Position numbers and translations under genes: made by a program. A stretch of 64,000 nt of DNA from an uncultured Candidatus Saccharibacteria bacterium (GTDB taxonomy: Bacteria; Patescibacteriota; Saccharimonadia; Saccharimonadales; JACDBH01). The stretch spans positions 42,733 to 106,732 of the forward strand of contig CAZXJN010000001.1 in assembly GCA_964641015.1 (NCBI GenBank), given 5' to 3'. Below, piece after piece: positions 1 through 64,000 of the stretch (positions within the stretch are counted from its first letter, which is position 1; the number at the start of each line of letters is the position of its first letter). A model generated the notes under the pieces. That model did no database searches. It was given only the letters and a program-made list of their open reading frames with translations, and had not been told where the DNA came from.

Positions 1-1644
1 CTTGATGCCTTCTTCAACAGGCTTAATGTACTCGCCCGGGATAACACCTCCCTTAATCGAGTTGATAAACTCAAAACCTTTGCCCTGTTCGTTTGGCGAG
101 ATACGGACCCACGCATCACCGTACTGACCGCGTCCACCGGATTGACGGATAAACTTGCCTTGTGCTTCAACGCCGGCTTTCTTGATAGTTTCACGGTAAG
201 CAACTTGCGGAGCGCCGATATTGGCTTCGACGTTGAATTCGCGCTTCATGCGGTCTACCAGAATTTCCAGGTGCAGCTCACCCATACCGCTGATAACTGT
301 CTGCCCGGTTTCTGAATCCACTTTAATGCGGAAGGTCGGGTCTTCTTCAGCTAGGCGCTGCAGTGCGAGGCTCATTTTTTCCTGATCTGACTTGGTCTTT
401 GGCTCAATGGCGATCGATACCGGCGGCTCTGGGAACTCTATGCTCTCTAGAACAATCGGGTTGTTTGGATCACACAAAGTATTACCAGTGGTTGTGGCCT
501 TCAGACCGACAATTGCGGCAATATCCCCTGCGCCCACTTCGTTTACTTCTGTACGTTTATCAGCATGCAGACGAACAATACGACCAATGCGCTCCTTCTC
601 ACCGGTAGAGCTGTTGAGCACATATGAACCTGCGGTAACCTTGCCGGAATACACGCGGAAGTATGCGAGCTTGCCTACAAATGGGTCGGTAGTAATCTTG
701 AATGCCAAAGCAGCGAATGGTCCTGATTCGGAATTCTCACGCTCGATGTCATCGCCGGTCTTTGGGTGCTTGCCCCAAGCAGATGGAGTATCAAGCGGGC
801 TTGGCAGGTAATCATTTACCATGTCCAGCAGTTTTTCTACGATAACGCCACGGCCATCACCACCAGTAACTGCAAAGAACTTGCCGGTAAGCACGGCGGT
901 ACGAATTGCCTGCTTGATTTCTGCTACGCTTAGGCCGTCCTCGCCAACTTCAAAGTATTTTTCCAGCATGGCTTCGTCTTCTGCGACCGCATTTTCGATT
1001 AATAGGCTGCGGTATTTTTTAACCTGGTCCATCATATCGGCAGGAATCTCACCTTCGACTAATTCGTGGTCGTGGTAGTCGGTATAGGTGTAGGCCTTCA
1101 TCTCAACCAAGTCGACAACACCGTTGATGCTTTGCTCAAAACCGATTGGCAGCATGACTGGGAAGGCACGCTTGCTCAGACGGTTGTGGATTGATTCCAA
1201 AGATTTGTAGAAATCGCCACCAGTTTGGTTGATCTTGTTGATAAAGCAGATACGAGGAACGTGGTATTTGTCAGCCTGGCGCCATACGGTTTCAGACTGA
1301 GATTCTACACCCATCTTACCGTCGAACACCACGCAGGCGCCGTCAAGAACGCGCAGAGAACGCTCTACTTCAACGGTAAAGTCGATGTGGCCTGGGGTGT
1401 CAATAATGTTGATTTGATTGCCCTTCCAGAAACAGGTAACACTAGCGGCAACAATGGTAATACCACGCTCGCGCTCCTGAGCCATCCAGTCGGTTGTAGA
1501 CTCACCCTCATGGGTTGTACCGATTTTGTGATTGATACCAGTCCGGTACAGGATGCCTTCGGTGGTGGTTGTCTTACCCGCATCGATGTGGGCGATAATC
1601 CCTAGGTTGCGGATATTCTTCATTTCTGGTCTTTTCTCTGCCAT
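1..1644 (-). CDS. fusA: Elongation factor G (5' portion; gene runs off the window start)
   Basis: Reverse-strand translation from ATG at 1644-1642 gives MAEKRPEMKNIRNLGIIAHIDAGKTTTTEGILYRTG...DTPGHIDFT, an EF-G G-domain signature. The frame stays open to position 1. It is absent from the ORF track only because it is truncated by the window edge. Confidence 0.9.
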   Translation of the reverse strand, partial: MAEKRPEMKNIRNLGIIAHIDAGKTTTTEGILYRTGINHKIGTTHEGESTTDWMAQERERGITIVAASVTCFWKGNQINIIDTPGHIDFTVEVERSLRVLDGACVVFDGKMGVESQSETVWRQADKYHVPRICFINKINQTGGDFYKSLESIHNRLSKRAFPVMLPIGFEQSINGVVDLVEMKAYTYTDYHDHELVEGEIPADMMDQVKKYRSLLIENAVAEDEAMLEKYFEVGEDGLSVAEIKQAIRTAVLTGKFFAVTGGDGRGVIVEKLLDMVNDYLPSPLDTPSAWGKHPKTGDDIERENSESGPFAALAFKITTDPFVGKLAYFRVYSGKVTAGSYVLNSSTGEKERIGRIVRLHADKRTEVNEVGAGDIAAIVGLKATTTGNTLCDPNNPIVLESIEFPEPPVSIAIEPKTKSDQEKMSLALQRLAEEDPTFRIKVDSETGQTVISGMGELHLEILVDRMKREFNVEANIGAPQVAYRETIKKAGVEAQGKFIRQSGGRGQYGDAWVRISPNEQGKGFEFINSIKGGVIPGEYIKPVEEGIK

Positions 1645-1826
1645 GATGTAGTTGATTTCCTCTTATTTCAATTAGTAATGTAGCTCATGTATTGCCGTGG
1701 ACTGCGCTGATGCTGAGGGACAGTGTAGTGTCGTGTTTTTGGTGAAGCCCGCAAATGAATCGTAGCTTTTTTCTACTGTCCATGCGGGCTGGAGCCAAAA
1801 GCGCGACAATGCGCGCCGAGGCAATA

Positions 1827-2303
1827 TTAACGGGCGAAGTGGGCGAAGGCTCGGTTAGATTCAGCCATCTTATGTACGTCTTCGCGCTTTTTAACACTTG
1901 TTCCCGTGTTGTTGTAAGCATCGACGATCTCAAGCGCTAAGCGGTCCACCATGCTCATGCCGCTCTTGGCACGGGCTGCCTGGACAAACCACATAGTAGT
2001 CAGATGATTCTGACGCTGGCCTTTGACTTCAAACGGAATCTGATAGTTTGCACCGCCGACGCGACGAGAGCGTGTCTCTAAGTGTGGACGAATGTTTGCC
2101 ATTGCCTTTTCAAAGACTTCTAGCGGGTTGTCGCTGTTGACCTTCTTGGCGGCTTTGAGCATTGCTTCGTAGACAAGCCGCTCGGCAACTTGCTTTTTAC
2201 CATCGCGCATGACGCGATTGATAACACGAGTAACCTGCTGGCTGCCGTAAACACGATCAGGCGCAGCTTCTCGTACGAGTGATTTGGTGACTTTACGAGG
2301 CAT
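1827..2303 (-). CDS. rpsG: 30S ribosomal protein S7
   Basis: 158 aa. MPRKVTKSLVREAAPDRVYGS...ANYQIPFEVKGQRQNHL is typical S7. Sits in the rpsL-rpsG-fusA order. Confidence 0.95.
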   Translation of the reverse strand: MPRKVTKSLVREAAPDRVYGSQQVTRVINRVMRDGKKQVAERLVYEAMLKAAKKVNSDNPLEVFEKAMANIRPHLETRSRRVGGANYQIPFEVKGQRQNHLTTMWFVQAARAKSGMSMVDRLALEIVDAYNNTGTSVKKREDVHKMAESNRAFAHFAR

Positions 2304-2305
2304 GA

Positions 2306-2719
2306 TTATTTACCTTCTTTCTTGGTGCCGTACTTGGATCGGCCGCGCTTGCGGTCATTTACACCCTGAAGGTCGAGTGCGCCACGCACCACATGGTAGC
2401 GAACACCAGGAAGGTCGGGCACACGACCGCCGCGAATCATGACAACGGCGTGCTCCTGTAGATTATGACCTTCCCCGCCAATATAGGCCCACACTTCATG
2501 ACCGTTGTTCAAGCGGACACGCGCCACTTTGCGAAGCGCTGAGTTTGGCTTCTTTGGGGTTTTGGTGGTCACTTTAATACAGACACCGCGTTTAAACGGT
2601 GATGGTTTTTCGTAGTTTTTGTTCTTTAGGTTGTTCGTCACGCGGTGCAGCGCTGGGCTCTTGCTTTTTGAGCGAGAGATCTTGCGCGGCTTGCGGACGA
2701 GTTGGTTAATTGTAGGCAA
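2306..2719 (-). CDS. rpsL: 30S ribosomal protein S12 (with ~13-aa lineage-specific insertion)
   Basis: 137 aa. [13 protein letters not shown]...[16 protein letters not shown]...[47 protein letters not shown] upstream. Confidence 0.95.
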
Positions 2720-2843
2720 TGTATCCTCCTTAATGGATTTTGTCGGTGGTTAGCTTGAGCAAATCTGCTCGCTTTCCCACAGATTGCTGAATTAATGTAA
2801 AACTCGTTTATGCCAGTTTGTTATTTTAACAGATTGTGAAACC

Positions 2844-5800
2844 TTAGGCAACTTCTGCTTCGTCGAGCAGCGCTTCAGCTTCAGCCGCCATCAGCTCGCG
2901 TGAGCCAGTACCCACTGGGATACGACGCCCTAAGATTACGTTTTCCTTGAGGCCGTACAGGTAGTCAATCTTGCCGCTTGTTGCCGCTGCAATAAGTACG
3001 CGGGTTGTATCCTGGAAGCTTGCGGCAGACAGGAATGAGTCTGTGCTGAGTGAAGCCTTTGTAATACCGAGCAGCAACTGATTGTACTTGATGAGCTCTT
3101 TGCCAGCCTTGGCAAGCTCCTCATTCTTCTCAATCACGGCCTGCTTGCTCACCACATCGCCGGTTACGAACTCGCTATCGCCAGCTTCCTCAATTTGAAC
3201 GCGGCCAAACATCTGGCGCACAATGATTTCTAGGTGCTTGTCTGCAATATTCTGACCCTGTGACGCAAAGATTTTTAGAATCTCGTTCATGATGTAGCGC
3301 TGTGTCGCTTCCACACCCTGCAGGCTCATAAGGTCATGCAGGTTGATGGAACCGTTGGTGAGGCGTTGGCCTGCAATCACATGCTCACCATCCTTTATCG
3401 TAAGCTGTTTGAAGTTTGGAATCTCATAGCGCACTACTGCTTGTTTAGCCGGGCTGATTGTCGCAGTCTTATTAGTAAAGTCGACTTTGCCTGCAACTGG
3501 TGCAATAAGTGGATTTGAAGCCTCTTCGCCTTCAGCAATTACATCACCAATGGCGATGTCTGAGCCGGTAGCGACTGTTGGCCTGCGGCCGTCGAGGTTG
3601 AGCTTGACTGCATCTGCTTGGTCAGAGGTAATCTGTACAATATACTTCTCTCCCTCTTCCCACACACTAGCGAGACCTGGTACATCGCTGAGATAAGCCT
3701 GGCCCTTTGGAGTGCGCACTTCAAAGATTTCTTCGACGCGTGGCAGACCCTGGGTAATATCATCAGCTGCGGCAGAGCCACCACTGTGGAAAGTACGAAG
3801 TGTCAGCTGGGTACCTGGCTCACCGATACTCTGCGCCGCGATAACACCAATCGGATGTGCATCTGCAACCAGTTCACCGGTGGCTGGATCAACACCATAG
3901 CATTTAACAGGGATGCCTCGAGCAGTTGCCACTGAGAGCACGCTCTTGATTTTAACCCCATCAATTGATTCGTCAGCTTCGATAGCCTCAGACGCTTCCT
4001 TATCAATCAACTCACCCTTTTTCACGATTTTACCGATATTTTCAGCGGCATAACGGCCAACCAAACGTGAAGCCAGTGATACGCCGATTTCATCGGCATC
4101 AGCGCGGTAAATAGCGAAGCCTGGATCCTCAACATCCTCTTCGATAGTGAAGACGTCTTGAGCAACATCCACGAGACGACGGGTGAGGTATCCTGAGTCA
4201 GCCGTCTTGAGCGCGGTGTCAATCATACCTTTGCGGGCGCCACGAGTCGCAGTAAAGTACTCGAGCGCAGTGAGCCCCTGCTTGTAGCCGGACTTGATTG
4301 GCAGCTCAATTGCTTTACCGGTCGCATCAGTAGTCACACCAAGCATGCCGACTGATTTCATCACCTGGCCTACGTTACCACGGGCACCAGAAGTAGCAGC
4401 AATTGACATAGAGCTGTCTTCTTCAACGAACTGGGCGGTTAGCTTGTCCATTACTTCGCTTTCTGCCTCGAACCAAGTATCGATAGTCAGGCGATAGCGC
4501 TCTTCGTCAGTAATGAAACCTTGGTCGTACTGGTCGCTGATCTCAGCAACTCGTTCGCCTGCTGCATCCATAACTTCTTGCATGCCGCTGATTTCTGAGA
4601 AATCATCCATACCCATCGATAGGCCCGACATCGTAGCGTATTCAAAGCCAAGATCTTTGAGTGCATCAGCAATCTGCGCTGTTTTATCTTGTCCATACAT
4701 CTGATAGACCAGCGCCATCACGCTCGATAGCTTCTTCTTGGTCATAGCTTCTTCCTGGAATGGGAAGTCGCTTGGGAAAATCTCATTAAAGAGCACGCGG
4801 CCCAATGTAGTCGTACGTGTTTCACCGCGGAAGTCCAGTCGTATGTAATCCTGAAGCTTGATGTTGCCGCCATCGAATGCCATCAGCGCTTCTGCAACAT
4901 CTGCAAAGGCGCGGGGCTCTTTGTTTGAGCTAGGGCGGTCATATGTCAGATAGTAACAGCCAAGCACGATATCTTGCTCGATATGCAGGATAGGTGAACC
5001 GTCTGCTGGCTTGAGCAGGTTTTTGTTGGCAGCCATAATCTCACGCGCCTCTGCTTGCGCAGCGTCAGAAAGCGGCAAGTGCACTGCCATCTGGTCACCG
5101 TCAAAGTCAGCATTAAAACCCTTACACACCAGTGGGTGCAACTGAATTGCTTTTCCTTCGACAAGCACTGGCTGGAAGGCCTGAATCGACAAACGGTGCA
5201 GACTTGGCGCACGGTTGAGCAGGACATATTTGCCCTTAATCACTTCATCAAGCGCGTCCCAAACCTCGGTTTCACCAGTTTCAATCATGCGCGTAGCAGA
5301 ACGGATATTATGCGCCAGGTCTTCTGCAATCAGCCGGCCAATGACAAATGGCTTGAAAAGTTCAAGCGCCATCATTTTTGGCAGGCCACACTGATCGATG
5401 GTAAGTTCTGGACCGGCAACAATTACTGAGCGGCCGGAGTAGTCAACGCGCTTACCAAGCAAGTTCTGGCGGAAACGGCCCTGCTTGCCTTTGAGCAAAT
5501 CGCTCAGGCTCTTTAGTCGCCGGCGCTGACCGGTGGCCGCAACTGCGCGACCGCTGCGAGCGTTATTGTTGTCAATAAGCGCATCGACCGCTTCTTGCAG
5601 CATGCGCTGCTCGTTGCGGCGAATAACTTCTGGCGCATTTAGATCGATCAGCTTTTTCAGACGATTATTACGGTTGATAACGCGACGATACAAATCGTTC
5701 ATATCACTGGTCGCAAATCGACCGCCTGTCAGCTGCACCATAGGACGAAGATCTGGTGGAATTACCGGCAGCACTGACAGGCACATGCTCGATGGCTTAA

Positions 5801-6662
5801 TGCCAGCATTCTGCATATTCTCTAGTAGGCGCAGGCGCTTTTGCAGCTTCTTGCGTCGCTGGCCTTTTGCCTGTTCACTTTCTACGGTAAGTTCTTGAAT
5901 CAGCTCAGTGAGATCGATTTCAGAAAGCAGTTCTTGCAGTGCAGCACCGCCCATGCCAACTGTTACAAGCTCTTGCAGCTCGCTTGGCAGCTCGCGGTAC
6001 TCAGCTTCAGACAGCAAGCCAAGCTTGACCAGGCTCGTAAGCTGCTCCTTGAGCAGTTCAAATTCCCGTGTTACTTCCTCGAGCTCTTTGGTCTGCATTT
6101 CAGCCAGCGCCTTCACATTGGCGTCTTCTTTTGCAGCTTCGGCCTCATAACGAGCCTTGATAGCTTCTTGGGCGGCTGCAAATTCAGCCTCCTTATTAGC
6201 AAGCATTGCATCACGCTTTTCAGTATCAACAGACTTGATGATGTAGCTGGCAAAATAGGTCACGCGTTCAAGATTCTTAACGGTCATGCCGAGCAGTAAA
6301 CCAACTGCTGATGGCGTACCGCGCAGGAACCAGATATGCGCAACCGGTGCAGCCAGTTGGATGTGGCCCATTCGCTCGCGTCGTACAATGCTGCGCGTAA
6401 CAAGCTCGCCGTTCTTGTCTACGGCCGCTTCGCGTGAACGAAGTCCCTTGTACTTAGCATCGTGCGGGTTGATATCCTTTACTGGACCAAAAATCCGCTC
6501 GCAGAATAGTCCGTCCCGCTCTGGCTTCTGGGTACGGTAGTTAATGGTTTCGGGCTTTGTGACTTCGCCGTAGCTCCAATCCAGTATGTCGTCTGCGCTT
6601 GCAATGGCAAGGCGAACTGCATCAAAGTCGGCAATATCAGCGCCGTAGTTGAATTTCCGCAT
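2844..6662 (-). CDS. rpoC: DNA-directed RNA polymerase subunit beta'
   Basis: 1272 aa. Contains the NADFDGDQMAVH catalytic motif and conserved blocks throughout. Immediately downstream of rpoB. Confidence 0.97.
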   Translation of the reverse strand: MRKFNYGADIADFDAVRLAIASADDILDWSYGEVTKPETINYRTQKPERDGLFCERIFGPVKDINPHDAKYKGLRSREAAVDKNGELVTRSIVRRERMGHIQLAAPVAHIWFLRGTPSAVGLLLGMTVKNLERVTYFASYIIKSVDTEKRDAMLANKEAEFAAAQEAIKARYEAEAAKEDANVKALAEMQTKELEEVTREFELLKEQLTSLVKLGLLSEAEYRELPSELQELVTVGMGGAALQELLSEIDLTELIQELTVESEQAKGQRRKKLQKRLRLLENMQNAGIKPSSMCLSVLPVIPPDLRPMVQLTGGRFATSDMNDLYRRVINRNNRLKKLIDLNAPEVIRRNEQRMLQEAVDALIDNNNARSGRAVAATGQRRRLKSLSDLLKGKQGRFRQNLLGKRVDYSGRSVIVAGPELTIDQCGLPKMMALELFKPFVIGRLIAEDLAHNIRSATRMIETGETEVWDALDEVIKGKYVLLNRAPSLHRLSIQAFQPVLVEGKAIQLHPLVCKGFNADFDGDQMAVHLPLSDAAQAEAREIMAANKNLLKPADGSPILHIEQDIVLGCYYLTYDRPSSNKEPRAFADVAEALMAFDGGNIKLQDYIRLDFRGETRTTTLGRVLFNEIFPSDFPFQEEAMTKKKLSSVMALVYQMYGQDKTAQIADALKDLGFEYATMSGLSMGMDDFSEISGMQEVMDAAGERVAEISDQYDQGFITDEERYRLTIDTWFEAESEVMDKLTAQFVEEDSSMSIAATSGARGNVGQVMKSVGMLGVTTDATGKAIELPIKSGYKQGLTALEYFTATRGARKGMIDTALKTADSGYLTRRLVDVAQDVFTIEEDVEDPGFAIYRADADEIGVSLASRLVGRYAAENIGKIVKKGELIDKEASEAIEADESIDGVKIKSVLSVATARGIPVKCYGVDPATGELVADAHPIGVIAAQSIGEPGTQLTLRTFHSGGSAAADDITQGLPRVEEIFEVRTPKGQAYLSDVPGLASVWEEGEKYIVQITSDQADAVKLNLDGRRPTVATGSDIAIGDVIAEGEEASNPLIAPVAGKVDFTNKTATISPAKQAVVRYEIPNFKQLTIKDGEHVIAGQRLTNGSINLHDLMSLQGVEATQRYIMNEILKIFASQGQNIADKHLEIIVRQMFGRVQIEEAGDSEFVTGDVVSKQAVIEKNEELAKAGKELIKYNQLLLGITKASLSTDSFLSAASFQDTTRVLIAAATSGKIDYLYGLKENVILGRRIPVGTGSRELMAAEAEALLDEAEVA

Positions 6663-6663
6663 C

Positions 6664-9600
6664 TTATTGCTCCTCCCCTTCGCTCGGGTCTGTTTCTGGT
6701 GTGTCGTCCTCGCCAGCTACGCTAACGGTCATGAATTCACTTTCGATGGCTTCTTCACTGACATCCAGATTTGATAGTTCATCATCCGGCACTTCAATAT
6801 CAGATACATGCTCTGCTTCGTCCTTGATATTGCTTGCCAGAATTTCTTCAGCATCAATGGTCTTGTTTTCTTTGAGATCAAGCAGGTCGACCTTCAATCC
6901 AAGCCCCTGGAGCTCTTTAACAAGCACGTTAAAGCTTTCTGGAATCTTCGGCCCGACAATTTCAGTACCCTTGATGATTGATTCGTACGCCTTGGAGCGT
7001 CCGTAAACATCATCAGACTTGATGGTCAGCATCTCCTGCAAGGTGTGTGACGCGCCGTATGCTTCGAGCGCCCAGACTTCCATTTCACCGAATCGCTGAC
7101 CGCCATTCTGCGCCTTACCGCCGAGCGGCTGCTGGGTTACCATGGTGTACGGTCCGGTTGATCGGGCATGAATCTTGTCAGTCACCATATGATTGAGTTT
7201 GATCATATACATGTAGCCTACGGTGGTAGTTTCCTTGAATGCCTCACCGGTACGGCCGTCGTACAACTGCTGCTTGCCGTTTCGCGGCAATCCTGCTTCT
7301 TCCAGCAGGTCCTGTATTTTGTCAATCGACACCCCGTCAAACGACGGGCTGGCAACTTTCATGCCAAGCGCATGGGCTGCCATGCCTAGGTGTGTTTCAA
7401 ACAGCTGGCCAATATTCATACGAGAAGGTACGCCCAGCGGGTTGAGTACGATATCTACGGGAGTCCCGTCCTCGGTAAATGGCATGTCCTCGACCGGCAG
7501 AATGCGAGCAATCACGCCCTTGTTACCGTGACGACCACCCAGCTTGTCACCTACTTGAATCTTGCGCATCTGCGCAACAAACACCTGAATCTGCTTGATG
7601 ACGCCCGCCTTGAGCTCGTGCCCGTTTTCGCGGGAGAATACTTTGACGCCCACGATTTTACCGTGTTTGCCGTTGCTCATCCGCTGTGAAGTGTCACGAA
7701 CTTCTTTGGCCTTTTCGCCAAAAATTGCACGAAGCAGACGCTCTTCGCTTGACAGCTCCTGCTCGCCCTTAGGAGTAATCTTACCAACCAGAATGTCACC
7801 AGGGTGCACTTCAGCACCAATCCGGACAATCCCTTCGTCATCGAGGTGCCGCAGTGCATCTTCTGAGACATTTGGAATGTCACGAGTAACAATCTCTGGA
7901 CCCAGCTTAGTCTCACGAACCTCAGTCATATAGTCGATGATGTTGATGCTAGTGAGCGTATCGTCCTGTACAAGCCGACGCGAGATAATGATGGCATCTT
8001 CAAAGTTGTAGCCGCCCCATGGCATAAATGCTGTCAGCAAGTCTTTGCCGAGCGCCAATTCGCCATCCTGTACAGACATACCCTCGATCAGGACATCGCC
8101 TTTCTTGACCTTGTCGCCTGAGGAGACAACGACCTTTTGGTTGATGCTGGTACCTTCGTTAGAGCGTACAAAATGCTGAGGAGTGTACGTAACCACCCCT
8201 TCTTTGTACTTCACCTTGACCTCTGCACCCGAACTAGCAACAACCTCGCCATCGGCCTCAGCTACCACCAACTGGCCTGTATTTCGGGCAGCAGTGCTTT
8301 CCATGCCCGTTCCTACGATAGGGCTCTGTGGCGTAATCAGCGGCACAGCCTGGCGCTGCTGGTTGCTGCCCATGAGCGACCTATAGACAAAGTTCTTTTC
8401 AATAAAGGGAATGAGCCCGGCGCTGGTCCCAATAACCTGACGGCGTTCTGCATCGATATAGGCAACCTCATTAGCATCAACCTCTGAGGAGTGCAGGAAG
8501 CGGCGTGCTGACACACGCTCTTCTTTAAAGTACCCATCCTCGTCAATGGCATTGTCAGAGCTTGCGATAATCGTTCGGCCTTCTTCGTAAGCATCGAGGT
8601 AGACGATCTCATCAGTCACCCGTGCTTTGACCGGCCATGTTATTTGATCTTTGACCGCGGCAAGCTTCTTCGCGTCAGCGGCGGTGACCTTAGCACCAGC
8701 TTTGACAATCACTTTACCGTCTTTGTCTTCGAGGTTTACTGCTGCAATATGGCCGACAATATCCTTAGCAGTTGCGGCATTCACTACTTTTCGATACGGA
8801 GCCTCAATGAATCCATAATCATTAATACGGGCATAGCTTGCAAGATTGAGCACGAGACCAATGTTGGCGCCCTCGGGCGTCTCAACCGGACAAATACGGC
8901 TGTAGTGCGTAGCATGCGCATCACGCACCTCAAAGCCTGCACGCTCACGGCTCAGGCCGCCCGGACCCATCGAACTGAGACGGCGCTTGTGCGCAAGCTC
9001 GCTCAAGGGGTTGATCTGGTCCATGAATTGGCTCAGCTGCGAGCTTGCGAAGAACTCACGTACCGCAGCCACGACCGGGCGAGCGTTAATAAGCTGGCCA
9101 GGGGTAACGGTTTCGATTTCACTCATTGACATACGATCCTTGGCGTTGCGCTCCATGCGCAGCAGGCCAATACGGAACTGTCGCTGTACCAGCTCGCCAA
9201 CCAGCTTGACACGGCGATTCGCCAAGCTGTCAATGTCATCGGCTGGCTCCTGGGTAATATTGAGGCGAATAATCTCGGAAATGATCGCAATGAGATCCTC
9301 AAGGCGCATTACCCGGTTTTCGGCGGTGTTCGGCACATCGAGATCAAGCCGCTTGTTGATCTTGTAGCGGCCGACGCGACTGAAGTCAAAACGCTTGTAG
9401 TTGTAGAACATGTTTTCAATCAAGCTGCGGGCGTTATCAACGGTTGCCAGATCACCCGGGCGCAGACGGCGATACACTTCGATAAGTGCTTCGTTAGAGC
9501 CTCTGCTTGGATCCTTTTCAAGCGTAGCTGCGATATAGCTGGTTTTTGCCTGATCAACATGCTTGAAGGCGTCTTTTATCTGATTTTCGGTCATGCCAAG

Positions 9601-10197
9601 CGCTTTGAGAAGAGTAGTTACTGCAATTTTGCGCTTTCGGTCGATTTTTACGTACAGAGCCCCGTTGGCTGCTGTCTCGAACTCAAGCCATGCGCCACGG
9701 CCAGGAATAACCTTAGCGCCATACGTGAATGTACCGCCGTGAATGTCACGCGTAAAGAACACGCCGGCAGAACGAATGAGCTGCGACACTACCACGCGCT
9801 CCGCACCATTGATAACAAAGGTACCGCGTTCGGTCATCCAAGGATAGTCTCCGAGGTAGATTTCCTGCTCTTTGATTTCACCAGTTACTTTGTTGGTGAG
9901 TTCAACCACAGCCTTCAGCGGCGCTTCGTAGCTAATATTGTTCTCACGAGCTTCGGCTTCGGTCGTTTTTGGGTCTTCGAAGTGATATTGCTTAAAACGC
10001 AGCGATAGCTTGGTGCCGGTGTAATCATCGATGGTGCCCACTTCTGACAGTAGTTCGCCCAGACCTTCGTCTACGAACCACTGAAACGAACGGTTCTGGT
10101 GATCGACCAAGTTTGGCAGATCAAGAATATTATCGGTTTTTGTAAAGTACACGCGCTTACCCTGCGCGCGAGAGGTTTTGACGCTTGCTTTTGCCAT
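6664..10197 (-). CDS. rpoB: DNA-directed RNA polymerase subunit beta
   Basis: 1177 aa with conserved RpoB blocks (…GFEVRDAHATHYSRICPVETPEGANIGLV…). GGGAG RBS before ATG. Confidence 0.97.
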   Translation of the reverse strand: MAKASVKTSRAQGKRVYFTKTDNILDLPNLVDHQNRSFQWFVDEGLGELLSEVGTIDDYTGTKLSLRFKQYHFEDPKTTEAEARENNISYEAPLKAVVELTNKVTGEIKEQEIYLGDYPWMTERGTFVINGAERVVVSQLIRSAGVFFTRDIHGGTFTYGAKVIPGRGAWLEFETAANGALYVKIDRKRKIAVTTLLKALGMTENQIKDAFKHVDQAKTSYIAATLEKDPSRGSNEALIEVYRRLRPGDLATVDNARSLIENMFYNYKRFDFSRVGRYKINKRLDLDVPNTAENRVMRLEDLIAIISEIIRLNITQEPADDIDSLANRRVKLVGELVQRQFRIGLLRMERNAKDRMSMSEIETVTPGQLINARPVVAAVREFFASSQLSQFMDQINPLSELAHKRRLSSMGPGGLSRERAGFEVRDAHATHYSRICPVETPEGANIGLVLNLASYARINDYGFIEAPYRKVVNAATAKDIVGHIAAVNLEDKDGKVIVKAGAKVTAADAKKLAAVKDQITWPVKARVTDEIVYLDAYEEGRTIIASSDNAIDEDGYFKEERVSARRFLHSSEVDANEVAYIDAERRQVIGTSAGLIPFIEKNFVYRSLMGSNQQRQAVPLITPQSPIVGTGMESTAARNTGQLVVAEADGEVVASSGAEVKVKYKEGVVTYTPQHFVRSNEGTSINQKVVVSSGDKVKKGDVLIEGMSVQDGELALGKDLLTAFMPWGGYNFEDAIIISRRLVQDDTLTSINIIDYMTEVRETKLGPEIVTRDIPNVSEDALRHLDDEGIVRIGAEVHPGDILVGKITPKGEQELSSEERLLRAIFGEKAKEVRDTSQRMSNGKHGKIVGVKVFSRENGHELKAGVIKQIQVFVAQMRKIQVGDKLGGRHGNKGVIARILPVEDMPFTEDGTPVDIVLNPLGVPSRMNIGQLFETHLGMAAHALGMKVASPSFDGVSIDKIQDLLEEAGLPRNGKQQLYDGRTGEAFKETTTVGYMYMIKLNHMVTDKIHARSTGPYTMVTQQPLGGKAQNGGQRFGEMEVWALEAYGASHTLQEMLTIKSDDVYGRSKAYESIIKGTEIVGPKIPESFNVLVKELQGLGLKVDLLDLKENKTIDAEEILASNIKDEAEHVSDIEVPDDELSNLDVSEEAIESEFMTVSVAGEDDTPETDPSEGEEQ

Positions 10198-10483
10198 TAA
10201 AGCACTACTCCCACTTAATTTAATCCGTTGATAAACCCTTTCTAGAACAATCTAAAAAGAGAGAAAGCATGGATGTATTGATGATAAATTAACTTTTGTA
10301 TCTGTTTTTTCGTACGATTTATTTCGGCCGAAGCTACCCTAGGCGCTGACACTTTCGTGGGCCGTTAGAGACGGCGTTATTCCACAGCAGCATACCTACA
10401 CTACTTCTTATACTATAGAGTACAGAGTTATAGGATAGGAGTCAAGAGCCTTTTGCTCGTTTAGGTGCTGAAAGCTTTTTGGC

Positions 10484-11077
10484 CTAGAGGGATTCGATTA
10501 CTTGGTCGACGAGGCCGTATTCTTTAGCCTCTTTGGCATCCATCCAGTAGTCGCGCTCCATGTCCTCGTGCACGGCTTTGACAGACTTGCCGGTATTCTT
10601 CGCGATGATTCCTTCCAGCAGCTTCTTGAGTCTTAGCGCTTCACGGAGATCGATTTCCTGGTCGGTTACCTTGCCGCGAGTGCCTGAGCTTGGCTGATGA
10701 ATCATTACCGTTGCATGCGGCAGCAGGTATCTTTTACCTTTTTCACCTGAGCTTAGCAGGAATGCCGCAGCAGACGCCTGCACCCCAATCCCATAGGTGT
10801 GCACGGGAGATTTTACAAACTTCATCGTGTCGTAGATTGCGAATGCATCATATACGCTGCCTCCCGGGCTATTGATATAAAAATGAATCGGTTTGTCCTG
10901 GGACTGGTTGTCCAAAAAGAGCATCTGAGCCACTACCAGATTGGCGGTGTGCGGATTTACATCTTCACCTAGAAAAATAATTCGATCTTTGAGCAGACGA
11001 GAATAAATATCATAGGCGCGCTCAATACGGCCTTCTTGCTCAATCACTGTTGGTATAAGTATATTGCTTGGTTTCAT
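10484..11077 (-). CDS. clpP: ATP-dependent Clp protease proteolytic subunit
   Basis: [37 protein letters not shown]...[18 protein letters not shown]...MIHQPSSG is the ClpP catalytic core. Start moved from the ORF-track extension (11143) to ATG 11077, which has GGGAG upstream. The extension would run through the CIRCE operator. Confidence 0.9.
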
Positions 11078-11124
11078 AAACGTAGTACCTGCTCCCTTTA
11101 GAGTCATATCTCTAGTGTAACATA

Positions 11125-11161
11125 GACAGTTAGCACTCTTCAAGCTCGAGTGCTAACTGTC
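11125..11161. promoter_or_regulatory. CIRCE operator (HrcA-type) upstream of clpP
   Basis: gacagTTAGCACTCttcaagctcGAGTGCTAActgtc. The core matches the CIRCE consensus TTAGCACTC-N9-GAGTGCTAA exactly and lies ~50 nt upstream of the clpP start. Confidence 0.6.
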
Positions 11162-11620
11162 TAGATTCTTTCCTGCGCTGTACAATGTGACCCCAAGCAC
11201 GCCTGCACGAACCGCCTGATTGTAATCTCTTTGCGTAACCCCCACGGCGCAACCGGCAAACAGAACCGCGCTTGCATATAATAGCCCCTTGCCGACCTTT
11301 TGCCTTCTTGAATACGTCGCGGCAGATTGGTTTGGAGCGCTGTCTAGCAGCGGGTTGCTCCAGGGGCTAATGGTGCGTGGGCCAATCGTACTTCGCACCT
11401 CTTCCAATCGGGCTTCTGTGACCTGCCAGAGATGTCCGAGCATCTCGGATTTATGATATGGTTCACCGTCTGTTGAGAATGCAATCTCGGCTATCTCTTG
11501 CTCTAGCCACGGATACTGTTCTACGAGCCACGCAGAGAACTCTTTTACGAACACCTCTTCGGTAGCATCGTTCGGATTAATATACCCACCCACGTCTTCG
11601 GGGTTAGGCAGTTCCGGCAT
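11153..11620 (-). CDS. Hypothetical protein (155 aa, C-terminal hydrophobic segment) between tig and clpP
   Basis: Non-repetitive ORF. Overlaps the tig stop by 17 nt (possible coupling). Its stop codon lies inside the CIRCE arm. No family recognised. Confidence 0.5.
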   Translation of the reverse strand: MPELPNPEDVGGYINPNDATEEVFVKEFSAWLVEQYPWLEQEIAEIAFSTDGEPYHKSEMLGHLWQVTEARLEEVRSTIGPRTISPWSNPLLDSAPNQSAATYSRRQKVGKGLLYASAVLFAGCAVGVTQRDYNQAVRAGVLGVTLYSAGKNLDS

Positions 11621-12887
11621 AGTTTCGCAACTTCTCCATGGTTTTTTCGGTACGGATTCTGGTTTCGATATCGCGCAGAGCTTCAGGCTTGTTGAGCTCA
11701 GCCTGTGCAGTCGGGTCCTGGTATTGACCCTTCATGAGCTGCAAACGGACCTCAACCTCTTCGGGTGTTACCGTTACTCCTTCGGCATCTGCAACTTCGG
11801 AGAGCAAAATACCGATTTTTACTCGCTGCTCTGCAGCCGGGCGTTTTTGCTCACGATGCTCTTCGGCTGTTACGCCTTCTTCTTCCAGGTGCTCCTCCCA
11901 CGTCTGGCCGCGGTACATCAGATTTTGCTTTTCTTCTTGCTCTATACGTTCAATCTGCTCGTCTACCAGCAGCGCAGGAATTTCTATTTTGGACTTTTCA
12001 GCCAATTTTTCGAGCAGCTCATTGTCGTACTGCGCCTGAGCTTCGCGCTCGCGCTCGAATGACAGCTGCTTTTTGATATCTTCTTTGAGTTCATCAAGCG
12101 TTTTGAATGGACCGACTGCCGCCGCAAAATCATTGTCAAGTTTTGGCTCTGTTATCTCTTGGACCTTGTGAACCTCTATGGCAAAGGTGACTTTCTTGTT
12201 CTGCAGCGCTTTAGCCGCATAATCTTTAGGGAATGTGACGGTAAAGGACTTTTTGTCTCCTGCCTTGAGCCCCACAACTTCTTCCTCAAATCCAGGAATA
12301 AACGAATTACTGCCCAAAATCAGCGGGTACTCTTTGGCATCTGCGCCTTGCACAGGGTCGCCCTTTGCATCGGTGCCTTTAAAGTCAATAATTACCTCAT
12401 CACCCATCTTGGCGGCACGTGCTGTCTCGGTACGGGTAGCAGAGCGGGTTTTTAGAGATTTGATTACCTCGTCGACATCTTTAGCCGTAATCTTGACATC
12501 TTTTTTTGCAAGCTTGGTTTTTTTGTAGTCCGCAAGTTTGATTGCACCAATTGAATCCACCTCTGCCTCGAACTCAAGCTCAGTAAACGGCACGAACTTT
12601 TTTATAGCAATCTGCGGGTTAGCTACCGGACGGATGTCTTCTTTGCGTACCGCCGAAGAGTACAGATTATTGATAGCATGCTCGATCACTTCTGATTGCA
12701 GCGCATTTTGATTAACATGCTTCTCTACCACTGCAGGCGGTACATGCCCTTCGCGGAAGCCAGGAACCTTTACCTGGGCGGACAAATGAGAAATCGCTAC
12801 TTTTTTGGCGGCGGCCAGCTCTTTGGGCTCGGCTGTAATTACTAATTTTGTTTTGGTTGGTTCTGGATTGGTACGAGTTATATGCAT
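11604..12887 (-). CDS. tig: Trigger factor
   Basis: 427 aa. N-terminal ribosome-binding domain, FKBP-like PPIase core (…GDEVIIDFKGTDAKGDPVQGA…) and C-terminal domain. Located upstream of clpP. Confidence 0.9.
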   Translation of the reverse strand: MHITRTNPEPTKTKLVITAEPKELAAAKKVAISHLSAQVKVPGFREGHVPPAVVEKHVNQNALQSEVIEHAINNLYSSAVRKEDIRPVANPQIAIKKFVPFTELEFEAEVDSIGAIKLADYKKTKLAKKDVKITAKDVDEVIKSLKTRSATRTETARAAKMGDEVIIDFKGTDAKGDPVQGADAKEYPLILGSNSFIPGFEEEVVGLKAGDKKSFTVTFPKDYAAKALQNKKVTFAIEVHKVQEITEPKLDNDFAAAVGPFKTLDELKEDIKKQLSFEREREAQAQYDNELLEKLAEKSKIEIPALLVDEQIERIEQEEKQNLMYRGQTWEEHLEEEGVTAEEHREQKRPAAEQRVKIGILLSEVADAEGVTVTPEEVEVRLQLMKGQYQDPTAQAELNKPEALRDIETRIRTEKTMEKLRNYAGTA

Positions 12888-13034
12888 AGAAAGCTACTGT
12901 AACAGATACAGCAGCAGTTTTCAATTTGCAATTATCAATTTTTGAATAAAAGCTGCAATGTTTTAATTGTCAAACCTTTGGGCAAGCACATCATTGATAA
13001 TTAAATGAAAATTGGAAATTAAAGTGTTTGAAAA

Positions 13035-14339
13035 TTATTTTCTGTGATCTTTGACGATGCTCACAATCCGTTGCAGCGAATGTGTTTCTTCGGTGCTTGC
13101 GGCGAGATTTTTGAGTTTGTACTGTTCAGCTTCGACTTCTTGCTCGCCAACGAATACCACGTACGCCACGCCTGATTTGATAGCAGCCTTCAGCTGCTTT
13201 TCGGTTTTGCGGGCAGTCAGATCAATCGCCGTATTCACGCCCATTTCACGTAATTCAGCCGCCACTTTCATAGCCGCATCTCCTACATCTCCGATCGGTA
13301 TCAGTACCACCTCGGTTGCGGGCTTGGCGTCTGGAACAAGCTTCCAGCCTTTCAAAAACTCCATCAGCACTACATCGCTGATAGCAAAGCCAATGGTCGG
13401 GATCGGCTCCACGCCAAACAAGCCTACCAGTCCGTTATAACGCCCGCCGCCGAACATCGAACGATTGTTATCCGGGTTAGTATCAAATACTTCAAACACA
13501 AAGTCAGTATAGTAATCAAGCCCACGCATCAGTGATATATCAAACCGAAGATTCGTAACACCAGCTTGCTCAATCCGCTCTATTATTTCTTTTAGCTTGC
13601 TGCAGGCAGCTGATTGCTGTAGCTCTTCTGGCAGATCAGCCAGGGTCTTAGCCTGCAGAGTGCCTAGCAGCTTTTCGTCAGCACCCTGATCGCGTAAGCT
13701 GGGCGGAATAGACGCCTCAATCAGCCCGACAAATTCTGGCCGGGGCATCTTATGCATCCGGTCTATAAGCCGGGAGACCGTTTTTTGCTCTACCTCATTG
13801 AGTCCGATCCATTCCCCGAGCACGTAATTCATAAACTCCCGGCTGTTCACACGTATCTCGTACATGTCGCTGCGCGCTGCAAATCCTTTCATAAGCGAAT
13901 CGACCATCTGAATCATTTCGACCTCAGCGGCGACTTCCTCTACCCCAAACAAATCAACATTAAGCTGGTAGAACTCCCGCCCGCGGCCTTTTTGCGGCCG
14001 CTCATAGCGCCAGCACGATGGAATCGAAAACCAGCGTATGGGCAAAGGCAGCTCCTGGCGGCGGCCAGCTACCATGCGTGCAGCACTGGGCGTGATTTCC
14101 GGACGCAGCATAATCTCACGACCGCCGCGATCAGTAAAGCTATAGGATTGCTCGTTAACTAATTCATCACCGGATTTCGCGGCAAACAGCTCGACTGGCT
14201 CAAGTATAGGCGCGTCGTATTCTTCATAGCCGTACAGATGGCATACGTTTCGCCACACTTCAAACAGGCGATTTCTGATACGCATGTCCTCAGGATAAAA
14301 ATCCCGCGCACCTTTGTAGGGTTGGGTTGATAGGTTCAT
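13035..14339 (-). CDS. hisS: Histidyl-tRNA synthetase
   Basis: 434 aa. Class II aaRS motifs (…REIMLRPEITPS…, …GGGRYNGL…) and a C-terminal anticodon-binding domain. Confidence 0.92.
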   Translation of the reverse strand: MNLSTQPYKGARDFYPEDMRIRNRLFEVWRNVCHLYGYEEYDAPILEPVELFAAKSGDELVNEQSYSFTDRGGREIMLRPEITPSAARMVAGRRQELPLPIRWFSIPSCWRYERPQKGRGREFYQLNVDLFGVEEVAAEVEMIQMVDSLMKGFAARSDMYEIRVNSREFMNYVLGEWIGLNEVEQKTVSRLIDRMHKMPRPEFVGLIEASIPPSLRDQGADEKLLGTLQAKTLADLPEELQQSAACSKLKEIIERIEQAGVTNLRFDISLMRGLDYYTDFVFEVFDTNPDNNRSMFGGGRYNGLVGLFGVEPIPTIGFAISDVVLMEFLKGWKLVPDAKPATEVVLIPIGDVGDAAMKVAAELREMGVNTAIDLTARKTEKQLKAAIKSGVAYVVFVGEQEVEAEQYKLKNLAASTEETHSLQRIVSIVKDHRK

Positions 14340-14372
14340 GGTTGGTTTTAATTATACGGTATCTGGTAGCTT

Positions 14373-14402
14373 ATAAAAAACGCCAGATGAGCTCATCTGG
14401 CG
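14373..14402 (-). terminator. Rho-independent terminator (minus strand) in the hisS leader, downstream of gene 14484-15074
   Basis: Perfect 22-nt palindrome CGCCAGATGAGCTCATCTGGCG (14381-14402) followed on the minus strand by TTTTTTAT. Confidence 0.6.
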
Positions 14403-14443
14403 CTTCAGAGGTGTAATAGACCCCTCTATTCTTCTTATTGTAC

Positions 14444-14472
14444 ATTATAGCACAAATGTCAATACATGTCAA
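14444..14472 (-). promoter_or_regulatory. Consensus sigma70-type promoter (minus strand) upstream of the hisS leader
   Basis: Reverse complement reads TTGACA(14472-14467)-N17-TATAAT(14449-14444), then gtacaat-aagaaga-aTAGAGGGGTC. This resembles the recurring TATAAT-N7-TAGGGT module. Confidence 0.45.
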
Positions 14473-14483
14473 GTATGAGCGGT

Positions 14484-15074
14484 TTACTGGTCTTTGTAAA
14501 GCTTCTCTGTCTTGGCCTCGGTAAACCGGCCGACCTTGTCCTTGGCATTATCCAAAGTCACCAGGAATATGCGTGCTAGGAATGAAAATTTGTCTTCGGT
14601 GTCCATTCTGAGCACCGGCAGACCGGTAAATGCTTGCTTGCCGACATTTCTTTCCAGCATGGCTACACTGGACTTGATGGCTGTATGCTCAAAGCTGAAG
14701 TTTTCTATGCGGCCAAAGCAGTCGTCGCGCAGCTCGCGCAGGATATGCAGGTCGCGCCAGAGATTGTGGCTGATCACCCCTATGCGGAAGGCCAGATCAA
14801 TCTGGGACTCGAAGCTGTCTACCGTACCGCCCAGCAGGGTGTCTTCTTTTTGGTTGCTCGGCACCATAACGTTGCGCAGCAGGTCCTGGACGCTGCGCTC
14901 GATAGCAGCCACATAAATCAGTACCTTTGCTCTGGGTGATTCGCCCTTGACCAAGCTCTCGGCCCGCTCGAGTGCCGCAAAGAATTCCTCGCGCTCGTTT
15001 ACTAGGATTTTGCTGCTTTTGCCGCTGCTGGCGCCTAAGTCGTTTTGTTCTACAAACTGGATGTCTTTAGCCAC
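14484..15074 (-). CDS. HEPN/MtlR-like protein (mannitol-repressor family fold), hypothetical
   Basis: 196 aa. GESPRAKVLIYVAAIERSVQDLL resembles the MtlR/YggD motif. The R-x5-H in FRIGVISHNLWRDLHILRELRDD is HEPN-like. Confidence 0.4.
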   Translation of the reverse strand: MAKDIQFVEQNDLGASSGKSSKILVNEREEFFAALERAESLVKGESPRAKVLIYVAAIERSVQDLLRNVMVPSNQKEDTLLGGTVDSFESQIDLAFRIGVISHNLWRDLHILRELRDDCFGRIENFSFEHTAIKSSVAMLERNVGKQAFTGLPVLRMDTEDKFSFLARIFLVTLDNAKDKVGRFTEAKTEKLYKDQ

Positions 15075-15184
15075 TGTTTCGCTCCCTCGTATTTACTCTA
15101 TTGTAGCATAAGAGAAAAGTGTTTTTGTACTGACAGCAAAAACTCCCCGCCAGTCCGGCAAGGAGTCTTTTGCTGTTAAAATTA

Positions 15185-15895
15185 CTAAAGTGACAGCTCG
15201 CTGATGGGGAGCGCTCCTTCTGGGGCAGCAATGGAAACATCACGATAATCGATATCCATCGCCATATTGCCGGTAAATCCGCCGGAGGAGACGTACTTTC
15301 TGGGCAAGTAATCTTTGTCGCCAAACCAGCACTCTACCACGGTTTCACCCAAGATACCGCCGCTCATTCGATAGTGAAAACAAGTCGCATCACCGCACGG
15401 CACTTTGCCAAGATTCTCATATGTGATACCTGCCGTTGTAGCGATACTAAAGTTCACAGGATCAGCTGCCGCATAGCTCGCATCGCCTGTGCTGTCGTAC
15501 CACTTGCCGAACATATTGACGTACTGTCTGCCGTTGTAGGTGATACTGTCCATGCCGCCGGTAATTTCGGAGTTGCCTTTGCCGTCGTATTTTGCGGTAA
15601 TCACCGCACCGTCAATATCTAGTGTGACTACAGAGGAGAACTGGCTTAGGTCGGTTATCGATCCGACACGGCAGATATTTTCGTCGCCTGTCACCCTGAC
15701 GCAATCGTCGCTCAGCGTCGCTGTATTGGTCTGGTTGGTTACAGGTGCGCCTTCGGCATCCTCATTGTTGTTGTAGCTTGAAATTCTCCAGTAAGCAATA
15801 CCACCGACTGCAACCACTGCTAGCACCAGCAGGATTACACTCATTGATATCATACCCCGAGAGTCCTTGTGCAGATTTAGTTTTTTAAGAGACAT
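15185..15895 (-). CDS. Hypothetical secreted/membrane-anchored protein (236 aa)
   Basis: N-terminal TM/signal segment (ISMSVILLVLAVVAVGGIAYW), then a Gly/Ser/Thr-rich domain with several Cys. No family recognised. Confidence 0.5.
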   Translation of the reverse strand: MSLKKLNLHKDSRGMISMSVILLVLAVVAVGGIAYWRISSYNNNEDAEGAPVTNQTNTATLSDDCVRVTGDENICRVGSITDLSQFSSVVTLDIDGAVITAKYDGKGNSEITGGMDSITYNGRQYVNMFGKWYDSTGDASYAAADPVNFSIATTAGITYENLGKVPCGDATCFHYRMSGGILGETVVECWFGDKDYLPRKYVSSGGFTGNMAMDIDYRDVSIAAPEGALPISELSL

Positions 15896-16017
15896 TGTTG
15901 TCTTTGCCCTCCCTAGATTTTAAAGCTTTAGCATTATTGTAGACATAAGGGAGTTGTAAGTAAACAAATACTTGCTGCGTTTTGGTTTATGCTCTAGTTT
16001 TTCACCTTATCTAAAGC

Positions 16018-16045
16018 TAAGAACCCACCAAAAGATGGGTTCTTA
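16018..16045 (-). terminator. Hairpin downstream of tRNA-Leu (possible tRNA terminator)
   Basis: TAAGAACCCA-ccaaaaga-TGGGTTCTTA, a 10-bp stem located 25 nt 3' of the tRNA on the minus strand. The U-tract is weak. Confidence 0.35.
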
Positions 16046-16070
16046 GCGGGCTTCGCATATAGTAAAGTTT

Positions 16071-16155
16071 TGGTGCGCGAGAAAGGACTTGAACCTTCAC
16101 GCCGTGAGGCACTAGTTCCTAAGACTAGCGTGTCTACCAATTCCACCACTCGCGC
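16071..16155 (-). tRNA. tRNA-Leu (anticodon UAG), class II with long variable arm
   Basis: Minus-strand sequence GCGCGAGTGGTGGAATTGGTAGACACGCTAGTCTTAGGAACTAGTGCCTCACGGCGTGAAGGTTCAAGTCCTTTCTCGCGCACCA. It has a 7-bp acceptor stem, anticodon loop CTTAGGA, T-loop TTCAAGT and an encoded CCA. Confidence 0.85.
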
Positions 16156-16390
16156 ATCCAAAAGCTTACTATATGTTAATGTTGCCAACTCCATCAGTCC
16201 CCTGTTTTATTCGTGCAGGCCGGTAGGTGCTGAGGCTCCGGCAAATCAGGCCTGCCTGGAGCGGCCAGCTTTGCATAATTTAAAAAGCTGTCTCTTCGGG
16301 GGCTTGATGATGAAAGGTGGTGTAAAACAGATTGATTCTAGCATTTTTTGGATAACTTGTATACAGTTAATCCTAAGAAGAGGGAGTAAA

Positions 16391-17062
16391 ATGGCTAAAC
16401 AAAAAACTGTGCCAGCGATTGACCTGCTGATACCCAGTGCGACGATTATCAAAGATAATGTGTTGGTGTTTTTTATCCTGCTGGTAGTGCCCTTGCTGCT
16501 AAGCAACGTTACCGGTCCGGCGCCAGTACTATCAGAAACACCAACGCTCGCAGAGCTAGCCGAAGCATTGCGTGCTAGGATCACCCCTGCAGCAGTCATC
16601 GGCTCGATGCTTACGCTGCTGTTCTATCCGCTGCTTACGTATGTACAATGGTATGCAGCCAAACACGGTACTGTCTCACTCAGGCAGGCGGCGCAAAGAG
16701 GGGCAGCACACTACTGGCGCCTTCTCGGGCTGCTTATTCTGATGTCGATGATTATAGGGATTGGGCTCGCAGCATTCATCATACCTGGCATTATTTTTCT
16801 GAGGATGTTTATTCTGTCGCCGTTTTATCTCATCCAGCACAATTTGTCGATTACGGACGCACTCCGCCAGTCTGCGCGGGAGTCAAAGAGTTATAAATGG
16901 CCGATTTACTCAGTGCTCGCGGTCATTGCTTTATTTAGCATCACCACGTCATTCGGTGTGTTGGGTCAAATTGCCGGCACTATCTTGACTGTCTTGTACA
17001 ACCTGGCTCTTGCACTACGGTTTCACGAAATTCATAAATCTAGCCAAACAAAAGCTCGTTAA
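16391..17062 (+). CDS. Hypothetical polytopic membrane protein (~223 aa)
   Basis: Start set at ATG 16391 (GGGAG RBS), because the ORF-track extension overlaps the tRNA. Four to five predicted TM helices. Confidence 0.55.
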   Translation: MAKQKTVPAIDLLIPSATIIKDNVLVFFILLVVPLLLSNVTGPAPVLSETPTLAELAEALRARITPAAVIGSMLTLLFYPLLTYVQWYAAKHGTVSLRQAAQRGAAHYWRLLGLLILMSMIIGIGLAAFIIPGIIFLRMFILSPFYLIQHNLSITDALRQSARESKSYKWPIYSVLAVIALFSITTSFGVLGQIAGTILTVLYNLALALRFHEIHKSSQTKAR

Positions 17063-17595
17063 AGCTGCCTGTAGATAAAAAGCTCCGCATCGCCATAGGA
17101 TTTGTGCGACAAGAGCTCTTGGCGGCTTGGCGCAAACAAGAACCCAGTGTGCGGAGGCAGCGACACCACAATTATCCCGCTTGGTTTTGCGTGCCGGGCC
17201 AGTAGCAGCAACTCTTTGGGCTCAACCGCGTCGTAGGGCGGATCGAGTAGCAGGATATCAAACAGCCGATTTTGGTGGCGCCGGCTCCACGAATGAGCGT
17301 ATGCTCGAGTAATCTCAACCTCGTCGCTGCTAAGCTGCAGGCTGTCCCGGCTTTTTAGCATTTGTCTGTAAGCTCTGATATCAGCGTCGAGCACCACTGC
17401 ATGCGCCGCGCCTCGGCTGACCGCTTCAAAACTAAGCGCACCGGTGCCGCCGTACGGGTCAAAAACAGTCAGTCCGCTAATATCACCGAGTGCATTAAAG
17501 AGCGCTCCACGGATTTTCTCACTCATCGGATGCGTACGGTGTCCGGGCACTGCCTCAAAAGTCTGACCCCCCAGCCGCCCGGCGATTATTCGCAT
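17059..17595 (-). CDS. rsmD: 16S rRNA (guanine966-N2)-methyltransferase RsmD
   Basis: MRIIAGRLGGQTFEAVPGHRTHPMSEKIRGALFN...DPYGGTGALSFEAVSRGA...LLDPPY is the RsmD signature with the DPPY motif. Confidence 0.8.
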   Translation of the reverse strand: MRIIAGRLGGQTFEAVPGHRTHPMSEKIRGALFNALGDISGLTVFDPYGGTGALSFEAVSRGAAHAVVLDADIRAYRQMLKSRDSLQLSSDEVEITRAYAHSWSRRHQNRLFDILLLDPPYDAVEPKELLLLARHAKPSGIIVVSLPPHTGFLFAPSRQELLSHKSYGDAELFIYRQL

Positions 17596-18407
17596 AAGCC
17601 GGCTTCCTTGGCGGCCGCGTACCACAGCATAGTCACTGTCTTTACCATAGTCGGAGCCAGGCTGTGCCGTATCTCGTTGCTGAGCTTAGGCGTCCATCCC
17701 TTCTTTAAATACCGTACGAATAGATCCAAGGCTGCTATTTCGCGGGCACGATTAAGAAAATATGTTTCGTGGCCGTGCACCTCAATCTCTTCAAAATCAC
17801 GCTTTTTGGGGCGAGCATCCGGCAGGCGCAAGGGGCGGATCAGCATTGTAAACCCAAGCTCAAAGGTGACATGCGACGTAAGTGGACCTTTTGGTATGTA
17901 AGCCCTTGCAGTGTTTTTTAGGGTGTCAGCTGCACCTTCGCCCCTAAAGATGAGTTTGTTGAAAATAGAGTTGCGGGTTTCGTTACCCTCACCACCGCGG
18001 AGTTCGGCGATCTTCTCTTCGTACGGATAGTGGTGCGCGGGAGTCAGTCCGTCGACAACCGCGTGCGCCAGCCAGGCAGCCTCAAACGCTGCTCGCTCGT
18101 TGTCGTTTTTCTTCAAATGCTTTACCAGCGCCTCGTAGTGTGCGGTGATGGTGTGCAGAAAATCCCTGTTTTCATCCTCATCACCGAATGGGTCTATGAA
18201 GTGCCAAGGCTCGTCATAGCCGGGGCTTTTTCGCTTCATACCGTCAGGGCCGTTTTTTCCCTCGAATCGTAGAATCTCCTTGATAGTGGGAAACGGTGCG
18301 TCTTCTGGTAAGAATTCTGACAAATGCCGTCGAGCAACGCGATCGATTTTCTGGTGTGCGCCCATAAGCTGACCAGAGTGTTTGGTGAGTACAAGTCCTG
18401 AATACAT
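17586..18407 (-). CDS. Zinc-dependent phospholipase C / S1-P1 nuclease-like family protein (hypothetical)
   Basis: WHFIDPFGD and LAHAVVDGLTPAHH match the HF.DP and H-x3-D-x3-P-x-H zinc-ligand patterns of the Zn-PLC family. Lies between recG and rsmD. Confidence 0.45.
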   Translation of the reverse strand: MYSGLVLTKHSGQLMGAHQKIDRVARRHLSEFLPEDAPFPTIKEILRFEGKNGPDGMKRKSPGYDEPWHFIDPFGDEDENRDFLHTITAHYEALVKHLKKNDNERAAFEAAWLAHAVVDGLTPAHHYPYEEKIAELRGGEGNETRNSIFNKLIFRGEGAADTLKNTARAYIPKGPLTSHVTFELGFTMLIRPLRLPDARPKKRDFEEIEVHGHETYFLNRAREIAALDLFVRYLKKGWTPKLSNEIRHSLAPTMVKTVTMLWYAAAKEAGLCE

Positions 18408-18430
18408 ATACTGTAGTATAGTCTATTTTG

Positions 18431-20461
18431 CTAATTCAGCGTTACTACTGCCTGCGCCAGACGTACGCGACGGGACAACTCAGGGTAGGAGGCAAGTGAC
18501 CTATCGCTTAGAAAATCGTTCACTGCTTCACGAGCCTCAGCTAATAATTGGTGGTCGGTTAAAGTTGCAAACCGCAGATCCAACGCACCATGCTGAAGCG
18601 TACCGTAGATTGCACCCGGACCACGAATTTCCAGATCCAACTCTGCCAGGCGAAACCCGTCGGATAGCTGCGAAAATGCCAGCAATCGTCGGGACGGCGC
18701 CCGAGCATCACTCGGTACTACATAGCAGTAGGCCTGGTCGCTGCTGCGCCCCACCCGCCCGCGCAGCTGGTGCATTTGTGCGAGCCCAAACCTATCGGCA
18801 CCCTCAATCACCATCACCGTGGCATTCGGCACATTCACCCCTACCTCGATTACCGTGGTGGACACTAGTATATCGAGCTGGCCGGCTACAAATCGCTCCA
18901 TGGTCTTCTGTTTTTCCTCTGACTTGAGCTTTCCATGCAGCAGCCCTACTCGTTTGTCTTTGAATGTCTTTTGACTAAGCCGCTTATAGGTTGCCTCGGC
19001 ACTTGTGGTTTGCAGCTTATTTTCTTCTTGTATAACGGGGCAGACCACGTACGCCTGATGTCCTCTATCTATCTCTTCGCGTATATGCTGCTCCATCGAT
19101 TCGCGACTGTTCGGCGAAATAATTTTTGTCTCTATTGGCTTGCGGCCAGGCGGCAACGCGTCAAGCAGGCTAATGTCAAGCTCTCCGTATAGTGTCAGCG
19201 CCAGACTGCGTGGAATCGGCGTGGCAGTCATACTGATGACATGCGGCACTTTACCGTACTGTTTTAGCAGTTGTTTGCGCTGCTCCACCCCGAATCGATG
19301 CTGTTCATCTATAACTATTAGCCCTGGATTTTGCATCGTAGCATCCTGCGTAAGCAGAGCATGCGTACCGACAACCAAGCCCACGCCGCCATCTGCCAGG
19401 CGCTTCTTTATACGAGTCTTTTCAGCGGACTTCATGCTGCCCACCAGCAAACCCACCTTACCACCCAGGCCAATAGGAGTTAGCATCTCGAGAACCGATT
19501 CGGCGTGCTGGCGAGCCAGTAGCTCAGTTGGCGCCAACAACGCTGCTTGATAGTCCGCATGCATTGTCATAACGGCTGCCAGTGCGGCAATAACCGTTTT
19601 ACCGCTGCCGACATCACCCTCTATCAATCGATTTGCCGGACTCGTGCTGTCAATGTCCTTTAGGACTTGCCAGGCTACTTTGCGCTGTGCATCAGTCAGA
19701 GAAAATGGCAGACTACCCACGAACTGTTTGGCAACAGATTCATCAAACGACAGCCGTGGTGCCTCTTCACCGGCAATCTCTTGTTTAAGAATTTTGCTCG
19801 CAAGCATCAGCTCGAATACTTCAATAAACGACATGGTGCGCTGCGCGCGTGCAAGCAGCTCTGCAGAATCAGGAAAATGCAGCTGATGAATTGCCGACGG
19901 GTACGGCAGTAGCTGGTATTTTTTAACAAACTCTTGCGGTAAAAACGCCGGCAGCAACGAAGCGTGCTTGACCGCCTCGGCCATAACTTTGCGAATAGTA
20001 CGTGCACCGACACCTTTGCTTTCTCTATATACGGGCACGATTCGTGCAGTGTGCACCGGCATATCACTGACCAGTTCAATCCCCGGGCTGATAATTGCAA
20101 ACCGTCCTGCTCGGAATTCGAGCTTGCCAGTGATAAAATATTCCTTATCATTTTTCAGCCCACCCGCACGGTAGGGTTGATTGAACCATACCAGCCGTAT
20201 GCTTCCACTATCATCAGACGCGACAGCTTCGGTAATATGCATACCACGACGCACATATCTACCTTTTGCCTGTTTGATGACCGCCTGAATCGTCACCATG
20301 CCCGGCCGCAGCGAAGCAATCGGCGTAATTTTTGTATAATCGTGATAACTTCGAGGAAAATAGTGCAGCATATCGTGCACGCTATGAACCCCGATAGCAC
20401 CAAGCGATTTAGCTAACGCCGGACCAACACCTTTCAACTCAGTCAGCTTCACCTCTGTCAT
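18431..20461 (-). CDS. recG: ATP-dependent DNA helicase RecG
   Basis: 676 aa. N-terminal wedge domain, helicase motifs (GDVGSGKTVIA, DEQHRFG), C-terminal domain. Confidence 0.93.
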   Translation of the reverse strand: MTEVKLTELKGVGPALAKSLGAIGVHSVHDMLHYFPRSYHDYTKITPIASLRPGMVTIQAVIKQAKGRYVRRGMHITEAVASDDSGSIRLVWFNQPYRAGGLKNDKEYFITGKLEFRAGRFAIISPGIELVSDMPVHTARIVPVYRESKGVGARTIRKVMAEAVKHASLLPAFLPQEFVKKYQLLPYPSAIHQLHFPDSAELLARAQRTMSFIEVFELMLASKILKQEIAGEEAPRLSFDESVAKQFVGSLPFSLTDAQRKVAWQVLKDIDSTSPANRLIEGDVGSGKTVIAALAAVMTMHADYQAALLAPTELLARQHAESVLEMLTPIGLGGKVGLLVGSMKSAEKTRIKKRLADGGVGLVVGTHALLTQDATMQNPGLIVIDEQHRFGVEQRKQLLKQYGKVPHVISMTATPIPRSLALTLYGELDISLLDALPPGRKPIETKIISPNSRESMEQHIREEIDRGHQAYVVCPVIQEENKLQTTSAEATYKRLSQKTFKDKRVGLLHGKLKSEEKQKTMERFVAGQLDILVSTTVIEVGVNVPNATVMVIEGADRFGLAQMHQLRGRVGRSSDQAYCYVVPSDARAPSRRLLAFSQLSDGFRLAELDLEIRGPGAIYGTLQHGALDLRFATLTDHQLLAEAREAVNDFLSDRSLASYPELSRRVRLAQAVVTLN

Positions 20462-20610
20462 ATCGTAAGTATAACAGATAGAAATATCGACTTTGACGAG
20501 TGTATATATTGTGATTACATTCTAGGTTTATGGGGTTTTTTGTCCGAGAAGATTAGACTAAAGGTTTTCTGTCATTACATAAGCAACGCTTGAATACCAC
20601 CCCGTGGTAT

Positions 20611-21393
20611 TTATTCTGGTTTTCGAACAAGAAATACCGTCGACGGTCCAAAATAGGATTTCGCTAGCGGTGACTGCATTATATTTTCAAGCGCTAATAG
20701 CCCGCGCTTAGGAATAACCTTTTTCAGTAGTGGACTACGCAAGTTGGATACTGATAAAACCTTTTCAACCTTTAGGCCGGCATGCGCGAGCTGCTTGCGC
20801 ACCGTTTTGGGGTTGTGGTTAACAAAAGGTATTTCGTCCTCGCGCTGATTTTCCGGAGAACGAATGTCAACGGGCTCGGTGGGCAGCCGCTTGCCTTTGA
20901 GCGTATGCTTGACGCGGTTTTTAAAATTTGAATAATTAGCAAATTCAAAGAAAAAATACCCGCCCGGCTTTAGTATGCGTGCAATCTCCGCAAACTCAGC
21001 CGAAGGATCAGGCAAGTGATGCAGCACCCGTACCACCGTGACCAGATCTACGCTATTGTCTTTGAACTTTAAATCATCTGCCTGCAACAGCTTGCGATCG
21101 ACCGTTGGGAAATCCTTTAAATACTCTTCGGCGATATCAAGTTGCTGCTGGCTTGGTTCAGCCAGCGTAACCTTATCTGCGTATTTCGTCAGTACAGCGC
21201 TTAGCCGGCCGTATCCGCCGCCCACATCTACTGCGTGCTCAAACCGCTTGCCGCCCAGGAGTTTCTCAAGCGCGATTACTTCGGCAGCATGCTCATAGTC
21301 GCGGCCATCCCAATAATGAAGGTAGTTGTGCTTTGGATCATTGTACTGATCGGCTTTTTTCTTTGCTGGTTTGGTTTTCTTAGTATTTGCCAT
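20611..21393 (-). CDS. Class I SAM-dependent methyltransferase
   Basis: VDVGGGYGRL is motif I. Rossmann-fold methyltransferase pattern. Confidence 0.75.
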   Translation of the reverse strand: MANTKKTKPAKKKADQYNDPKHNYLHYWDGRDYEHAAEVIALEKLLGGKRFEHAVDVGGGYGRLSAVLTKYADKVTLAEPSQQQLDIAEEYLKDFPTVDRKLLQADDLKFKDNSVDLVTVVRVLHHLPDPSAEFAEIARILKPGGYFFFEFANYSNFKNRVKHTLKGKRLPTEPVDIRSPENQREDEIPFVNHNPKTVRKQLAHAGLKVEKVLSVSNLRSPLLKKVIPKRGLLALENIMQSPLAKSYFGPSTVFLVRKPE

Positions 21394-21429
21394 TATTATA
21401 GAATCTTTTCTCTTCTTTGGAATTTAAAT

Positions 21430-22686
21430 TTATACGAATCTTAGAATTGCGGATGCATTCTTGCCGCGTCTCATGATAACATGACCGGCAATCTCATCCT
21501 GGTCTTCCAGTGAGGTTTTTGACGCGCTGATCTGCTGGCCGTTGATATATACGGCCCCGCCCTCGATGAACCGTCGCGCTTCGCCCTTAGAGCTGGCCAA
21601 GCCAGTGCTTACAAGCGCATCGATTACCTGAGCGCCCGGCTGGATGTCGACGGACGGCAGCTCATCTTTCAGCTGTTTGAAGTCATCACCTGTAAGGCTG
21701 GCGTAATCGTTGCCGCCAAACAATACCTCACTGATGCGCTTGACCGACTCGGCGTTCTCTTCGCCGTGGACAAGCTTGGTTACCTCGTAAGCCAACGCCT
21801 TCTGGGCTAGGCGCGAAGCACGGTTTTGATTGAAGTCTTCTTCGATGCGCTCTATCTCCTCACGCGAAAGCAGGGTGTATATCTTCATATAATCGATCAC
21901 GCCATCGTCGTCGCAGTTCAGCCAGAACTGGTAGAACTGGTAGACGCTGGTCTTGTCCGGGTTCAGCCAGACAGCACCGCCTTCGGTCTTGCCAAACTTG
22001 ACGCCTGTAGTCTTATTGACAACAAGCGGTCCCGTCCACACATGCGCCTCGCCGCCGCCGATCCGCCTGACAAGCTCAACTCCGGCAATGCTGTTGCCCC
22101 ATTGATCAGCGCCAGCCACCTGCAAGGTCACGCCCTTTTCGCGGTACAGGTGGAGAAAGTCATAGCCTTGTATCAAACTGTAGCTGAACTCAGCATATGA
22201 AATGCCCTCTCCGTCTTCGCTGAGGCGGCTTTGGACAAAATCACGACCCAGCATCTGCCTCATCGGCACATGCTTGCCGACATCGCGCAAAAAATCCAGG
22301 TAATTTATATCTTTGAACCAATCGTAGTTGTCTACAATTTCAAAGTCTTTGCCAGCAAACACCTTGTTATATTGCTCGGCAATTACCTTTTTGTTCCTCG
22401 CGATTTCGTCAAGGGACCTGAGGTCGCGTTCCTGCTTTTTACCATCCGGATCGCCAATCATGCCAGTCGCGCCGCCCACAAGCAGCACCGCCTTGTGGCC
22501 GTGCTCGATGAAATGCCTGACCATCATAGCTATGGCCAAGTTGCCAATCTGCATGGAGTCGGCGCTGGGATCCACTCCCCAATAAAATGTAATCGGACCC
22601 TTGTCCAGCTCAGTTATATCCTTGAAAGTAGTCTGATTTACAAACCCTCGCCAGGCGAGCTCTTCGGATAAAGTCATTATATGCAA
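21430..22686 (-). CDS. tyrS: Tyrosyl-tRNA synthetase
   Basis: Class I aaRS with HIGH-like (…PSADSMQIGNL…) and KMSKS-like (KFGKT) motifs, plus a C-terminal S4 domain. Confidence 0.93.
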   Translation of the reverse strand: MHIMTLSEELAWRGFVNQTTFKDITELDKGPITFYWGVDPSADSMQIGNLAIAMMVRHFIEHGHKAVLLVGGATGMIGDPDGKKQERDLRSLDEIARNKKVIAEQYNKVFAGKDFEIVDNYDWFKDINYLDFLRDVGKHVPMRQMLGRDFVQSRLSEDGEGISYAEFSYSLIQGYDFLHLYREKGVTLQVAGADQWGNSIAGVELVRRIGGGEAHVWTGPLVVNKTTGVKFGKTEGGAVWLNPDKTSVYQFYQFWLNCDDDGVIDYMKIYTLLSREEIERIEEDFNQNRASRLAQKALAYEVTKLVHGEENAESVKRISEVLFGGNDYASLTGDDFKQLKDELPSVDIQPGAQVIDALVSTGLASSKGEARRFIEGGAVYINGQQISASKTSLEDQDEIAGHVIMRRGKNASAILRFV

Positions 22687-22833
22687 GCTTCCTCTCAGTT
22701 AGACAAATGTAGAATTGATATGATCTATAACATATATCGTACCCGAGAACCCCTGTACGTGCAAAAAAATATACTAGGTATCGATAAGCATTTTGGGTAT
22801 AATTATTGTCAAGCAAGGGAGTAGTGAACTGCT

Positions 22834-25830
22834 ATGGCAGGTAGAAAGAAAACAACCTCAAAACGACCACGAAAAAATAATGTACACGTCACTAAAAGCG
22901 GCAAGACCATCAAGCTCAATACGTCGCTCGCAGACAAAATAAAGGCCAGCCGTGATCAGAAGGCGCTGCGCAAAGCCGAGCGCATGCGCGGCATGCCCAA
23001 AGGTCGTGTCAAACGATTCTTCTACCGCATGCACCCAAAACGGCTGAAGGAATATTGGTGGAGCCGCGAAGGCGGCATTATGGCGCTCAAGATCACTGGT
23101 ATCAGTATTGTCGTTATGTTTGTTCTGCTGGTCGGGGTATTTGCTTACTTCCGCAAGGATCTGCCGAACCTCCGCGATATATCCGGTAACAACATCGGCG
23201 GATCTATTCGCTACTATGATCGCAGCGGACAAGTGCTCCTCTGGGAAGATTACGATGCGGTGAAGCGTATTCCGGTTCCAGGCGAAGATATATCAGACTA
23301 CCTCAAGATGGCGACCATTGCGCTTGAAGACCGTGATTTTTACAAGCACGGCGGGTTTGATCTCAAAGGCATTACCCGGGCTGCTTGGGCAAACATCACC
23401 GGCGGCACCACCTCACAGGGTGGTTCAACCCTCACACAGCAGCTTGTGAAGCTTAGCCAGGATTGGAGCGACGACCGCTCCTATACTCGTAAAGTCAAAG
23501 AGCTGATTTTGGCTATCGAACTGGAGCGCAGCTACAACAAGGACGAGATTCTTGCTGGCTACCTCAATACAGCCCCGTATGGAAATATCCAATACGGCGC
23601 TGAGGTTGCCGCACAAGATTATTTCCATAAATCAGCTAAGGATTTAACCTTAGCTGAGTCAGTCTTCCTCGCGGCAATACCACAAGCACCATCGTTCTAT
23701 TCGCCTTACGGCGCATATTTTAACGAAGAAAACTCTAGCGGCGTCACGGGCCGCGAAGCGGTGACTTACCGAATGCACTACACTCTCGACATTATGCATG
23801 AGATGGGCTTTATCTCGCGTGAAGAGCGCGATGCCACCAAGGAGATAGACGTACTCGCCACGGTACAGCGAACTGAGAGCAAGTATCACAATATTAAAGC
23901 TCCGCACTTTGTGCTGGCTGCAAAGGAAGAGCTTGAAAAGAAATACAGTGCCGAAACAGTGAACCGCAGCGGCTGGAAAGTAATAACCACGCTTGATATG
24001 GACCTGCAGAAGATTGCTGAAGAAGAAGTGGCGAGCGGCGTGCAGCAAGTAATTCGCCAGCGCGGCAATGTAGCAGCTTTTGCCGCTGAGGATGTTGAAT
24101 CAGGACAGATTGTCGCGATGGTCGGCGGACCTGACTTCAATAACCCTGAATATGGTCAGAACAATTACGCACGCACTCCACTACCACCTGGCTCGAGCTT
24201 CAAACCTTATGATTATGCAGCGCTTATGGAGTCTACTAATAATGTGGGTGCCGGCACCGTGCTCTATGATACCAAAGGCCCGCTGCCAGGCTATCCATGT
24301 ACTAACCAAGCTGCACCTAAAAACGGCGGGAACTGTCTGCACGATTACGATCTACGCTTTCCTGGCCCTGTTACCCTGCGGTATGCCCTCGGCGGCTCCA
24401 GGAACGTGCCAGCAGTCAAGGCTATGTTGATAGCAGGCGTGGATAAGACTATCGAAACCGCTGAAACTATAATGAACGCCAGCAATCCAAACAGCTACGG
24501 CTACAACTGCTATGCGCCGGAAACGACTGAGTTTGTACCAGAGAATGAAGAACAGTGCTACGCGTCATCAGCAATCGGCGACGGAGCTTACCTCAAGATG
24601 GATGAGCACGTGCATGGGCTTGCCACCCTCTCCCGCAACGGCCTCAGCCTTCCGCGCACCTATATTCTGGAAATAAAAGATGCTTCAAATAAAACCACAT
24701 ACAAATGGGAGCTGGAGGGCGGCCAGCAAACTGTTCGGCCTGATACAGCTTACATCATCAGTGATATGCTCGCAGACCCTCGGGCCAGCTACATGAGCCG
24801 CAAAATCAACTCCGTCCGCGGCAAAGGCGGCAACTGGCGCCTTGCGGTAAAGACTGGTACCACCAACGACGCCAAAGACGGATGGATGACAGGCTACAGT
24901 CCAAAATATGCCGCTGCCGTATGGGTGGGTTATCACAACCGCACCAGAGAAATGACCGGCTTCATGGAAAACATGACCAGACCAATATTCTACAACTGGA
25001 TGGAGCGTGCACACGCCAATCTGGAACCAAAAGATTGGCCAAAACCAAGCGGCGTGCAAACCCTGCCCGCCTATGTCGTAACCTCGCATGTGGGCACCGG
25101 CTCAATACAGCCAAGCCCAAGCACCGATCTATACCCTAGCTGGTACCAAAGAAAGTCTGCTTCTCAGCAAAGGCGTACGATTGATGTGATATCAGGCAAG
25201 CTCGCAACCGAGTGTACGCCAGATCTCGCACGCAAAGATTCAACCGGCGGCTCAGCCTCGCAACATAGCAGTGATATATTTGTCGATGCCGGCTCTACCA
25301 CTGACGAAAAGGATGACGTACATATGTGCGGTGATGTCCGGCCATCTGTCAACATTACCAGATCTTTGTCTGAATATGGAAACAGCTACGTTATTGATGC
25401 AAAGGTTGACCAAGGAACGCATCCGCTGGCTGGCAACACCGACAAAGGTGCGGGCAAAATCGAGTTCCGTGTCGGCAGCGAAGTGGTGGCTACTCAGGAT
25501 CTCACCGACCCTGGCCTGTACAGAATAAGCTACACCCCAACGAGCGGTGGCACACAGACAGTAACCGCACGAGTAATCGACAGCGTACTCTATGATGCAA
25601 GCTCAAATTCTGTGAACCTGAACGTAATCTCGCTGAGCAGCAACAGCAGCAATACGTTTTCTTGGACAAATGCGAGCGGCAGTGTATCTGTCTATCGCGC
25701 CAACGACAATCAGCTCATATGCAGCAGTTCGTTGGGAAGCTGCATGAGCACCATTGGTAATATTCCATCAAACACTCAAGTGTATGCCAAAAGCGTCAAC
25801 GAAACTTCGCCTGCAATCGGCGCCCAGTAG
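22834..25830 (+). CDS. Class A penicillin-binding protein (transglycosylase + transpeptidase) with ~230-aa C-terminal extension
   Basis: N-terminal TM helix. GT51 motifs (EDRDFYKHGGFD, GGSTLTQQL) and transpeptidase motifs (SSFKP…KTGTT). C-terminal Thr/Ser-rich Ig-like region. Confidence 0.9.
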   Translation: MAGRKKTTSKRPRKNNVHVTKSGKTIKLNTSLADKIKASRDQKALRKAERMRGMPKGRVKRFFYRMHPKRLKEYWWSREGGIMALKITGISIVVMFVLLVGVFAYFRKDLPNLRDISGNNIGGSIRYYDRSGQVLLWEDYDAVKRIPVPGEDISDYLKMATIALEDRDFYKHGGFDLKGITRAAWANITGGTTSQGGSTLTQQLVKLSQDWSDDRSYTRKVKELILAIELERSYNKDEILAGYLNTAPYGNIQYGAEVAAQDYFHKSAKDLTLAESVFLAAIPQAPSFYSPYGAYFNEENSSGVTGREAVTYRMHYTLDIMHEMGFISREERDATKEIDVLATVQRTESKYHNIKAPHFVLAAKEELEKKYSAETVNRSGWKVITTLDMDLQKIAEEEVASGVQQVIRQRGNVAAFAAEDVESGQIVAMVGGPDFNNPEYGQNNYARTPLPPGSSFKPYDYAALMESTNNVGAGTVLYDTKGPLPGYPCTNQAAPKNGGNCLHDYDLRFPGPVTLRYALGGSRNVPAVKAMLIAGVDKTIETAETIMNASNPNSYGYNCYAPETTEFVPENEEQCYASSAIGDGAYLKMDEHVHGLATLSRNGLSLPRTYILEIKDASNKTTYKWELEGGQQTVRPDTAYIISDMLADPRASYMSRKINSVRGKGGNWRLAVKTGTTNDAKDGWMTGYSPKYAAAVWVGYHNRTREMTGFMENMTRPIFYNWMERAHANLEPKDWPKPSGVQTLPAYVVTSHVGTGSIQPSPSTDLYPSWYQRKSASQQRRTIDVISGKLATECTPDLARKDSTGGSASQHSSDIFVDAGSTTDEKDDVHMCGDVRPSVNITRSLSEYGNSYVIDAKVDQGTHPLAGNTDKGAGKIEFRVGSEVVATQDLTDPGLYRISYTPTSGGTQTVTARVIDSVLYDASSNSVNLNVISLSSNSSNTFSWTNASGSVSVYRANDNQLICSSSLGSCMSTIGNIPSNTQVYAKSVNETSPAIGAQ

Positions 25831-27174
25831 CTACTTACTCAGAAAGGTATTGAGTGCAGATTTTATATCTGCTACCTCGTGTACGAACGCAGAGTTTTTG
25901 ACGCCGCTATTCTTTGGAGTAATCGCTGCTTTAAAGCCAAGCTTTTTAGCTTCAGCCACCCGCTTGTCAGCAAACGGCACCCGGCGGACCTCTCCGCTTA
26001 GCCCGACCTCCCCAAACACTACTGCATCATGTTTGAGCTGCATCCCTTTGGCGGCTGATGCAATAGCCATGCAGACCGCTAGGTCAGCCGCTGGTTCGGT
26101 GATTTTTAACCCGCCTACAATGTTGAGATAAATGTCCTTGTCGGCTAGCTGGAGCTTGGTGCGTCGTTCAAGCATTGCAATCAGCAGATTCATCCTAGTG
26201 AGATCAATACCGCTGGCAGTGCGCTTGGGATAACCATAAGACGTCGTCTGTACAAGAGCCTGCACCTCAACCAGCAATGGTCGTGCACCTTCTATAGTGG
26301 CTAGAACCACCGAACCATCGCTCACCTGCCGCTCTTCAAGCAGCGCCGCCGATGGGTTATCTACCGATACGAGACCTTCGTCTTTCATTTCAAAAATGGC
26401 AGATTCGTGGGTGCTCCCATAGCGATTCTTGACGCTGCGCAGCATTTTGAAACCACCGTAACGATCACCTTCAAGCTGCAGTACAACATCCACTACGTGC
26501 TCAAGCACTTTGGGACCGGCAATCGACCCCTCTTTTGTCACATGGCCGACCAGCAGCAGCGCAGTATGCGACGCCTTAGCGGCCTGCATGAGCATATGCG
26601 TGCTATTGGTGATCTGCGAGACCGAGCCAGTTGCAGAAGCGACTGCGCCGACACGAATGGTCTGAATTGAATCCACTACCACCAGATCAAACTCTCCTGG
26701 TGATATGGTGGCTGCAATATCATCGGTTGACGTGCTGGACGACAGAAGAAGATTCTTATGATTTGCTCCCAGCCGCTTGGCGCGCAAACCTACTTGATTC
26801 ACCGATTCTTCGCCGCTGACATACAAAACCTTGTGGCGTTTTGCAGCCTCATAGGCAAGCTGGAGCATGAGGGTGCTTTTTCCTATGCCCGGTTGGCCGG
26901 CAATCAGCGTAACGCTGCCTGGCACAAACCCGCCGCCAAGCACCATATCAGTATCAGGGGACCCGGTGGTAATCCGTGGCGCCTCCTGACGCTTAGTAAT
27001 ATCTGATACCTCTTGCACAGGAAGCTTTGTACCGCCTGGAGCCGCTAGTGCAGCCACGTCCAGCTGCTCAACAATAGTGTTCCATTCACCGCACGCGCTG
27101 CACTTGCCCATCCAAGAGCTATATGATTGACCGCAGTTTTGGCAGACATATGCCACACTTCCCTTTTTTGCCAT
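25831..27174 (-). CDS. radA: DNA repair protein RadA (Sms)
   Basis: N-terminal C4 zinc finger (CQNCGQ…CSACGEW), RecA-like Walker A (GQPGIGKST), KNRFG motif and Lon-like C-domain. Confidence 0.93.
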   Translation of the reverse strand: MAKKGSVAYVCQNCGQSYSSWMGKCSACGEWNTIVEQLDVAALAAPGGTKLPVQEVSDITKRQEAPRITTGSPDTDMVLGGGFVPGSVTLIAGQPGIGKSTLMLQLAYEAAKRHKVLYVSGEESVNQVGLRAKRLGANHKNLLLSSSTSTDDIAATISPGEFDLVVVDSIQTIRVGAVASATGSVSQITNSTHMLMQAAKASHTALLLVGHVTKEGSIAGPKVLEHVVDVVLQLEGDRYGGFKMLRSVKNRYGSTHESAIFEMKDEGLVSVDNPSAALLEERQVSDGSVVLATIEGARPLLVEVQALVQTTSYGYPKRTASGIDLTRMNLLIAMLERRTKLQLADKDIYLNIVGGLKITEPAADLAVCMAIASAAKGMQLKHDAVVFGEVGLSGEVRRVPFADKRVAEAKKLGFKAAITPKNSGVKNSAFVHEVADIKSALNTFLSK

Positions 27175-27320
27175 ATGGTTAGATTATACCGCACTTGTCA
27201 CTGGCGAAACGATGATGAGCACCTCGCTCTTACAAAAACCTACAAACTATAGTCGTGCAGGGCCCATATTAGGCCTGCTTAGCACCCGTGCTACATCTGA
27301 TAGCATAACAAAACGCACCC

Positions 27321-28292
27321 CTAGCGCTGGGTGGGCACAACCTCTCGGCTGTCTATTGCCTCAACAAGCTCAGCCTCCTCAGAGGCAATCTCGTTTCGCT
27401 GCTGGACGATTCCGTTGTACTTCACAATATCCACGCTGACACTGTCTATAAGCGCGTTAAATTCACCGACGCGATTGTTGTACACCGGCACAAGTTCATT
27501 GTACTGTTCCGTACGCCCGCTTGAACGATAGCTATTCATCTGATTGCGCATATTCTTTAGCTCGTCATTTTGAGCGCGCAGTTTCTCGGTAGCAGCGTCA
27601 ATCTGTTGCTTCAACCTGGATAACTCTTCGTCATACTGGCGAATTTTATTCCGACGGTCAGTAAAGGCCTGCTCGTATTTTTCGGCATAGCGGACAATCT
27701 CTAGCCGATTAGAAAAATACCGTCCGTAGTACTCCTCGAGTTCACGGGGCAAGTTCCGCACCTCCGAACCAAAAATTGAATGCATTTCATTTTCTACAAT
27801 AGACGGATCCTGCTTGCGGTACAGCTCGATTGTTTCAATGATTCGCGGGTCTTTCATGTTCTCGTAGGTCACCTGGAGAAGCGCGTTAATCCGACGCCGC
27901 TCGCTTGCACTCAGCCGCTCGTACGCCGCATGCAAAAACTCATGAGCTGCAGTAACCTGCTTTATACCCTCTAGCCGTTCATCCTGAACGTCAAGCAAAA
28001 AGATCCCGTTCTGCCCGGGCAAATAGCAGCCAAGGACGATAGAATGCTCGTTCTCGCGGCAATGCGTGTTAAATGTTTCCTTGTCAGCCACTATCGGGTG
28101 GTTTACATAAAACAACCGCCGTGACGAATCCACCATAGTAGTATGTTCAGTAAGCTGCACTATTTCGGAGCTCGGAGTATAGCCGCGAAGCTTTACCCAG
28201 TCCTGAATGTCTTGGGCAAAAAGCATTGCACCACCTACGAGCGTTACCATGAGCCCGAGTGATAGCCAACCTATTCTTTTACTTCGTCGCAC
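27321..28292 (-). CDS. Hypothetical membrane-anchored protein with HExxH motif and coiled-coil C-terminus
   Basis: N-terminal TM (IGWLSLGLMVTLVGGAMLFA). AAHEFLHAAYE is an HExxH motif. A long heptad-like stretch spans residues ~210-300. Confidence 0.5.
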   Translation of the reverse strand: MRRSKRIGWLSLGLMVTLVGGAMLFAQDIQDWVKLRGYTPSSEIVQLTEHTTMVDSSRRLFYVNHPIVADKETFNTHCRENEHSIVLGCYLPGQNGIFLLDVQDERLEGIKQVTAAHEFLHAAYERLSASERRRINALLQVTYENMKDPRIIETIELYRKQDPSIVENEMHSIFGSEVRNLPRELEEYYGRYFSNRLEIVRYAEKYEQAFTDRRNKIRQYDEELSRLKQQIDAATEKLRAQNDELKNMRNQMNSYRSSGRTEQYNELVPVYNNRVGEFNALIDSVSVDIVKYNGIVQQRNEIASEEAELVEAIDSREVVPTQR

Positions 28293-28368
28293 CAGATACT
28301 GCCTGTTTAGCTAATTAAATAGTACGCTAGGACAGCGATCGTGGCTATAGGCTGTTTTATATTTGCAG

Positions 28369-30867
28369 CTACTTGGTCTTGGCAGGCTTTTCAGATTTTA
28401 GACTGAACGCCAAGCCTTTTTTACCAGCACCTACGCTCACGACATCACCTTTTTGGTACTTCTCGTCTAGGAGTCCTTCTGCAATCGCATCCTCTATCTC
28501 GTCTTGAATCAGCCGCCGCATAGGTCGTACGCCGTTCTTGGCATCATAGCCCTTTTTGAGCATCCACTGTTTAGCAGCTGGGGATACATTGAGTCCGATA
28601 CCTTTTTTGACCAGGCGTGAACGCAGTTCATCGAGCTGCAAGTCCATAATCTTGAGCGCGTCTTTTCGTGTCAGCGCACGGAACACCACGGTTTTATCAA
28701 TACGGTTCAGGAGCTCCGGCCGCATCAGCTTCTTCAGCTCATCAAGCACCTTGTGCTTGTTCTCATCATGAAGCTCATCAAGGTCATCAATGTCTTTCCT
28801 GCCAACCGCTGAAAAACCAAAGTTTGCTTCCTTTTGAAGCTTATCGGCCCCTATGTTGCTGGTCATAATGACAATGGTGTTTGTAAAATCAATTGCTCTT
28901 CCTTTGGCATCGCTGATTCGACCGTCCTCAAGCAGCTGCAGCAGCATATTGAATACGTCAGGGTGCGCCTTCTCAATTTCATCAAACAGCACCACGCTGT
29001 ACGGCTGCCGACGAATCTTATCTGTCAGCTGACCACCGTCATCGTATCCGACGTAGCCAGCCGGGGCGCCAACCAGCCGTGATACGTTGTGGTGCTCACC
29101 GAATTCGCTCATGTCTATCTTGACTAGTGCGGATTCAGAACCAAAGAATTCTCTTGCCAGCACCCGCGCGAGCTCTGTCTTGCCGACGCCGGTCGGGCCA
29201 AGGAAAATGAATGAACCAATTGGCCGGCTCGTCTGACCTATACCAATACGATTCCTGCGCACTGCGCGTGCTAATGCAGACACTGCCTCGTCTTGCCCGA
29301 TGATATGCTTGCCTAGTGACGATTCGAGATTGCGCAAATATTTTGCTTCGGACCGAATCACCTTGCTTACAGGCACGCCTGTCATGCGAGCCACCACATC
29401 AGCAACATCCTCGCTGCTAAGCTTCAAGCGCTTGCTGTCTTTTGTCTTCTCTAGCAGCTTTTCAATTTTGGCACGAATTTGTGAGGCTTTTTGCTTGTAC
29501 TCAGCCGCCTTCTGGTATTCCTCTGCGTCCACGGCGTCATCAATGCGTACGTTGAGGAGTTTTAACTCCTTTTGCAACTTGCGCAGCTCCGGCGGCGTCT
29601 TGCCTTTATCTACACGTAAATGCGCTGCTGCTTCATCCAGCAGGTCAATTGCTTTGTCGGGCATGTAACGGTCATTGATGTAGCGCTTTGCCAAATTTAC
29701 GGTATCCTCCAGTACGTCGTCGCCAATTGCCACACCGTGAAATGTTTCATAATGCTTGCGTAATCCTTTGAGAATAGCAAGCGTCTCAGCTGCTGTCGTC
29801 TCTGGGACCTGGACCGGCTGGAAACGGCGCTCGAGCGCTGCATCCTTTTCGACATATTTTGTATATTCGCTGGTAGTTGTCGCGCCAATCATTTGAATTT
29901 TACCGCGTGCCAGTGCCGGCTTTAATATATTCCCTGCATCCATGGAACCCTCAGCCGCACCCGCTCCTACAATAAGGTGAAGCTCATCGATAAACACTAC
30001 GGTCTTTTTATCGTCCTCGAGTTCGGACATTACTTTTTTCAGGCGCTCTTCAAACTCACCGCGATACTTTGTTCCGGCAATCATTCCAGCAAGATCCAGC
30101 ATCACAATACGCTTATCGAGCAAGCTGTCAGGCACGTCCTCGCTCACAATCCGCTGCGCCAGACCTTCGACAATGGCTGTCTTACCCACGCCAGGCTCAC
30201 CGATAAGCACCGGGTTGTTCTTGGTGCGGCGGTTTAGGATGGTAATTACGCGACGGATTTGCGCCTCACGCCCTACTACCGGATCAAGCTTGCCGCTCCG
30301 CGCCTGCGCGGTGATATCAGACCCGTACTGGTCTAGTGTTGACTTGCCACGGGTACGCTTGCCGCGGCGACGAGTCGCATTATCAGTATCGCTGGCGTGT
30401 TCGTAGTGCTGACGATTAAGGAACTGCTCCAGCTCGGCTACCAGCTGGTCAGTGTTTACGCTCATGTCGCGAAGCAAGGTGGTAGCTCGTGCGTTTTTCT
30501 GACTAAGAATACTGTAGAGGATATGTTCTGTACCGCAATACTCCTGATGGAACTCCTGAGCAAGCTCATACGCCATCCGAAGGGTTAGTTTCGCGGTCTC
30601 ACTAAGCGCTTTGGTGCCCATATTAATTACAATACTGTTAGGTGTAAGATTAAGCGCAAGACGTGCGCGCTCTAAGGTAACACCAGAGCCTTCAAGCACC
30701 TTGGCGCCCATTGAGCTGTCCTGAGCCAGCACTCCTAGCAGCAGGTGCTCCGTGCCGATATATTGGCTATTAAAGCTTCGGGCAATCGCATCGGCATGTT
30801 TGAGGCTCTGCAGCGCATTATCAGTGAGGTGATTCAAAAATTCTTGAAAGTCTGGTGAATTTTGCAT
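28369..30867 (-). CDS. clpC: ATP-dependent Clp protease ATP-binding subunit ClpC (class III AAA+)
   Basis: Two Clp_N repeats and two AAA+ modules (GEPGVGKT…, GPTGVGKT…). Start moved from the TTG-initiated ORF-track start (30888) to ATG 30867. Confidence 0.9.
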
Positions 30868-30887
30868 AGTACCTACATCATACCACA

Positions 30888-30918
30888 AGTTAGCACTCGC
30901 ATGTCAAGAGTGCTAACT
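30888..30918. promoter_or_regulatory. CIRCE operator (HrcA-type) upstream of clpC
   Basis: agTTAGCACTCgcatgtcaaGAGTGCTAActgtc. Perfect match to TTAGCACTC-N9-GAGTGCTAA, 22 nt upstream of the clpC ATG. Confidence 0.6.
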
Positions 30919-31373
30919 GTCCAGAAGCGCGTACCAGCAAGAAAAAACAGGTGTCAAAAGCCCGAACATCCGAACTATAGTTATAAACCCTGGATTACCA
31001 GAGGCAACAGCTTTTATTGTAATTTTTACATTGGTTGCTGCAAAAACCTGTACAGGCTTATCGGCGCCAGCCATTATGAACCGGCTGGAATATTCTTGCC
31101 CTGCGGCTGCTCCCTCGTAGATGAGAAGAGCTATATGCCAGAGCACTGCCACCAATAGCCACCGCTATGACGGATGAAGGGTTGAACTTCTGCACGGTTT
31201 CATCTGCATGGCAATCAGATTCGTAAAAAACAGTCGAAGCACAGTCTATGCTTTCAGCCTGAAACCTGCTAATGCTCTCTGCTGCATCCAGTCGTGCGGC
31301 AAACCCTATTGCAGCAGCGGCGGCGGCGAGCCCGAAAATAACTCTTTCCGGATGGCCGCGCTCTCTCAACTCG

Positions 31374-32531
31374 CTACTCCCCGTGCTCTTCGATAGCTTC
31401 GAGCAGGCTGCTCTCAAGCTGATCTTTACGTTTGAGCTTCTGCACGGGTTTAACCGCCTCTACGGTCGTACCACCTTCAGCGGACTCAGCCGGCTTGTCT
31501 GCCACAATATCTATATCGTACCCTGTCAGCTTGCTTGCCAGACGGACGTTTTGTCCGCTCTTGCCAATCGCAATGCTCAGCTGATCTTCGTCGACAGCCA
31601 CACGAGCCTTTTTGGCCGCTTCATCGATTTCAACAGAATTTACCTTGGTAGGACTGAGCGCATTGTTGATATAGGTCTTGGCATCTTCGTCCCAGACGAC
31701 TATGTCAATCTTTTCCTGCTCGCCTACTTCGCTCATGACTGCGTTGACGCGTGTGCCGTGACCGCCGACAAACGTGCCGACAGGATCAACGCCCTGCACG
31801 GTGCTGGCTACTGCAATCTTGCTGCGCACGCCTGGTTCGCGAGCGATGCCCTGTATACTGACCGCACCGCTTTCCATTTCTGGCACCTCTGCACGAAACA
31901 GCCACTCGATAAATTCCGGGCAGCCGCGTGATACGACAAGCTGCGGGCCGCGGAATCCGCGTTCAATATCCTTGAGATACACCTTGAGGCGTTGGCCAGG
32001 ATAGTAGCGCTCACCTTGGATTTGCTCACTTCGCGGCATAATCGCCTGTGCCTTACCCAGCTCCATTCGGGTAATATTCCCCTCGACCCGAGACACAATA
32101 CCGTTCACCACTGTGCCGATTTTGTCTTCGAACTCTGCCATAACGATTTCGCGCTCGGCTTCACGCAAGCGCTGCAAAATAACCTGCTTTGCAGTTTGAG
32201 CGGCCACCCGGCCAAATGACTCAACTTTTTGATGAATCTCAACCACATCATCAAGGGCGGCGTTCTTTTTTATGGCCTGTGCTTCGCTAAGACTAATCTC
32301 AGTGTGCTCGTCTTCAACTTTTTCTACCACCACCTTTGAGATATACGCGTCAACATCACCGCTGTTTAGGTCCATGGTCACACGTACTTCCTGCTCGCGA
32401 TCACCATAATCACGACGATAAGCAGCGGCAAGCGCCTGCTCTACTACATCTTTTACGATTTCCTCGCTCAGATTCTTTTCCTCGGCGATTGCCTGGATAG
32501 CCGTTGCGAGTTGTTTAAAATCAAGTTCCAT
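31374..32531 (-). CDS. nusA: Transcription termination/antitermination factor NusA
   Basis: N-terminal domain, S1 and two KH domains (…GKSGQNVRLASKLTGYDIDI…). Start set at ATG 32531, which has an AGGAG RBS. The ORF-track start 32579 is an upstream extension. Confidence 0.92.
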   Translation of the reverse strand: MELDFKQLATAIQAIAEEKNLSEEIVKDVVEQALAAAYRRDYGDREQEVRVTMDLNSGDVDAYISKVVVEKVEDEHTEISLSEAQAIKKNAALDDVVEIHQKVESFGRVAAQTAKQVILQRLREAEREIVMAEFEDKIGTVVNGIVSRVEGNITRMELGKAQAIMPRSEQIQGERYYPGQRLKVYLKDIERGFRGPQLVVSRGCPEFIEWLFRAEVPEMESGAVSIQGIAREPGVRSKIAVASTVQGVDPVGTFVGGHGTRVNAVMSEVGEQEKIDIVVWDEDAKTYINNALSPTKVNSVEIDEAAKKARVAVDEDQLSIAIGKSGQNVRLASKLTGYDIDIVADKPAESAEGGTTVEAVKPVQKLKRKDQLESSLLEAIEEHGE

Positions 32532-32681
32532 TATATTTTCTACTCCTGAATTTATTGTTTTCAAATTTCCTTTTTTCATAAGTTACTTTAGGTCAGTACA
32601 ACCACAGTGGTATGAAAAAACCCGACCAATCTGGCCGGGCGAACTGGTGATAGTATACGGGAATCTGCTAAAAAAGTAAAC

Positions 32682-32718
32682 AAAAAAACCGGCGCCCATC
32701 CGAAATGCCGGTTTTTTC
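32682..32718. terminator. Bidirectional rho-independent terminator in the divergent nusA/aminopeptidase spacer
   Basis: AAAAAACCGGC-gcccatccgaaat-GCCGGTTTTTT. A GC-rich stem flanked by an A-tract and a T-tract. Confidence 0.5.
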
Positions 32719-32816
32719 TGATGTCGTACGACTAGCGTACAAGCTGCCGCGACTCGCGGTCTCTTTGCCATCCGAACATGTTTTAATCCTTTTTTGTTTT
32801 TGGTTCGTGCTCCTAG

Positions 32817-32845
32817 TTTAGCACAAGTAACATAGGCTGGTACAA
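32817..32845 (+). promoter_or_regulatory. Promoter of the M1 aminopeptidase gene (leaderless configuration)
   Basis: TTAGCA-N17-TACAAT, with the -10 ending 7 nt before ATG 32854. Confidence 0.4.
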
Positions 32846-32853
32846 TACTTTAT

Positions 32854-35394
32854 ATGAAAAGAAGTGTGACCAGACTGTATGAACAGTTCATTCCAAAAAA
32901 TTATCAACTCAATATAAGTATCGACCCAGACAAGAATACCTTTGCCGGTACGGTCATCATTAAGGGTAAAAAGGTAGGCCGCCCATCGCGGCGCATTACC
33001 TTTCATCAAAAGGATCTGCGTATTACAAGCGCCACGCTAACTCGCCATGAAAAGGGCGCTGATACATCTATTGAGATAAGCCGCATCAATAATCAGAAAT
33101 CTTTTGATGAAGTCCGGCTGCATACAAACCACACTATCTTTCCCGGCGCCTACACGGTAGAGCTTGCGTTCAGCGGCAAAATTACCGATCCAATGAACGG
33201 TCTCTACCCGTGCTATTTCACGCATGACGGCCAGGACAAAAAGCTTTTTGCCACCCAGTTCGAAAGCCATCATGCCCGAGAGGTATTCCCCTGCATCGAC
33301 GAGCCGGAAGCCAAGGCGACATTCGATCTTGCGCTTGTTACGCCTAATGACAAAGGCACCGTGCTTGCCAACACCCCCGTACTTGAGCAGGAGATAAAGG
33401 ATAACCAGCGAATAACAAAGTTTGAAACGACGCCGATAATGTCCACCTATCTGCTGGCATTCGTTTACGGCGAAATAGGATACAAGGAAAGCAAGACCAA
33501 ACGAGGCACACTGGTGCGCACCTATGCGACACCTGACAATGTGCGATTCACTGATTTTGCGCTGGATACGGCTGTTAGGACGCTGGAATTTTATGAAGAT
33601 TACTTCGATATTCCTTACCCGCTGGAGAAATGCGACATGATCGCCCTGCCGGATTTTGCCAGCGGCGCTATGGAGAATTGGGGACTCATCACCTACCGCG
33701 AGCAGACCATGCTGGTTGACCCAGCTAACACCAGCCTGACCACCAAGCAGTACGTAGCAATGGTAATCGGCCATGAGCTGGCCCACCAGTGGTTCGGCAA
33801 TCTGGTCACTATGAAGTGGTGGACGGACCTTTGGCTCAACGAAGGTTTTGCCTCCTGGATTGAATACCTGGCCGTCGATCACCTCTATCCTGACTGGGAT
33901 ATGTGGACGCAATTTGTCACCAGCGAGCAGCAGTCTGCGCTGAAGCTTGATTCACTGGACAATACCCATCCCATCGAAGCACCGATCAATCATCCTGACG
34001 AAATCCGCAGCATCTTTGACGCAATCAGCTACAACAAAGGCGCCAGCGTCATCCATATGCTTTACGGCTATCTTGGACCTCGGGATTTCCAAAAAGGACT
34101 GCGCGACTACCTGAAAAAACATGCTTATAAGAACACCTCCACCAGCGATTTGTGGGCGGCGCTGGAAAAGGCGTCTGGCAAGCCTGTCAAAGATTTCATG
34201 CATGCATGGACATCACTGCCAGGCTTCCCGCTGCTTGCTGTCTCTAGCGACAAAGGCAAAATCAAGCTTGCCCAAGGCAGGTTCTATATGGTTGAACCCG
34301 CCAACACCACCCGGACCAACTGGCCGATTCCAGTGCTCGGACCAAAAGCTGCGCCAGACACTCTGGACACAGCCACCGGCGAATATACTTCTAGAGCCTT
34401 CTCTAAGCTCAATCAAGGCCAGACCGGCTTTTATCGCACGCTTTACTCATCAGAGATACTTGAAAATCTTGCAGAACAAATCCCTGACATGGACCCGCTC
34501 GATAGATTAGGCATCCTCTCCGACGTTTTCGAGACAGCCAAGGCCGGCTATGGCTCAGGGGTAGAGGCATTGAAGCTGCTGGAAAAATACCAAGACGAGG
34601 ACAACGCCGCAGTCTGGGACATTATCGCTGCCAATCTCGGTGAGATCAGGCGAGTCATGGATGACGAACAGCTGCGCGAAGCAATCAAGCCGCTTATAGT
34701 CAGGCTGACTGCCAAGCAGGTCAAGCGTCTCGGCTTCAAGGAAAAGAAAACCGACACTCATTTTGACAAGCTGCTTCGCCCGACAGTCTTGGGCCTGGCC
34801 GCCAGCGCAGATGACAAGGATGTAGTCAAATGGTGCTTAGACAGCTTCAGCAAGATTAAATCTACCAGCGAAATCAACGCCGACCTGCGCAGCGTTGTAT
34901 TCAGCACATCAGCAAGGCTTGGCGACAAGACAACTTTTGCTAAACTGCTTCGGTTTCACAACCAAACCGACCTAAGCGAAGAGCGTACTACGCTGGCGGC
35001 GGCACTGACCAGCTTCAAGCAACCTGAGTTGATCGCTCAGTCACTCGGGCTCGTGACCAGTGCCGACGTACGGCGGCAAGACGCAATGTACTGGATTGCA
35101 TACAGCTTCATGAACCGCCATGCCAAAAAGGACACTTGGCAGTGGATGAAAGACAACTGGAAGTGGCTGGACCGCGAACTAGGTAGCGATCTGAGCTTTT
35201 ACCGCACTCCGATATACGCCGCCCGCAGTTTCAGCAGCAAAGATTTCATCAAGGAATACGACGAATTCTTTAATCCTAAGAGTTCGCCGGCGCTTGACCG
35301 CAGCATCAAACAGGGCCGCGAGATGCTTACTTGGCAGACCGCCTGGAAAGAGCGCGATCTTGACGATATCCAGTCATATTTGAAACAACAGTAA
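32854..35394 (+). CDS. pepN: M1-family aminopeptidase (aminopeptidase N-like)
   Basis: GAMENWGLITYRE exopeptidase motif. HELAHQWFGNLVTMKWWTDLWLNEGFA contains HExxH-x18-E. Confidence 0.9.
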   Translation: MKRSVTRLYEQFIPKNYQLNISIDPDKNTFAGTVIIKGKKVGRPSRRITFHQKDLRITSATLTRHEKGADTSIEISRINNQKSFDEVRLHTNHTIFPGAYTVELAFSGKITDPMNGLYPCYFTHDGQDKKLFATQFESHHAREVFPCIDEPEAKATFDLALVTPNDKGTVLANTPVLEQEIKDNQRITKFETTPIMSTYLLAFVYGEIGYKESKTKRGTLVRTYATPDNVRFTDFALDTAVRTLEFYEDYFDIPYPLEKCDMIALPDFASGAMENWGLITYREQTMLVDPANTSLTTKQYVAMVIGHELAHQWFGNLVTMKWWTDLWLNEGFASWIEYLAVDHLYPDWDMWTQFVTSEQQSALKLDSLDNTHPIEAPINHPDEIRSIFDAISYNKGASVIHMLYGYLGPRDFQKGLRDYLKKHAYKNTSTSDLWAALEKASGKPVKDFMHAWTSLPGFPLLAVSSDKGKIKLAQGRFYMVEPANTTRTNWPIPVLGPKAAPDTLDTATGEYTSRAFSKLNQGQTGFYRTLYSSEILENLAEQIPDMDPLDRLGILSDVFETAKAGYGSGVEALKLLEKYQDEDNAAVWDIIAANLGEIRRVMDDEQLREAIKPLIVRLTAKQVKRLGFKEKKTDTHFDKLLRPTVLGLAASADDKDVVKWCLDSFSKIKSTSEINADLRSVVFSTSARLGDKTTFAKLLRFHNQTDLSEERTTLAAALTSFKQPELIAQSLGLVTSADVRRQDAMYWIAYSFMNRHAKKDTWQWMKDNWKWLDRELGSDLSFYRTPIYAARSFSSKDFIKEYDEFFNPKSSPALDRSIKQGREMLTWQTAWKERDLDDIQSYLKQQ

Positions 35395-35400
35395 TACTAC

Positions 35401-35442
35401 TTGACATCCACTGACAAGTGTGATATAATTAGAAGATAGGGT
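35401..35442 (+). promoter_or_regulatory. Consensus promoter module A (TTGACA-N17-TGATATAAT-N7-TAGGGT), orphan
   Basis: TTGACA 35401-06, TATAAT 35424-29, TAGGGT 35437-42, then hairpin AGGG-tagttttt-CCCT. There is no plus-strand CDS downstream. It faces the 3' end of yraN, which is on the minus strand. Confidence 0.45.
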
Positions 35443-35467
35443 AGTTTTTCCCTGTCTGCGAAAAGAA

Positions 35468-35800
35468 CTACATCTCTTCTACGAAAATAAAATCTCCGGC
35501 ATCTACTCCGATAGCCGCCAGCTGGTATTCGCCTGTCCAAGCATTGTCTTTGACCCACATTTCGGCCGCAAAGCCCATTTGCTTCAACTTCTTGCTCGTC
35601 ACGTACTCCAGCCCCGACCCCTGCATCAGGCTGCGGCGTGACTTTACTTCCACAAAATATATGCGCTTGCTTTTACTGGCAATGATGTCGATTTCGCACC
35701 AGCGGGTTTTCCAGTTGATATCAACAATCTCAAAACCGAGTGACTTTAAATATTCTGCGGCCTGCTGCTCCGCATCATGCCCAGACGCATAGTTGCTCAC
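35468..35800 (-). CDS. yraN: YraN-family (UPF0102) putative endonuclease
   Basis: 110 aa. …CEIDIIA…VEVKSRR… is the restriction-endonuclease-like fold motif of UPF0102. Confidence 0.7.
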   Translation of the reverse strand: MSNYASGHDAEQQAAEYLKSLGFEIVDINWKTRWCEIDIIASKSKRIYFVEVKSRRSLMQGSGLEYVTSKKLKQMGFAAEMWVKDNAWTGEYQLAAIGVDAGDFIFVEEM

Positions 35801-36360
35801 AGGAGCTCCTTGATTGGCTTGAAGCTGCGGCGATGCAGGTCGCTCACACCATGCTTTTTTAACAGCTCGCTGTGAAGCCTGGTGCCGTAGCCAACGTGCC
35901 GGTCAAACTCATACACTCCGTAGCGCTCTGGAAGTTCAGACATGTATGCATCGCGGATCACTTTGGCATAAATACTGGCCGCACTCACTATCGGGAACAA
36001 GCTGTCTGCCTTGATTACAGCGCTCGCTCTGATGAATTTGTCATCACAGTAATTAATGTGGCCGTCAAAAATAATCGTTTCACTGTAGTCCGCCTTTAGA
36101 TTTTCCAGTGCTCGCTCGGTGCCGAGCCGCATCGCCTCGGACAGGCCGAAATGATCTATTTCAGCCGGCATCACCCAGCCTTCGCCGATATCGCAGGCTT
36201 TTTCTATCAACTCTTTCAGCTGACTGCGTACCAGCCGGCTGACCTTTTTAGAATCCCGCAGTCCATCGGGCAGCTTGAAACGGTTGCGGGCAGCCACAAC
36301 CAGCAGCGGACCCGCCCAGCAGCCCCGGCCGACCTCATCAATACCTATCACCTGCTTCAT
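35797..36360 (-). CDS. rnhB: Ribonuclease HII
   Basis: MKQVIGIDEVGRGCWAGPLLVVAA is the N-terminal catalytic motif (DEVGRG). Confidence 0.9.
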   Translation of the reverse strand: MKQVIGIDEVGRGCWAGPLLVVAARNRFKLPDGLRDSKKVSRLVRSQLKELIEKACDIGEGWVMPAEIDHFGLSEAMRLGTERALENLKADYSETIIFDGHINYCDDKFIRASAVIKADSLFPIVSAASIYAKVIRDAYMSELPERYGVYEFDRHVGYGTRLHSELLKKHGVSDLHRRSFKPIKELL

Positions 36361-36448
36361 ACTAAGAAATTATAGATTAATTGCCCGCATAAAAGAAAAA
36401 CGGCCCGGTTTTGCAAGGGGCCGTTTTATTATATTCAGTGGCTATTTT

Positions 36449-36967
36449 TTAGGCGTCGTGCGCTTTTACCGCTTCTTCGAATTTTTTCTCTGTCTCGGCT
36501 TCTTCTTTGGCCTTAGCCTCTTCAGCTGCCTTGTGTTCAGCTTCGGCTTGAGCCTTTAGCTCGGCTTCGGCGGCTGCGATAGCTGGGTCTTCTTCGATAG
36601 TGTTAACTGAGTCCTTGTCAAAAGCCAAGCCAGTAAGACGGGCGGACTTACCGCGGCGATCGCGCATGTAGCTTAGGTAGTTGCGGCGAACTTTAGATCG
36701 CTTCGTTACTTCGATTTTAATCACAAGCGGCGAATGCAGTAGGTATGTTTTTTCTACACCGATACCACTGGCAATGCGACGCACTGTAATACTGCTGGTA
36801 TGAGAGCCTTTGCGGTCCGTACGAATAACGAGGCCTTCAAAAATCTGAATACGCTCTTTATTACCTTCTTTGATTTTCTGATGCACGCGAACAGTATCGC
36901 CGGAACGAACGTCAACGACCTGGTGCTTAGCCTGTGCGGCTTTAAGGGATTTGATTGCTGCTTCCAT
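36449..36967 (-). CDS. rplS: 50S ribosomal protein L19 with ~55-aa Ala/Glu/Lys-rich C-terminal extension
   Basis: …VVDVRSGDTVRVHQKIKEGNKERIQIFEGLVI… is the L19 core. Tail is AAEAELKAQAEAEHKAAEEAKAKEEAETEKK. Confidence 0.9.
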   Translation of the reverse strand: MEAAIKSLKAAQAKHQVVDVRSGDTVRVHQKIKEGNKERIQIFEGLVIRTDRKGSHTSSITVRRIASGIGVEKTYLLHSPLVIKIEVTKRSKVRRNYLSYMRDRRGKSARLTGLAFDKDSVNTIEEDPAIAAAEAELKAQAEAEHKAAEEAKAKEEAETEKKFEEAVKAHDA

Positions 36968-37062
36968 AACTCGGGTAAGTATACGCTATTTTACCTCTTT
37001 AGGCAAGGGGTTTCGTAAAATACAATTACGTTTATTGGTGAAACAGCCTACAATAGAACCCA

Positions 37063-38210
37063 TGGATATTTACGAACTTGCATTACAACTTCACAAAGAA
37101 CATAAGGGCAAAATCACTACCTCCCTACGCGACAGCGTTGATTCAAAAGAAAAACTCTCTGCCTACTACAGCCCTGGCGTAGGTGGTGTTGCCAAGCACG
37201 TTGCCGAACATCCTACTGAGCTTCGTGACTATACCTGGACTAACAATCTTGTAGCCGTGGTTTCTGACGGATCAGCGGTACTTGGCCTCGGTGACATTGG
37301 CCCATACGGTGCTATGCCTGTAATGGAAGGTAAGGCCATGTTGTTCAAACACTTTGCTGGCATTGATGCAGTACCCATAGTGCTTGATGTGCATGAACCT
37401 GAGGAAATTATTGCAGCAATCAAAGCAATCGCCCCGTCGTTTGGCGGTATCAACCTGGAAGATATTGCCGCACCCAAATGCTTTGAAATCGAGGAGCGCC
37501 TGAAAGCCGAGCTGAATATTCCAGTCATGCACGACGACCAGCACGGCACTGCTATCGTAACTCTTGCCGGGCTGATAAACGCTACCAAGGTTACCGGCCG
37601 CGATCTCGACAAGGCTCGCATCGTGGTAGTCGGGGCTGGCGCTGCTGGCACGGCAATTATCAAATTGCTCAATCTCTATACCAGCGCCGAGATCCTGGCT
37701 GTTGACAGCAAAGGCATCATCAGCAAGGACCGCACTGATCTCAATGACGAAAAGCGCTCGCTGCTGGTGTTTACTAATCCTAATCACATCAATGGTAGCC
37801 TGGAGCATGCGCTGATGGGTGCCGATATATTTATCGGGGTGTCAAAAGCCGGGCTGCTCAATGAGCACCTGGTGCGCAGCATGGCTGATAATCCGATTAT
37901 CTTTGCCATGGCTAATCCCGAGCCGGAAATTATGCCGGATATTGCTATCGCTGCAGGCGCTGCCGTAGTTGCTACCGGCCGCAGTGATTTTCCTAATCAG
38001 GTCAACAACTCGCTTGGCTTCCCGGGCATATTCCGCGGAGCGCTGGATAATGGAGTCACAAAGATTACCGACGGTCATAAGCTTGCCGCCGCCAAAGCGC
38101 TAGCGAACCTCGTGCCAGAACCAACGGCCGACCGCATTATTCCCGGCCCGTTCGACCCCGGCGTAGTAGAGGCCGTGGCGGCTGCCATCCAGCCTGAAAA
38201 TACTCCCTAA
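37063..38210 (+). CDS. NAD(P)-dependent malic enzyme (short prokaryotic type)
   Basis: …YSPGVGGVAKHV…VVSDGSAVLGLGDIGPYGAMPVMEGKA…VVVGAGAAGTAI…. Start set at MDIYELALQ (ATG 37063); the ORF-track start 36951 overlaps rplS. Confidence 0.85.
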
Positions 38211-38237
38211 GTAATCGCAGCATAACAGAGACAGTAC

Positions 38238-38280
38238 TTGACAATCTTTATATTACTATGATATAATGGTAGTATAGGGT
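38238..38280 (+). promoter_or_regulatory. Consensus promoter module B (TTGACA-N18-TGATATAAT-N7-TAGGGT) driving a small-protein operon
   Basis: TTGACA 38238-43, TATAAT 38262-67, TAGGGT 38275-80. A 120-nt leader runs to ATG 38395. Confidence 0.5.
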
Positions 38281-38394
38281 CACTGTATACTTTTTTCTAA
38301 AAGCACAAAGAGCGCTCCGCTCCGGTGATGCTAGCCCTTTGACAGAGCAGTTTGAATAAGTTTCTATCATCTTTGTCCGTAAGGAGTCTTGCCG

Positions 38395-38583
38395 ATGCCC
38401 GCAAAGGCGAGCAGTAAACGGCTGTCAGATATGTGGCCGATCGCGATTTTTGGACTGATAGGCCTAGCCTACGTCCGAGCAATCTATAGGTATCCGAAGT
38501 ACCATTGGTTTTTGGTACCGCTACTTGGCATAGTGATTGGTTTGTTTGCAATATTCATATACTACTCCCTGAGGAGGGAATAG
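38395..38583 (+). CDS. Small hydrophobic protein (62 aa, 2 TM)
   Basis: AAGGAG RBS 8 nt upstream. MPAKASSKRLSDMWPIAIFGLIGLAYV…FLVPLLGIVIGLFAIFIYY. Confidence 0.45.
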   Translation: MPAKASSKRLSDMWPIAIFGLIGLAYVRAIYRYPKYHWFLVPLLGIVIGLFAIFIYYSLRRE

Positions 38584-38585
38584 CA

Positions 38586-38762
38586 ATGTTTAACGCCGTC
38601 AAAACGTTGATTAACCGGTGGTATCCAGTTGTCTCATTTGTGTGTACCGAGTGCAACAAAGAGTGGCAACAGAAGGTGATGCACCTTCTGATAGACGAAG
38701 TCCCATGCGTGCACTGTGGATCAGCGTATGTCCTGCACAACATCGCCGCGAGGCAACAGTAA
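38586..38762 (+). CDS. Small zinc-ribbon protein (58 aa; CxxC…CxxC)
   Basis: GAGGAGGG RBS. MFNAVKTLINRWYPVVSFVCTECNKEW…VPCVHCGSAYVLH. Start is 3 nt after the upstream stop. Confidence 0.45.
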   Translation: MFNAVKTLINRWYPVVSFVCTECNKEWQQKVMHLLIDEVPCVHCGSAYVLHNIAARQQ

Positions 38763-38767
38763 GGCTC

Positions 38768-38840
38768 TCCGAGAGTGAGGGGGTGGCGCTCGCCACAGGG
38801 ATTTGATGGTCAAACATCAAACCCACCCCGACTCTCTCGG
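38768..38840. other. Structured inverted-repeat element (73 nt) directly after the zinc-ribbon gene
   Basis: Outer arms CCGAGAG-tgag-GGGGTGG and CCACCCC-gact-CTCTCGG enclose two inner hairpins, GTGGC-gctc-GCCAC and TTTGATG-gtcaaa-CATCAAA. Confidence 0.4.
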
Positions 38841-38907
38841 CCTTATCTCACTGCTCTGTCATATTCACTTTTCCCACGATCGTGAGTATTTTGAATATGC
38901 GAAATTA

Positions 38908-38973
38908 AGATTTAGGATTTAGGAAATAGAAAATAGAAATCAGGAATAGGAAAAATGAAATAGGGGATATGGG
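38908..38973. repeat. Purine-rich degenerate short tandem repeat (A3-5TAGG)n
   Basis: gatttaggatttaggaaatagaaaatagaaatcaggaataggaaaaatgaaataggggatatgggg, about 9 units. Confidence 0.4.
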
Positions 38974-39015
38974 GCTTCCTTCGGAAGCTTACTACTGTCA
39001 AGAAGCCACTTTTCG

Positions 39016-39183
39016 GTCAAGGGTAATTTGTCCTAATTCGAGGCCTCCATTCTGAAAACGTAACACAACCACTGCTAAGTGCGTTCTTTTGAGCCAAGGG
39101 TAATTTTTGGTAAGGCGAAGCACTATTTCGAAAACGTATATCAAATACGATGCAGAAATATCTTTGGCTTACCAAAAATTACC
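39016..39183. repeat. Two degenerate ~77-nt tandem repeats containing a 16-bp-stem hairpin
   Basis: Units start at GTCAAGGGTAATTT (39016) and GCCAAGGGTAATTT (39093). GAAAACGTA recurs at 39054 and 39130. Perfect inverted repeat GGTAATTTTTGGTAAG (39099-39114) / CTTACCAAAAATTACC (39168-39183). Confidence 0.4.
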
Positions 39184-39210
39184 GCTCTCAAAAAACGCAC
39201 GCGCATAAGA

Positions 39211-40818
39211 TTAACCGACGACGCGGTAGACCTCTTCGAGTGTCGTCTCACCCGCAATAACCTTCAAAATCCCTTTTTGTTCTATGGTCAGCATGCCGTC
39301 TTTGGCTGCAGCCGCCTCGATAGATTGTGTTGATTTAACTGCCTGGGGGTTCTCAAGCAGCGCTTTGACATTCGGTGTCATAGTAAACTGCTCACGCAGC
39401 ACAATGCGGCCGGTATAGCCATACGGATTCTCGGGCGAACTGCCAGGGTCGTAGAGTTTGAGGCCGTCAATCTGCGGCGGCTCAAATTCTGCAGGCAATG
39501 TCTTGAGCACTGAGACAATCTTGTTCCATTCAGCTTCAGTAGGATCGCGCTGCTGCTTGAGGCTATCATCGAGCCGTCGTACAAGCCGTTGACCCATCAC
39601 CAGTCTAATAGCTGAAACAAATAGCGGGTTCGCTCCGATAATCTCTTCCATTCGGGTCAGAGCCGCCGCTGCTGAAGAGGCGTGGAAGGTACTCAGTACC
39701 AAATGACCTGTCAGCGAGGCCTGCAACGCTGTTTTGGCAGTTTCGTTATCACGAATTTCACCCACCATCACAATATCAGGATCCAGCCTCAGCACTGCCC
39801 GTAACTTGGCAGCAAAACTGCCGTCATTGCCTGCAGCAGCGGTATCTACGGGTATCTGACTAATGCCCGCAAACTGATACTCCACCGGATCCTCTATGGT
39901 AATAATTTTGCGCTCATCATTATTAAGCGTATTGAGAATCGAATACATCGTGGTGGTTTTGCCTGAGCCGGTTGGTCCCACCACCAGCACTAGTCCGCTT
40001 GGCTTGCTAATAATATCGTCCACTACTGCCCGTTCGGCAGGCTCCAGGCCCAGCTTGTCGAGCGTATAATTTTCCTGGCGCATATTAAACAGACGCATTA
40101 CTACATCAGTGCCATTGACGGTCGGTACCGTTTCCAGACGCACATTCACACGGACAGTACGCTCATCAGCCATTTTGATATTCTGGGATATATGCCCCTG
40201 CTGAGCGTCTGGGTCAGCGCTCGAAATATTACCCGCGCTGGCGATAACCCCCAGTAGCGTGCGATAGCGATCGTGGTCTATCTCGCCAATCGGATGCAGC
40301 ACTCCGTCAATGCGGAACCTAAACCGTGCGTTTTCAGCCTGGGCCTCGATGTGAATATCACTGGCATTGAGATTGTGCGCTTGCTCTACCAAATAGGCGA
40401 GCATATCATCAGGGCGAATTTCTTTGAGCATTCTGCTGACCCGGCTTACCAGGTCTTCACTGCCCCTATCGCTGAGCTCTATGTCTTCGTAGACGACTTG
40501 CTTGGGCGGGTCATACAGCTTCATGTAGTCGCTATAGCTAGTGTCCGATATCAGCGCGAACGACACTTGGTAATCGTTAAACCGCTGCCGCACCTCTTTG
40601 ATAGTTTGCTGAGAGGTAGTGTTTGTCACGCCAAACGTAACTTTTCGCTGGTCAACAATGAGCGGAATCATTCGGTATTGGTGCAGTTCAGGCACACTGA
40701 GAAACTGCAGGTACAACTGCCGGTTGGGCAACTGTGTTGTGTTGATGTATGGCAGCCCCAGTATTTTGGCGCGCCGTGCCGTATTCTGCTCCTCTATGAG
40801 CCTCGCATCCTGAACCAT
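39211..40818 (-). CDS. pilB: Type IV pilus / type II secretion ATPase (PilB/GspE family)
   Basis: Walker A VVGPTGSGKTTT. Asp and His boxes. N-terminal GSPII-like domain. Confidence 0.85.
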   Translation of the reverse strand: MVQDARLIEEQNTARRAKILGLPYINTTQLPNRQLYLQFLSVPELHQYRMIPLIVDQRKVTFGVTNTTSQQTIKEVRQRFNDYQVSFALISDTSYSDYMKLYDPPKQVVYEDIELSDRGSEDLVSRVSRMLKEIRPDDMLAYLVEQAHNLNASDIHIEAQAENARFRFRIDGVLHPIGEIDHDRYRTLLGVIASAGNISSADPDAQQGHISQNIKMADERTVRVNVRLETVPTVNGTDVVMRLFNMRQENYTLDKLGLEPAERAVVDDIISKPSGLVLVVGPTGSGKTTTMYSILNTLNNDERKIITIEDPVEYQFAGISQIPVDTAAAGNDGSFAAKLRAVLRLDPDIVMVGEIRDNETAKTALQASLTGHLVLSTFHASSAAAALTRMEEIIGANPLFVSAIRLVMGQRLVRRLDDSLKQQRDPTEAEWNKIVSVLKTLPAEFEPPQIDGLKLYDPGSSPENPYGYTGRIVLREQFTMTPNVKALLENPQAVKSTQSIEAAAAKDGMLTIEQKGILKVIAGETTLEEVYRVVG

Positions 40819-40948
40819 AGCCTTATTATAACCATAAGTGCTACGGTTCTAAAACACGGATTTGCCCCGTGTATATTTCCTCCGTTGCAAACTGGGGATA
40901 CTCTTAGAGTGTTTGGACATATGAAGCTGTCGTCTTAGTATAAAATGA

Positions 40949-41443
40949 ATGACAGATATCTGCATCATCGCGCACGATATGCGCAGCACCCATAATGTCG
41001 GCTCGCTGTTGCGGACCGCGGAGGGGCTAGGAGTAACAAAGGTGTACCTGACTGGCTACAGTCCCTACCCTCTTAGGCCAACTGACTCTCGGCTGCCGCA
41101 CATCGCAAGCAAGCTTGACGCACAGATTACAAAAGTCGCGCTGGGCGCAGAGAGGCTGCAGCCATGGGAGCACCAAGAAGATGTAGCCAAACTGATAGAC
41201 CGGCTGAAGCGTGATGGCTACACGGTGGCTGCACTGGAACAATCCGAGGACTCGATCCCGTTGCCAACGTACCGCCCGCCGCAGCGTATAGCCCTGCTGC
41301 TTGGTACAGAGGTGACAGGGCTCGATAAGGCTGTTCTCAAGCTTTGCGACAAGATACTAGAAATACCAATGCTTGGCCAAAAAGAATCGTTTAATGTTGT
41401 ACAGGCAGCAGCGATGGCGTTGTATCACCTGCGTTTTTGCTAG
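40949..41443 (+). CDS. SpoU/TrmH-family RNA 2'-O-methyltransferase
   Basis: 164 aa SPOUT fold. …HNVGSLLRTAEGLGV…LLLGTEVTGL…NVVQAAAMALY…. Confidence 0.8.
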   Translation: MTDICIIAHDMRSTHNVGSLLRTAEGLGVTKVYLTGYSPYPLRPTDSRLPHIASKLDAQITKVALGAERLQPWEHQEDVAKLIDRLKRDGYTVAALEQSEDSIPLPTYRPPQRIALLLGTEVTGLDKAVLKLCDKILEIPMLGQKESFNVVQAAAMALYHLRFC

Positions 41444-41470
41444 CGTTTAATCATATTTCTTACTATACTG

Positions 41471-42541
41471 GTGAAAGACAGGCAAACTTATCGCATACCT
41501 ATGAGAAAACACAGACACAAACACAAAAAACCGACTCGACAACATCGGTCACACCGCTCTCAGAGAACCCTAAAAAGCTCGTACCTCATTAAACGGCTCA
41601 AGTATTTTCCTGCTATTGCTATCACACTGGCTGCCAGTGTGCTCTGGGCGCAGCCGCAGTTCGGGTTTTTGCAGCATGACCGTGGAGTACTCGCGTATGC
41701 GACCAATGTGAGCGTTGCTGGACTACTGGATGCCACTAATACGCAGCGCAGCGCTAACAGTGTTGGTTTGCTGAGTGAAAATGCGCAGCTGAATGCGGCT
41801 GCTCAGGCAAAAGCTAATGACATGGTAGCCCGAGACTATTGGTCGCACCAGACGCCGGATGGGGAGCAGCCATGGGTATTTATTACCAATGCCGGTTATC
41901 ACTACCTATCTGCAGGCGAAAACTTGGCCTACGGATTCATGACGAGCAGCTCTACGGTAACTGGCTGGATGAACAGTCCACCTCACAAAGCCAACCTGCT
42001 TTCGCCTACCTTCACTGAAGTTGGCTTCGGTATTGCTAACAGCCCAAGCTACGTCGGCAATGGCCCGCAGACTATTGTAGTGGCCATGTATGGCAAGCCG
42101 CAAGTACTGGCTGCCACGCCTGCTCCTGCCGCCCCCCAGCCAACTAAGCCCGAACCTGTGCAGTCTGCTGAGAGCACCCCTAAAGCACCAGAGCCAGCCG
42201 CTGAAGAAATTATCCAGGAAAAGCCAACTCCTGAGAATAATATAAAAACCGAACCAATTGCTATATCCACTATCGACAGCGACACACCAGTCGCAGGAAG
42301 CACCAACGTACAACGCATCCAAGTGATGACCGGCGGCAGCGCAGTCTGGAGCGCGACTTTTGTGATACTGGGAGTGTGCGCTGTTGGCTTGCTGTGGCTA
42401 ATCCACCGCGGCTTTCGGTTCCGCTACTGGCTCAAGGCAAGTGAACGATTTATTGGCAAGCATCTTTACCTTGACCTTACCGTGCTGTCGATCATTTATC
42501 TTGGATTTGTGCTGCTAAGTAGTAGCGGCACTATCCGTTAA
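41471..42541 (+). CDS. CAP/SCP-domain protein with basic N-terminal tail, TM anchor, Pro-rich linker and C-terminal TM
   Basis: …DYWSHQTPDGEQPW…GENLAYGF…GWMNSPPHKANLLSPTFTEVGFGIA… are CAP signature blocks. Confidence 0.7.
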   Translation: MKDRQTYRIPMRKHRHKHKKPTRQHRSHRSQRTLKSSYLIKRLKYFPAIAITLAASVLWAQPQFGFLQHDRGVLAYATNVSVAGLLDATNTQRSANSVGLLSENAQLNAAAQAKANDMVARDYWSHQTPDGEQPWVFITNAGYHYLSAGENLAYGFMTSSSTVTGWMNSPPHKANLLSPTFTEVGFGIANSPSYVGNGPQTIVVAMYGKPQVLAATPAPAAPQPTKPEPVQSAESTPKAPEPAAEEIIQEKPTPENNIKTEPIAISTIDSDTPVAGSTNVQRIQVMTGGSAVWSATFVILGVCAVGLLWLIHRGFRFRYWLKASERFIGKHLYLDLTVLSIIYLGFVLLSSSGTIR

Positions 42542-42551
42542 GCAAGCCATA

Positions 42552-45500
42552 TTACTGCAGAACCACATGATCGTCTCCCACCAGCTGCTTGAGGCTGGTG
42601 AGGGCTGATGACTCTGGACGAACGCCGCCTGGTAGCTTGATGATTTGCTTCTTGCTGGCCGCGCCTAATACAAGCACTACCTCTGTCTCGCCTGCATGTG
42701 CGTCGATAATATTTTTTAGCCCCACAAGCTGCTCCTGATCGCTGCTATCCACCAGCCTGATATAGAGGCGTTTTTGAGCGGAGGCGGATACTGCAGCGGT
42801 GCTCACCTTGAGCTTTGCGGTCCGGCCTTTGCCAGGTAATTTTACTGTTTTACCTGTCGGCTGGTACGCTTCGGCCTGCTCGACTGTAATCTCCCGAGCT
42901 TCATCTACGAGGACTTTCATGTCTGGCAGCACTTCGCCTGTCTGGCGGTCGCGCGCATTTAACTTGCCCCTGACAAGCACCACCCTGTCGCGCTCCCATA
43001 TACCGCTTGTTTGCTGGTAGGCGCTTGGAAACAAAACAAGCTCAATCTCTGAAAGAAGATCCCCGATCTTTACGAAGGCCATTTTTTGGCCATTTTTGGT
43101 GGTAATTTCACGCATCTCCTGAATAGCACCACCTACCACCACTGTTTTGCCATCCATATCGGTCTCTAGGTCTTTGATGGGCATTGTTAGCTCGCTCAGG
43201 TAGTTTTCGAATGTCTTGAGCGGGTGCTGGGACAAATAGAGCCCCAGAAGTTCACGCTCCCACTTGAGCTGTTCGTGCTGATTATATTCAACTGCGGCAG
43301 GCTCGAGGGTTATCCGAGCATCGATTCCTGCCACATCCTCATCGCCAAACAGGCTTCCCTGGCCAGCGGCGCGTTCCTTTTGCAGCCGCTGAGCGTAAGC
43401 CAGCATGAGGTCGGCATTATGCAGAAGCTGACTGCGATTTCCAAAACGATCAAAGGCGCCGGCCTTGATCAAACTTTCGACTGATTTTTTGTTGAATACC
43501 CGCGGATTAACTCGCGAGAACACATCTTCGAGCTTGGTAAAGCCGCCGTCTTTGCGCGCCCGAAGCAGCTCTTCTACCGCATTTGACCCTACATTCTTTA
43601 CAGCGTTCATGCCAAACCTAATTTGGTTCTTGTGCGGTACCACTGCAAACTCTGGATATGATTCGTTGACATCAGGCGGTAGCACCTCTATCCCCATATG
43701 AGCACATTCATTTATTTCTATGGCTAATCGATCGATGTCATCCGCATCGCTGGTCATGAGCGCTGCCATGAAAGCGTCCGGATAGTGCGCCTTGAGATAG
43801 GCCGTCCAGTACGCAATCATTGCGTAGCAAGCTGCGTGAGACTTGTTGAAACAGTAATTTGCAAACTCTTCCAGCTGCGCCCAGAACTTCTCCATGAGCG
43901 CGCGATCAGCATTTGAATGCTTGACCGCGCCTTCGATAAACTCCGGCTTTACTTTCTTCATCATTTCCATGATTTTCTTGCCCACGGCCTTGCGCAGGGT
44001 GTCAGCCTGTCCGCCCGTAAAGCCCGCCAGGTCTTTGGAGATTTGCATAAACTGCTCTTGGTAGACCAGGATGCCGTAGGTGCTTGAGAGTGCGTTCTCC
44101 ATTTTTGGATGCAGGTAGCTGATCTTTTCCTCGCCATGCTTGCGCTTAATAAAACTATCAATAAACTGCATCGGACCTGGCCGATAGAGCGCTACCATCG
44201 CAATGATGTCATCAAAGACGGTCGGCTTTAACTCCTTGAGATAGCGCTTCATGCCTGCGGATTCCAGCTGGAACACTCCGGTGGTGTCGCCACGTTGAAA
44301 CAACTCAAAAGTCTTTGTATCGTCCAGCGGAATTTCATCCAAGTTAATTGCTGTGCCATAGACGCGTTTAATAATACGCTGTGCGTTGCGAATAATTGTC
44401 AGGTTAGACAGGCCAAGAAAGTCCATCTTGAGCAAGCCCAGATCCTCAACTGGGCCCATCGGGTACTGGGTAGCAATGACATCTTGCTTGGTGCCGTCTG
44501 CCAATGTAACCTGCTTGGAGGCCCTCTCAAGGGGGATGTATTTGACAATATCGTCTGGTGCAATTACCACGCCGGCTGCGTGGACGCCGTGGCTGCGGAT
44601 TGTTCCCTCCAGCCTGATTGCAAGATCAATGACTCGCTTGGCTGTTTCACTGGTTTCGTACTCTTTCTTTAGGTCGGCGTCCTCAACAATACTTTTTGCA
44701 AGCGGCACATGACGGCCCTGCACCGGCGGAGGAATTAATTTAGCAATACGATCAGCCTCCGCATATGGCACCTCAAGCACGCGGGCCACATCACGCACGG
44801 CAGCTCGTGCCGCCATCGTACCGAACGTCACAATATTTGCTACTTGGTCACGACCATATTTATTGGCACAGTATTCTATAACTTCATTACGGCGCGTATC
44901 CTGGATGTCGATATCGATATCCGGCATGCTGATACGATCAGGGTTTAAGAACCGCTCAAACAGCAAGTCATATTTGATAGGATCAAGCTCGGTGATGCGA
45001 GTAGCATACGCAACGATTGAGCCTGCAGCCGACCCGCGGCCTGGGCCAAACACAATACCTTGATCCTTTCCCCAGTTCACAAAATCTTGCACGATCAAGA
45101 AATATCCGTTAAAGCCCATCCGCTCAATTACCTCTAGCTCGTACTCTGTTCGAGCGAGCACTTCTTTGCTCAAGGTTTTCTTTGCGTCCTCCATTGTCAT
45201 TCGCTTAGCTTTGGCCTCTTCGACCCCTCCATAGCGCCAGGCGAGCCCGCGATATACTAGCTTGTGCAGATAGCTTTTCTCGTCGTCGGATTCAGGAACT
45301 GGAAATTTTGGGATATGTATACCACCCAAAGAAAGCTCAACATCACAACGGTCTGCAATTGCCTTAGTGTTAGTTATAACCTCCGGATGCTCACTACCCC
45401 ACCGCGCAATAATATTTGCTGAATTTTCGACATGCAGTGGAAATTCTTTTAGGCTCATACGGTTTGTATCGCTCAAAAATGCGCCCGTGCCCACGCAAAG

Positions 45501-46208
45501 CAGCGCCTCATGAGCTTCTTGGTCTTCATGGTTTAGATAGTGCGCATCACAGGTAACCACTACTGGAATGTCCAACTTTTTGCCAAGCGCTAAAATCGCT
45601 TCGTTTATCTCTTGCTGTTCCTGGCTGTGTACGGGGTTGTCAGGGTGGCCATGGTCTTGGATTTCAAGATAGTACCGATCGCCAAATACTGACTTATACC
45701 AGCTGGCAATCTCTTCTGCTTTTTCCGCCTGGCCGTTCTTGAACGCTTGACCGAGCTCGCTCCCCATACAGGCGCTGAGTACAATCAGTCCTTCGTTGTA
45801 CTTCTCTAGCAATTCATGGTCAACTCGCGGAAAATAGTAAAACCCGTCTAGGTTCGCGATGGTAGACAGCCGCATGAGGTTCTCATATCCCTGATTGTTC
45901 ATGGCAATCAGAATCAAATGATAGCGCTGCTTGTCCTTTTGCGGATCTTTGTCGGTATGCTTTCTGTTGGCCACGTATGTTTCGATACCAATGAGCGGCT
46001 TTATGCTCTCTGCCTGAGCCGCCTTATAAAAGTCCACGGTGCCCGACAGCGTGCCGTGATCTGTCATCGCGACGGCCTGCATGCCATCATTCTTTATAAA
46101 CTCTACCAGCTGGGGGATCTTGGTGAGTCCGTCCAGCAAACTATACTGTGTGTGATTGTGCAGATGCACAAAATCACTAGCCTGTAATGCTTTGTTACCC
46201 TTAGCCAT
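42552..46208 (-). CDS. dnaE: DNA polymerase III alpha subunit
   Basis: 1218 aa. N-terminal PHP domain (HLHNHTQYSLLDG), polymerase core, OB fold. Confidence 0.95.
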   Translation of the reverse strand: MAKGNKALQASDFVHLHNHTQYSLLDGLTKIPQLVEFIKNDGMQAVAMTDHGTLSGTVDFYKAAQAESIKPLIGIETYVANRKHTDKDPQKDKQRYHLILIAMNNQGYENLMRLSTIANLDGFYYFPRVDHELLEKYNEGLIVLSACMGSELGQAFKNGQAEKAEEIASWYKSVFGDRYYLEIQDHGHPDNPVHSQEQQEINEAILALGKKLDIPVVVTCDAHYLNHEDQEAHEALLCVGTGAFLSDTNRMSLKEFPLHVENSANIIARWGSEHPEVITNTKAIADRCDVELSLGGIHIPKFPVPESDDEKSYLHKLVYRGLAWRYGGVEEAKAKRMTMEDAKKTLSKEVLARTEYELEVIERMGFNGYFLIVQDFVNWGKDQGIVFGPGRGSAAGSIVAYATRITELDPIKYDLLFERFLNPDRISMPDIDIDIQDTRRNEVIEYCANKYGRDQVANIVTFGTMAARAAVRDVARVLEVPYAEADRIAKLIPPPVQGRHVPLAKSIVEDADLKKEYETSETAKRVIDLAIRLEGTIRSHGVHAAGVVIAPDDIVKYIPLERASKQVTLADGTKQDVIATQYPMGPVEDLGLLKMDFLGLSNLTIIRNAQRIIKRVYGTAINLDEIPLDDTKTFELFQRGDTTGVFQLESAGMKRYLKELKPTVFDDIIAMVALYRPGPMQFIDSFIKRKHGEEKISYLHPKMENALSSTYGILVYQEQFMQISKDLAGFTGGQADTLRKAVGKKIMEMMKKVKPEFIEGAVKHSNADRALMEKFWAQLEEFANYCFNKSHAACYAMIAYWTAYLKAHYPDAFMAALMTSDADDIDRLAIEINECAHMGIEVLPPDVNESYPEFAVVPHKNQIRFGMNAVKNVGSNAVEELLRARKDGGFTKLEDVFSRVNPRVFNKKSVESLIKAGAFDRFGNRSQLLHNADLMLAYAQRLQKERAAGQGSLFGDEDVAGIDARITLEPAAVEYNQHEQLKWERELLGLYLSQHPLKTFENYLSELTMPIKDLETDMDGKTVVVGGAIQEMREITTKNGQKMAFVKIGDLLSEIELVLFPSAYQQTSGIWERDRVVLVRGKLNARDRQTGEVLPDMKVLVDEAREITVEQAEAYQPTGKTVKLPGKGRTAKLKVSTAAVSASAQKRLYIRLVDSSDQEQLVGLKNIIDAHAGETEVVLVLGAASKKQIIKLPGGVRPESSALTSLKQLVGDDHVVLQ

Positions 46209-46255
46209 TTCCTACCTAGTATAGGCTATTTTTACGGGTAAATTTGTTGTAATAA

Positions 46256-46534
46256 CTACCGAGGGTTTCGCTCAACGGCGCGTTGCACTTGTTCAACAAT
46301 CGTACCAATCAGCGGCAGCTCATCAAATAGCGACAGTATCCAGATAAGCAAGGCGACTAAAATCGTTGCTCCAACCACGCCGCCGAGCCCTTGGAACAAT
46401 CCTTTGATAAACGACATCCGGTAACTTTTTGCCGCATCCAAATAACCCGTTTCATATACCGCCGCCACGATCCGACCCAACTCCTCATATTGCTTTTGTG
46501 TGAGTTTTTTGGGAGTGTCGGATTTTTTTGACAT
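46256..46534 (-). CDS. Small hypothetical membrane protein (93 aa)
   Basis: Start set at ATG 46534 (MSKKSDTPKK…), because the ORF-track extension overlaps the upstream gene. C-terminal TM helix. Confidence 0.4.
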   Translation of the reverse strand: MSKKSDTPKKLTQKQYEELGRIVAAVYETGYLDAAKSYRMSFIKGLFQGLGGVVGATILVALLIWILSLFDELPLIGTIVEQVQRAVERNPR

Positions 46535-46553
46535 GCGACTCAAAGAGGGGGGT

Positions 46554-46961
46554 TTATTTTGCTTTGACGTACTTCTCAAGGTGCTTGAGCGCATCTTTGG
46601 CATCCTTGAGCGCTTGCTTGAGCTCCGGATCATCCGCATCACCTTCGTGCAATGCGCTCAATATTTCACGGACCTTTTCGCGTACACTGTCGGCCGAATC
46701 AACCACTTTATCAAACTCTTCACGAGCCTTACCGCTAAGCTTGGCTCCCTTTTTCTTGGCTTCAATCAATCTTTCGTTCAGCTCACTGTGCAATACTTTG
46801 AGCTTCTTTTCCGCCTCGGTTTTTGCTTTGATTGCTGTATTTTTGATATCCTGCCTGGTTTCTTTGCCGCTCTTTGGAGCTGTCAGCACCCCTGCAACAT
46901 ACCCTACGACACCGGCAACCGCCGCGCCGATTGCAACCTTTTTGCCTACTTCCTTAGACAT
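46554..46961 (-). CDS. YtxH-like general stress protein
   Basis: GAAVAGVVGYVAGVLTAPKSGKETRQDI is the YtxH-family signature. Lys/Glu-rich helical remainder. Confidence 0.7.
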   Translation of the reverse strand: MSKEVGKKVAIGAAVAGVVGYVAGVLTAPKSGKETRQDIKNTAIKAKTEAEKKLKVLHSELNERLIEAKKKGAKLSGKAREEFDKVVDSADSVREKVREILSALHEGDADDPELKQALKDAKDALKHLEKYVKAK

Positions 46962-46963
46962 AC

Positions 46964-47224
46964 TTAGCCCTTTCTCTTTTTTTTGCTTGTTACCATCTCC
47001 ACGATATTCATAATCACTTTGCCTGCCGCCAAAGGACCGGCAGCATTCTTGAAGGCGTGAGCCGCTGACTCCACGCTGTCAATCACTGTATCGGCTGATT
47101 CTGCAATACGTTTGATGGTTTTGGTCAGTTTTATAAGGACAACCATTAGTGCGATTCCCAACAAGAGAAAAATGGTAAGGACGGTGGCGAGTATGATGAC
47201 TAGTATCTCTGCTGCGTTTTCCAT
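46964..47224 (-). CDS. DUF948/YtxG-like small membrane protein
   Basis: N-terminal TM plus an amphipathic region. Sits directly upstream of the YtxH-like gene, matching the ytxG-ytxH arrangement. Confidence 0.5.
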   Translation of the reverse strand: MENAAEILVIILATVLTIFLLLGIALMVVLIKLTKTIKRIAESADTVIDSVESAAHAFKNAAGPLAAGKVIMNIVEMVTSKKKRKG

Positions 47225-47274
47225 ACCTTTTAGTATACAGCACTTAGCAAGCTGCGAAGAAAAAGTCTTCCAGC

Positions 47275-48174
47275 CTAAGAGTCAGAACCGAGCCGCGCCT
47301 GCAGGTGCGCCCGAAAATCATCGCCAAGCTCATGATGCTCCAAAGCAAAGTCAACAACTGTCTTGAGGTACTCAAGCTTGTTGCCGGTGTCGTAGTACAC
47401 GCCGCCGGGAACCTCGTAGCCGTACATTTTATGACCGTCATCGATCATGTGCTGCATGCTGATTTGCTGGTTGAATTCCATATCTTCTGCCAATGTCTCT
47501 TTCTGTCGATGCAAATATTCAAAAATCACCGGTTCGAATATGTAGCCGCTCACTGATGCAATGTCAGACGGTGCGCTATCACGGCTGCCCGGCTTTTCTA
47601 CGATATGATCCATCGCAGTCACTCCAGGCTCTATCTCCGTACCGCCTATAAATCCGTACCGCTTAAAATCATCTTCTGACTTAGCACGTACACATGTCAG
47701 TACTGATCCGTTCAGACGTTCATACAAATCCACCATCTGTTTGAATCTAGCCGGAGTAGCTTTGACAAAATCATCAGCAAAAGCATAAATAAACGGCTCA
47801 TTGCCGAGCAAGTGCTCCGCATTGAGCAAGGGGGTCGCATTACCATAGGGGCCCTTTTGCCTAATATATACAAAGTTTGCAAGATCTGATATTTTTTTGG
47901 TCTCTTCAAGCAACTCGTATTTGCCGCCCTGCTTGAGATTGGCGCGCAAATCAGCACTCAAATGATCAAAATGGTCCTCAATCGAGCGCTTGTGGTAGCC
48001 AGTGACGATAATAATATCTTCAATACCGGCTTCTACCAACTCTTCAACAATATACTGGATGATAGGCTTATCGATCAGCGGCAGCATTTCTTTAGGCATC
48101 GCTTTGGTTTGCGGTAGGAAACGCGTACCAAACCCTGCGGCTGCAATCACTGCTTTTCGTACTTGTCGTGTCAT
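47275..48174 (-). CDS. galU: UTP--glucose-1-phosphate uridylyltransferase
   Basis: KAVIAAAGFGTRFLPQTKAMPKEMLPLIDKPIIQY is the GalU N-terminal signature. Confidence 0.88.
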   Translation of the reverse strand: MTRQVRKAVIAAAGFGTRFLPQTKAMPKEMLPLIDKPIIQYIVEELVEAGIEDIIIVTGYHKRSIEDHFDHLSADLRANLKQGGKYELLEETKKISDLANFVYIRQKGPYGNATPLLNAEHLLGNEPFIYAFADDFVKATPARFKQMVDLYERLNGSVLTCVRAKSEDDFKRYGFIGGTEIEPGVTAMDHIVEKPGSRDSAPSDIASVSGYIFEPVIFEYLHRQKETLAEDMEFNQQISMQHMIDDGHKMYGYEVPGGVYYDTGNKLEYLKTVVDFALEHHELGDDFRAHLQARLGSDS

Positions 48175-48175
48175 A

Positions 48176-49633
48176 TTACTCCACCCCCAACACTTTTTTA
48201 ATGAGCACCTGCACTACGCCTGGATTTGCCTTGCCGCCAGTCGCTTTCATCACCTGCCCTACCAAGAAACCGATTGCTTTCATTTCACCATTTTTGACGT
48301 CATCAGCAGCCTTTTCGTTATCGCTTAATACCTGCTGCACTACCATGATGAGCGCGCCCTCATCGGACTCTTGGATAAGATTCTTTGCCTGAGCAATTTC
48401 TTTTGGATCGCCGCCGTTAATCAGCACTTCGTTCAGCACCTCTTTAGCGGCAGTCGAGCTTACATCTCCCGCATCAAGCATGCTAGTAAGACCAACCAGC
48501 TGTGCCGAGCGGTCAATGACCGTCTCCCACGCCACTTTTTCGTCAGCCACAAGCTTGGTGATATCTCCAGAGATCCAATGAGCAATAGTACGGGCGGTTT
48601 TTTCTCCGTATCCATCAATGATTCCGTGCACGAACCACGCTACAGCAGGCTCCTCAAGCAATACATTCACCTGGGAGCTATCGAGTTTCAGCTTGGAGAA
48701 TGCGGACCTTAGCGTGTTTGGCATATCCGGCATTTCTGCCTGGAGACGTGTGATGAATTTTTCGTCCAACACAACAGGCGGTAAGTCAGGGTCTGGAAAA
48801 TAGCGGTAGTCGTGGGCTTCTTCCTTAGTGCGCTGGCTGAATGTTTGGAGCTTCTCATCGTCCCAGCCGCGAGTTTCCTGCACTATTTCTTCACCCTTTT
48901 CAAGCAGCTTCGTCTGGCGGGCGATTTCATATTCGACAGCCTTTTCTACCGCACGGAACGAGTTGAGATTCTTGGTCTCAGTACGTGTACCTAATTTGTC
49001 TGTTTTGCTGACTGACACGTTGACATCGAACCGCATATTGCCGTGATACAAATCAACATCGCTCACGCCAGCGTACTTCATAAGCAGATAAAGCTCGTGC
49101 GCATACTCTCGCGCCTCTGCAGCAGTGTGCAACTCAGGCTCGGATACTATTTCCAGTAGCGGTGTACCGGCACGATTCAAATCTACAAGACTGTAGTCCT
49201 TGCCAGCAGGGTGGGTTGACTTTCCCGCGTCCGCTTCGAGATGCGCCCTCGTTACACCAATGCGCTTTTTCTCTCCATTGACCACAATGTCTACGTGACC
49301 GCCAAGAATAATCGGCTCATCATACTGGCTGATCTGGTATCCAAGCGGAAGATCAGGATAAAAATAATGCTTGCGATCAAACTTGCTGAAAAGCTGCGGC
49401 GTTGTACCGAGGGCAAAAGCCGCCCGCGCCGCCAGCTCAACTGCCTTGGCATTTAGTACAGGCAACGCTCCGGGCATACCAAAACAAATATGACTCACTA
49501 GCGTATTCGGCGCCGCGTCCCGCGCATCGTTGCCGACAGCAGCAAATAGCTTGGTGTTTGTTTTAAGCTGCACGTGGCATTCGATACCGATAGTCGGCGT
49601 GTACTTGCTTGTAGTTTGTGCAGCCTTGCTCAT
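48176..49633 (-). CDS. gatB: Asp/Glu-tRNA amidotransferase subunit B
   Basis: …IGIECHVQLKTNTKLF… and a C-terminal GatB/YqeY domain. Confidence 0.93.
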   Translation of the reverse strand: MSKAAQTTSKYTPTIGIECHVQLKTNTKLFAAVGNDARDAAPNTLVSHICFGMPGALPVLNAKAVELAARAAFALGTTPQLFSKFDRKHYFYPDLPLGYQISQYDEPIILGGHVDIVVNGEKKRIGVTRAHLEADAGKSTHPAGKDYSLVDLNRAGTPLLEIVSEPELHTAAEAREYAHELYLLMKYAGVSDVDLYHGNMRFDVNVSVSKTDKLGTRTETKNLNSFRAVEKAVEYEIARQTKLLEKGEEIVQETRGWDDEKLQTFSQRTKEEAHDYRYFPDPDLPPVVLDEKFITRLQAEMPDMPNTLRSAFSKLKLDSSQVNVLLEEPAVAWFVHGIIDGYGEKTARTIAHWISGDITKLVADEKVAWETVIDRSAQLVGLTSMLDAGDVSSTAAKEVLNEVLINGGDPKEIAQAKNLIQESDEGALIMVVQQVLSDNEKAADDVKNGEMKAIGFLVGQVMKATGGKANPGVVQVLIKKVLGVE

Positions 49634-49793
49634 GATTGCACCTCTGTACTAAGCAGTTTTGGAATATGGGCCTTGCACCTCTGCAGCCTGGTTGTGTTCC
49701 CCATTTTTCCAGTTGAAAGCTGAAAGTTTAAAGTTAAAATAATCAATTCCGACAACTTTGTACTTTCTACTTTGTACCCACTTCCTCTACTGG

Positions 49794-50207
49794 TCATTTC
49801 AGTGCTCCCAAATCGCGCAAAGCCTGGCGCAAACTAACTAGAGCTTTCTGCACCTCTTTTTTGGTAAGCTTCGTGTCGACTTCGTGGACTATTTTATTGC
49901 GCAGCTTATGCGCATACCACGTTCCGTCGTTATCACTCAGCGACCGCTGAGCTGCCACTAGTCTTTCGCCCATGGTTTTGCCTTTGAACCGGCGCTTTTT
50001 TAATGCTTCATCCAGCAAGCTATCCGCCTGGATGATTGCCATCGGCCACATTTCTTCTTTGTTCAGACCCTTTTGCAGGTCTTTCCATTTGTTAGTAAAG
50101 TATTCATGGTTTAAATCTTTGCGCGGACGGCGTGCCACGAATGTAATAAGTCCTAAGATAGCCAGTGCCGCACCTACCGCCGCAATTAATAATTCCGTCT
50201 GAATCAT
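49794..50207 (-). CDS. Hypothetical membrane-anchored protein inserted between gatA and gatB
   Basis: 137 aa. N-terminal TM helix. C-terminal AHKLRNKIVHE has an R-N-x3-H (HEPN-like) motif. Confidence 0.5.
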   Translation of the reverse strand: MIQTELLIAAVGAALAILGLITFVARRPRKDLNHEYFTNKWKDLQKGLNKEEMWPMAIIQADSLLDEALKKRRFKGKTMGERLVAAQRSLSDNDGTWYAHKLRNKIVHEVDTKLTKKEVQKALVSLRQALRDLGALK

Positions 50208-51635
50208 CTACACGCTCCTCTGTAAGTCTTCTACTGCTGCGGCCACCCCAAGCAGCGCTCTGTCTTGACGCTGCGGCGCCATAATCTGCAGGCCGATTGG
50301 CAGCCCTTCGTGCATGCCCACCGGCACACTTATAGCCGGCACGCCGACCAGGTTTGCTGCCACGGTCATAATGTCTGCGAGATACATTGCAAGCGGATCG
50401 TCGCTGTTTTCACCAATTTTAAATGCAGTCGAAGGCGCGGTAGGACCCAAAAGAAAATCAACTTCCTCAAATGCCGCTTCAAACTCTTTGATTAATTTGC
50501 TGCGTACCGTCTGGGCCTTTTTATAATACGCGTCATAATAGCCAGAACTCAGTACATATGTGCCAATCATGATTCGACGCTTAGCTTCGGCGCCAAAGCC
50601 TTTTTCGCGTGAGATCTCATAGCTATCCGTAAGATTCTTTGCGCTGTCTTCAGTATACCCATAGCGCTGGCCGTCATACCGGCTCAGGTTGCTGCTAACC
50701 TCTGCCGGGCAAATCACATAGTAGACCGCCAACGCCAGCGGCAGTGACGGCAGGCTGACTTCCTTTATGACCGCACCGGCAGCTTCCATAGTGCGTACTG
50801 TCTGCTGTATTCGATTCCGTACAAAATCCTCTACGCCATCACCCATGTACTCTTTCACGACGCCGACAATTTTGCCCTGCAGGCTGGTATCAAGCTTGGT
50901 GTAGCTGATTTCATCGCGTTCAATAGTGGTTGCATCAAGCGGATCACGTCCAGCCATAACATCTAAAACAAGTGCAGCGTCCTCGACTCGCGCAGCAATA
51001 GGTCCCATGCAGTCCAGGCTGCTCGCCATCGCTACCACACCGCTCCGACTCGTGAGGCCATATGTTGGCTTGAGCCCTACTGCACCGCAAAAACTTGCCG
51101 GCAATCTAATCGAGCCGCCGGTATCGGAACCGAGTGCAAATGGCGCCAAGCCCAACACTACCGCAGCGCCAGAGCCGCCAGAGCTTCCTCCTGGCACGTA
51201 CTGCTTGTTATGCGGGTTGAGGGTAGTAAAAAAATCACTATTCTCAGTGCTCGACCCGTGAGCAAAAGCATCCAGATTTGCCTTGGCCACGCAAATCGCC
51301 CCCTCGGCCTCGAGCCTTTCAATCACACTCGCCTGATAGGGCGCATCAAAGCCCTTTAACATATTGCTTGCAGCAGTCGTAGCAGCTCCAAACGCCAGAA
51401 AATTATCCTTGGCAATAAAGGGCACGCCTGCTAGCCTTCCTGGATTTTTGCCAGCTCTCACCAGCCCGTCTATAAACTCTGCGCGTTCCAGCGCACGCCG
51501 CTTAGTGGTCGCAATGATTGCCTGGTATTCATCTGCTGCATCAATACGCTCCAGCGATTCATCCACCAGACTCAGCGCAGATGTTTCGCCAGAACGAACC
51601 TTCTTCGCAATAATTTCAATTGACTCCCAGTTCAT
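50208..51635 (-). CDS. gatA: Glu-tRNA(Gln) amidotransferase subunit A
   Basis: Amidase signature (…GGSSGGSGAAV…). Start is probably MNWESIEIIAKK (51635). The ORF-track start at 51677 is also possible. Confidence 0.93.
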   Translation of the reverse strand: MNWESIEIIAKKVRSGETSALSLVDESLERIDAADEYQAIIATTKRRALERAEFIDGLVRAGKNPGRLAGVPFIAKDNFLAFGAATTAASNMLKGFDAPYQASVIERLEAEGAICVAKANLDAFAHGSSTENSDFFTTLNPHNKQYVPGGSSGGSGAAVVLGLAPFALGSDTGGSIRLPASFCGAVGLKPTYGLTSRSGVVAMASSLDCMGPIAARVEDAALVLDVMAGRDPLDATTIERDEISYTKLDTSLQGKIVGVVKEYMGDGVEDFVRNRIQQTVRTMEAAGAVIKEVSLPSLPLALAVYYVICPAEVSSNLSRYDGQRYGYTEDSAKNLTDSYEISREKGFGAEAKRRIMIGTYVLSSGYYDAYYKKAQTVRSKLIKEFEAAFEEVDFLLGPTAPSTAFKIGENSDDPLAMYLADIMTVAANLVGVPAISVPVGMHEGLPIGLQIMAPQRQDRALLGVAAAVEDLQRSV

Positions 51636-51864
51636 GAGACTGCCTCTAACTGCGAAAGGTGAAGCTGCTCGTGGCAATATCTATATATCTTGCCTACAGA
51701 TTCTGCGCTTGAGCTAGTTTTGGTGCGGCTCGGCGTAACGCAAGCCTGCCGTACACTGTAGTACTGCTGGCGCGTAACGTAACGAGTCAACCCAAAACCA
51801 GCCAAGAAGCCAGACAAAGACCGGCTTTGCTGGACTTTTCTGGCGGGTGCAGGATTCGTGGCAG

Positions 51865-52158
51865 TCATCCGATCATCCTCTTGACTTTCAGATAGCCCCT
51901 CTCGGTCTTTGGCGCGTTTTTGAGCAGCTCCTCTTTGGTGATTCCATAGTCCTTGACTACGTCGTCACGCATCACGTTGACGAGCCCTGCCACCTGATAG
52001 GTCGGCTTCAGCCCATTAGTATCAACATCACCCAGCATTTCTACATAGCCTAGAATACTGCTGATTTCGGTTTGAAAGTTTTCGACCTCTGCTTTGCTCA
52101 GCCGCAGGCTCGCGAGTTTGGCCAATTTTAAGATATCATCCTTAGAGAGTTTCGCCAT
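51865..52158 (-). CDS. gatC: Asp/Glu-tRNA amidotransferase subunit C
   Basis: 97 aa. MAKLSKDDILKLAKLASLRLSKAEVENFQTEISSILGYVE. Confidence 0.85.
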   Translation of the reverse strand: MAKLSKDDILKLAKLASLRLSKAEVENFQTEISSILGYVEMLGDVDTNGLKPTYQVAGLVNVMRDDVVKDYGITKEELLKNAPKTERGYLKVKRMIG

Positions 52159-52354
52159 ATGTGAGCTAAATTATAACAGGTTGATCTGTCTCTGACCACT
52201 GCAGTTAGACGTAGCCTAGATCAAAGCAGCGTCGATTATAATCTCGCTCATATCAGAATCTGATTACACGAGCTACACAACGAAAAACAACTACAATATT
52301 CTCAATTTTAGGACGGCCGTCACAAAAATGAGAATAATATCACAGGGGTATACA

Positions 52355-52396
52355 TTGACTACACTTGAGATGTGTGATATAATAAAAATATAGGGT
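52355..52396 (+). promoter_or_regulatory. Consensus promoter module C (TTGACT-N17-TGATATAAT-N7-TAGGGT), orphan
   Basis: TTGACT 52355-60, TATAAT 52378-83, TAGGGT 52391-96. No ATG within the 158 nt down to the uvrB stop. Confidence 0.45.
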
Positions 52397-52554
52397 GTAT
52401 CTTGCTTTTAGCCCATCCTTCTTGATTTTTCTGCACTCGGACGCGCTACCCAAGCTCGAATCCTGTACAGCCCGACAATCTCTTTAGAAGATATCCTATA
52501 GCTGACGCGAGCAGCTAGCTTCTCAAGTAAACAGCAGTAACGTCTGTACCTTCT

Positions 52555-54519
52555 CTACAGTTTGCTCTTCACATCAGCGATAATATCCCGCAGCTCGGCG
52601 GCTTTTTCAAACTGTAGGTTCGCTGCTGCCATGTCCATCTGCGCGCTGAGATCTTTGATGAGATGCTTGTATTCTTCTTTTGGGATTTTCTTTAGATCAA
52701 GCTTTGGTTTTTTAGCGTCCTCGCTCGGCTCGACACGCATACTTTTCTCGACAGCCTTAGCGATGCCAGCCGGAGTAATACCGTGCTGTTTGTTGTATTT
52801 GGCTTGAATCTCACGGCGGCGGTTTGTCTCGTCAATCGTGCGCTGCATACTGCCGGTAATAGTATCGGCGTACATAACAACCCGGCCTTCAACGTGACGG
52901 GCAGCCCTGCCGACTGTTTGAATCAGGGCCTGTTCGCTCCGTAGGAATCCTTCTTTGTCGGCATCAAGAATCGCAACGAGCGAAACTTCCGGCAAATCCA
53001 ACCCTTCTCGCAGCAGGTTAATCCCTACCACGACATCATATACCCCCAGCCGTAAGTCACGCAAAATATCAGTACGCTCCAGCGTATCAACATCACTGTG
53101 CAGGTATGTCACCTTGATATTGATTTCTTGCAAATACTCTGTCAAATCTTCCGACATGCGCTTTGTAAGCGTCGTCACGAGTACTCGCTGGCGCTTGTTG
53201 ACAGTCTCGCGGATTTCATTAATCAAATCATCGATTTGGCCATCGATCGGCCGAACCTCAATCGGCGGATCTAGCAGCCCGGTGGGGCGTATCACCTGCT
53301 CGGTCGGCTCTGGGCTGCGCTCCAGTTCGTACTGTGCAGGTGTGGCGCTGACATACACCACCTGGTTAATATGACGTTCAAACTCAGCAAAATTGAGCGG
53401 ACGGTTATCTAATGCGCTGGGCAGCCGAAAGCCGTGCTCTACTAGCACCTCCTTGCGCGCCCGGTCGCCATTGTACATTCCGCGCACTTGCGGGATTGTC
53501 ATATGCGACTCATCAATAAACATCAGATAATCGTCCGGGTAGTAGTCAAGCAAGGTGGCAGGCTGTTCGCCTGGCTCGCGGTTGGTCAGGTACCGGCTGT
53601 AGTTTTCTATACCCTTCACAAAACCGGTCTCCTCCAGCATCTCCAGGTCAAATTTGGTCCGTTGCTTTAGCCGCTGCGCTTCAAGCAGTTTGTTCTGCTG
53701 TTCGAACAGCGCTACTTGCTCATCGAGCTCGGTTTGAATTTTGCCTAGTGCAATCTTGAGCTTGTCGTAGGGTGTCACATAGTGGCTGCCTGGAAAAATC
53801 TGCACTTCACCAAGTTCTGCGAGTATTTCACCGGTCAGTGGATCAACCTGAGTAATCCGATCCACCTCGTCACCAAAGAACTCCACCCGGTAAGCTACTT
53901 CTTCACCAGCCGGAAACACATCCACGACATCGCCGCGTACTCGGAACGTGCTGCGATGAAAATCAATATCGTTACGCTGGTACTGAATATCTGTCAGATG
54001 GCGCATGAATTTATCACGCAGCTTGCGCTCGCCCTTTTTAACCGTTACCGACAGTCCGGCATAGTCTTCGACTGAGCCGATGCCATAAATACAGCTGACG
54101 CTGGCAACAATAATGACGTCCTTCCTGGTTAGCAGCGCATCAGTAGCGGCATGACGCAACCGATCGATCTCTTCATTAATCTGCGAATCTTTCTCGATAA
54201 ATGTGTCGCTGCGCGCGATGTATGCCTCTGGCTGATAGTAGTCAAAGTAGCTTACAAAATAGTGCACAGCGTTATTTGGGAAAAAGTTTTTAAATTCAGA
54301 ATACAACTGGGCGGCCAGGGTTTTGTTATGACTGAGGACTAGAGTCGGCCGTTGCACGTTCTGGATAACGTTCGCCATGGTAAATGTCTTACCCGACCCA
54401 GTTACGCCAAGCAGCGTTTGTTCTCGCTCGCCATCACGAACAAGCTGCGTAATACGTTCTATCGCAGCTGGCTGGTCGCCTTGGGGCTGATAGGGGGATT
54501 CTAGCTTGAACTTTGCCAT
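52555..54519 (-). CDS. uvrB: Excinuclease ABC subunit B
   Basis: 654 aa. Walker A GVTGSGKT, helicase motifs, C-terminal UVR domain. Confidence 0.95.
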
Positions 54520-54542
54520 CCCTTTATTGTACCAAGTTTTAT

Positions 54543-55259
54543 TTAGTCAAATACAACGGTACTAAGAATGGTGGCAAAAAGCTCTTTAAACTCTGTCGTA
54601 TCCTCGTCAAGCCCGTGTAGGCGTATCTCATAGTAGCTATCATCCATATAGGTATACGCCGATCTATACGTGCCGTGGCACTTTATATCAGATATAATCG
54701 TGGGTAATCCGCCCACCTGAGTCGTCGAATAATCACCACCGCAACCCTGTTCAGTCGTGCCAAGGTGCGTCAGATGATCTTCGTAGCTTTGAAGTGAAAC
54801 ATCGTCGATTTCACGGTGATAGAGCTCCAGCCAGTAGCCTGCGCCAACGCTCGGCCCAAGGTCTCGTGCCTCTATGAAGTCTGATGATACGATATCAACG
54901 TCGCTCGTGGAACTTTCTAGTGTTGTTGATTGAGCCCACGTCTTTGGATGCTGGAGACTAATCCCAAGACCACTATAGGTCACCCAAGAATCTGTCGGTA
55001 CAGTGGCGACATCCTCCATAACAGGCGCCTTTTGTTCTGGATTACTCCATGTTTGGCCGTTAGCTGCACACTGCTCCGGGAAGCTCTCCATCACCGGATA
55101 ACCAGCCGCTACGCAATCTGCGAATGACTGGATGGACTGCTGGCTTTGCTCGTCCGACCGCCACGCAAACACAAAAATCACAACCATTGCCAGCGCCACT
55201 ACCACGATAAGACCTATCTCTATTTTGCCAAGCTTGAATTGTGATTTGTCCTGGTTCAT
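54543..55259 (-). CDS. Hypothetical membrane-anchored secreted protein (238 aa)
   Basis: N-terminal TM ([19 protein letters not shown]). Cys-containing extracytoplasmic domain. No family recognised. Confidence 0.5.
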
Positions 55260-55277
55260 AAACCCCCGCGTTGTTGT

Positions 55278-56519
55278 TTAAAGTTTCAGCCTGTCGGCCG
55301 CCAGCATGTTTTTATCGAGTTGCTGCAGGATCTGTGTTTCGAGCACCTTCTCTCCCATATAGCGCATATACAGCTCGTTCCACAAACTGGCTCGCATATG
55401 GAAATTAATACGCTCATCATATGGCACGGCCAAGTAATAGTTCATGCTGTTATCCATTAGATTAAAGCTGACTGGCGAATCATCGCCAAGCAACACACCG
55501 ACATAATCCAAATCACGCCAGAACCTAAGCTCTGGATTTATCTTATAGAGCTGCTCCTCAGCCCGTCGCCAATAAAGATCTTCTGGCTGTACATGCGGAT
55601 GGAATATCTCCGGATGCCCCAGGTGCTCTGGCCGGCCGTAATGCCGCTGGACAATCCGCCAGTGCACTTTGCTGCCAGCCATCTCAGCAGCCGGCTCGGA
55701 ATCTTCGTTGAGCGTACGGGCGACTATCTTGCCAAAGTCTGGCTTGACCTGCTGCAACTTGAAATACGAACTATACAGTCTGATTTCGTTGATATAGTGC
55801 AGCGCAATCGGCAGCGTAGAAATCGTAAACCCAACTATCTGGTCCTGGGGCGGAGGCAACAGCACTATACTGCCCAACTCTTTGAGATGCGTGATGTTGT
55901 AGCGCTTTTCATTAGTAAATTGTCCGGCCAGGCTGCCCCAGCGCTCTTTGTCTAGAATGATTATTTCGATGTCGCGGTTTTCAAAATCGGATTGCTGGAG
56001 CTGCTTATAGGTTCTGTTGAACTTTCTCAGCCAGCTTGGCGTTTCTGCAAAACGCAGCGCCCCATAGATTTCACCCAGATTTTCGCGCTTGGTCATTGAT
56101 TCTACTGAAGAATACCCAAGATGCTTCATCACCCTCTCCGGGGGTGTTTGGTGAAGCAGCCGTTTTGCGACACTCTTTTTGATCACCCACGCAGAGCGCG
56201 GCACGTCTGATTTTTCGATAGCGCGCTTTATAAGCGGCAACAGCCGCGGCACATCAAGCGGATCACTACCTCCGATGTGTTTTGCCAGGTGTTCATCGTG
56301 CAGTTTTATCTTGTGAAGAAGCGCGTAGTACAGCTCTTCGCCGGTCGTATCAGCTGAATCCAACCCGAGCTGTTTGAGCTTGGCCTGTACGGTCTGAATG
56401 ATCTCGCTCATCAGCCGCACGTCCATCGACGGACGCCCGGATGACTCTTCGAGCTGGCGTATTGCGAGACTAAAAAAAGGTTCTTCCGCCCCTAATAATT
56501 TTGATAAGAGATTAGACAT
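55278..56519 (-). CDS. Hypothetical protein (413 aa), family not recognised
   Basis: Complex non-repetitive ORF, probably co-transcribed with uvrB and 54543-55259. Confidence 0.5.
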   Translation of the reverse strand: MSNLLSKLLGAEEPFFSLAIRQLEESSGRPSMDVRLMSEIIQTVQAKLKQLGLDSADTTGEELYYALLHKIKLHDEHLAKHIGGSDPLDVPRLLPLIKRAIEKSDVPRSAWVIKKSVAKRLLHQTPPERVMKHLGYSSVESMTKRENLGEIYGALRFAETPSWLRKFNRTYKQLQQSDFENRDIEIIILDKERWGSLAGQFTNEKRYNITHLKELGSIVLLPPPQDQIVGFTISTLPIALHYINEIRLYSSYFKLQQVKPDFGKIVARTLNEDSEPAAEMAGSKVHWRIVQRHYGRPEHLGHPEIFHPHVQPEDLYWRRAEEQLYKINPELRFWRDLDYVGVLLGDDSPVSFNLMDNSMNYYLAVPYDERINFHMRASLWNELYMRYMGEKVLETQILQQLDKNMLAADRLKL

Positions 56520-56603
56520 ACACCACCATTTCGTCTTATGTATCCATCTCTTTTGATTCTAGCATGAATTACCCTATCTTACGCACCATTCTGTCCAAAA
56601 TCG

Positions 56604-57422
56604 TTGTCATATATTCTACAGCTGAAAATGCTTATGAAAAATGCTATACTAAAACAAATCATGCAAGACAAAAAACTATCAGCAATCACCCCGCATCGCG
56701 ACGCAATAGCCAATCTCGTCGATCAAGAGACTGAGCAGCGCATCGATCGGATCGAAAAAGAATTCAAAGCCGGATTTGATATCGTCAACAAGCATATCAA
56801 CACGGTAACCGTGTTTGGCTCGGCGCGGTTTCTTGAGGACAATCCATACTACCAGCAGGCGCGCGCCACCGCACATATGCTAGCCAAAGAAGGATTTACG
56901 GTTATCACCGGTGGCGGAGGCGGCATCATGGAGGCGGCCAACCGTGGCGCGTACGAGGCTGGCGGCAAATCGATTGGCTTTAATATACAGCTGCCGCACG
57001 AGCAAAAACTCAACCCCTACACTACCGAGTCGTTGCCGTTCAGATATTTCTTTGCCCGAAAGGTGATGCTGGTCTATGCGGCCAGCGCCCTCGTGTGCTT
57101 CCCTGGCGGATTCGGCACCCTCGATGAGCTATTTGAGGTAGTGACACTAGTCCAGACAGGTAAAATGCCGCCTGTGCCGATTATTCTGGTCGGCAGTGAT
57201 TTTTGGAATCCGCTCCATGAATTTATAAAAACCAGCATGCTCGACAAGCTGGGGGCAATCAGCCATGGTGATGAAGAGCTGTATGTCATTACCGACGATA
57301 TTGAAGAGATTAAACACATCGTCAACAACAGCCGTGAGGTAACCTCTGTGTTCGCTATGCCAGAAGAAGCTATGACGCCTGCGCGCGAAGAAAAGATCGC
57401 TACCGTGCACCCGGCGCCATGA
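56604..57422 (+). CDS. LOG-family protein (TIGR00730 Rossmann-fold nucleotide-binding / cytokinin riboside 5'-monophosphate phosphoribohydrolase-like)
   Basis: …VTVFGSARF… and …ALVCFPGGFGTLDELFEV… are the PGGxGTxxE motif. An alternative leaderless-type start exists at ATG 56661. Confidence 0.8.
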   Translation: MSYILQLKMLMKNAILKQIMQDKKLSAITPHRDAIANLVDQETEQRIDRIEKEFKAGFDIVNKHINTVTVFGSARFLEDNPYYQQARATAHMLAKEGFTVITGGGGGIMEAANRGAYEAGGKSIGFNIQLPHEQKLNPYTTESLPFRYFFARKVMLVYAASALVCFPGGFGTLDELFEVVTLVQTGKMPPVPIILVGSDFWNPLHEFIKTSMLDKLGAISHGDEELYVITDDIEEIKHIVNNSREVTSVFAMPEEAMTPAREEKIATVHPAP

Positions 57423-57612
57423 AAGGCTCGTTATTTTTTAGGTTTATTTTGACCCTATCTTTTCATTTTATCATACAATAAACATTTTGTCAAGTTTCTA
57501 TAGTATTAACCCCTGTTTCACGCTGACTTTCACAGACTGCACCCATAAGTGAAACACCCTCGAAGAGATTTAACTTTTCGAGGGTGTGTTGTGCTCAAGC
57601 CATTTCTTATTT

Positions 57613-58626
57613 CTAGTCCAAGGGCTTTGGCACGTACCACTCAGGGGCTTCGTCAAGAAGCTTCTGGATCTGCGCCTCTGTCATCAGGCCCTCCTGTGCA
57701 CCAGGGTGCTGGACAACGTTCATAGAGTTGACAGGACCCCAGGCCAGCGCCTCCTCAAGCGATTTGCCGCGCATAATTGCAGCAGTAAAAGTGCTGGCGA
57801 ATGCATCGCCTGCCCCAGTACGCTCATAAGGTGGAGCCGGGTCCGGATAGATCGGCATGAACAGCCGTTTGCCCTGGCCGCTCGCATACGCGCCGCTTGG
57901 TCCGTCGGTGATACACACGGTCATATCCTCAGGGCCAAGCGCGTGAAGCTTATCAAATTGGTCATGGATATTATTAATGTCTCCACCACCTACCAACGTC
58001 GCTTCCTCTTTGTTGAGCACGAGGATATTGCTGTGCTGGTAGATTCTGCTCAGCCGTTCGGCTCCTGCCTTCATCTGGAAGGTGCCTGGCTGGAAGGCAA
58101 GCTTTACCTCTGGGTTTTCATCAAGCCAGTCGGCAAGTTCGTCGTGGAACTCGAGCGCGTTTTCGGCAATCGAGCTAAAATAAATCCACTTTGGTTTTTC
58201 GCGCTCGCGTAGGTTGGGCCAGATGTACTCATAGTCTTCGTGGTTGATTAGAATCGTGCGCTCTTCTTTGTACCAAAGCACGTAGTGGTAATTGGTTTTC
58301 TTGCCTGGGTTCACACGCACCCAGCGGGTGTCGATATTCTTACTGTTCAAAGAGGCGATAATACCGCGGCCGTACTTGTCATCACCCACATTGGTGACAA
58401 ACCCGCAGTTGAGTCCTAGTCGCGTCAGGCTGACTGCGGCATTGGCTGCGTTGCCTACACCCTCTACGACGACGGCATGGTCAAACGGAATCTTGGTGCC
58501 GTATTCCATCGCAATCACGTTGGTACCATGTTCGTCGACATAGCTCCAGGCCTTGTCGTCAAACAGCTTAATAAATGCGTCAGTTACTACGTCGCCGACA
58601 CTCAGGACATCTAGTTGCTGGCTCAT
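57613..58626 (-). CDS. PfkB-family carbohydrate kinase
   Basis: Ribokinase-like fold. The C-terminal …ERTGAGDAF… anion-hole motif is the PfkB signature. Confidence 0.8.
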   Translation of the reverse strand: MSQQLDVLSVGDVVTDAFIKLFDDKAWSYVDEHGTNVIAMEYGTKIPFDHAVVVEGVGNAANAAVSLTRLGLNCGFVTNVGDDKYGRGIIASLNSKNIDTRWVRVNPGKKTNYHYVLWYKEERTILINHEDYEYIWPNLREREKPKWIYFSSIAENALEFHDELADWLDENPEVKLAFQPGTFQMKAGAERLSRIYQHSNILVLNKEEATLVGGGDINNIHDQFDKLHALGPEDMTVCITDGPSGAYASGQGKRLFMPIYPDPAPPYERTGAGDAFASTFTAAIMRGKSLEEALAWGPVNSMNVVQHPGAQEGLMTEAQIQKLLDEAPEWYVPKPLD

Positions 58627-58725
58627 TTTAAGATTGCACCCCTTTTTGATTAGTGATTATTTGTTATTGCTTATGTTTATTGTCGCACAGAGTAGCCCTA
58701 TTCTCAAGCTCGCTGCAGCCTGCTG

Positions 58726-59583
58726 CTACGGACGAGCCTTGCCTGCTGATCCAAACAGATTGATTTTTTCTTCTACGACATTGGAAATTGCGGCAATAAC
58801 CTCTGGCATGAGCTTCATGACTGCGTATTCGTCAGGATTCTCGCGCAAAACTTTTTCGAGCGTATCACGGAACGCTATACGCATATCTGAATTGATATTC
58901 ACCTTGCTGACGCCAATACGAGCTGCCTCCTCAAAAAAATGGCCTGGAGTACCGCTGCCGCCGTGCAAGGATATCTGGCAGTCGATTGCGTCACGCACCT
59001 GGCGCAACAGATCCAAATCCAGCTGCTTGGGCACCGGATAGCTGCCATGCAGATTGCCGACCGCTGCAGCGAACGTATCGATTCCGGTTGCTTCTACAAA
59101 CTGCCGTGCGCCTTCCGGCGTGCTAAATGTCTTTTTGATTTCTTCATAATCAAATGCTTCGTCGTGTACATTGGAGCTGCCGCCAAAATAATGCGGTTCG
59201 CTCTCAACCAGCGCGCCAGTAAATTTAGCGTACTCGACCACCTCTTTTGTTTTGGCAATGATTTCCTCAAGCGGCGCTTCGCGATCCGCCTGGGAAATAT
59301 CAATATGTATAAACTCATAGCCGGCATCGATGGCTGCTTTGGCGCTTTCGACAGTCGGCGCATGGTCAAGGTTGATGTAGATTTCGATACCGTACTCTGC
59401 TCGATAGTTATCTACCATGCAGCGCAAGTTCTCTATGCCGATCGCCTTGACTTCGCCATCGCTGACCTCTACCATCACTGGGCTATTGGTCCGCTTCGCT
59501 GCCTGCACAATAGCGATCAGCGTCTCTTGGTTGTCTATATTAAATGCCCCGACTGCAAAGCGCTCCTCACGCGAACGGCGCAT
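58726..59583 (-). CDS. fba: Class II fructose/tagatose-bisphosphate aldolase
   Basis: …FAVGAFNIDNQETL…NLDHA…SLHGGSG…. Start set at ATG 59583. The GTG at 59646 has its SD abutting the start codon. Confidence 0.85.
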   Translation of the reverse strand: MRRSREERFAVGAFNIDNQETLIAIVQAAKRTNSPVMVEVSDGEVKAIGIENLRCMVDNYRAEYGIEIYINLDHAPTVESAKAAIDAGYEFIHIDISQADREAPLEEIIAKTKEVVEYAKFTGALVESEPHYFGGSSNVHDEAFDYEEIKKTFSTPEGARQFVEATGIDTFAAAVGNLHGSYPVPKQLDLDLLRQVRDAIDCQISLHGGSGTPGHFFEEAARIGVSKVNINSDMRIAFRDTLEKVLRENPDEYAVMKLMPEVIAAISNVVEEKINLFGSAGKARP

Positions 59584-59708
59584 AAGATCACGCGCCCTGC
59601 TTGTGTTATACCTGATTCGTGAAATTGATTGTGACACTTGTCCCACCCTCTTTTTTACATGTTTCGTACGTTACGCTTATGGTAGCACACCTACACCCTA
59701 TTAAAAAC

Positions 59709-60602
59709 TTAGGCCCAAAAAATAATAAACAACCCCACAAGGGACAGGGCGGCGGCTGCCAGCTTTTTGTAGTAAAAGCGCCGTTCGCCAAGCAGCCAAC
59801 CAGCCAGCACCGCTACAATAATAATTCGGAAGTTCGACACTACCATCATCAGTGACAGGTTGTCGCTGGCCCGCAACGCATAGAGAAACAGCAGTGCCGC
59901 CCCTACCCGAAGCACCCCAACCGACATCGCACTGCGGATAATAAACTTGTCTTTGATAATCCGCTTTGATTTGTTGCCAAATAGCACAAACAGCCCAATA
60001 CCTACCGATGCCTGCAGCAGCCAGCCGAATGCCACAAAGTTGCCAATACCGATATTGGTTACCAGTACCTTCTCCATGATATGCCCGAGCGCCATAGATA
60101 GGCTCGACACCATAATGTACAGCGCACCTTTGATCCAGGGCAGATCCCTAAAATCCACGAACCGCTGCCGGTTGCGCGCCAAGAGCAGTACATACAAGAT
60201 ACAGGGTACCAGCACCGCCGTACCCACCAGCTGCATGGCCGATAGCTGCTCCTGGAACACAATTCTGGCAAACAATAGCGTAAACAGTGCGCTGGAGGTA
60301 GCCAAAACTGCAGCAGTAGCACTTTCGAGATATACCAGGGCACGATAAAGGTAAAAGAGCCCAAAATTAAAAAACACCGCACTGGCTATCAGATATGGTG
60401 CATATTCTCTAGCTACCCCAAAGTTTACACCGCCAATAAACGGCAGCAGCATCACGCCTGCAACAAACAGCGAAGCAAACGTGATAGCATTGACAAATAG
60501 AGCAGCAGAACGGGCGTGCTTGATACGAGCAATGCTCCGTGCCTGCAGCGTACCCATCGCAGAGAAAAAGGCGTGCAGTACTATCAGCGCTTCCCAGCCC
60601 AT
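59709..60602 (-). CDS. EamA/DMT-superfamily transporter
   Basis: Ten predicted TM helices in two EamA-like halves. Confidence 0.75.
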   Translation of the reverse strand: MGWEALIVLHAFFSAMGTLQARSIARIKHARSAALFVNAITFASLFVAGVMLLPFIGGVNFGVAREYAPYLIASAVFFNFGLFYLYRALVYLESATAAVLATSSALFTLLFARIVFQEQLSAMQLVGTAVLVPCILYVLLLARNRQRFVDFRDLPWIKGALYIMVSSLSMALGHIMEKVLVTNIGIGNFVAFGWLLQASVGIGLFVLFGNKSKRIIKDKFIIRSAMSVGVLRVGAALLFLYALRASDNLSLMMVVSNFRIIIVAVLAGWLLGERRFYYKKLAAAALSLVGLFIIFWA

Positions 60603-60620
60603 CTTTTATCCTTTTTTACT

Positions 60621-61592
60621 TTACGACTTTTTATCAACCGCCTGGTGCGCGGCAAGCATGATGTGCTTTGGTGTCAGACCAAATTTTTCGTATAGCTCGT
60701 CAGGAGATCCGGACTCGCCGAATTTGTCTTTGACGGCGACACGCACCATAGGCGTGGGCAGCTCTTCTGCCAAAAGCTCTGCTACTGCACCGCCAAGGCC
60801 TCCGGTCAGCTGGTGCTCCTCAATAGTTACGACGCAGCCTGTTTTTTTGGCGCTTTTTAGAATAGTCTCGTCATCAAGCGGCTTGATGGTAGGCACATGA
60901 ACTACTTCAGCATCTATACCGTCTCGAGCCAGTTTTTCGGCGGCTACTAACGTATTGTAGGTCATGATACCAGTAGAGATCAGGCTTACGTCCTTGCCCT
61001 CTTTGAGTACATACGCCTTGCCGATCTCAAACGGCGTGTCTGCAGTCGTAAAAATAGGGGAAGCTTCGCGCGCCAGACGCATATAGTTAGGGCGCTTGTC
61101 CTTTGCCATGGCAATCGTCATTTTTTCTGCCTCGAGCGCATCGCCAGGCGCTAGCACCACCATGTTCGGCAGAGCACGCATTATAGCTAGATCTTCGAGC
61201 ATCTGGTGGGTTGCACCGTCGGGCCCCACGCTGAGGCCCGCGTGCGAACCGACAATCTTCACTGGCATTTCATTCAGGCAAGCTGTGGTTCGAATCTGCT
61301 CCCAGTTGCGTCCTGGGCTGAATGCCGCATAGCTGCTCACAAAAGGTATTTTGCCAATCGCAGCCATTCCGGCGCCCACCGTCGCTAGGTTTTGCTCGGC
61401 AATACCGACCTCAACAAACCGATGCGGAAATGCCTCTTTGAACAAGCTGATCTGGGTTGATTCAGTCAGGTCCGCGCATAGGGCAACCACTTGCTCATTC
61501 TGCTCGCCGGCAGCCTTGAGGCCACGGCCAAACCCTTTTCTGGTCGGCTCCTTGGTAAGTTCACCGCTAAGATCAGCTAAATGCAAATTCAT
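60621..61592 (-). CDS. Transketolase, C-terminal subunit
   Basis: Pyrimidine-binding and C-terminal transketolase domains (…GIAEQNLATVGAGMA…). AAGGAGG RBS. Confidence 0.9.
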   Translation of the reverse strand: MNLHLADLSGELTKEPTRKGFGRGLKAAGEQNEQVVALCADLTESTQISLFKEAFPHRFVEVGIAEQNLATVGAGMAAIGKIPFVSSYAAFSPGRNWEQIRTTACLNEMPVKIVGSHAGLSVGPDGATHQMLEDLAIMRALPNMVVLAPGDALEAEKMTIAMAKDKRPNYMRLAREASPIFTTADTPFEIGKAYVLKEGKDVSLISTGIMTYNTLVAAEKLARDGIDAEVVHVPTIKPLDDETILKSAKKTGCVVTIEEHQLTGGLGGAVAELLAEELPTPMVRVAVKDKFGESGSPDELYEKFGLTPKHIMLAAHQAVDKKS

Positions 61593-61702
61593 AACCCCTC
61601 CTTAGACTAAAGTGAATACTCTCAATTCGAAGGGGTAAGCAAGCGCCATGGGCTGAACGAAGTTCACCCATAAAGCGCCCCTGAGAATGAGAATACGAAC
61701 GA

Positions 61703-62596
61703 CTACTCATAATACCCCTCGCTCTTGATCCTGCCGCGCAGAGTACGCAAATCCTTGAGTGCGACCTTGGCTTGGTCAGCCTTTGCGGGATCACCGGATA
61801 CATCATTTAGCCCCGGCGGCATCCCGTGCCAGCGGTAGTCATACTCCATATAGCCGACGTCTTTTCCTGGAATAGTATGAGCGATAATGACTGTCGGCCG
61901 GTCCGCTACCGCCCGCGCCATCGAGCAAGCATCAATAATCGCCTCTATGTTATGCCCGTCAATTTCTATGACATGCCAGCCAAAACCTTCCCACTTCATC
62001 TTTAGGTCGTCGAGCGGCATCACCTCTTCGGTTGGACCATCAATCTGGATGTAGTTGCGATCGACAATACCGATCAGATTATGAAGCTTGTACTTGGCGG
62101 CAAACATCGCTGCTTCCCAGATGTTTCCTTCGTTCAGCTCGCCGTCGCCCATCATGGCATACACCCAGCGATGCGTATCCTGATTCATTCGAAGCGCCAG
62201 CGCCATACCAGCCGCCTGGCTCAGCCCCTCACCTAAAGGTCCGCTGGTGGTCTCTAGTCCAGGCAAAAGTACTCGCTCCGGGTGGCCCTGCAAGCGCGTG
62301 CCGAACTTGCGCAGGGTCATCAGCTCCTTACGATCGAAGTATCCGGCATGCGCCATAGTAGCATAGAGCACGGGTGCAGTGTGGCCGTTGCTTAGGATAA
62401 ACAGGTCCCGTTTGTCCCAATCTGGCTTTTTTGGATCATGCCTCATTACATCAAAATATAAAGCTGTGAGAATGTCAGCCATGCCGAGCGGGCCAGCCGA
62501 GTGCCCTGAACCAGCCTCTTCGAGCATGCGGATAATATCCTGGCGGATTTCGTTTGCCTTGAGTTCAAGTTCGTGCAGCGTCAGATGTTCGTCCAT
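61703..62596 (-). CDS. Transketolase, N-terminal (TPP-binding) subunit
   Basis: …GSGHSAGPLGMADI…MMGDGELNEGNIWEA… is the TPP-binding motif. Confidence 0.9.
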   Translation of the reverse strand: MDEHLTLHELELKANEIRQDIIRMLEEAGSGHSAGPLGMADILTALYFDVMRHDPKKPDWDKRDLFILSNGHTAPVLYATMAHAGYFDRKELMTLRKFGTRLQGHPERVLLPGLETTSGPLGEGLSQAAGMALALRMNQDTHRWVYAMMGDGELNEGNIWEAAMFAAKYKLHNLIGIVDRNYIQIDGPTEEVMPLDDLKMKWEGFGWHVIEIDGHNIEAIIDACSMARAVADRPTVIIAHTIPGKDVGYMEYDYRWHGMPPGLNDVSGDPAKADQAKVALKDLRTLRGRIKSEGYYE

Positions 62597-62611
62597 TTTA
62601 TCTCTTTTTGT

Positions 62612-63253
62612 TTAACTGATACCTGCCACTAGTATACCATAAGCAGCTTCGGGATCAGCTGCCTTCTGGATTGCTCCGCCTACGTTCAGCACATCTACGC
62701 CGCCCTCCATCAATGTTCGAGCGGTTCCTTCGTTGACACCACCGTCCCAGCCTATCTCTAGGTCAGGTTTTAATCCCTTTAGCTGCTGCACTTTATCGAG
62801 CAGCTCCAAATCAGCCTTGCCCCCGTAGTAGCCAAGGTCACCGCTAAAGACCAGTACATGATCAATATTATTTAGATGCGGTTTGATGATGTCTGCAGGC
62901 GTGTCTTTGAGCAAGGCCACCCCGCGGTGAATGCCCAGCCCGCTAAGCTCGCGAAGGAACTCCCACGCTCCATTAGCCTCTGCATGCACAATGGCTAAGT
63001 TAGGCTGGTGCATTATCACTGTCTCAAGATGCTCTAATGGCTTCTGGTACATGATATGGAAATCTATCAGCATACCGACTGGCCACCAGGCTTCTTCAAT
63101 CGGCTCAAGCTTAGTGGGGGCAAACACTCCGTCAGCAAAATCAATATGAATCCGCTCAGCAAATTCAGCAACCCGCTCAATCGCTTCACGATACTCTCGT
63201 GAGCTTGCACCCATTACCGTTGGACATATGACTGCCATCTTACCACCAAGCAT
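62612..63253 (-). CDS. rpe: Ribulose-phosphate 3-epimerase family protein
   Basis: HIDFADGVFAP, DFHIM, GYYGGKA, EIGWDGGVN and VLNVGGAIQ are collinear with Rpe TIM-barrel motifs. Confidence 0.6.
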   Translation of the reverse strand: MLGGKMAVICPTVMGASSREYREAIERVAEFAERIHIDFADGVFAPTKLEPIEEAWWPVGMLIDFHIMYQKPLEHLETVIMHQPNLAIVHAEANGAWEFLRELSGLGIHRGVALLKDTPADIIKPHLNNIDHVLVFSGDLGYYGGKADLELLDKVQQLKGLKPDLEIGWDGGVNEGTARTLMEGGVDVLNVGGAIQKAADPEAAYGILVAGIS

Positions 63254-63433
63254 AACCGAAAATACGGTACAAACAAAGTCCTAACTTGCCTCTTGCAAAA
63301 CTGTCGTTTAGGGATATTCTATAAACACCTGAATGTTCTATGTGTGGTGTTCTTGATTATAAGAATATACGAACTGAACCACACAATAGTCCCCGCACAA
63401 ACAAAGCCTGCATAGTTCAGGTTGCGGGCAGCA

Positions 63434-63475
63434 TTGACAAAAGTATTATATTATGATACAATGGTAAAATAGGGT
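63434..63475 (+). promoter_or_regulatory. Consensus promoter module D (TTGACA-N17-TGATACAAT-N7-TAGGGT), orphan
   Basis: TTGACA 63434-39, TACAAT 63457-62, TAGGGT 63470-75, then hairpin TAGGG-tctttaatg-CCCTA. The hairpin overlaps the stop codon of the minus-strand gene 63486-63998. Confidence 0.45.
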
Positions 63476-63485
63476 CTTTAATGCC

Positions 63486-63998
63486 CTAGTCCACTATCGT
63501 GTTGTCTGTCGCCACGATGCTTTGGAGCATTTTGACAAACTCTTCGTCCCCGGCAATATCGTCCCAACCAAGCCTGTCGACATTCATAAGCCCTGCCTCT
63601 GGTGAATCAAATATACCAAAGTCCGCAAGGTAGTGCGAGGGACCAGCTATATTGCAAGTATTGGTGCCAGATTGGCCTTCCTGAAGCAATATGTGTTTGT
63701 CGTGGTACGCAATATCAGACTGTATTTTACCCAGGTATTCGATCTTCAGCCTGTACGACCCATCGCCTCCTTTGTACTCTGTAAAGTAAAGCCCTTCGGT
63801 GCTGGTTGGTATTTTTTTGTAGAGGGTGTAAGGGATTTCATTATTTTCGCACGCGCCGCCTCGACCGCCCACATCATAGATATGTAAATAGTGGCCGGCG
63901 TTCGAGCCAATCACGAGACGATTGAGCGTCGTGCCTTGGCCGTACTCGGTTGAATCCTGGAGCACTTCCCAGTCTGCAGGATGTTCAACTGCGACCAT
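63486..63998 (-). CDS. Hypothetical protein (170 aa; start at the window edge)
   Basis: ATG at 63998-63996. Gly-rich, no family recognised. Confidence 0.5.
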   Translation of the reverse strand: MVAVEHPADWEVLQDSTEYGQGTTLNRLVIGSNAGHYLHIYDVGGRGGACENNEIPYTLYKKIPTSTEGLYFTEYKGGDGSYRLKIEYLGKIQSDIAYHDKHILLQEGQSGTNTCNIAGPSHYLADFGIFDSPEAGLMNVDRLGWDDIAGDEEFVKMLQSIVATDNTIVD

Positions 63999-64000
63999 TG

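Follow-up and report, generated by a model that had tools for sequence, protein, structure and literature searches.

In the classical view, groESL is the only constant target of HrcA, and Clp proteases are controlled by sigma-32 or CtsR (PMC545781, PMC3192767). The stretch of DNA analyzed here (64 kb at its full length, hereafter the window) carries what reads as a perfect HrcA operator, CIRCE, in front of the protease gene clpP. This locus raises three questions: whether the element is a genuine CIRCE, whether the same regulator would also act on clpC, before which an earlier note had seen a second copy, and whether an HrcA regulon has been rewired from chaperones toward proteolysis, as that note proposed. 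Literature searches turned up no paper in which either the Saccharibacteria or the CPR are connected with HrcA or CIRCE. To our knowledge, transcriptional regulation in the Patescibacteria/CPR is almost unexplored.

Results

The clpP site was read directly. On the plus strand, positions 11125 to 11161 are gacagTTAGCACTCttcaagctcGAGTGCTAActgtc, and within them the core CIRCE occupies 11130-11156 as a perfect TTAGCACTC-N9-GAGTGCTAA, with the spacer ttcaagctc on the plus strand; the statement of the earlier note that every core position matches the consensus is exact (0 mismatches). Read on the gene strand, the left arm lies at 11156-11148, the spacer (GAGCTTGAA) at 11147-11139, and the right arm at 11138-11130. 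The clpP ATG is 52 nt downstream of the end of CIRCE, close to the distance of about 50 nt given before, and the identity of the gene (10484-11077, minus strand, 197 aa) was confirmed with the NCBIfam ClpP subfamily model NF001368 (280 bits; cut-off, 249).

The CIRCE consensus was found twice in the 64-kb window at up to three mismatches, both times with 0 mismatches (11130-11156 and 30890-30916). Both sites have the 9-bp inverted repeat with a spacing of exactly 9 nt that defines CIRCE. In dinucleotide-preserving shuffles of the window, 0.05 matches were expected at the same threshold (≤3 mismatches), and two or more matches arose in 0 of 100 shuffles. Rather than a widespread repeat unrelated to stress genes, the outcome that the note had set against its own reading, the element is present in only two copies per 64 kb, both directly before Clp genes. 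The palindrome at clpP is, with good confidence, a genuine and canonical CIRCE operator to which HrcA would bind, as judged from the DNA and its relatives.

The genes around the site are all on the minus strand and run in the order hisS (13035-14339), tig for trigger factor (11604-12887; TIGR00115, 361 bits), a 155-aa open reading frame (ORF155; 11153-11620), CIRCE, clpP, and rpoB. ORF155, whose stop codon TAG (11153-11155) lies within a CIRCE arm, gave no Pfam or NCBIfam match; it is species-specific, being found in conspecific contigs and in 0 of 80 loci from relatives. The identical 197-aa ClpP product was present on 15 Logan contigs, and exact ClpP matches were confined to short Logan metagenome contigs. 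An alternative in-frame clpP ATG is located at 11105-11107, 6 nt past the -10-like hexamer described below, and would be a leaderless-type start. None of hrcA, groES/EL, and dnaK is encoded within the window, which has a G+C content of 50%.

The second perfect CIRCE (30890-30916) has the spacer TTGACATGC, with a predicted -35 hexamer inside it, and is followed 22 nt downstream by the ATG of an AAA+ unfoldase gene (28369-30867, minus strand). The 832-aa product contains Clp_N, two AAA modules, and ClpB_D2-small (Pfam); its top NCBIfam matches were ClpB and ClpA, both below their equivalog cut-offs. The middle domain is short, and an FGF tripeptide (NFGFS, about residue 683) is found after sensor-1 (TSNIGA), the position of the ClpP-docking loop in ClpC, ClpA, and ClpX. 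All of the features by which we defined a ClpC-type ATPase (Clp_N, two AAA modules, a short middle domain, and a hydrophobic-Gly-Phe loop) are present, and close homologues of the protein are named ClpC by JGI. We regard it as ClpC-type and as a probable partner of ClpP, with docking assigned from what is known of the family.

The upstream neighbor of the clpC CIRCE is nusA (31374-32579). Downstream of clpC lie a conserved 323-aa coiled-coil protein (27321-28292, minus strand) and then radA (25831-27174, minus strand). The order clpC, a 322- to 324-aa open reading frame, and radA is conserved in seven related loci (L064, L105, L210, L211, L214, L215, and L216), and the 323-aa open reading frame and radA are probably cotranscribed with clpC in one predicted operon.

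Conservation was assessed in relatives that had been chosen by protein sequence. For clpP, 80 metagenome loci were collected solely with peptide patterns internal to ClpP (71 to 82% identity), a sample blind to upstream DNA. In every locus whose upstream sequence reached 120 nt or more, a CIRCE lies no farther than 250 nt from clpP (75/75); 37 of these CIRCEs are perfect, 26 have one mismatch, 11 have two, and 1 has three. Across the 71 nonredundant sites, the arms are nearly invariant: of their 18 positions, 13 agree in 70 to 71 sites and the other five in 51 to 68. The flanks (ten positions on either side) and most spacer positions are variable, though AA tends to precede and TT to follow the element. 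In the arms of these 71 sites it is the bases themselves that are conserved, and compensatory exchanges are absent, which argues for recognition by a protein rather than for an RNA structure. The upstream gene is tig in 65 of 82 loci, with 6 to 2,075 nt between it and CIRCE; where additional genes lie between tig and clpP, it is clpP that CIRCE accompanies.

For clpC, five homologues were picked on protein identity alone (77 to 87%; L210, L211, L214, L215, and L216), and all five loci have a perfect CIRCE upstream of the gene; across these five 22-kb loci, no other CIRCE-like site was found at up to three mismatches. A ClpC identical to that of the window is listed on a 115-kb NCBI contig. The nearest ClpC homologues (77 to 90% identity) and the syntenic loci are from metagenome-assembled genomes named Candidatus Saccharibacteria or Saccharimonadales, which assigns the window to a Saccharibacteria (TM7, Patescibacteria/CPR) genome. 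A pattern scan, described below, had five Saccharibacteria loci among the matches listed, including two additional loci for clpC and one for clpP. The scanned Saccharibacteria-type DNA amounted to about 645 kb, and every CIRCE-like site (≤2 mismatches) in the window and the fetched loci lies before clpP, clpC, dnaK, or hrcA.

The alignment of relatives also places the operator inside a predicted promoter. In 35 of the 71 clpP spacers, TTGAC directly follows the left arm (layout A), and in 34, TTGACG is located at the end of the spacer and runs into the right arm (layout B). All 69 sites of either layout have, 16 to 18 nt later (mostly 17), a hexamer matching TATAAT at four to six of its six positions. 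The conserved layout would mark a core promoter consensus for the lineage, TTGAC-17-TAnnnT.

The window promoters were read from this alignment and are predictions only. At clpP, a -35-like TTGAAG (11138-11143, minus strand) straddles the spacer and the right arm as a slightly degenerate layout B, and a putative -10, TACACT (11114-11119, minus strand), follows 18 nt later; TACACT is also the predicted -10 of the CIRCE-embedded dnaK promoters in L212 and L217. The pair TTGAAG-18-TACACT is weak (8 of 12 positions) and falls below the threshold of a generic promoter scan. At clpC, the predicted -35 TTGACA (30902-30907, minus strand) is within the CIRCE spacer (layout A), and TTGAC occupies the same register in six relatives (L210, L211, L214, L216, L064, and L105). 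A putative extended -10, TGGTATGAT (30877-30885, minus strand; hexamer at 30882-30877), is found 19 nt after this -35, and the close relatives L210 and L211 have ATGGTATnAT at equal spacing. Generic promoter and terminator scans made no call at either CIRCE of the window. Taken from the alignment, CIRCE appears to be fused to the predicted core promoters of both clpP and clpC.

The earlier note had extended the arms to 14 bp, had seen the same extension in the clpC copy, and had read it as a sign of one regulator. The palindrome at clpP is indeed perfect beyond the core and even longer than claimed, with 16-bp arms (TAGACAGTTAGCACTC) at 11123-11138 and 11148-11163 that are 100% complementary and 9 nt apart (11123-11163 in full), but the extension carries no evidential weight. 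The clpC copy shares GACAG on the gene-proximal 5' side, whereas its other flank is CTTGT and not CTGTC. The step from a shared extension to one regulator fails, since the extension is polymorphic in conspecifics and is not conserved in relatives. In all ten conspecific Logan contigs (99.6 to 99.8% identity over 1.7 to 2.5 kb), GAGTGCTAA is followed by CTATC instead of CTGTC, so that the extension is broken and the core is intact; the clpP sites of relatives have the AA/TT flanks in its place; and of the five clpC loci retrieved by protein, one has an ACAG flank (L216) and none has GACAG. A longer recognition site with 14- or 16-bp arms was rejected on this variation in conspecifics, clpC loci, and relatives.

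The flank common to both window sites, TCTRGACAG-TTAG, is the end of the upstream open reading frame, Asp-Ser-stop (GAC AGT TAG), and at both sites the CIRCE arm supplies the stop codon of that frame. A pattern scan of genome contigs for ACAG joined to CIRCE returned at least 119 loci from many phyla, and the ACAG flank is for that reason not diagnostic for the lineage. The 7 bp by which the arms reach past the core are thus a species- or strain-specific feature and, going by these comparisons, probably nonfunctional.

Evidence for hrcA itself comes from relatives, in which the hrcA loci and the loci with CIRCE before clp genes were recovered on separate sequences. In L038, a 237-aa protein encoded upstream of grpE and dnaK matched Pfam HrcA (59.6 bits; cut-off, 22.2) and also passed HrcA_DNA-bdg, and its winged helix aligns with Thermotoga maritima HrcA (1STZ; E = 7e-18). 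In a protein database search, all 8,000 scored candidates had E values of ≤1e-10; the best 120 of these 8,000 were 82 to 99% identical to the L038 protein and 234 to 255 aa long (most of them 235 to 237 aa). Many candidates are named heat-inducible repressor, and several are labeled Saccharibacteria or Patescibacteria. With about 235 aa against about 340 aa in canonical HrcA, the HrcA of the lineage is short by about 100 aa, and its biochemistry may differ. A layout A CIRCE precedes both hrcA and dnaK in L038, in L212 (a 1.1-Mb contig), and in L217, the last two being HrcA loci retrieved by protein; a CIRCE also precedes dnaK in L018. None of the Saccharibacteria loci that were fetched contained groES or groEL.

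Discussion

The only serious rival to an HrcA operator is an inverted repeat that acts mainly in RNA, as a terminator or as a processing or stabilizing hairpin at the 3' end of the tig/ORF155 transcript. CIRCE starts inside the ORF155 stop codon, read-through RNA would form a 16-bp stem (-27.8 kcal/mol, z = -6), the site lies 6 to 50 nt past tig in many relatives, and in 29 of 71 relatives at least five of the eight bases after the right arm are T, as in a terminator. Against these points, the window has no U-tract (CUGUCUAUGUUACAC) and gave a negative terminator scan there, the exact sequence is conserved without compensatory pairs, CIRCE goes with clpP where genes intervene between it and tig, and the identical motif precedes clpC, dnaK, and hrcA, where the upstream genes are unrelated. 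The fold of the clpC copy is no more stable than that of shuffles (z = -1.2), and a scan of 10300-11800 gave no Rfam match. We consider an RNA element as the main role improbable, while an additional, secondary role as a terminator for tig is plausible in some genomes.

That the operator belongs to another protein, a lineage-specific repressor in the role of CtsR with a convergent likeness to CIRCE, is very improbable. Such a regulator would fit with the absence of HrcA from the 64-kb window and with the classical control of Clp genes, which is exerted by CtsR in Firmicutes, ClgR in Actinobacteria, and sigma-32 in Proteobacteria. Yet all 18 specified bases are those of the CIRCE consensus, the motif precedes hrcA (classical autoregulation) and dnaK in relatives, and the HrcA proteins of the lineage are strongly conserved and have an intact winged helix-turn-helix. 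No CtsR heptad repeat is found near clpP or clpC: the CtsR box RGTCAAA-NAN-RGTCAAA has three two-mismatch matches in the window (17457, 41470, and 48283), none of them near either gene. We give next to no credence to the view that the palindrome arose by chance, is a dispersed repeat, or persists as a decaying relic without function. The weak promoter hexamers at the clpP site of the window would suit a relic, but against 0.05 expected matches there are two copies in 64 kb, each directly before a Clp gene; the arms are nearly invariant across 75/75 clpP and 5/5 clpC loci in relatives; and the core is invariant in the 10 conspecific contigs, whose flank is polymorphic. A chance or dispersed-repeat origin is effectively refuted by these comparative data.

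With HrcA as the preferred regulator, the layout suggests how control would operate. An HrcA dimer on the two 9-bp arms would cover the -35 hexamer and the spacer between -35 and -10, and without stress the bound repressor would block RNA polymerase binding. When unfolded proteins accumulate, through heat or other proteotoxic stress, HrcA would become inactive, and clpP, clpC, dnaK, and hrcA-grpE would be derepressed together. In the Bacillus/Chlamydia model, GroEL keeps HrcA active and the titration of GroEL inactivates it; by analogy, GroEL titration may be the switch for HrcA in Saccharibacteria as well.

It is most likely that the HrcA regulon of Saccharibacteria includes the ClpCP protease besides the DnaK system, with binding, repression, and stress induction predicted from the operators. 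The proposal that clpP and clpC carry an HrcA-type operator under the same regulator is strongly supported by 75/75 clpP and 5/5 clpC loci and by the same layout at hrcA and dnaK. A rewiring toward proteolysis instead of chaperones claims too much: dnaK and hrcA-grpE keep their CIRCE in the lineage, and the regulon is for this reason best described as extended and not redirected. In a TM7x transcriptome, genes annotated as clpB and clpP increase together, which is weakly consistent with coregulation.

We lean slightly toward a wider reading, in which, throughout the Saccharibacteria and perhaps in further Patescibacteria/CPR, a minimal HrcA (about 235 aa), without the region where canonical HrcA has its dimerizing insert, would be the single master regulator of all protein quality control (the DnaK system, ClpC-ClpP, and HrcA itself). 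It would act through an operator fused to the promoter, with the -35 in the spacer in two interchangeable registers, and would entirely replace control of proteolysis of the CtsR, ClgR, or sigma-32 type. If true, the CPR bacteria would thereby gain one of their first transcriptional regulons to be defined lineage-wide. The site itself offers a concrete and readily testable regulon for reduced-genome episymbionts in which one repressor would couple folding (DnaK) to degradation (ClpCP), and the operator-in-promoter design could serve as a ready stress-inducible promoter for the emerging genetics of Saccharibacteria.

Comparison with known systems

The operator is identical to that of the canonical HrcA/CIRCE systems (groESL and hrcA-grpE-dnaK of Bacillus subtilis; also Chlamydia, Caulobacter, and delta-proteobacteria), where it lies at or near a vegetative promoter, as is predicted here, and relatives of the window organism share with them a CIRCE at hrcA (probable autoregulation) and at dnaK. 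The differences are that clpP and clpC are the probable targets here, that the predicted -35 is within the operator spacer, and that HrcA is about 235 aa long instead of about 340 aa. Among the matches listed in the pattern scan were 114 perfect CIRCEs from other phyla, of which 38 were at hrcA, 46 at groES/EL, 3 at a ClpB-like ATPase gene (Oscillospiraceae), and 0 at clpP; of the rest, 21 had no downstream gene from the small panel that was used and 6 were at locus ends. The novelty lies in the pair of targets, clpP and clpC, and in how completely the pattern holds; neither the operator nor its logic departs from the textbook.

The targets themselves recall the CtsR regulon of Firmicutes (clpP, clpE, and ctsR-mcsA-mcsB-clpC-radA), in which clpP and an operon running from clpC to radA are under one stress repressor, as they probably are here. 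In contrast to that regulon, the operator here is the CIRCE palindrome and not a heptad direct repeat, and upstream of clpC in the window there is no ctsR, mcsA, or mcsB, the adjoining gene being nusA. A further comparison is clpL of Lactobacillus gasseri, a Clp-family ATPase gene that is regulated by HrcA/CIRCE and belongs to none of the classical chaperone operons (cited in PMC3192767). ClpL is not known to dock to ClpP, clpP itself is controlled by CtsR in that species, and the case concerns a single species and not a whole lineage.

The closest parallel is in the Mollicutes. In Mycoplasma pneumoniae, the tig promoter and a CIRCE between tig and lon control the expression of lon (PMC7737663), and in Spiroplasma and Mycoplasma gallisepticum, the HrcA-controlled promoters are those of dnaK, clpB, and lon (PMC5138195). 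Like the Saccharibacteria, these bacteria are genome reduced, have few regulators, and have HrcA/CIRCE on an ATP-dependent protease and a Clp ATPase; M. pneumoniae even shares the order trigger factor, CIRCE, and protease gene. They differ in that the protease is Lon and not ClpP, that the ATPase is the disaggregase ClpB and not a ClpP-docking ClpC, and that the phylum is unrelated; on the side of the Saccharibacteria, the comparison draws on sequence. HrcA on Lon and ClpB would then be an independent solution, and the parallel suggests a general rule: as shrinking genomes shed regulators, control of the proteostasis network converges on HrcA. We accordingly see the Saccharibacteria system not as a new mechanism but as a known regulon that has been extended, with a clear precedent in the Mollicutes.

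Among 71 non-redundant CIRCE sites from clpP loci of relatives, a TTGAC −35 hexamer lay in either of two registers of the 9-nt CIRCE spacer (35 versus 34 of 71), the only exceptions being loci L177 and L205, both with TTGCC. The predicted −10 moved along with the −35 register. Two nearly equally common registers, with the −10 shifting accordingly, suggest that the fusion of operator and promoter was made anew one or more times as the lineage evolved.

The clpP ATG was 4 to 9 nt downstream of the predicted −10 in 38 of these 71 relatives, a distance which implies leaderless clpP mRNAs. Window clpP has an alternative in-frame ATG (11105 to 11107), 6 nt after the predicted −10, and its use (start at 11107) would lengthen ClpP by 10 residues; the called ATG at 11077 has a GGGAG/AGG Shine-Dalgarno. 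Downstream of clpP lies rpoB, not clpX (6664 to 11077), and clpX was not seen within the 64-kb window. The order tig-clpP-rpoB was found in most relatives (rpoB in 55 of 82 loci, tig in 65 of 82).

Both CIRCE sites in the window overlap the end of a predicted minus-strand open reading frame, namely, ORF155 (11153 to 11620; no family assigned) upstream of the clpP site and an 80-aa ORF after nusA (30913 to 31155) upstream of the clpC site. The 3′ end of each is GAC AGT TAG (...Asp-Ser-stop), with the TAG stop being the TAG within the CIRCE arm; the GACAG flank is common to both sites because both predicted ORFs end in this way. A counterpart of ORF155 was absent from 80 of 80 relatives’ loci. 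Other short inverted repeats in the window were one with 14-nt arms and a 6-nt loop (57554 to 57587) and a near-perfect palindrome of 17 nt (14378 to 14405), located in the gap that separates hisS from the next ORF.

HrcA was encoded in a relative’s hrcA-grpE-dnaK locus (L038, 2994 to 3707, minus strand). Among the best 120 of 8000 database matches to this protein, Saccharibacteria HrcA sequences were 82 to 99% identical, and most were 235 to 237 aa long versus about 340 aa for canonical HrcA. The match of Saccharibacteria HrcA to the Pfam HrcA domain was confined to the latter half (model positions 107 to 212 of 215), and it aligned with Thermotoga maritima HrcA (1STZ) over the wHTH and, weakly, at about 235 to 278; by these alignments, the inserted dimerizing domain region appears to be missing.

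In other phyla, a perfect CIRCE preceded a Clp ATPase gene in three Oscillospiraceae MAGs among the matches listed (Anaerotruncus, L013, ~714; Angelakisella, L058, ~4628; uncultured Oscillospiraceae bacterium, L072, ~5258). The gene was completely visible in L058 and L072, with products about 45% identical to window ClpC but ClpB-like, owing to a longer middle domain. At 21 of the 114 perfect sites listed from other phyla, a small tblastn panel found no hrcA, groES/EL, dnaK, or clp within 400 nt.

The window clpC ATG lies 9 nt past the predicted −10 and 22 nt past CIRCE (30865 to 30885), versus 63 to 152 nt past CIRCE in five relatives; the window species seems to have lost the clpC leader by deletion, leaving a nearly leaderless clpC. 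The order clpC, a 322- to 324-aa coiled-coil protein without a Pfam family, and radA was kept in the window (25831 to 30867) and in seven relatives’ loci (L064, L105, L210, L211, and L214 to L216), and the coiled-coil protein might be a candidate ClpC adaptor. Although without ctsR, mcsA, and mcsB, these Saccharibacteria loci resemble the Firmicutes ctsR-mcsA-mcsB-clpC-radA operon in their linkage of clpC to radA.

Follow-up and report, generated by a model that had tools for sequence, protein, structure and literature searches.

A CIRCE operator around the clpC promoter of Candidatus Saccharibacteria and a probable extension of the HrcA regulon to Clp protease genes

In a Candidatus Saccharibacteria (TM7) genome, the clpC gene is preceded by a perfect CIRCE palindrome that is very probably a real and conserved operator, and the conservation of this element among relatives very probably extends the HrcA/CIRCE regulon to clpC and clpP in the group. 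On comparative sequence evidence, we assign a probability of about 0.8 to the reading in which HrcA controls the clpC promoter by binding the palindrome at 30890-30916 as its operator. The predicted promoter is built into the operator itself, and the resulting clpC mRNA would probably begin almost directly at its start codon.

The two operators and their conservation

The window, that is, the whole 64-kb stretch of DNA that was analysed, carries two CIRCE operators, which are listed in Table 1 together with the genes and predicted promoter elements around them. Its remaining genes are of a housekeeping nature and include rpoB/C, uvrB, gatA/B, dnaE, recG, genes of a penicillin-binding protein (PBP) and a pilus ATPase, and genes of pentose-phosphate enzymes. 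The relatives used for comparison were collected by a ClpC protein scan in which one genome per species was kept, giving 80 loci of 8.5 kb each; these closest ClpC loci come nearly all from metagenome-assembled genomes of Candidatus Saccharibacteria/Saccharimonadales (TM7).

Table 1. Coordinates of operators, predicted promoter elements and genes at the clpC and clpP loci of the window
Feature	Coordinates	Strand	Basis or remark
CIRCE operator of clpC	30890..30916	-	perfect TTAGCACTC-N9-GAGTGCTAA, 27-bp core, 0 mismatches
Predicted -35 hexamer of clpC, TTGACA	30902..30907	-	sequence read; in CIRCE spacer from position 1
Predicted extended -10 box of clpC, TGgTATGAT	30877..30885	-	TG 30885-30884, TATGAT 30882-30877; 19 nt past -35
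Predicted clpC transcription start	30869..30871	-	6-8 nt after -10 box; inferred from promoter geometry
clpC-like Hsp100 ATPase gene, 832 aa	28369..30867	-	start ATG 30867-30865; Pfam; orthologues 75-89% identical from residue 1
Conserved 323-aa ORF between clpC and radA, function unassigned	27321..28292	-	same-position homologue in 78/80
radA, downstream of clpC	25831..27174	-	Pfam; in 76/80 loci
nusA, upstream neighbour of clpC	31374..32579	-	Pfam; upstream of clpC in 75/80 genomes
CIRCE operator of clpP	11130..11156	-	perfect core; CIRCE (0-1 mismatch) upstream of clpP in 5/5 relatives
Predicted clpP promoter	11114..11143	-	-35 TTGAAG 11143-11138, 18-nt spacing, TGt-TACACT 11122-11114
clpP, 197 aa from ATG 11077	10484..11077	-	Pfam CLP_protease; relatives 198 aa

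The 832-aa product of the clpC-like gene contains the Pfam domains Clp_N, AAA, AAA_lid_9, AAA_2 and ClpB_D2-small, and its translation has a short middle region and an FGF tripeptide in D2. None of the NCBIfam equivalog models scored over its cut-off for this protein, the best being ClpB with 895 bits against a cut-off of 1232 bits. The order nusA - clpC - 323-aa ORF - radA is kept in 75-78 of the 80 relatives, and from this gene order the 323-aa ORF and radA are possibly co-transcribed with clpC. For the 323-aa ORF, no Pfam or NCBIfam family scored over its curated cut-off, and only weak DUF6674 and SMC-like matches were obtained. A homologue with 26% identity adjoins a CIRCE-preceded clpP in one further locus (L163), and the ORF may be a Clp-associated factor. 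Around clpP, both the window and the retrieved relatives have the order hisS - tig - (small ORF) - clpP - rpoB.

On the gene strand, the clpC operator consists of TTAGCACTC (30916-30908), the spacer TTGACATGC (30907-30899) and GAGTGCTAA (30898-30890); on the + strand, positions 30888-30921 read AGTTAGCACTCGCATGTCAAGAGTGCTAACTGTC, which can be split as AGTTAGCACTC-GCATGTCAA-GAGTGCTAACTGTC. An earlier inspection of the letters alone (the sequence-only reading) had proposed a perfect CIRCE core 22 nt upstream of clpC, and both parts of that description hold, as the core is free of mismatches and exactly 22 nt (30868-30889) separate it from ATG 30867. The clpP operator, 19,760 nt away, is made up of TTAGCACTC (11156-11148), the spacer GAGCTTGAA (11147-11139) and GAGTGCTAA (11138-11130), with the palindrome lengthened to 14-bp arms (GACAG...CTGTC). 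The two copies share their flanks, AG at one end and CTGTC at the opposite end. The sequence-only reading had remarked on this flank extension, shared with the clpP copy ~20 kb off; the extension is indeed present, but as a conserved operator part it was rejected, since the relatives lack it and mostly have A-rich flanks. The GACAG/CTGTC flanks are therefore treated as a peculiarity of the window's genome.

A motif scan, run within the 64-kb window, bore out the pairing of operators and Clp genes: at up to 3 mismatches only the clpC and clpP sites were found, both perfect. The chance expectation from dinucleotide shuffles was 0.05 per 64 kb, and none of 100 shuffles reached two sites. The comparative check across related genomes, which had been suggested as a test, gave the same picture. 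After the clpC start codons had been refined, each of the 80 related species genomes proved to carry a CIRCE no more than 300 nt upstream of clpC, mostly with 0-1 arm mismatches. The ~680 kb of the relatives' clpC loci contain 74 sites with at most 2 mismatches, one per locus and all at clpC, where about 0.014 would be expected by chance (our own calculation from base-pair odds). For clpP, homologues were chosen by protein similarity and their contigs then fetched, which avoids ascertainment bias; in all five loci retrieved in this way (ClpP 78-91% identical), clpP is preceded by a CIRCE with no more than one mismatch. One clpP locus of the five (L208) shares its contig with one of the clpC loci (L004), so that the two-operator arrangement of the window recurs in another species. 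Function rather than coincidence, as first argued from the two identical copies, is thus upheld both by the count in the window and by conservation at all clpC and clpP loci compared.

The pattern of substitutions is informative as well. In the 81 clpC loci (80 relatives and the window), the arms vary at position 1 (T to C) and position 3 (A to G), often in both arms, with C/C at position 1 in six loci and G/G at position 3 in eight; examples of such symmetric variants are CTGGCACTC...GAGTGCCAG and TTGGCACTC...GAGTGCCAA. The inner six positions, GCACTC, are near-invariant, with a single change in the 81 loci. A symmetric dimer reading the site would be expected to leave such symmetric arm changes.

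When the gap between nusA and clpC is compared with relatives, CIRCE and the ~30 nt after it form the sole similar stretch. This gap (30917-31373, 457 nt) is long for a compact genome; the corresponding gaps in relatives range from ~90 nt to 1.6 kb. The window's gap contains neither a conserved ORF nor an Rfam match, and its similarity to relatives is confined to CIRCE and the promoter; the small ORFs 30913-31155 and 31058-31417 were rejected as genes because they have no homologue in relatives. Over the whole 64-kb window, Rfam returned one tRNA and otherwise nothing, the clpC upstream region included.

Promoter, start codon and leader of clpC

Read on the gene strand, the clpC region is GACAG TTAGCACTC TTGACATGC GAGTGCTAA CTTGTGG TATGAT GTAGGTACT ATG. 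The spacer between the two half-sites thus opens with a predicted -35 hexamer, and this placement recurs in the group: TTG occupies spacer positions 1-3 in ~75 of the 80 relatives, the best -35 match lies at spacer position 1 in 66 of the 81 loci, and 64 of them have TTGACN. The TG-extended -10 box follows 7 nt past the downstream arm. Its distance of 19 nt from the -35 box is long for a sigma-70 promoter; over the 81 loci, a TAnnnT hexamer stands 16-19 nt past the -35 box in 79 and carries the TG extension in 47. A promoter scanner restricted to spacings of 16-18 nt made no call at the CIRCE-embedded clpC promoter, and a weak site that it reported at 31044-31016 was discarded, as it is not conserved in relatives. 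At clpP the register is shifted to TTAGCACTC GAGC-TTGAAG-AGTGCTAA, followed after 18 nt by TGt-TACACT, so that the predicted -35 box straddles the spacer and the downstream arm; the relatives L207, L208, L210 and L211 have the same register in the form NNNC-TTGACG.

As judged from these sequences, CIRCE encloses the -35 box and takes up the stretch between it and the -10 box, and a bound repressor would occlude the promoter. For this reason the transcription start is expected downstream of CIRCE. The sequence-only reading had taken a start mapping downstream of the element as grounds for refusing it an operator role, which was mistaken: an operator around the promoter with the start downstream is the classical geometry of repression by promoter occlusion.

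A promoter-embedded CIRCE was also observed before a small zinc-ribbon gene (Zn_ribbon_8, MPTYEYQC...) on two G+C-rich, probably actinobacterial contigs (L113 and L140), which indicates that the embedded layout is not restricted to Patescibacteria. A scan of viral contigs for CIRCE with a TTGAC spacer gave 0 matches.

The start codon of clpC was also reconsidered. The in-frame ATG at 30867, which had been preferred to the TTG at 30888, is well placed: homologues align from residue 1 and begin with MMP(N/Q)SPDF at the equivalent position. The same reading had put TTG 30888 within the operator; this codon falls inside the interval drawn there for the element but 2 nt outside the 27-bp core. TTG 30888 lies upstream of the predicted -10 box and is unconserved in relatives. 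Alignment and promoter position together support ATG 30867 as the start of clpC and rule out TTG 30888.

In the window, the -10 box ends just 9 nt before ATG 30867, because of which the clpC mRNA is probably nearly leaderless, with a 5' leader of ~1-4 nt deduced from promoter geometry. Distances this short between -10 box and start were found in only 4 of the 81 loci (6, 6, 9 and 11 nt), the median being 56 nt, and the longer leaders of relatives carry Shine-Dalgarno sequences such as AAGGTGG. The leader has apparently been deleted in the window's lineage. In metagenomic members of the regulon, the start of hrcA or clpP often lies 9-21 nt past CIRCE, as does that of hrcA in a Saccharimonadales genome (L201), and these short distances make near-leaderless expression plausible for the group.

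An in-frame ATG of clpP at 11107 (11105-11107, minus strand) lies 30 nt upstream of 11077 and 6 nt past the TACACT -10 box. From that codon, clpP could be leaderless, with a 10-residue N-terminal extension; the length of ClpP in relatives, 198 aa, favours ATG 11077 over 11107. The 8-mer AGGTACTA occurs on the minus strand in both start regions, at 30867-30874 for clpC (context GT-AGGTACTA-TG) and at 11083-11090 for clpP (context GC-AGGTACTA-CGTTTATG), and the clpP gene of one relative (L210) has GTACTATG in the equivalent place. This 8-mer may favour initiation on short leaders, or its recurrence may be a coincidence.

In most relatives, the predicted clpC leader opens with a stem-loop (approximately locus positions 2940-3000), as seen in L003, L018, L019, L025, L026, L039, L042, L046, L054, L059, L063, L071 and L077; the window is without it. 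The stem is usually (T)AGCGA...TCGCT(A) with an A-rich loop of 10-14 nt containing TAAA or TAAG, and compensatory stems occur in some species (GTGACGC/GCGTCAC, GATGC/GCATC, GGTGAT/ATCAC, TGTGA/TCACA). The structure could stabilise the 5' end or act as a regulatory RNA. Rfam identified no family for the window's region.

HrcA, the wider regulon and alternative readings

The proposed repressor gene was looked for in the window itself, and no hrcA was found there, either with Pfam and NCBIfam on the ~43 ORFs or with tblastn using four Saccharibacteria HrcA proteins. A metagenome scan with the exact pattern TTAGCACTC-TTGAC-N4-GAGTGCTAA gave 120 loci, in which the first downstream ORF was classified: it was HrcA-like in 38, DnaK in 25, ClpB/ClpC in ten, ClpP in eight, GroES in five, Hsp20 in three, GroEL and DnaJ in one each and the small zinc-ribbon protein in two, the remainder being unrelated singletons. 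The HrcA-like proteins of 220-245 aa pass the Pfam gathering scores of HrcA (PF01628) and HrcA_DNA-bdg (PF03444). A database search with one short HrcA returned thousands of homologues, some of them named Candidatus Saccharibacteria/Saccharimonadales by NCBI, and the JGI name for such homologues is 'heat-inducible transcriptional repressor'. Saccharibacteria HrcA is encoded in hrcA-grpE-dnaK-(x)-dnaJ operons with the same promoter-embedded CIRCE in front; a CIRCE with a TTGAC spacer precedes hrcA in L201, an NCBI Saccharimonadales metagenome-assembled genome, and in L203. The hrcA contigs CAYZNG01 and DATKGW01 belong to none of the 80 clpC-locus assemblies. The hrcA genes were located at 6001-6702 (L201), 6001-6708 (L203) and 1501-2211 (L213).

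Between the short HrcA and Thermotoga maritima HrcA (PDB 1stz), the winged helix gives an alignment with E = 1e-21 and is nearly identical in the segment SSATIR...GYI.QPHTSAGRIPTDKG.RFY; such conservation fits recognition of a canonical CIRCE. In length the proteins differ: HrcA of Saccharibacteria and other lineages of the candidate phyla radiation (CPR) has ~233-241 aa, against 338 aa in T. maritima. Only about the last 110-145 of the 215 positions of PF01628 are matched, and only the winged helix aligns to 1stz; the C-terminal region appears to lack ~100 residues. The missing part may correspond to the inserted dimerising domain of 1stz. An AlphaFold2 model of the short HrcA, built from a shallow alignment, had a mean pLDDT of 41, too poor for the fold to be read. 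Because the protein is ~100 aa shorter, its dimerisation and regulation may differ from those of characterised HrcA.

At the promoters of grpE-dnaK and dnaK, tandem CIRCEs were observed (L201, 6707-6778; also L095, L096, L098, L115 and other dnaK loci), the first placed round the -35 box and the second, more degenerate, directly past the -10 box. The clpC, clpP and hrcA genes have a single CIRCE each, and the difference suggests a tighter repression of dnaK.

These observations bear on who binds the clpC palindrome. Some other regulator might recognise it, or HrcA might do so jointly with a second factor, the clp genes then forming a regulon separate from the chaperones. The absence of hrcA from the window and the truncation of the phylum's HrcA relative to the characterised protein would fit such a regulator, and in Myxococcus HrcA binds CIRCE efficiently only with the help of an accessory response regulator (PMC9040617). 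We nevertheless regard this as unlikely, since the same sequence in the same promoter register stands before hrcA and grpE-dnaK in Saccharibacteria, the winged helix of HrcA is highly conserved with that of 1stz, and no alternative candidate regulator was seen. Sites for CtsR, the regulator of clp genes in Firmicutes, were also sought: its heptad repeat (A/G)GTCAAANAN(A/G)GTCAAA was not found at the clpC or clpP promoter, and the 11 sites in the window with 2-3 mismatches all lie elsewhere, the nearest (31222-31238, 3 mismatches) being on the opposite strand ~300 nt upstream of CIRCE. There is also no ctsR-mcsA-mcsB cluster upstream of clpC at the window locus, where nusA stands, as it does in 75 of the 80 relatives.

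The inverted repeat could instead act as an RNA or DNA hairpin, either a terminator or attenuator of read-through from nusA or an mRNA stability element. A perfect palindrome, with arms of 9 bp at clpC and 14 bp at clpP, would suit this role, as would the often symmetric arm variants of relatives such as the first pair given above. Several results make it very improbable: a terminator scan of 30700-31500 was empty, and the palindrome is followed not by a T-run but by CTTGTGGTATGAT; the arm sequence itself, beyond complementarity, is almost invariant in 80 species; with a conserved -35 box in its loop and a -10 box behind it, the element precedes the predicted transcript; and no Rfam family matches. 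That the palindrome is a chance or relic repeat without present function in the window's genome is effectively refuted by two perfect-armed sites, both before Clp genes, where 0.05 were expected, and by their conservation in 80/80 clpC and 5/5 clpP loci.

Control by HrcA is thus the preferred reading, and it can be pictured as follows. A sigma-70-type -35 box, TTGACA, would lie in the 9-bp spacer between the half-sites, with the downstream half-site occupying the -35/-10 spacer and the TG-extended -10 box next to it. An HrcA dimer bound to both arms would cover the -35 region and exclude RNA polymerase. Proteotoxic stress would inactivate HrcA, possibly through titration of GroEL onto unfolded proteins by analogy with Bacillus subtilis, and the freed promoter would become heat-inducible. 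On derepression, transcription would start ~1-4 nt before ATG 30867 and yield an almost leaderless clpC mRNA, which may reach into the 323-aa ORF and radA. The clpP gene, 20 kb off, would be controlled likewise from its own CIRCE-embedded promoter.

Since the same CIRCE-embedded promoters are found at both sets of genes, a single repressor seems to serve both the chaperone genes (hrcA-grpE-dnaK-dnaJ, groES, hsp20 and clpB) and those of the Clp protease in the phylum. We lean, though only modestly, towards a broader proposal: the truncated HrcA of ~235 aa, with its winged helix kept, may by itself govern the entire proteostasis network (DnaK/GrpE/DnaJ, GroES/EL, Hsp20, ClpB, ClpC and ClpP) as master repressor, in Saccharibacteria and, as it appears, in numerous other Patescibacteria, acting through promoter-fused operators, many of whose mRNAs would be leaderless or nearly so.

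Significance and comparison with known systems

To our knowledge, gene regulation in Saccharibacteria and the wider CPR is almost unexplored. Full-text searches found no literature on HrcA/CIRCE in Saccharibacteria, Patescibacteria or the CPR, and HrcA/CIRCE control of clpC and clpP appears to be undescribed for the phylum. A transcriptome paper on TM7x lists clpB and clpP among regulated stress genes and names no regulator. To a specialist the mechanism suggested by these sequences would be unsurprising, and the comparative evidence for it is solid. What it offers is a testable regulon, complete with operator and promoter layout, in a phylum of which some members can by now be cultivated and genetically manipulated. 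It also suggests that reduced genomes fold control of the Clp protease into the chaperone regulon without a separate CtsR-like system, as may be compared with Lon in Mycoplasma. In terms of annotation, ATG 30867 replaces TTG 30888 as the start of clpC. The consensus TTAGCACTC-TTGACN-N3-GAGTGCTAA followed by a -10 box could serve as a ready-made stress-inducible promoter for Saccharibacteria genetics and as a landmark for annotating leaderless gene starts. If the single-master-repressor proposal is true, this would be among the first defined transcriptional regulons of the CPR.

In B. subtilis, CIRCE is situated between the -10 box and the start codon, whereas the CIRCE of Saccharibacteria surrounds the -35 box. 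In other respects the system resembles the known HrcA/CIRCE system (1997 work, as cited in PMC10602874 and PMC7737663). The 9-N9-9 consensus, given as TTAGCACTC-N9-GAGTGCTAA in PMC3842655, is the same, a repressor operator stands before protein-quality-control genes, and hrcA heads an autoregulated hrcA-grpE-dnaK-dnaJ operon, in Saccharibacteria as well. The differences are that the targets in Saccharibacteria include clpC and clpP and that HrcA is ~100 aa shorter. The analogy of GroEL titration refers to the GroEL dependence of B. subtilis HrcA (Mogk et al. 1997, as cited in PMC7737663).

In Gram-positive bacteria, CtsR is described as the main regulator of Clp ATPase genes and clpP (PMC3472708). 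The CtsR (class III) regulon of Firmicutes shares with that of Saccharibacteria the targets clpC and clpP, an operator that overlaps promoters, and a clpC operon with radA in it, as is possibly so in Saccharibacteria. It differs in that the CtsR operator is a direct repeat and the Saccharibacteria operator an inverted one, no CtsR heptad repeat lies at the clpC or clpP promoter of the window, and nusA replaces ctsR-mcsA-mcsB upstream.

The closest likeness in promoter geometry is offered by Myxococcus xanthus groEL2, where CIRCE overlaps the -35 region (Zhuo et al. 2018, as cited in PMC9040617). There, CIRCE lies on the -35 region and HrcA competes directly with RNA polymerase, as would be the case at clpC; the promoter there is a sigma-32-type chaperonin promoter, while that of Saccharibacteria is sigma-70-like, has TTGACA in the spacer and is found regulon- and phylum-wide. 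A Clp ATPase gene has also been proposed to belong to an HrcA regulon in Lactobacillus gasseri, namely clpL (Suokko et al. 2008, from the title as listed in PMC3231925), although it is another Clp paralogue and the host is a Firmicute.

A further parallel is the HrcA regulon of Mycoplasma pneumoniae, which comprises dnaK, dnaJ, groESL, clpB, lon, pepA and pip (PMC7737663). Both organisms have small genomes in which HrcA/CIRCE covers, in Saccharibacteria by prediction, proteases and chaperones, apparently as a single proteostasis regulator. The phyla are unrelated, and the proteases are Lon, PepA and Pip in Mycoplasma and ClpC and ClpP in Saccharibacteria; experimental support exists for the Mycoplasma regulon only, the Saccharibacteria regulon being predicted from sequence.

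What the first reader, a model, noticed from the sequence alone, without database searches (positions are those of the whole stretch)
35401..35453. Recurrent promoter module TTGACA-N17/18-TGnTA(T/C)AAT-N7-TAGGGT (+5' GGG/CCC hairpin)
At least four copies share an identical architecture. Each has a perfect or near-perfect -35, a 17-18 nt spacer ending in an extended -10 (TGATATAAT or TGATACAAT), exactly 7 nt, then (A)TAGGGT at the predicted +1. The copies are at 35401-35442, 38238-38280, 52355-52396 and 63434-63475. A variant precedes hisS on the minus strand (14472-14419: TTGACA-N17-TATAAT…TACAAT-aagaaga-aTAGAGGGGTC). In copies A, D and E the TAGGG is immediately followed by a small hairpin (TAGGG-N8/9-CCCTA, AGGG-N8-CCCT, AGAGG-N11-CCTCT). 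Spacers of A and C share GTGTGATATAAT, and the radA -10 region (27182-27200, minus) shares GACAAGTG-yGr-TATAAT with copy A. This could be a lineage-specific strong-promoter and initiation-context signature. It could equally be a palindromic operator at +1 for an unknown regulator, or the 5' ends of a small-RNA family. Only one copy (B) has a downstream CDS.
Basis: seen in the sequence. Interest (0 to 1): 0.7.

Follow-up and report, generated by a model that had tools for sequence, protein, structure and literature searches.

The report
Orphan consensus promoters with conserved start
A small Saccharibacteria genome carries a family of near-perfect strong promoters. All start with the same seven bases (ATAGGGT), yet they mostly point into the tail ends of neighbouring genes rather than at a gene of their own, so they probably make non-coding or antisense RNA, or simply hold RNA polymerase there.

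Summary
The window holds five, not four, exact copies of TTGAC(A/T)-N17/18-TGATAnAAT-N6-ATAGGGT; the missed one is 57493-57452, minus strand. With the hisS-upstream variant, these are the only full -35/-10 consensus promoters in 64 kb. Other genes here use -35-less extended -10 promoters and are mostly leaderless.

Only promoter elements and the first 7 transcribed bases are conserved. Flanks and downstream sequence are at chance identity, and there is no shared fold, Rfam hit or terminator.

Four of the five canonical copies fire into the 3' end of a neighbouring gene, 11-160 nt from its stop codon. One has a 120-nt leader and two small ORFs.

Related Saccharimonadales genomes (transketolase 82-93% identical) carry the same promoter family at orthologous sites C and D. 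ATAGGGT is kept at site D in two species, is ATACGGT at site C in another, and is replaced elsewhere. More distant relatives lack the family.

I read these as maintained orphan sigma-A promoters that launch untranslated, mostly antisense transcription. The heptamer would act at initiation or as a 5' tag; its function is inferred, not shown. My two genome and metagenome scans used a wrong gap and say nothing about distribution.

The parts
35401..35442 (+). Module A. It has -35 TTGACA (35401-06), a second CTGACA 10 nt downstream, TGTGATATAAT (extended -10, hexamer 35424-29), discriminator tagaag, and ATAGGGT (35436-42). It starts 7 nt after the pepN stop and faces the yraN stop (35468), 26 nt away.
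   Evidence: model R1, 38.2 bits, E 2e-10
35430..35481 (-). Hairpin on the yraN sense strand (outer arms TAGAAGAGAT/ATCTTCTA). Its 3' arm is the complement of module A's discriminator and heptamer, followed by AUUAUAUCAC. It is terminator-like for the rplS-rnhB-yraN operon.
   Evidence: (-15.8 kcal/mol)
38238..38280 (+). Module B (18-nt spacer), 28 nt after the malic-enzyme stop. It is the only copy with coding sequence downstream.
   Evidence: 31.5 bits
38281..38762 (+). Transcript region of module B. It comprises a roughly 120-nt leader, a 62-aa two-helix membrane ORF (38395-38583, RBS aaggag) and a 58-aa CxxC..CxxC zinc-ribbon ORF (38586-38762, RBS gaggaggg).
   Evidence: weak zinc-ribbon family hits only
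52355..52396 (+). Module C (-35 TTGACT). It is divergent from gatC (start 52158) and faces the uvrB stop (52555), 160 nt away.
   Evidence: 36.6 bits; orthologue L110 19394-19441
57452..57493 (-). It lies downstream of the pfkB terminator hairpin (57587-57554) and faces the stop of the LOG-family gene (57422), 30 nt away.
   Evidence: 34.7 bits
63434..63475 (+). Module D (-10 TACAAT). It is divergent from the rpe-tkt operon (start 63253). Its first transcribed base is 11 nt from the stop (63486) of a fast-evolving gene of unknown function.
   Evidence: (32.5 bits); orthologues in L115, L121, L110, L113, L112
14375..14475 (-). Variant E. It has TTGACA-N4-TTGACA, TGCTATAAT, a second TACAAT, and aagaagaATAGAGGGGT. 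A strong intrinsic terminator follows (stem 14403-14381, T-run 14380-14375). This discrete unit of roughly 60 nt sits upstream of the hisS promoter (TATAAT at 14356-14351, ATG at 14339).
   Evidence: z = -4.95; 31.1 bits

Best explanation
**What it is.** These are genuine, selectively maintained promoters for the primary sigma factor. They are of the Gram-positive sigma-A type: -35 TTGACA, a 17-18 bp spacer, and TRTGnTAnAAT.

- They belong to one sequence family shared by a clade of Saccharimonadales.
- They are 'orphan'. They do not serve a downstream gene. They sit back-to-back with the start of the next operon, or between convergent genes.
- They fire into the 3' end of the adjacent gene, producing untranslated, mostly antisense RNA that begins (A)UAGGGU.
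- Only the promoter and the first seven transcribed bases are conserved. The working unit is therefore initiation itself, or a 5' tag, and not the body of an RNA.

**Most likely mode of action (inferred, not shown).** Strong convergent transcription, or RNA polymerase occupancy, opposes read-through from the facing gene. This would insulate the next, weak, leaderless promoter.

The heptamer would tune early transcription. Its T-A-n-n-n-T pattern resembles a -10-like sigma re-binding element. Alternatively, it is read by a lineage-specific factor.
For: **Promoter quality.**
- These are the only sites in 64 kb that score 11-12 of 12 on the two hexamers with a TG.
- The invariant columns across 13 family members are exactly the -35, TRTG and -10 positions.

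**Selection.**
- Among the five paralogues the heptamer is identical at 35 of 35 positions.
- Mean pairwise identity is about 0.42 in the spacer, about 0.45 in the discriminator and about 0.25-0.27 in the flanks.

**Orthology.**
- The D-site promoter is present in the window, L115, L121, L110 and L113, and partially in L112 and L120.
- ATAGGGT is kept at site D in L115 and L121, although everything after +7 differs.
- At site C, L110 has ATACGGT. This keeps T, A and the final T.

**No coding or structured product.**
- A, C, D and F have no plausible ORF or RBS downstream.
- Fold z-scores run from -1.2 to +1.2.
- There are no Rfam hits.
- No terminator lies downstream on the module strand.

**Context.**
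- In the window, the first transcribed base lies 11-160 nt from a facing stop codon in 4 of 6 units.
- The same holds for all seven complete relatives' copies.
- At sites C and D the module stays next to gatC or rpe while the facing gene differs between species. At C it faces uvrB or SHOCT. At D it faces the 266-aa gene or rpiB. The antisense target is therefore not what is conserved.

**Background promoters.** Ordinary genes are leaderless and use -35-less promoters.
Against: **No expression data.** Transcription, its start point and RNA length are all inferred.

**Orientation is not significantly biased.**
- About 51% of intergenic position-and-strand combinations face a 3' end by chance.
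- P(>=4 of 6) = 0.36 in the window.
- The 11-of-13 figure (P = 0.014) counts orthologues as if independent.
- Random insertion therefore explains the orientation equally well.

**Some copies do not fit an insulator role.** B has ORFs downstream. E points the same way as hisS and has its own terminator.

**The organism has ordinary terminators.** Classical intrinsic terminators are present in the window, so a promoter-based insulator is not needed.

**The sigma-pause reading is weak.**
- The T-N-Y-G pause consensus described for lambda PR' (PMC9191641) is absent at the equivalent offset (+15..+18) in all five copies, read directly from the sequences.
- An invariant GGG is not explained by -10-like recognition.

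**The heptamer is not universal in the family.** L110 site D and all three L113 copies have other initial sequences.
Confidence: 0.4

Rival explanations
1. The modules drive a family of regulatory RNAs that act through the RNA itself. The shared 5' AUAGGGU would be a seed for base-pairing, or a tag bound by an RNA-binding protein or nuclease. The variable body would pair in cis with the 3' end of the convergent mRNA, as in 3'-overlapping antisense RNAs such as those of type I toxin-antitoxin pairs.
For: - Strong dedicated promoters without a CDS are typical of sRNA genes.
- The variant E is a discrete promoter-to-terminator unit of about 60 nt.
- Most predicted transcripts can form a hairpin within the first 5-20 nt.
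- The RNAs of A, C, D and F would be perfectly complementary to the last codons and 3' UTR of the facing gene.
Against: - Nothing beyond +7 is conserved among paralogues or orthologues.
- The five canonical copies have no terminator.
- Folds are no better than shuffles.
- The facing gene changes between species at conserved sites C and D.
- The complement ACCCTAT is rare in the window: 3 sites outside modules. Trans targets are therefore not evident.
Confidence: 0.2
2. ATAGGGT at +1..+7 is the DNA binding site of a lineage-specific transcription factor, most simply a repressor sitting on the start site. The modules would then form a regulon of otherwise very strong promoters that are switched together.
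For: - The heptamer is as invariant as the core promoter elements and sits where repressors commonly act.
- Its use varies by lineage within the family, as expected if it co-evolves with a trans-acting factor. It is present in the window, L115 and L121; near-present in L110; and replaced in L113.
Against: - Each promoter has a single asymmetric 7-bp site and no second half-site.
- No candidate regulator is encoded next to any copy.
- The neighbouring genes have no common function.
Confidence: 0.15
3. The module is a propagating or recently duplicated promoter repeat (a 'mobile promoter'). It lands in tolerated intergenic spots and has no host function. Conservation would reflect common descent, plus the requirement that whatever copies it needs an active promoter.
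For: - Family members share sequence beyond the consensus. Examples are TTGACTTTACTTGACA(A/G)GTGTGATATAAT at different sites and in different species, AAGATAGGGT in A, F and L115, and TATATTA..AATGGTA in B and D.
- Presence and absence are patchy. Site F is occupied in the window and in L113 but not in L110, L112 or L121. A and B are absent from all four relatives sampled there.
- Two Logan contigs break inside the module, as expected for a repeat.
- Orientation relative to genes is statistically random.
- Propagated promoters are documented in prokaryotes (PMC3488235).
Against: - There are no terminal inverted repeats, target duplications or associated transposase, and flanks are at chance identity.
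- No known mechanism copies a 45-bp sigma-70 promoter, which lies upstream of its own transcript.
- Site D is retained across at least five species, with purifying selection focused on promoter positions.
Confidence: 0.12
4. The primary function is on the opposite strand. ACCCTAT would form the GC-rich base of a terminator stem for the convergent gene. The complement of the A-rich discriminator and -10 would supply the U-rich tail. The promoter likeness would be secondary.
For: A hairpin abuts the -10 complement on the facing gene's sense strand in win_A, win_D, L115_D, L110_D and L113_D, at -14.7 to -16.6 kcal/mol for the folded segment. Relatives L015, L110 and L112 have classical bidirectional terminators at sites A and F.
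Against: - This does not explain the invariant TTGAC at the correct -35 distance, or the TRTG.
- Stems are short or absent in B, C, F, L121_D, L110_C and L113_F.
- The tail AUUAUAUCA is a poor U-tract.
- A terminator stem would not need the same sequence at every site.
Confidence: 0.05
5. These are ordinary gene promoters whose coding sequences were missed, or a chance recurrence.
For: B does have small ORFs downstream. Small proteins are easily overlooked.
Against: - No ORF with a ribosome-binding site or a 5'-terminal AUG follows A, C, D or F.
- Five identical heptamers at a fixed offset cannot be chance.
Confidence: 0.03

Closest known systems
Gram-positive sigma-A consensus promoters with a '-16 region' (TTGACA-N17-TRTGnTATAAT)
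   Same: All defining sequence elements are present and are the invariant columns of the 13-member alignment.
   Different: - A further invariant block, ATAGGGT, sits at +1..+7.
- Most copies have no gene to express.
- The rest of the genome's genes do not use this promoter type.
Sigma-dependent promoter-proximal pause elements, as at phage lambda PR' (PMC9191641)
   Same: A strong promoter is followed within the first 7 transcribed bases by a hexamer with the key -10 positions (T-A-n-n-n-T). The L110 variant TACGGT keeps exactly those positions.
   Different: - The downstream T-N-Y-G pause consensus is absent.
- The invariant GGG is not explained.
- There is no Q-type factor or phage context.
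- Pausing was not tested.
Putative mobile promoters / promoter propagation in prokaryotes (PMC3488235, PMC3575422)
   Same: Homologous promoter sequences recur next to unrelated genes within one genome and in related genomes, with patchy presence.
   Different: The described cases sit upstream of genes and rewire their expression. These copies mostly face gene 3' ends, and only about 45 bp is shared.
3'-overlapping cis-antisense RNAs and convergent-promoter transcriptional interference (for example type I toxin-antitoxin antisense RNAs; excludon-type arrangements)
   Same: A strong promoter is placed opposite a gene and starts within or just beyond its 3' end.
   Different: - The facing genes are housekeeping genes of unrelated function, and they change between species while the promoter stays.
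- A shared 5' heptamer across loci is not a feature of those systems.
- This comparison rests on my own knowledge of those systems, not on a test here.

Membership tests
Sigma-70/sigma-A primary-sigma promoter | -35 hexamer TTGACA, 17+/-1 bp spacer, -10 hexamer TATAAT | tested here: met
   The hexamers score 11-12 of 12 in all five copies and E, with spacers of 17 or 18.
Sigma-70/sigma-A primary-sigma promoter | Extended -10 / -16 region (TRTGn) | tested here: met
   T-R-T-G is invariant in 13 of 13 family members.
Sigma-70/sigma-A primary-sigma promoter | Transcripts actually initiate about 7 nt downstream of the -10 | not testable with these tools
   There are no expression data. The A at the 7th base is invariant in the five copies.
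Sigma-dependent pause element (lambda PR' type) | -10-like hexamer on the non-template strand within the initial transcribed region | tested here: met
   TAGGGT at +2..+7 has T1, A2 and T6. L110 site C has TACGGT.
Sigma-dependent pause element (lambda PR' type) | Downstream T-N-Y-G element at the pause site (about 8-11 nt after the hexamer; PMC9191641) | tested here: not met
   None of A, B, C, D or F has T at +15 with Y-G at +17/+18 (sequences).
Sigma-dependent pause element (lambda PR' type) | Paused complex with 16-18 nt RNA, sigma retained | not testable with these tools
   This needs in vitro transcription or NET-seq.
Trans-acting small RNA gene family | Discrete transcript bounded by a promoter and a terminator | tested here: not met
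   No terminator-like site lies downstream of A, B, C, D or F on the module strand. The feature is met only for variant E.
Trans-acting small RNA gene family | Sequence or structure of the RNA body conserved among paralogues and orthologues | tested here: not met
   - Downstream identity is 0.25-0.34.
- Site D orthologues diverge completely after +7.
- Fold z-scores are -1.2 to +1.2.
- There are no Rfam hits.
Cis-antisense RNA overlapping a gene's 3' end | Promoter on the opposite strand, with the start within or just past the gene's 3' end | tested here: met
   The feature is met for A (26 nt), C (160 nt), D (11 nt), F (30 nt) and all seven complete relatives' copies. It is not met for B and E.
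Mobile promoter / dispersed repeat | Copies share sequence beyond the functional consensus, next to non-homologous genes | tested here: met
   Mean column identity is 70% over 48 nt. Spacer strings are shared across sites and species. Contigs break inside the module.
MITE / REP-type mobile element | Terminal inverted repeats or a conserved palindrome, target-site duplication | tested here: not met
   Flanks are at chance identity, and there are no terminal repeats or duplications.
Transcription-factor operator | Dyad-symmetric or repeated site overlapping the promoter, conserved among regulon members | tested here: inconclusive
   The heptamer is conserved at +1..+7 but is single and asymmetric. 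The dyads are copy-specific. The binding protein is unknown.
Intrinsic terminator (opposite strand) | GC-rich hairpin immediately followed by a U-tract | tested here: inconclusive
   A hairpin abuts the module in 5 of 13 copies. The tail is AUUAUAUCA-like rather than a U-run.

The most novel reading that the evidence does not exclude
The cassette is a gene-independent device whose product is not a long RNA. A super-consensus promoter plus an invariant +1..+7 would hold sigma-A RNA polymerase in a promoter-proximal paused or abortively cycling state. That complex would act as a protein roadblock, insulator or terminator at gene 3' ends in a leaderless-mRNA genome. Alternatively, the cassette would produce a defined heptanucleotide RNA (pppAUAGGGU) that serves as a signal or primer. 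Either way, a lineage-specific factor may read the heptamer.
Probability: 0.12. Interest if true: 0.85.

Novelty: new variant of a known kind. Interest (0 to 1): 0.6.

Why it matters
Saccharibacteria and other CPR bacteria have tiny genomes and few recognisable regulators, and TM7x has no validated small RNAs (bioRxiv 10.1101/2022.03.25.485537).

This would be a conserved class of the strongest promoters in the genome that serves no gene and carries an invariant initial transcribed heptamer. It would point to a layer of control that is invisible to gene annotation: antisense transcription, insulation, or polymerase parking.

The family also provides ready-made strong promoters for the emerging genetic systems in this phylum. 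It offers a natural test case for how the first few transcribed bases are read by RNA polymerase or by a partner factor.

If the copies turn out to be ordinary antisense promoters or a decaying repeat family, the result is of local interest only.

Tried and rejected
**1. Invalid collection scans (my error).**
- Searches (genome contigs; metagenome contigs) used TTGACN{17,18}TGATA... The correct gap is N{15,16}.
- The wrong pattern has 0 matches in the window itself.
- Their single hit, one WWE3 locus, is irrelevant. The scans say nothing about the module's distribution.

**2. Viral scan.** The correctly spaced -10 plus heptamer pattern gave 90 single, scattered hits. I judged this to be about chance level; I did not compute an expectation. 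There is no phage source.

**3. Rfam.** At gathering threshold the window gave only tRNA-Leu and five relatives' loci gave nothing. At permissive E-values, around A, B, C, E and one L113 stretch, there were only sub-threshold hits.

**4. Shared RNA fold.** Rejected; folds are no better than shuffles.

**5. Hidden ORFs, or leaderless translation from AUA.** Rejected.

**6. MITE or transposon ends.** Rejected.

**7. Strain variation.** Ten metagenome contigs of the same species are identical across copy A, so they carry no information.

**8. Distant relatives.** L012, L015, L123 and L124 (YraN 62-66% identical) have no family member in 68 kb.

**9. Alternative-sigma or second-promoter readings of TAGGGT.** I considered a sigma-B-type GGGTAT -10, and the second TTGACA acting as a -35. 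Both were rejected by inspection, because the spacing or the downstream bases do not fit.

**10. Small proteins behind B, and unknown neighbours.** No informative family in Pfam, NCBIfam or PHROGs.

**11. Literature.** Searches found no description of this motif.

Full report
**Organism and setting**

The window is a housekeeping stretch of a Saccharibacteria-type chromosome with 50% G+C. It carries rpoB/rpoC-size ORFs, hisS, radA, clpB, nusA, pepN, rplS, rnhB, pilB, dnaE, gatCAB, uvrB and an rpe-tkt-fba-pfkB operon. The best named homologues are annotated 'Candidatus Saccharibacteria' and 'Saccharimonadales'.

**The observation**

The four copies are at the stated coordinates and have the stated architecture. 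Pattern searches found a fifth exact copy on the minus strand at 57493-57452.

- All five read TTGAC(A/T), then 17 or 18 bp ending in T-R-TGATAnAAT, then six variable purine-rich bases, then ATAGGGT.
- TAYAAT-N7-TAGGG with up to 1 mismatch occurs 7 times against 1.0 expected. No shuffle out of 100 reached 7.
- TAGGGT by itself is not enriched: 17 against 14.8.
- The window contains only six TTGAC-N17-19-TAnAAT sites. These are the five modules plus the hisS-upstream variant E.
- These six are the top-scoring promoter-like sites of the simple scan.

**How other genes start**

Many ORFs have a TAnnnT hexamer 5-8 nt before their ATG and no -35. Examples are pepN, uvrB, radA, rnhB and pilB. They look leaderless and use extended -10 promoters. 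The module is therefore a distinct class, not the house style of promoter.

**What is conserved**

An alignment with flanks shows conservation only from the -35 to the T of ATAGGGT. Mean pairwise identities among the five copies are:

| Region | Mean pairwise identity |
|---|---|
| Upstream flank | about 0.27 |
| Spacer | about 0.42 |
| Discriminator | about 0.45 |
| +8 to +27 | 0.34 |
| +28 to +87 | 0.25 |

The heptamer is identical at 35 of 35 positions.

- The first 100-146 transcribed nt fold no better than shuffles (z from -1.2 to +1.2).
- Rfam finds only tRNA-Leu at gathering threshold, and only sub-threshold hits at permissive thresholds.
- No terminator-like site follows on the module strand.
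- No ORF with a ribosome-binding site follows A, C, D or F.

Two units differ:

- B has a 120-nt leader, then a 62-aa membrane ORF and a 58-aa zinc-ribbon ORF, both with good ribosome-binding sites.
- E is followed by a strong terminator (z = -4.95). It forms a discrete unit of about 60 nt ahead of hisS's own promoter.

**Context**

- A begins 7 nt after the pepN stop. Its start is 26 nt from the stop of the convergent yraN.
- C is divergent from gatC and faces the uvrB stop, 160 nt away.
- D is divergent from rpe and faces the stop of a fast-evolving gene, 11 nt away.
- F follows the pfkB terminator and faces the stop of a LOG-family gene, 30 nt away.

Four of the five canonical copies would therefore transcribe antisense into a gene's 3' end.

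Against a null of random intergenic position and strand, this is unremarkable. About 51% of positions face a 3' end, and P(>=4 of 6) = 0.36. It is, however, unlike ordinary promoters.

**Relatives**

*An error of mine.* My two large collection scans used a wrong gap, N17-18 instead of N15-16 between TTGAC and TGATA. The pattern does not match the window itself.

*Valid comparative evidence.* This came from fetching syntenic loci through protein homologues.

Distant relatives (YraN 62-66% identical: L012, L015, L123, L124) have no family member in 68 kb. At site A they have either a classical bidirectional terminator, an extra small gene, or overlapping genes.

Closer relatives were found through the transketolase C-terminal subunit at 82-93% identity: L115, L112/L120, L110, L113 and L121. 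They keep the gene order and carry the same promoter family.

| Locus | Site | Promoter | Initial sequence |
|---|---|---|---|
| L115 | D | TTTACT..TATGATATAAT-aataag | ATAGGGT |
| L121 | D | TTGACA..TGGTACAAT-gaggag | ATAGGGT |
| L110 | D | strong promoter | ATATAGC |
| L113 | D | strong promoter | (A)TATAAGC |
| L112, L120 | D | contigs end inside the module | not available |
| L110 | C | TTGACTTTACTTGACAGGTGTGATATAAT-gagagg | ATACGGT |
| L113 | F, plus one other site | E-like: second -10-like hexamer, then AAGAAGAAT.. | E-like |

- A sequence-only model built from the 13 members recovers exactly these copies plus the two truncated ones. It finds nothing else in 222 kb.
- The 13-way alignment has 70% mean column identity. 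Its invariant columns are the -35, T-R-T-G and -10 positions.

**What the comparison shows**

- The promoters are maintained across species at sites C and D.
- The heptamer is kept in some lineages although everything after +7 diverges. It is therefore selected in its own right, but it is not universal in the family.
- At both conserved sites the module stays next to the start of the downstream operon (gatC, rpe), while the gene it faces differs between species. At C it faces uvrB in the window and SHOCT in L110. At D it faces the 266-aa gene in the window, L110 and L115, and rpiB in L113 and L121. The antisense target is not the conserved partner.
- Occupancy is patchy. Site F is filled in the window and in L113, with different subtypes, but holds a plain terminator in L110, L112 and L121.
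- Copies share spacer strings across sites and species. Examples are TTGACTTTACTTGACA(A/G)GTGTGATATAAT and AAGATAGGGT. This is a repeat family by descent.

**Opposite strand**

In about five of 13 copies a hairpin on the facing gene's sense strand ends in the complement of the discriminator and heptamer. It is followed by AUUAUAUCA. This looks like a weak terminator that overlaps the promoter. It is not general, and it cannot explain the -35 or TRTG conservation.

**Interpretation**

*Shown.* This is a real, multi-copy, cross-species family of consensus sigma-A-type promoters with a selected initial transcribed heptamer, mostly without a gene to express.

*Inferred.* They are active and produce untranslated, mostly antisense RNA.

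*My preferred mechanism (about 0.4).* The unit works through initiation or occupancy itself. It would oppose read-through from the facing gene and insulate the adjacent weak leaderless promoter. The heptamer would act in early transcription or as a site for a lineage-specific factor.

*The sigma-dependent-pause idea.* It is supported only by the T-A-n-n-n-T pattern and by the L110 variant that keeps it. The downstream pause consensus described for lambda PR' (PMC9191641) is absent.

*Rivals.*
- RNA-level function with a 5' seed or tag (0.2).
- A repressor site defining a regulon (0.15). This is compatible with the main reading.
- A functionless propagating promoter repeat (0.12; compare PMC3488235).
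- An opposite-strand terminator (0.05).
- Missed ORFs or chance (0.03).

**Novelty**

I found no description of this motif in the searched literature. The TM7x transcriptome preprint states that no small RNAs are validated in that organism. I rate this as a new variant of known kinds (orphan or antisense promoters, propagated promoters), not a new category. Interest is moderate to high, because the strongest promoters of a minimal genome serve no gene and carry an unexplained invariant start sequence.

Noticed in passing
window 11125-11158 and 30888-30921: Two copies of a CIRCE-like inverted repeat (TTAGCACTC-N9-GAGTGCTAA) lie next to chaperone-type genes; the second abuts the clpB start. They are probably HrcA operators.
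   Followed up: no
window 38763-39210: A 448-nt non-coding gap lies between the small ORFs behind module B and pilB.
- It holds a long imperfect hairpin (38763-38842) and a purine-rich run (about 38905-38965).
- It also holds a direct repeat (39009-39044 / 39086-39121) and an inverted repeat (39099-39120 / 39162-39183).
- There is no Rfam match.
- The whole stretch of about 1 kb (38211-39210) is absent from relatives L012, L123 and L124, where the malic-enzyme gene and pilB abut.
   Followed up: partly
window, many gene starts (e.g. 32838-32856, 54534-54517, 27188-27172, 40832-40816): Most genes appear leaderless. A TAnnnT hexamer, often with an upstream TG, lies 5-8 nt before the ATG, with no recognisable -35 or Shine-Dalgarno sequence.
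   Followed up: partly
window 32600-32720 (minus strand, nusA leader): Two hairpin-plus-T-run sites lie between a TTTACT-N17-TATACT promoter and the nusA start, suggesting attenuation. Relatives L012 (13345) and L123 (9432) have TTGACA-N17-TA(T/C)AAT followed by a hairpin (with a T-run in L123) before nusA.
   Followed up: no
window 52297-52336: A 40-nt palindrome (TATTCTCA..GACGGCCGTC..TGAGAATA) lies just upstream of module C, between uvrB and gatC. It may be a terminator for uvrB or an operator.
   Followed up: no
L112 1-29 and L120 1-29: Two independent metagenome contigs end inside the site-D module. This is what an assembler does at a repeat, and suggests near-identical multi-copy modules in that species.
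   Followed up: no
L113 13990-14330: An unannotated stretch of about 340 nt, with several hairpins, lies between pfkB and that genome's site-F module. There is no Rfam match.
   Followed up: partly
window 27205-27183 (minus strand): The leaderless radA promoter shares TGACAAGTG-yGr-TATAAT with module A but lacks the distal -35. The proximal half of the module sequence therefore also occurs in an ordinary gene promoter.
   Followed up: partly
L113 18780-18890 (minus strand): At site C this relative has TTGACTTTTCTGG.. without a -10, between uvrB and gatC. It may be a decayed remnant of a module.
   Followed up: no
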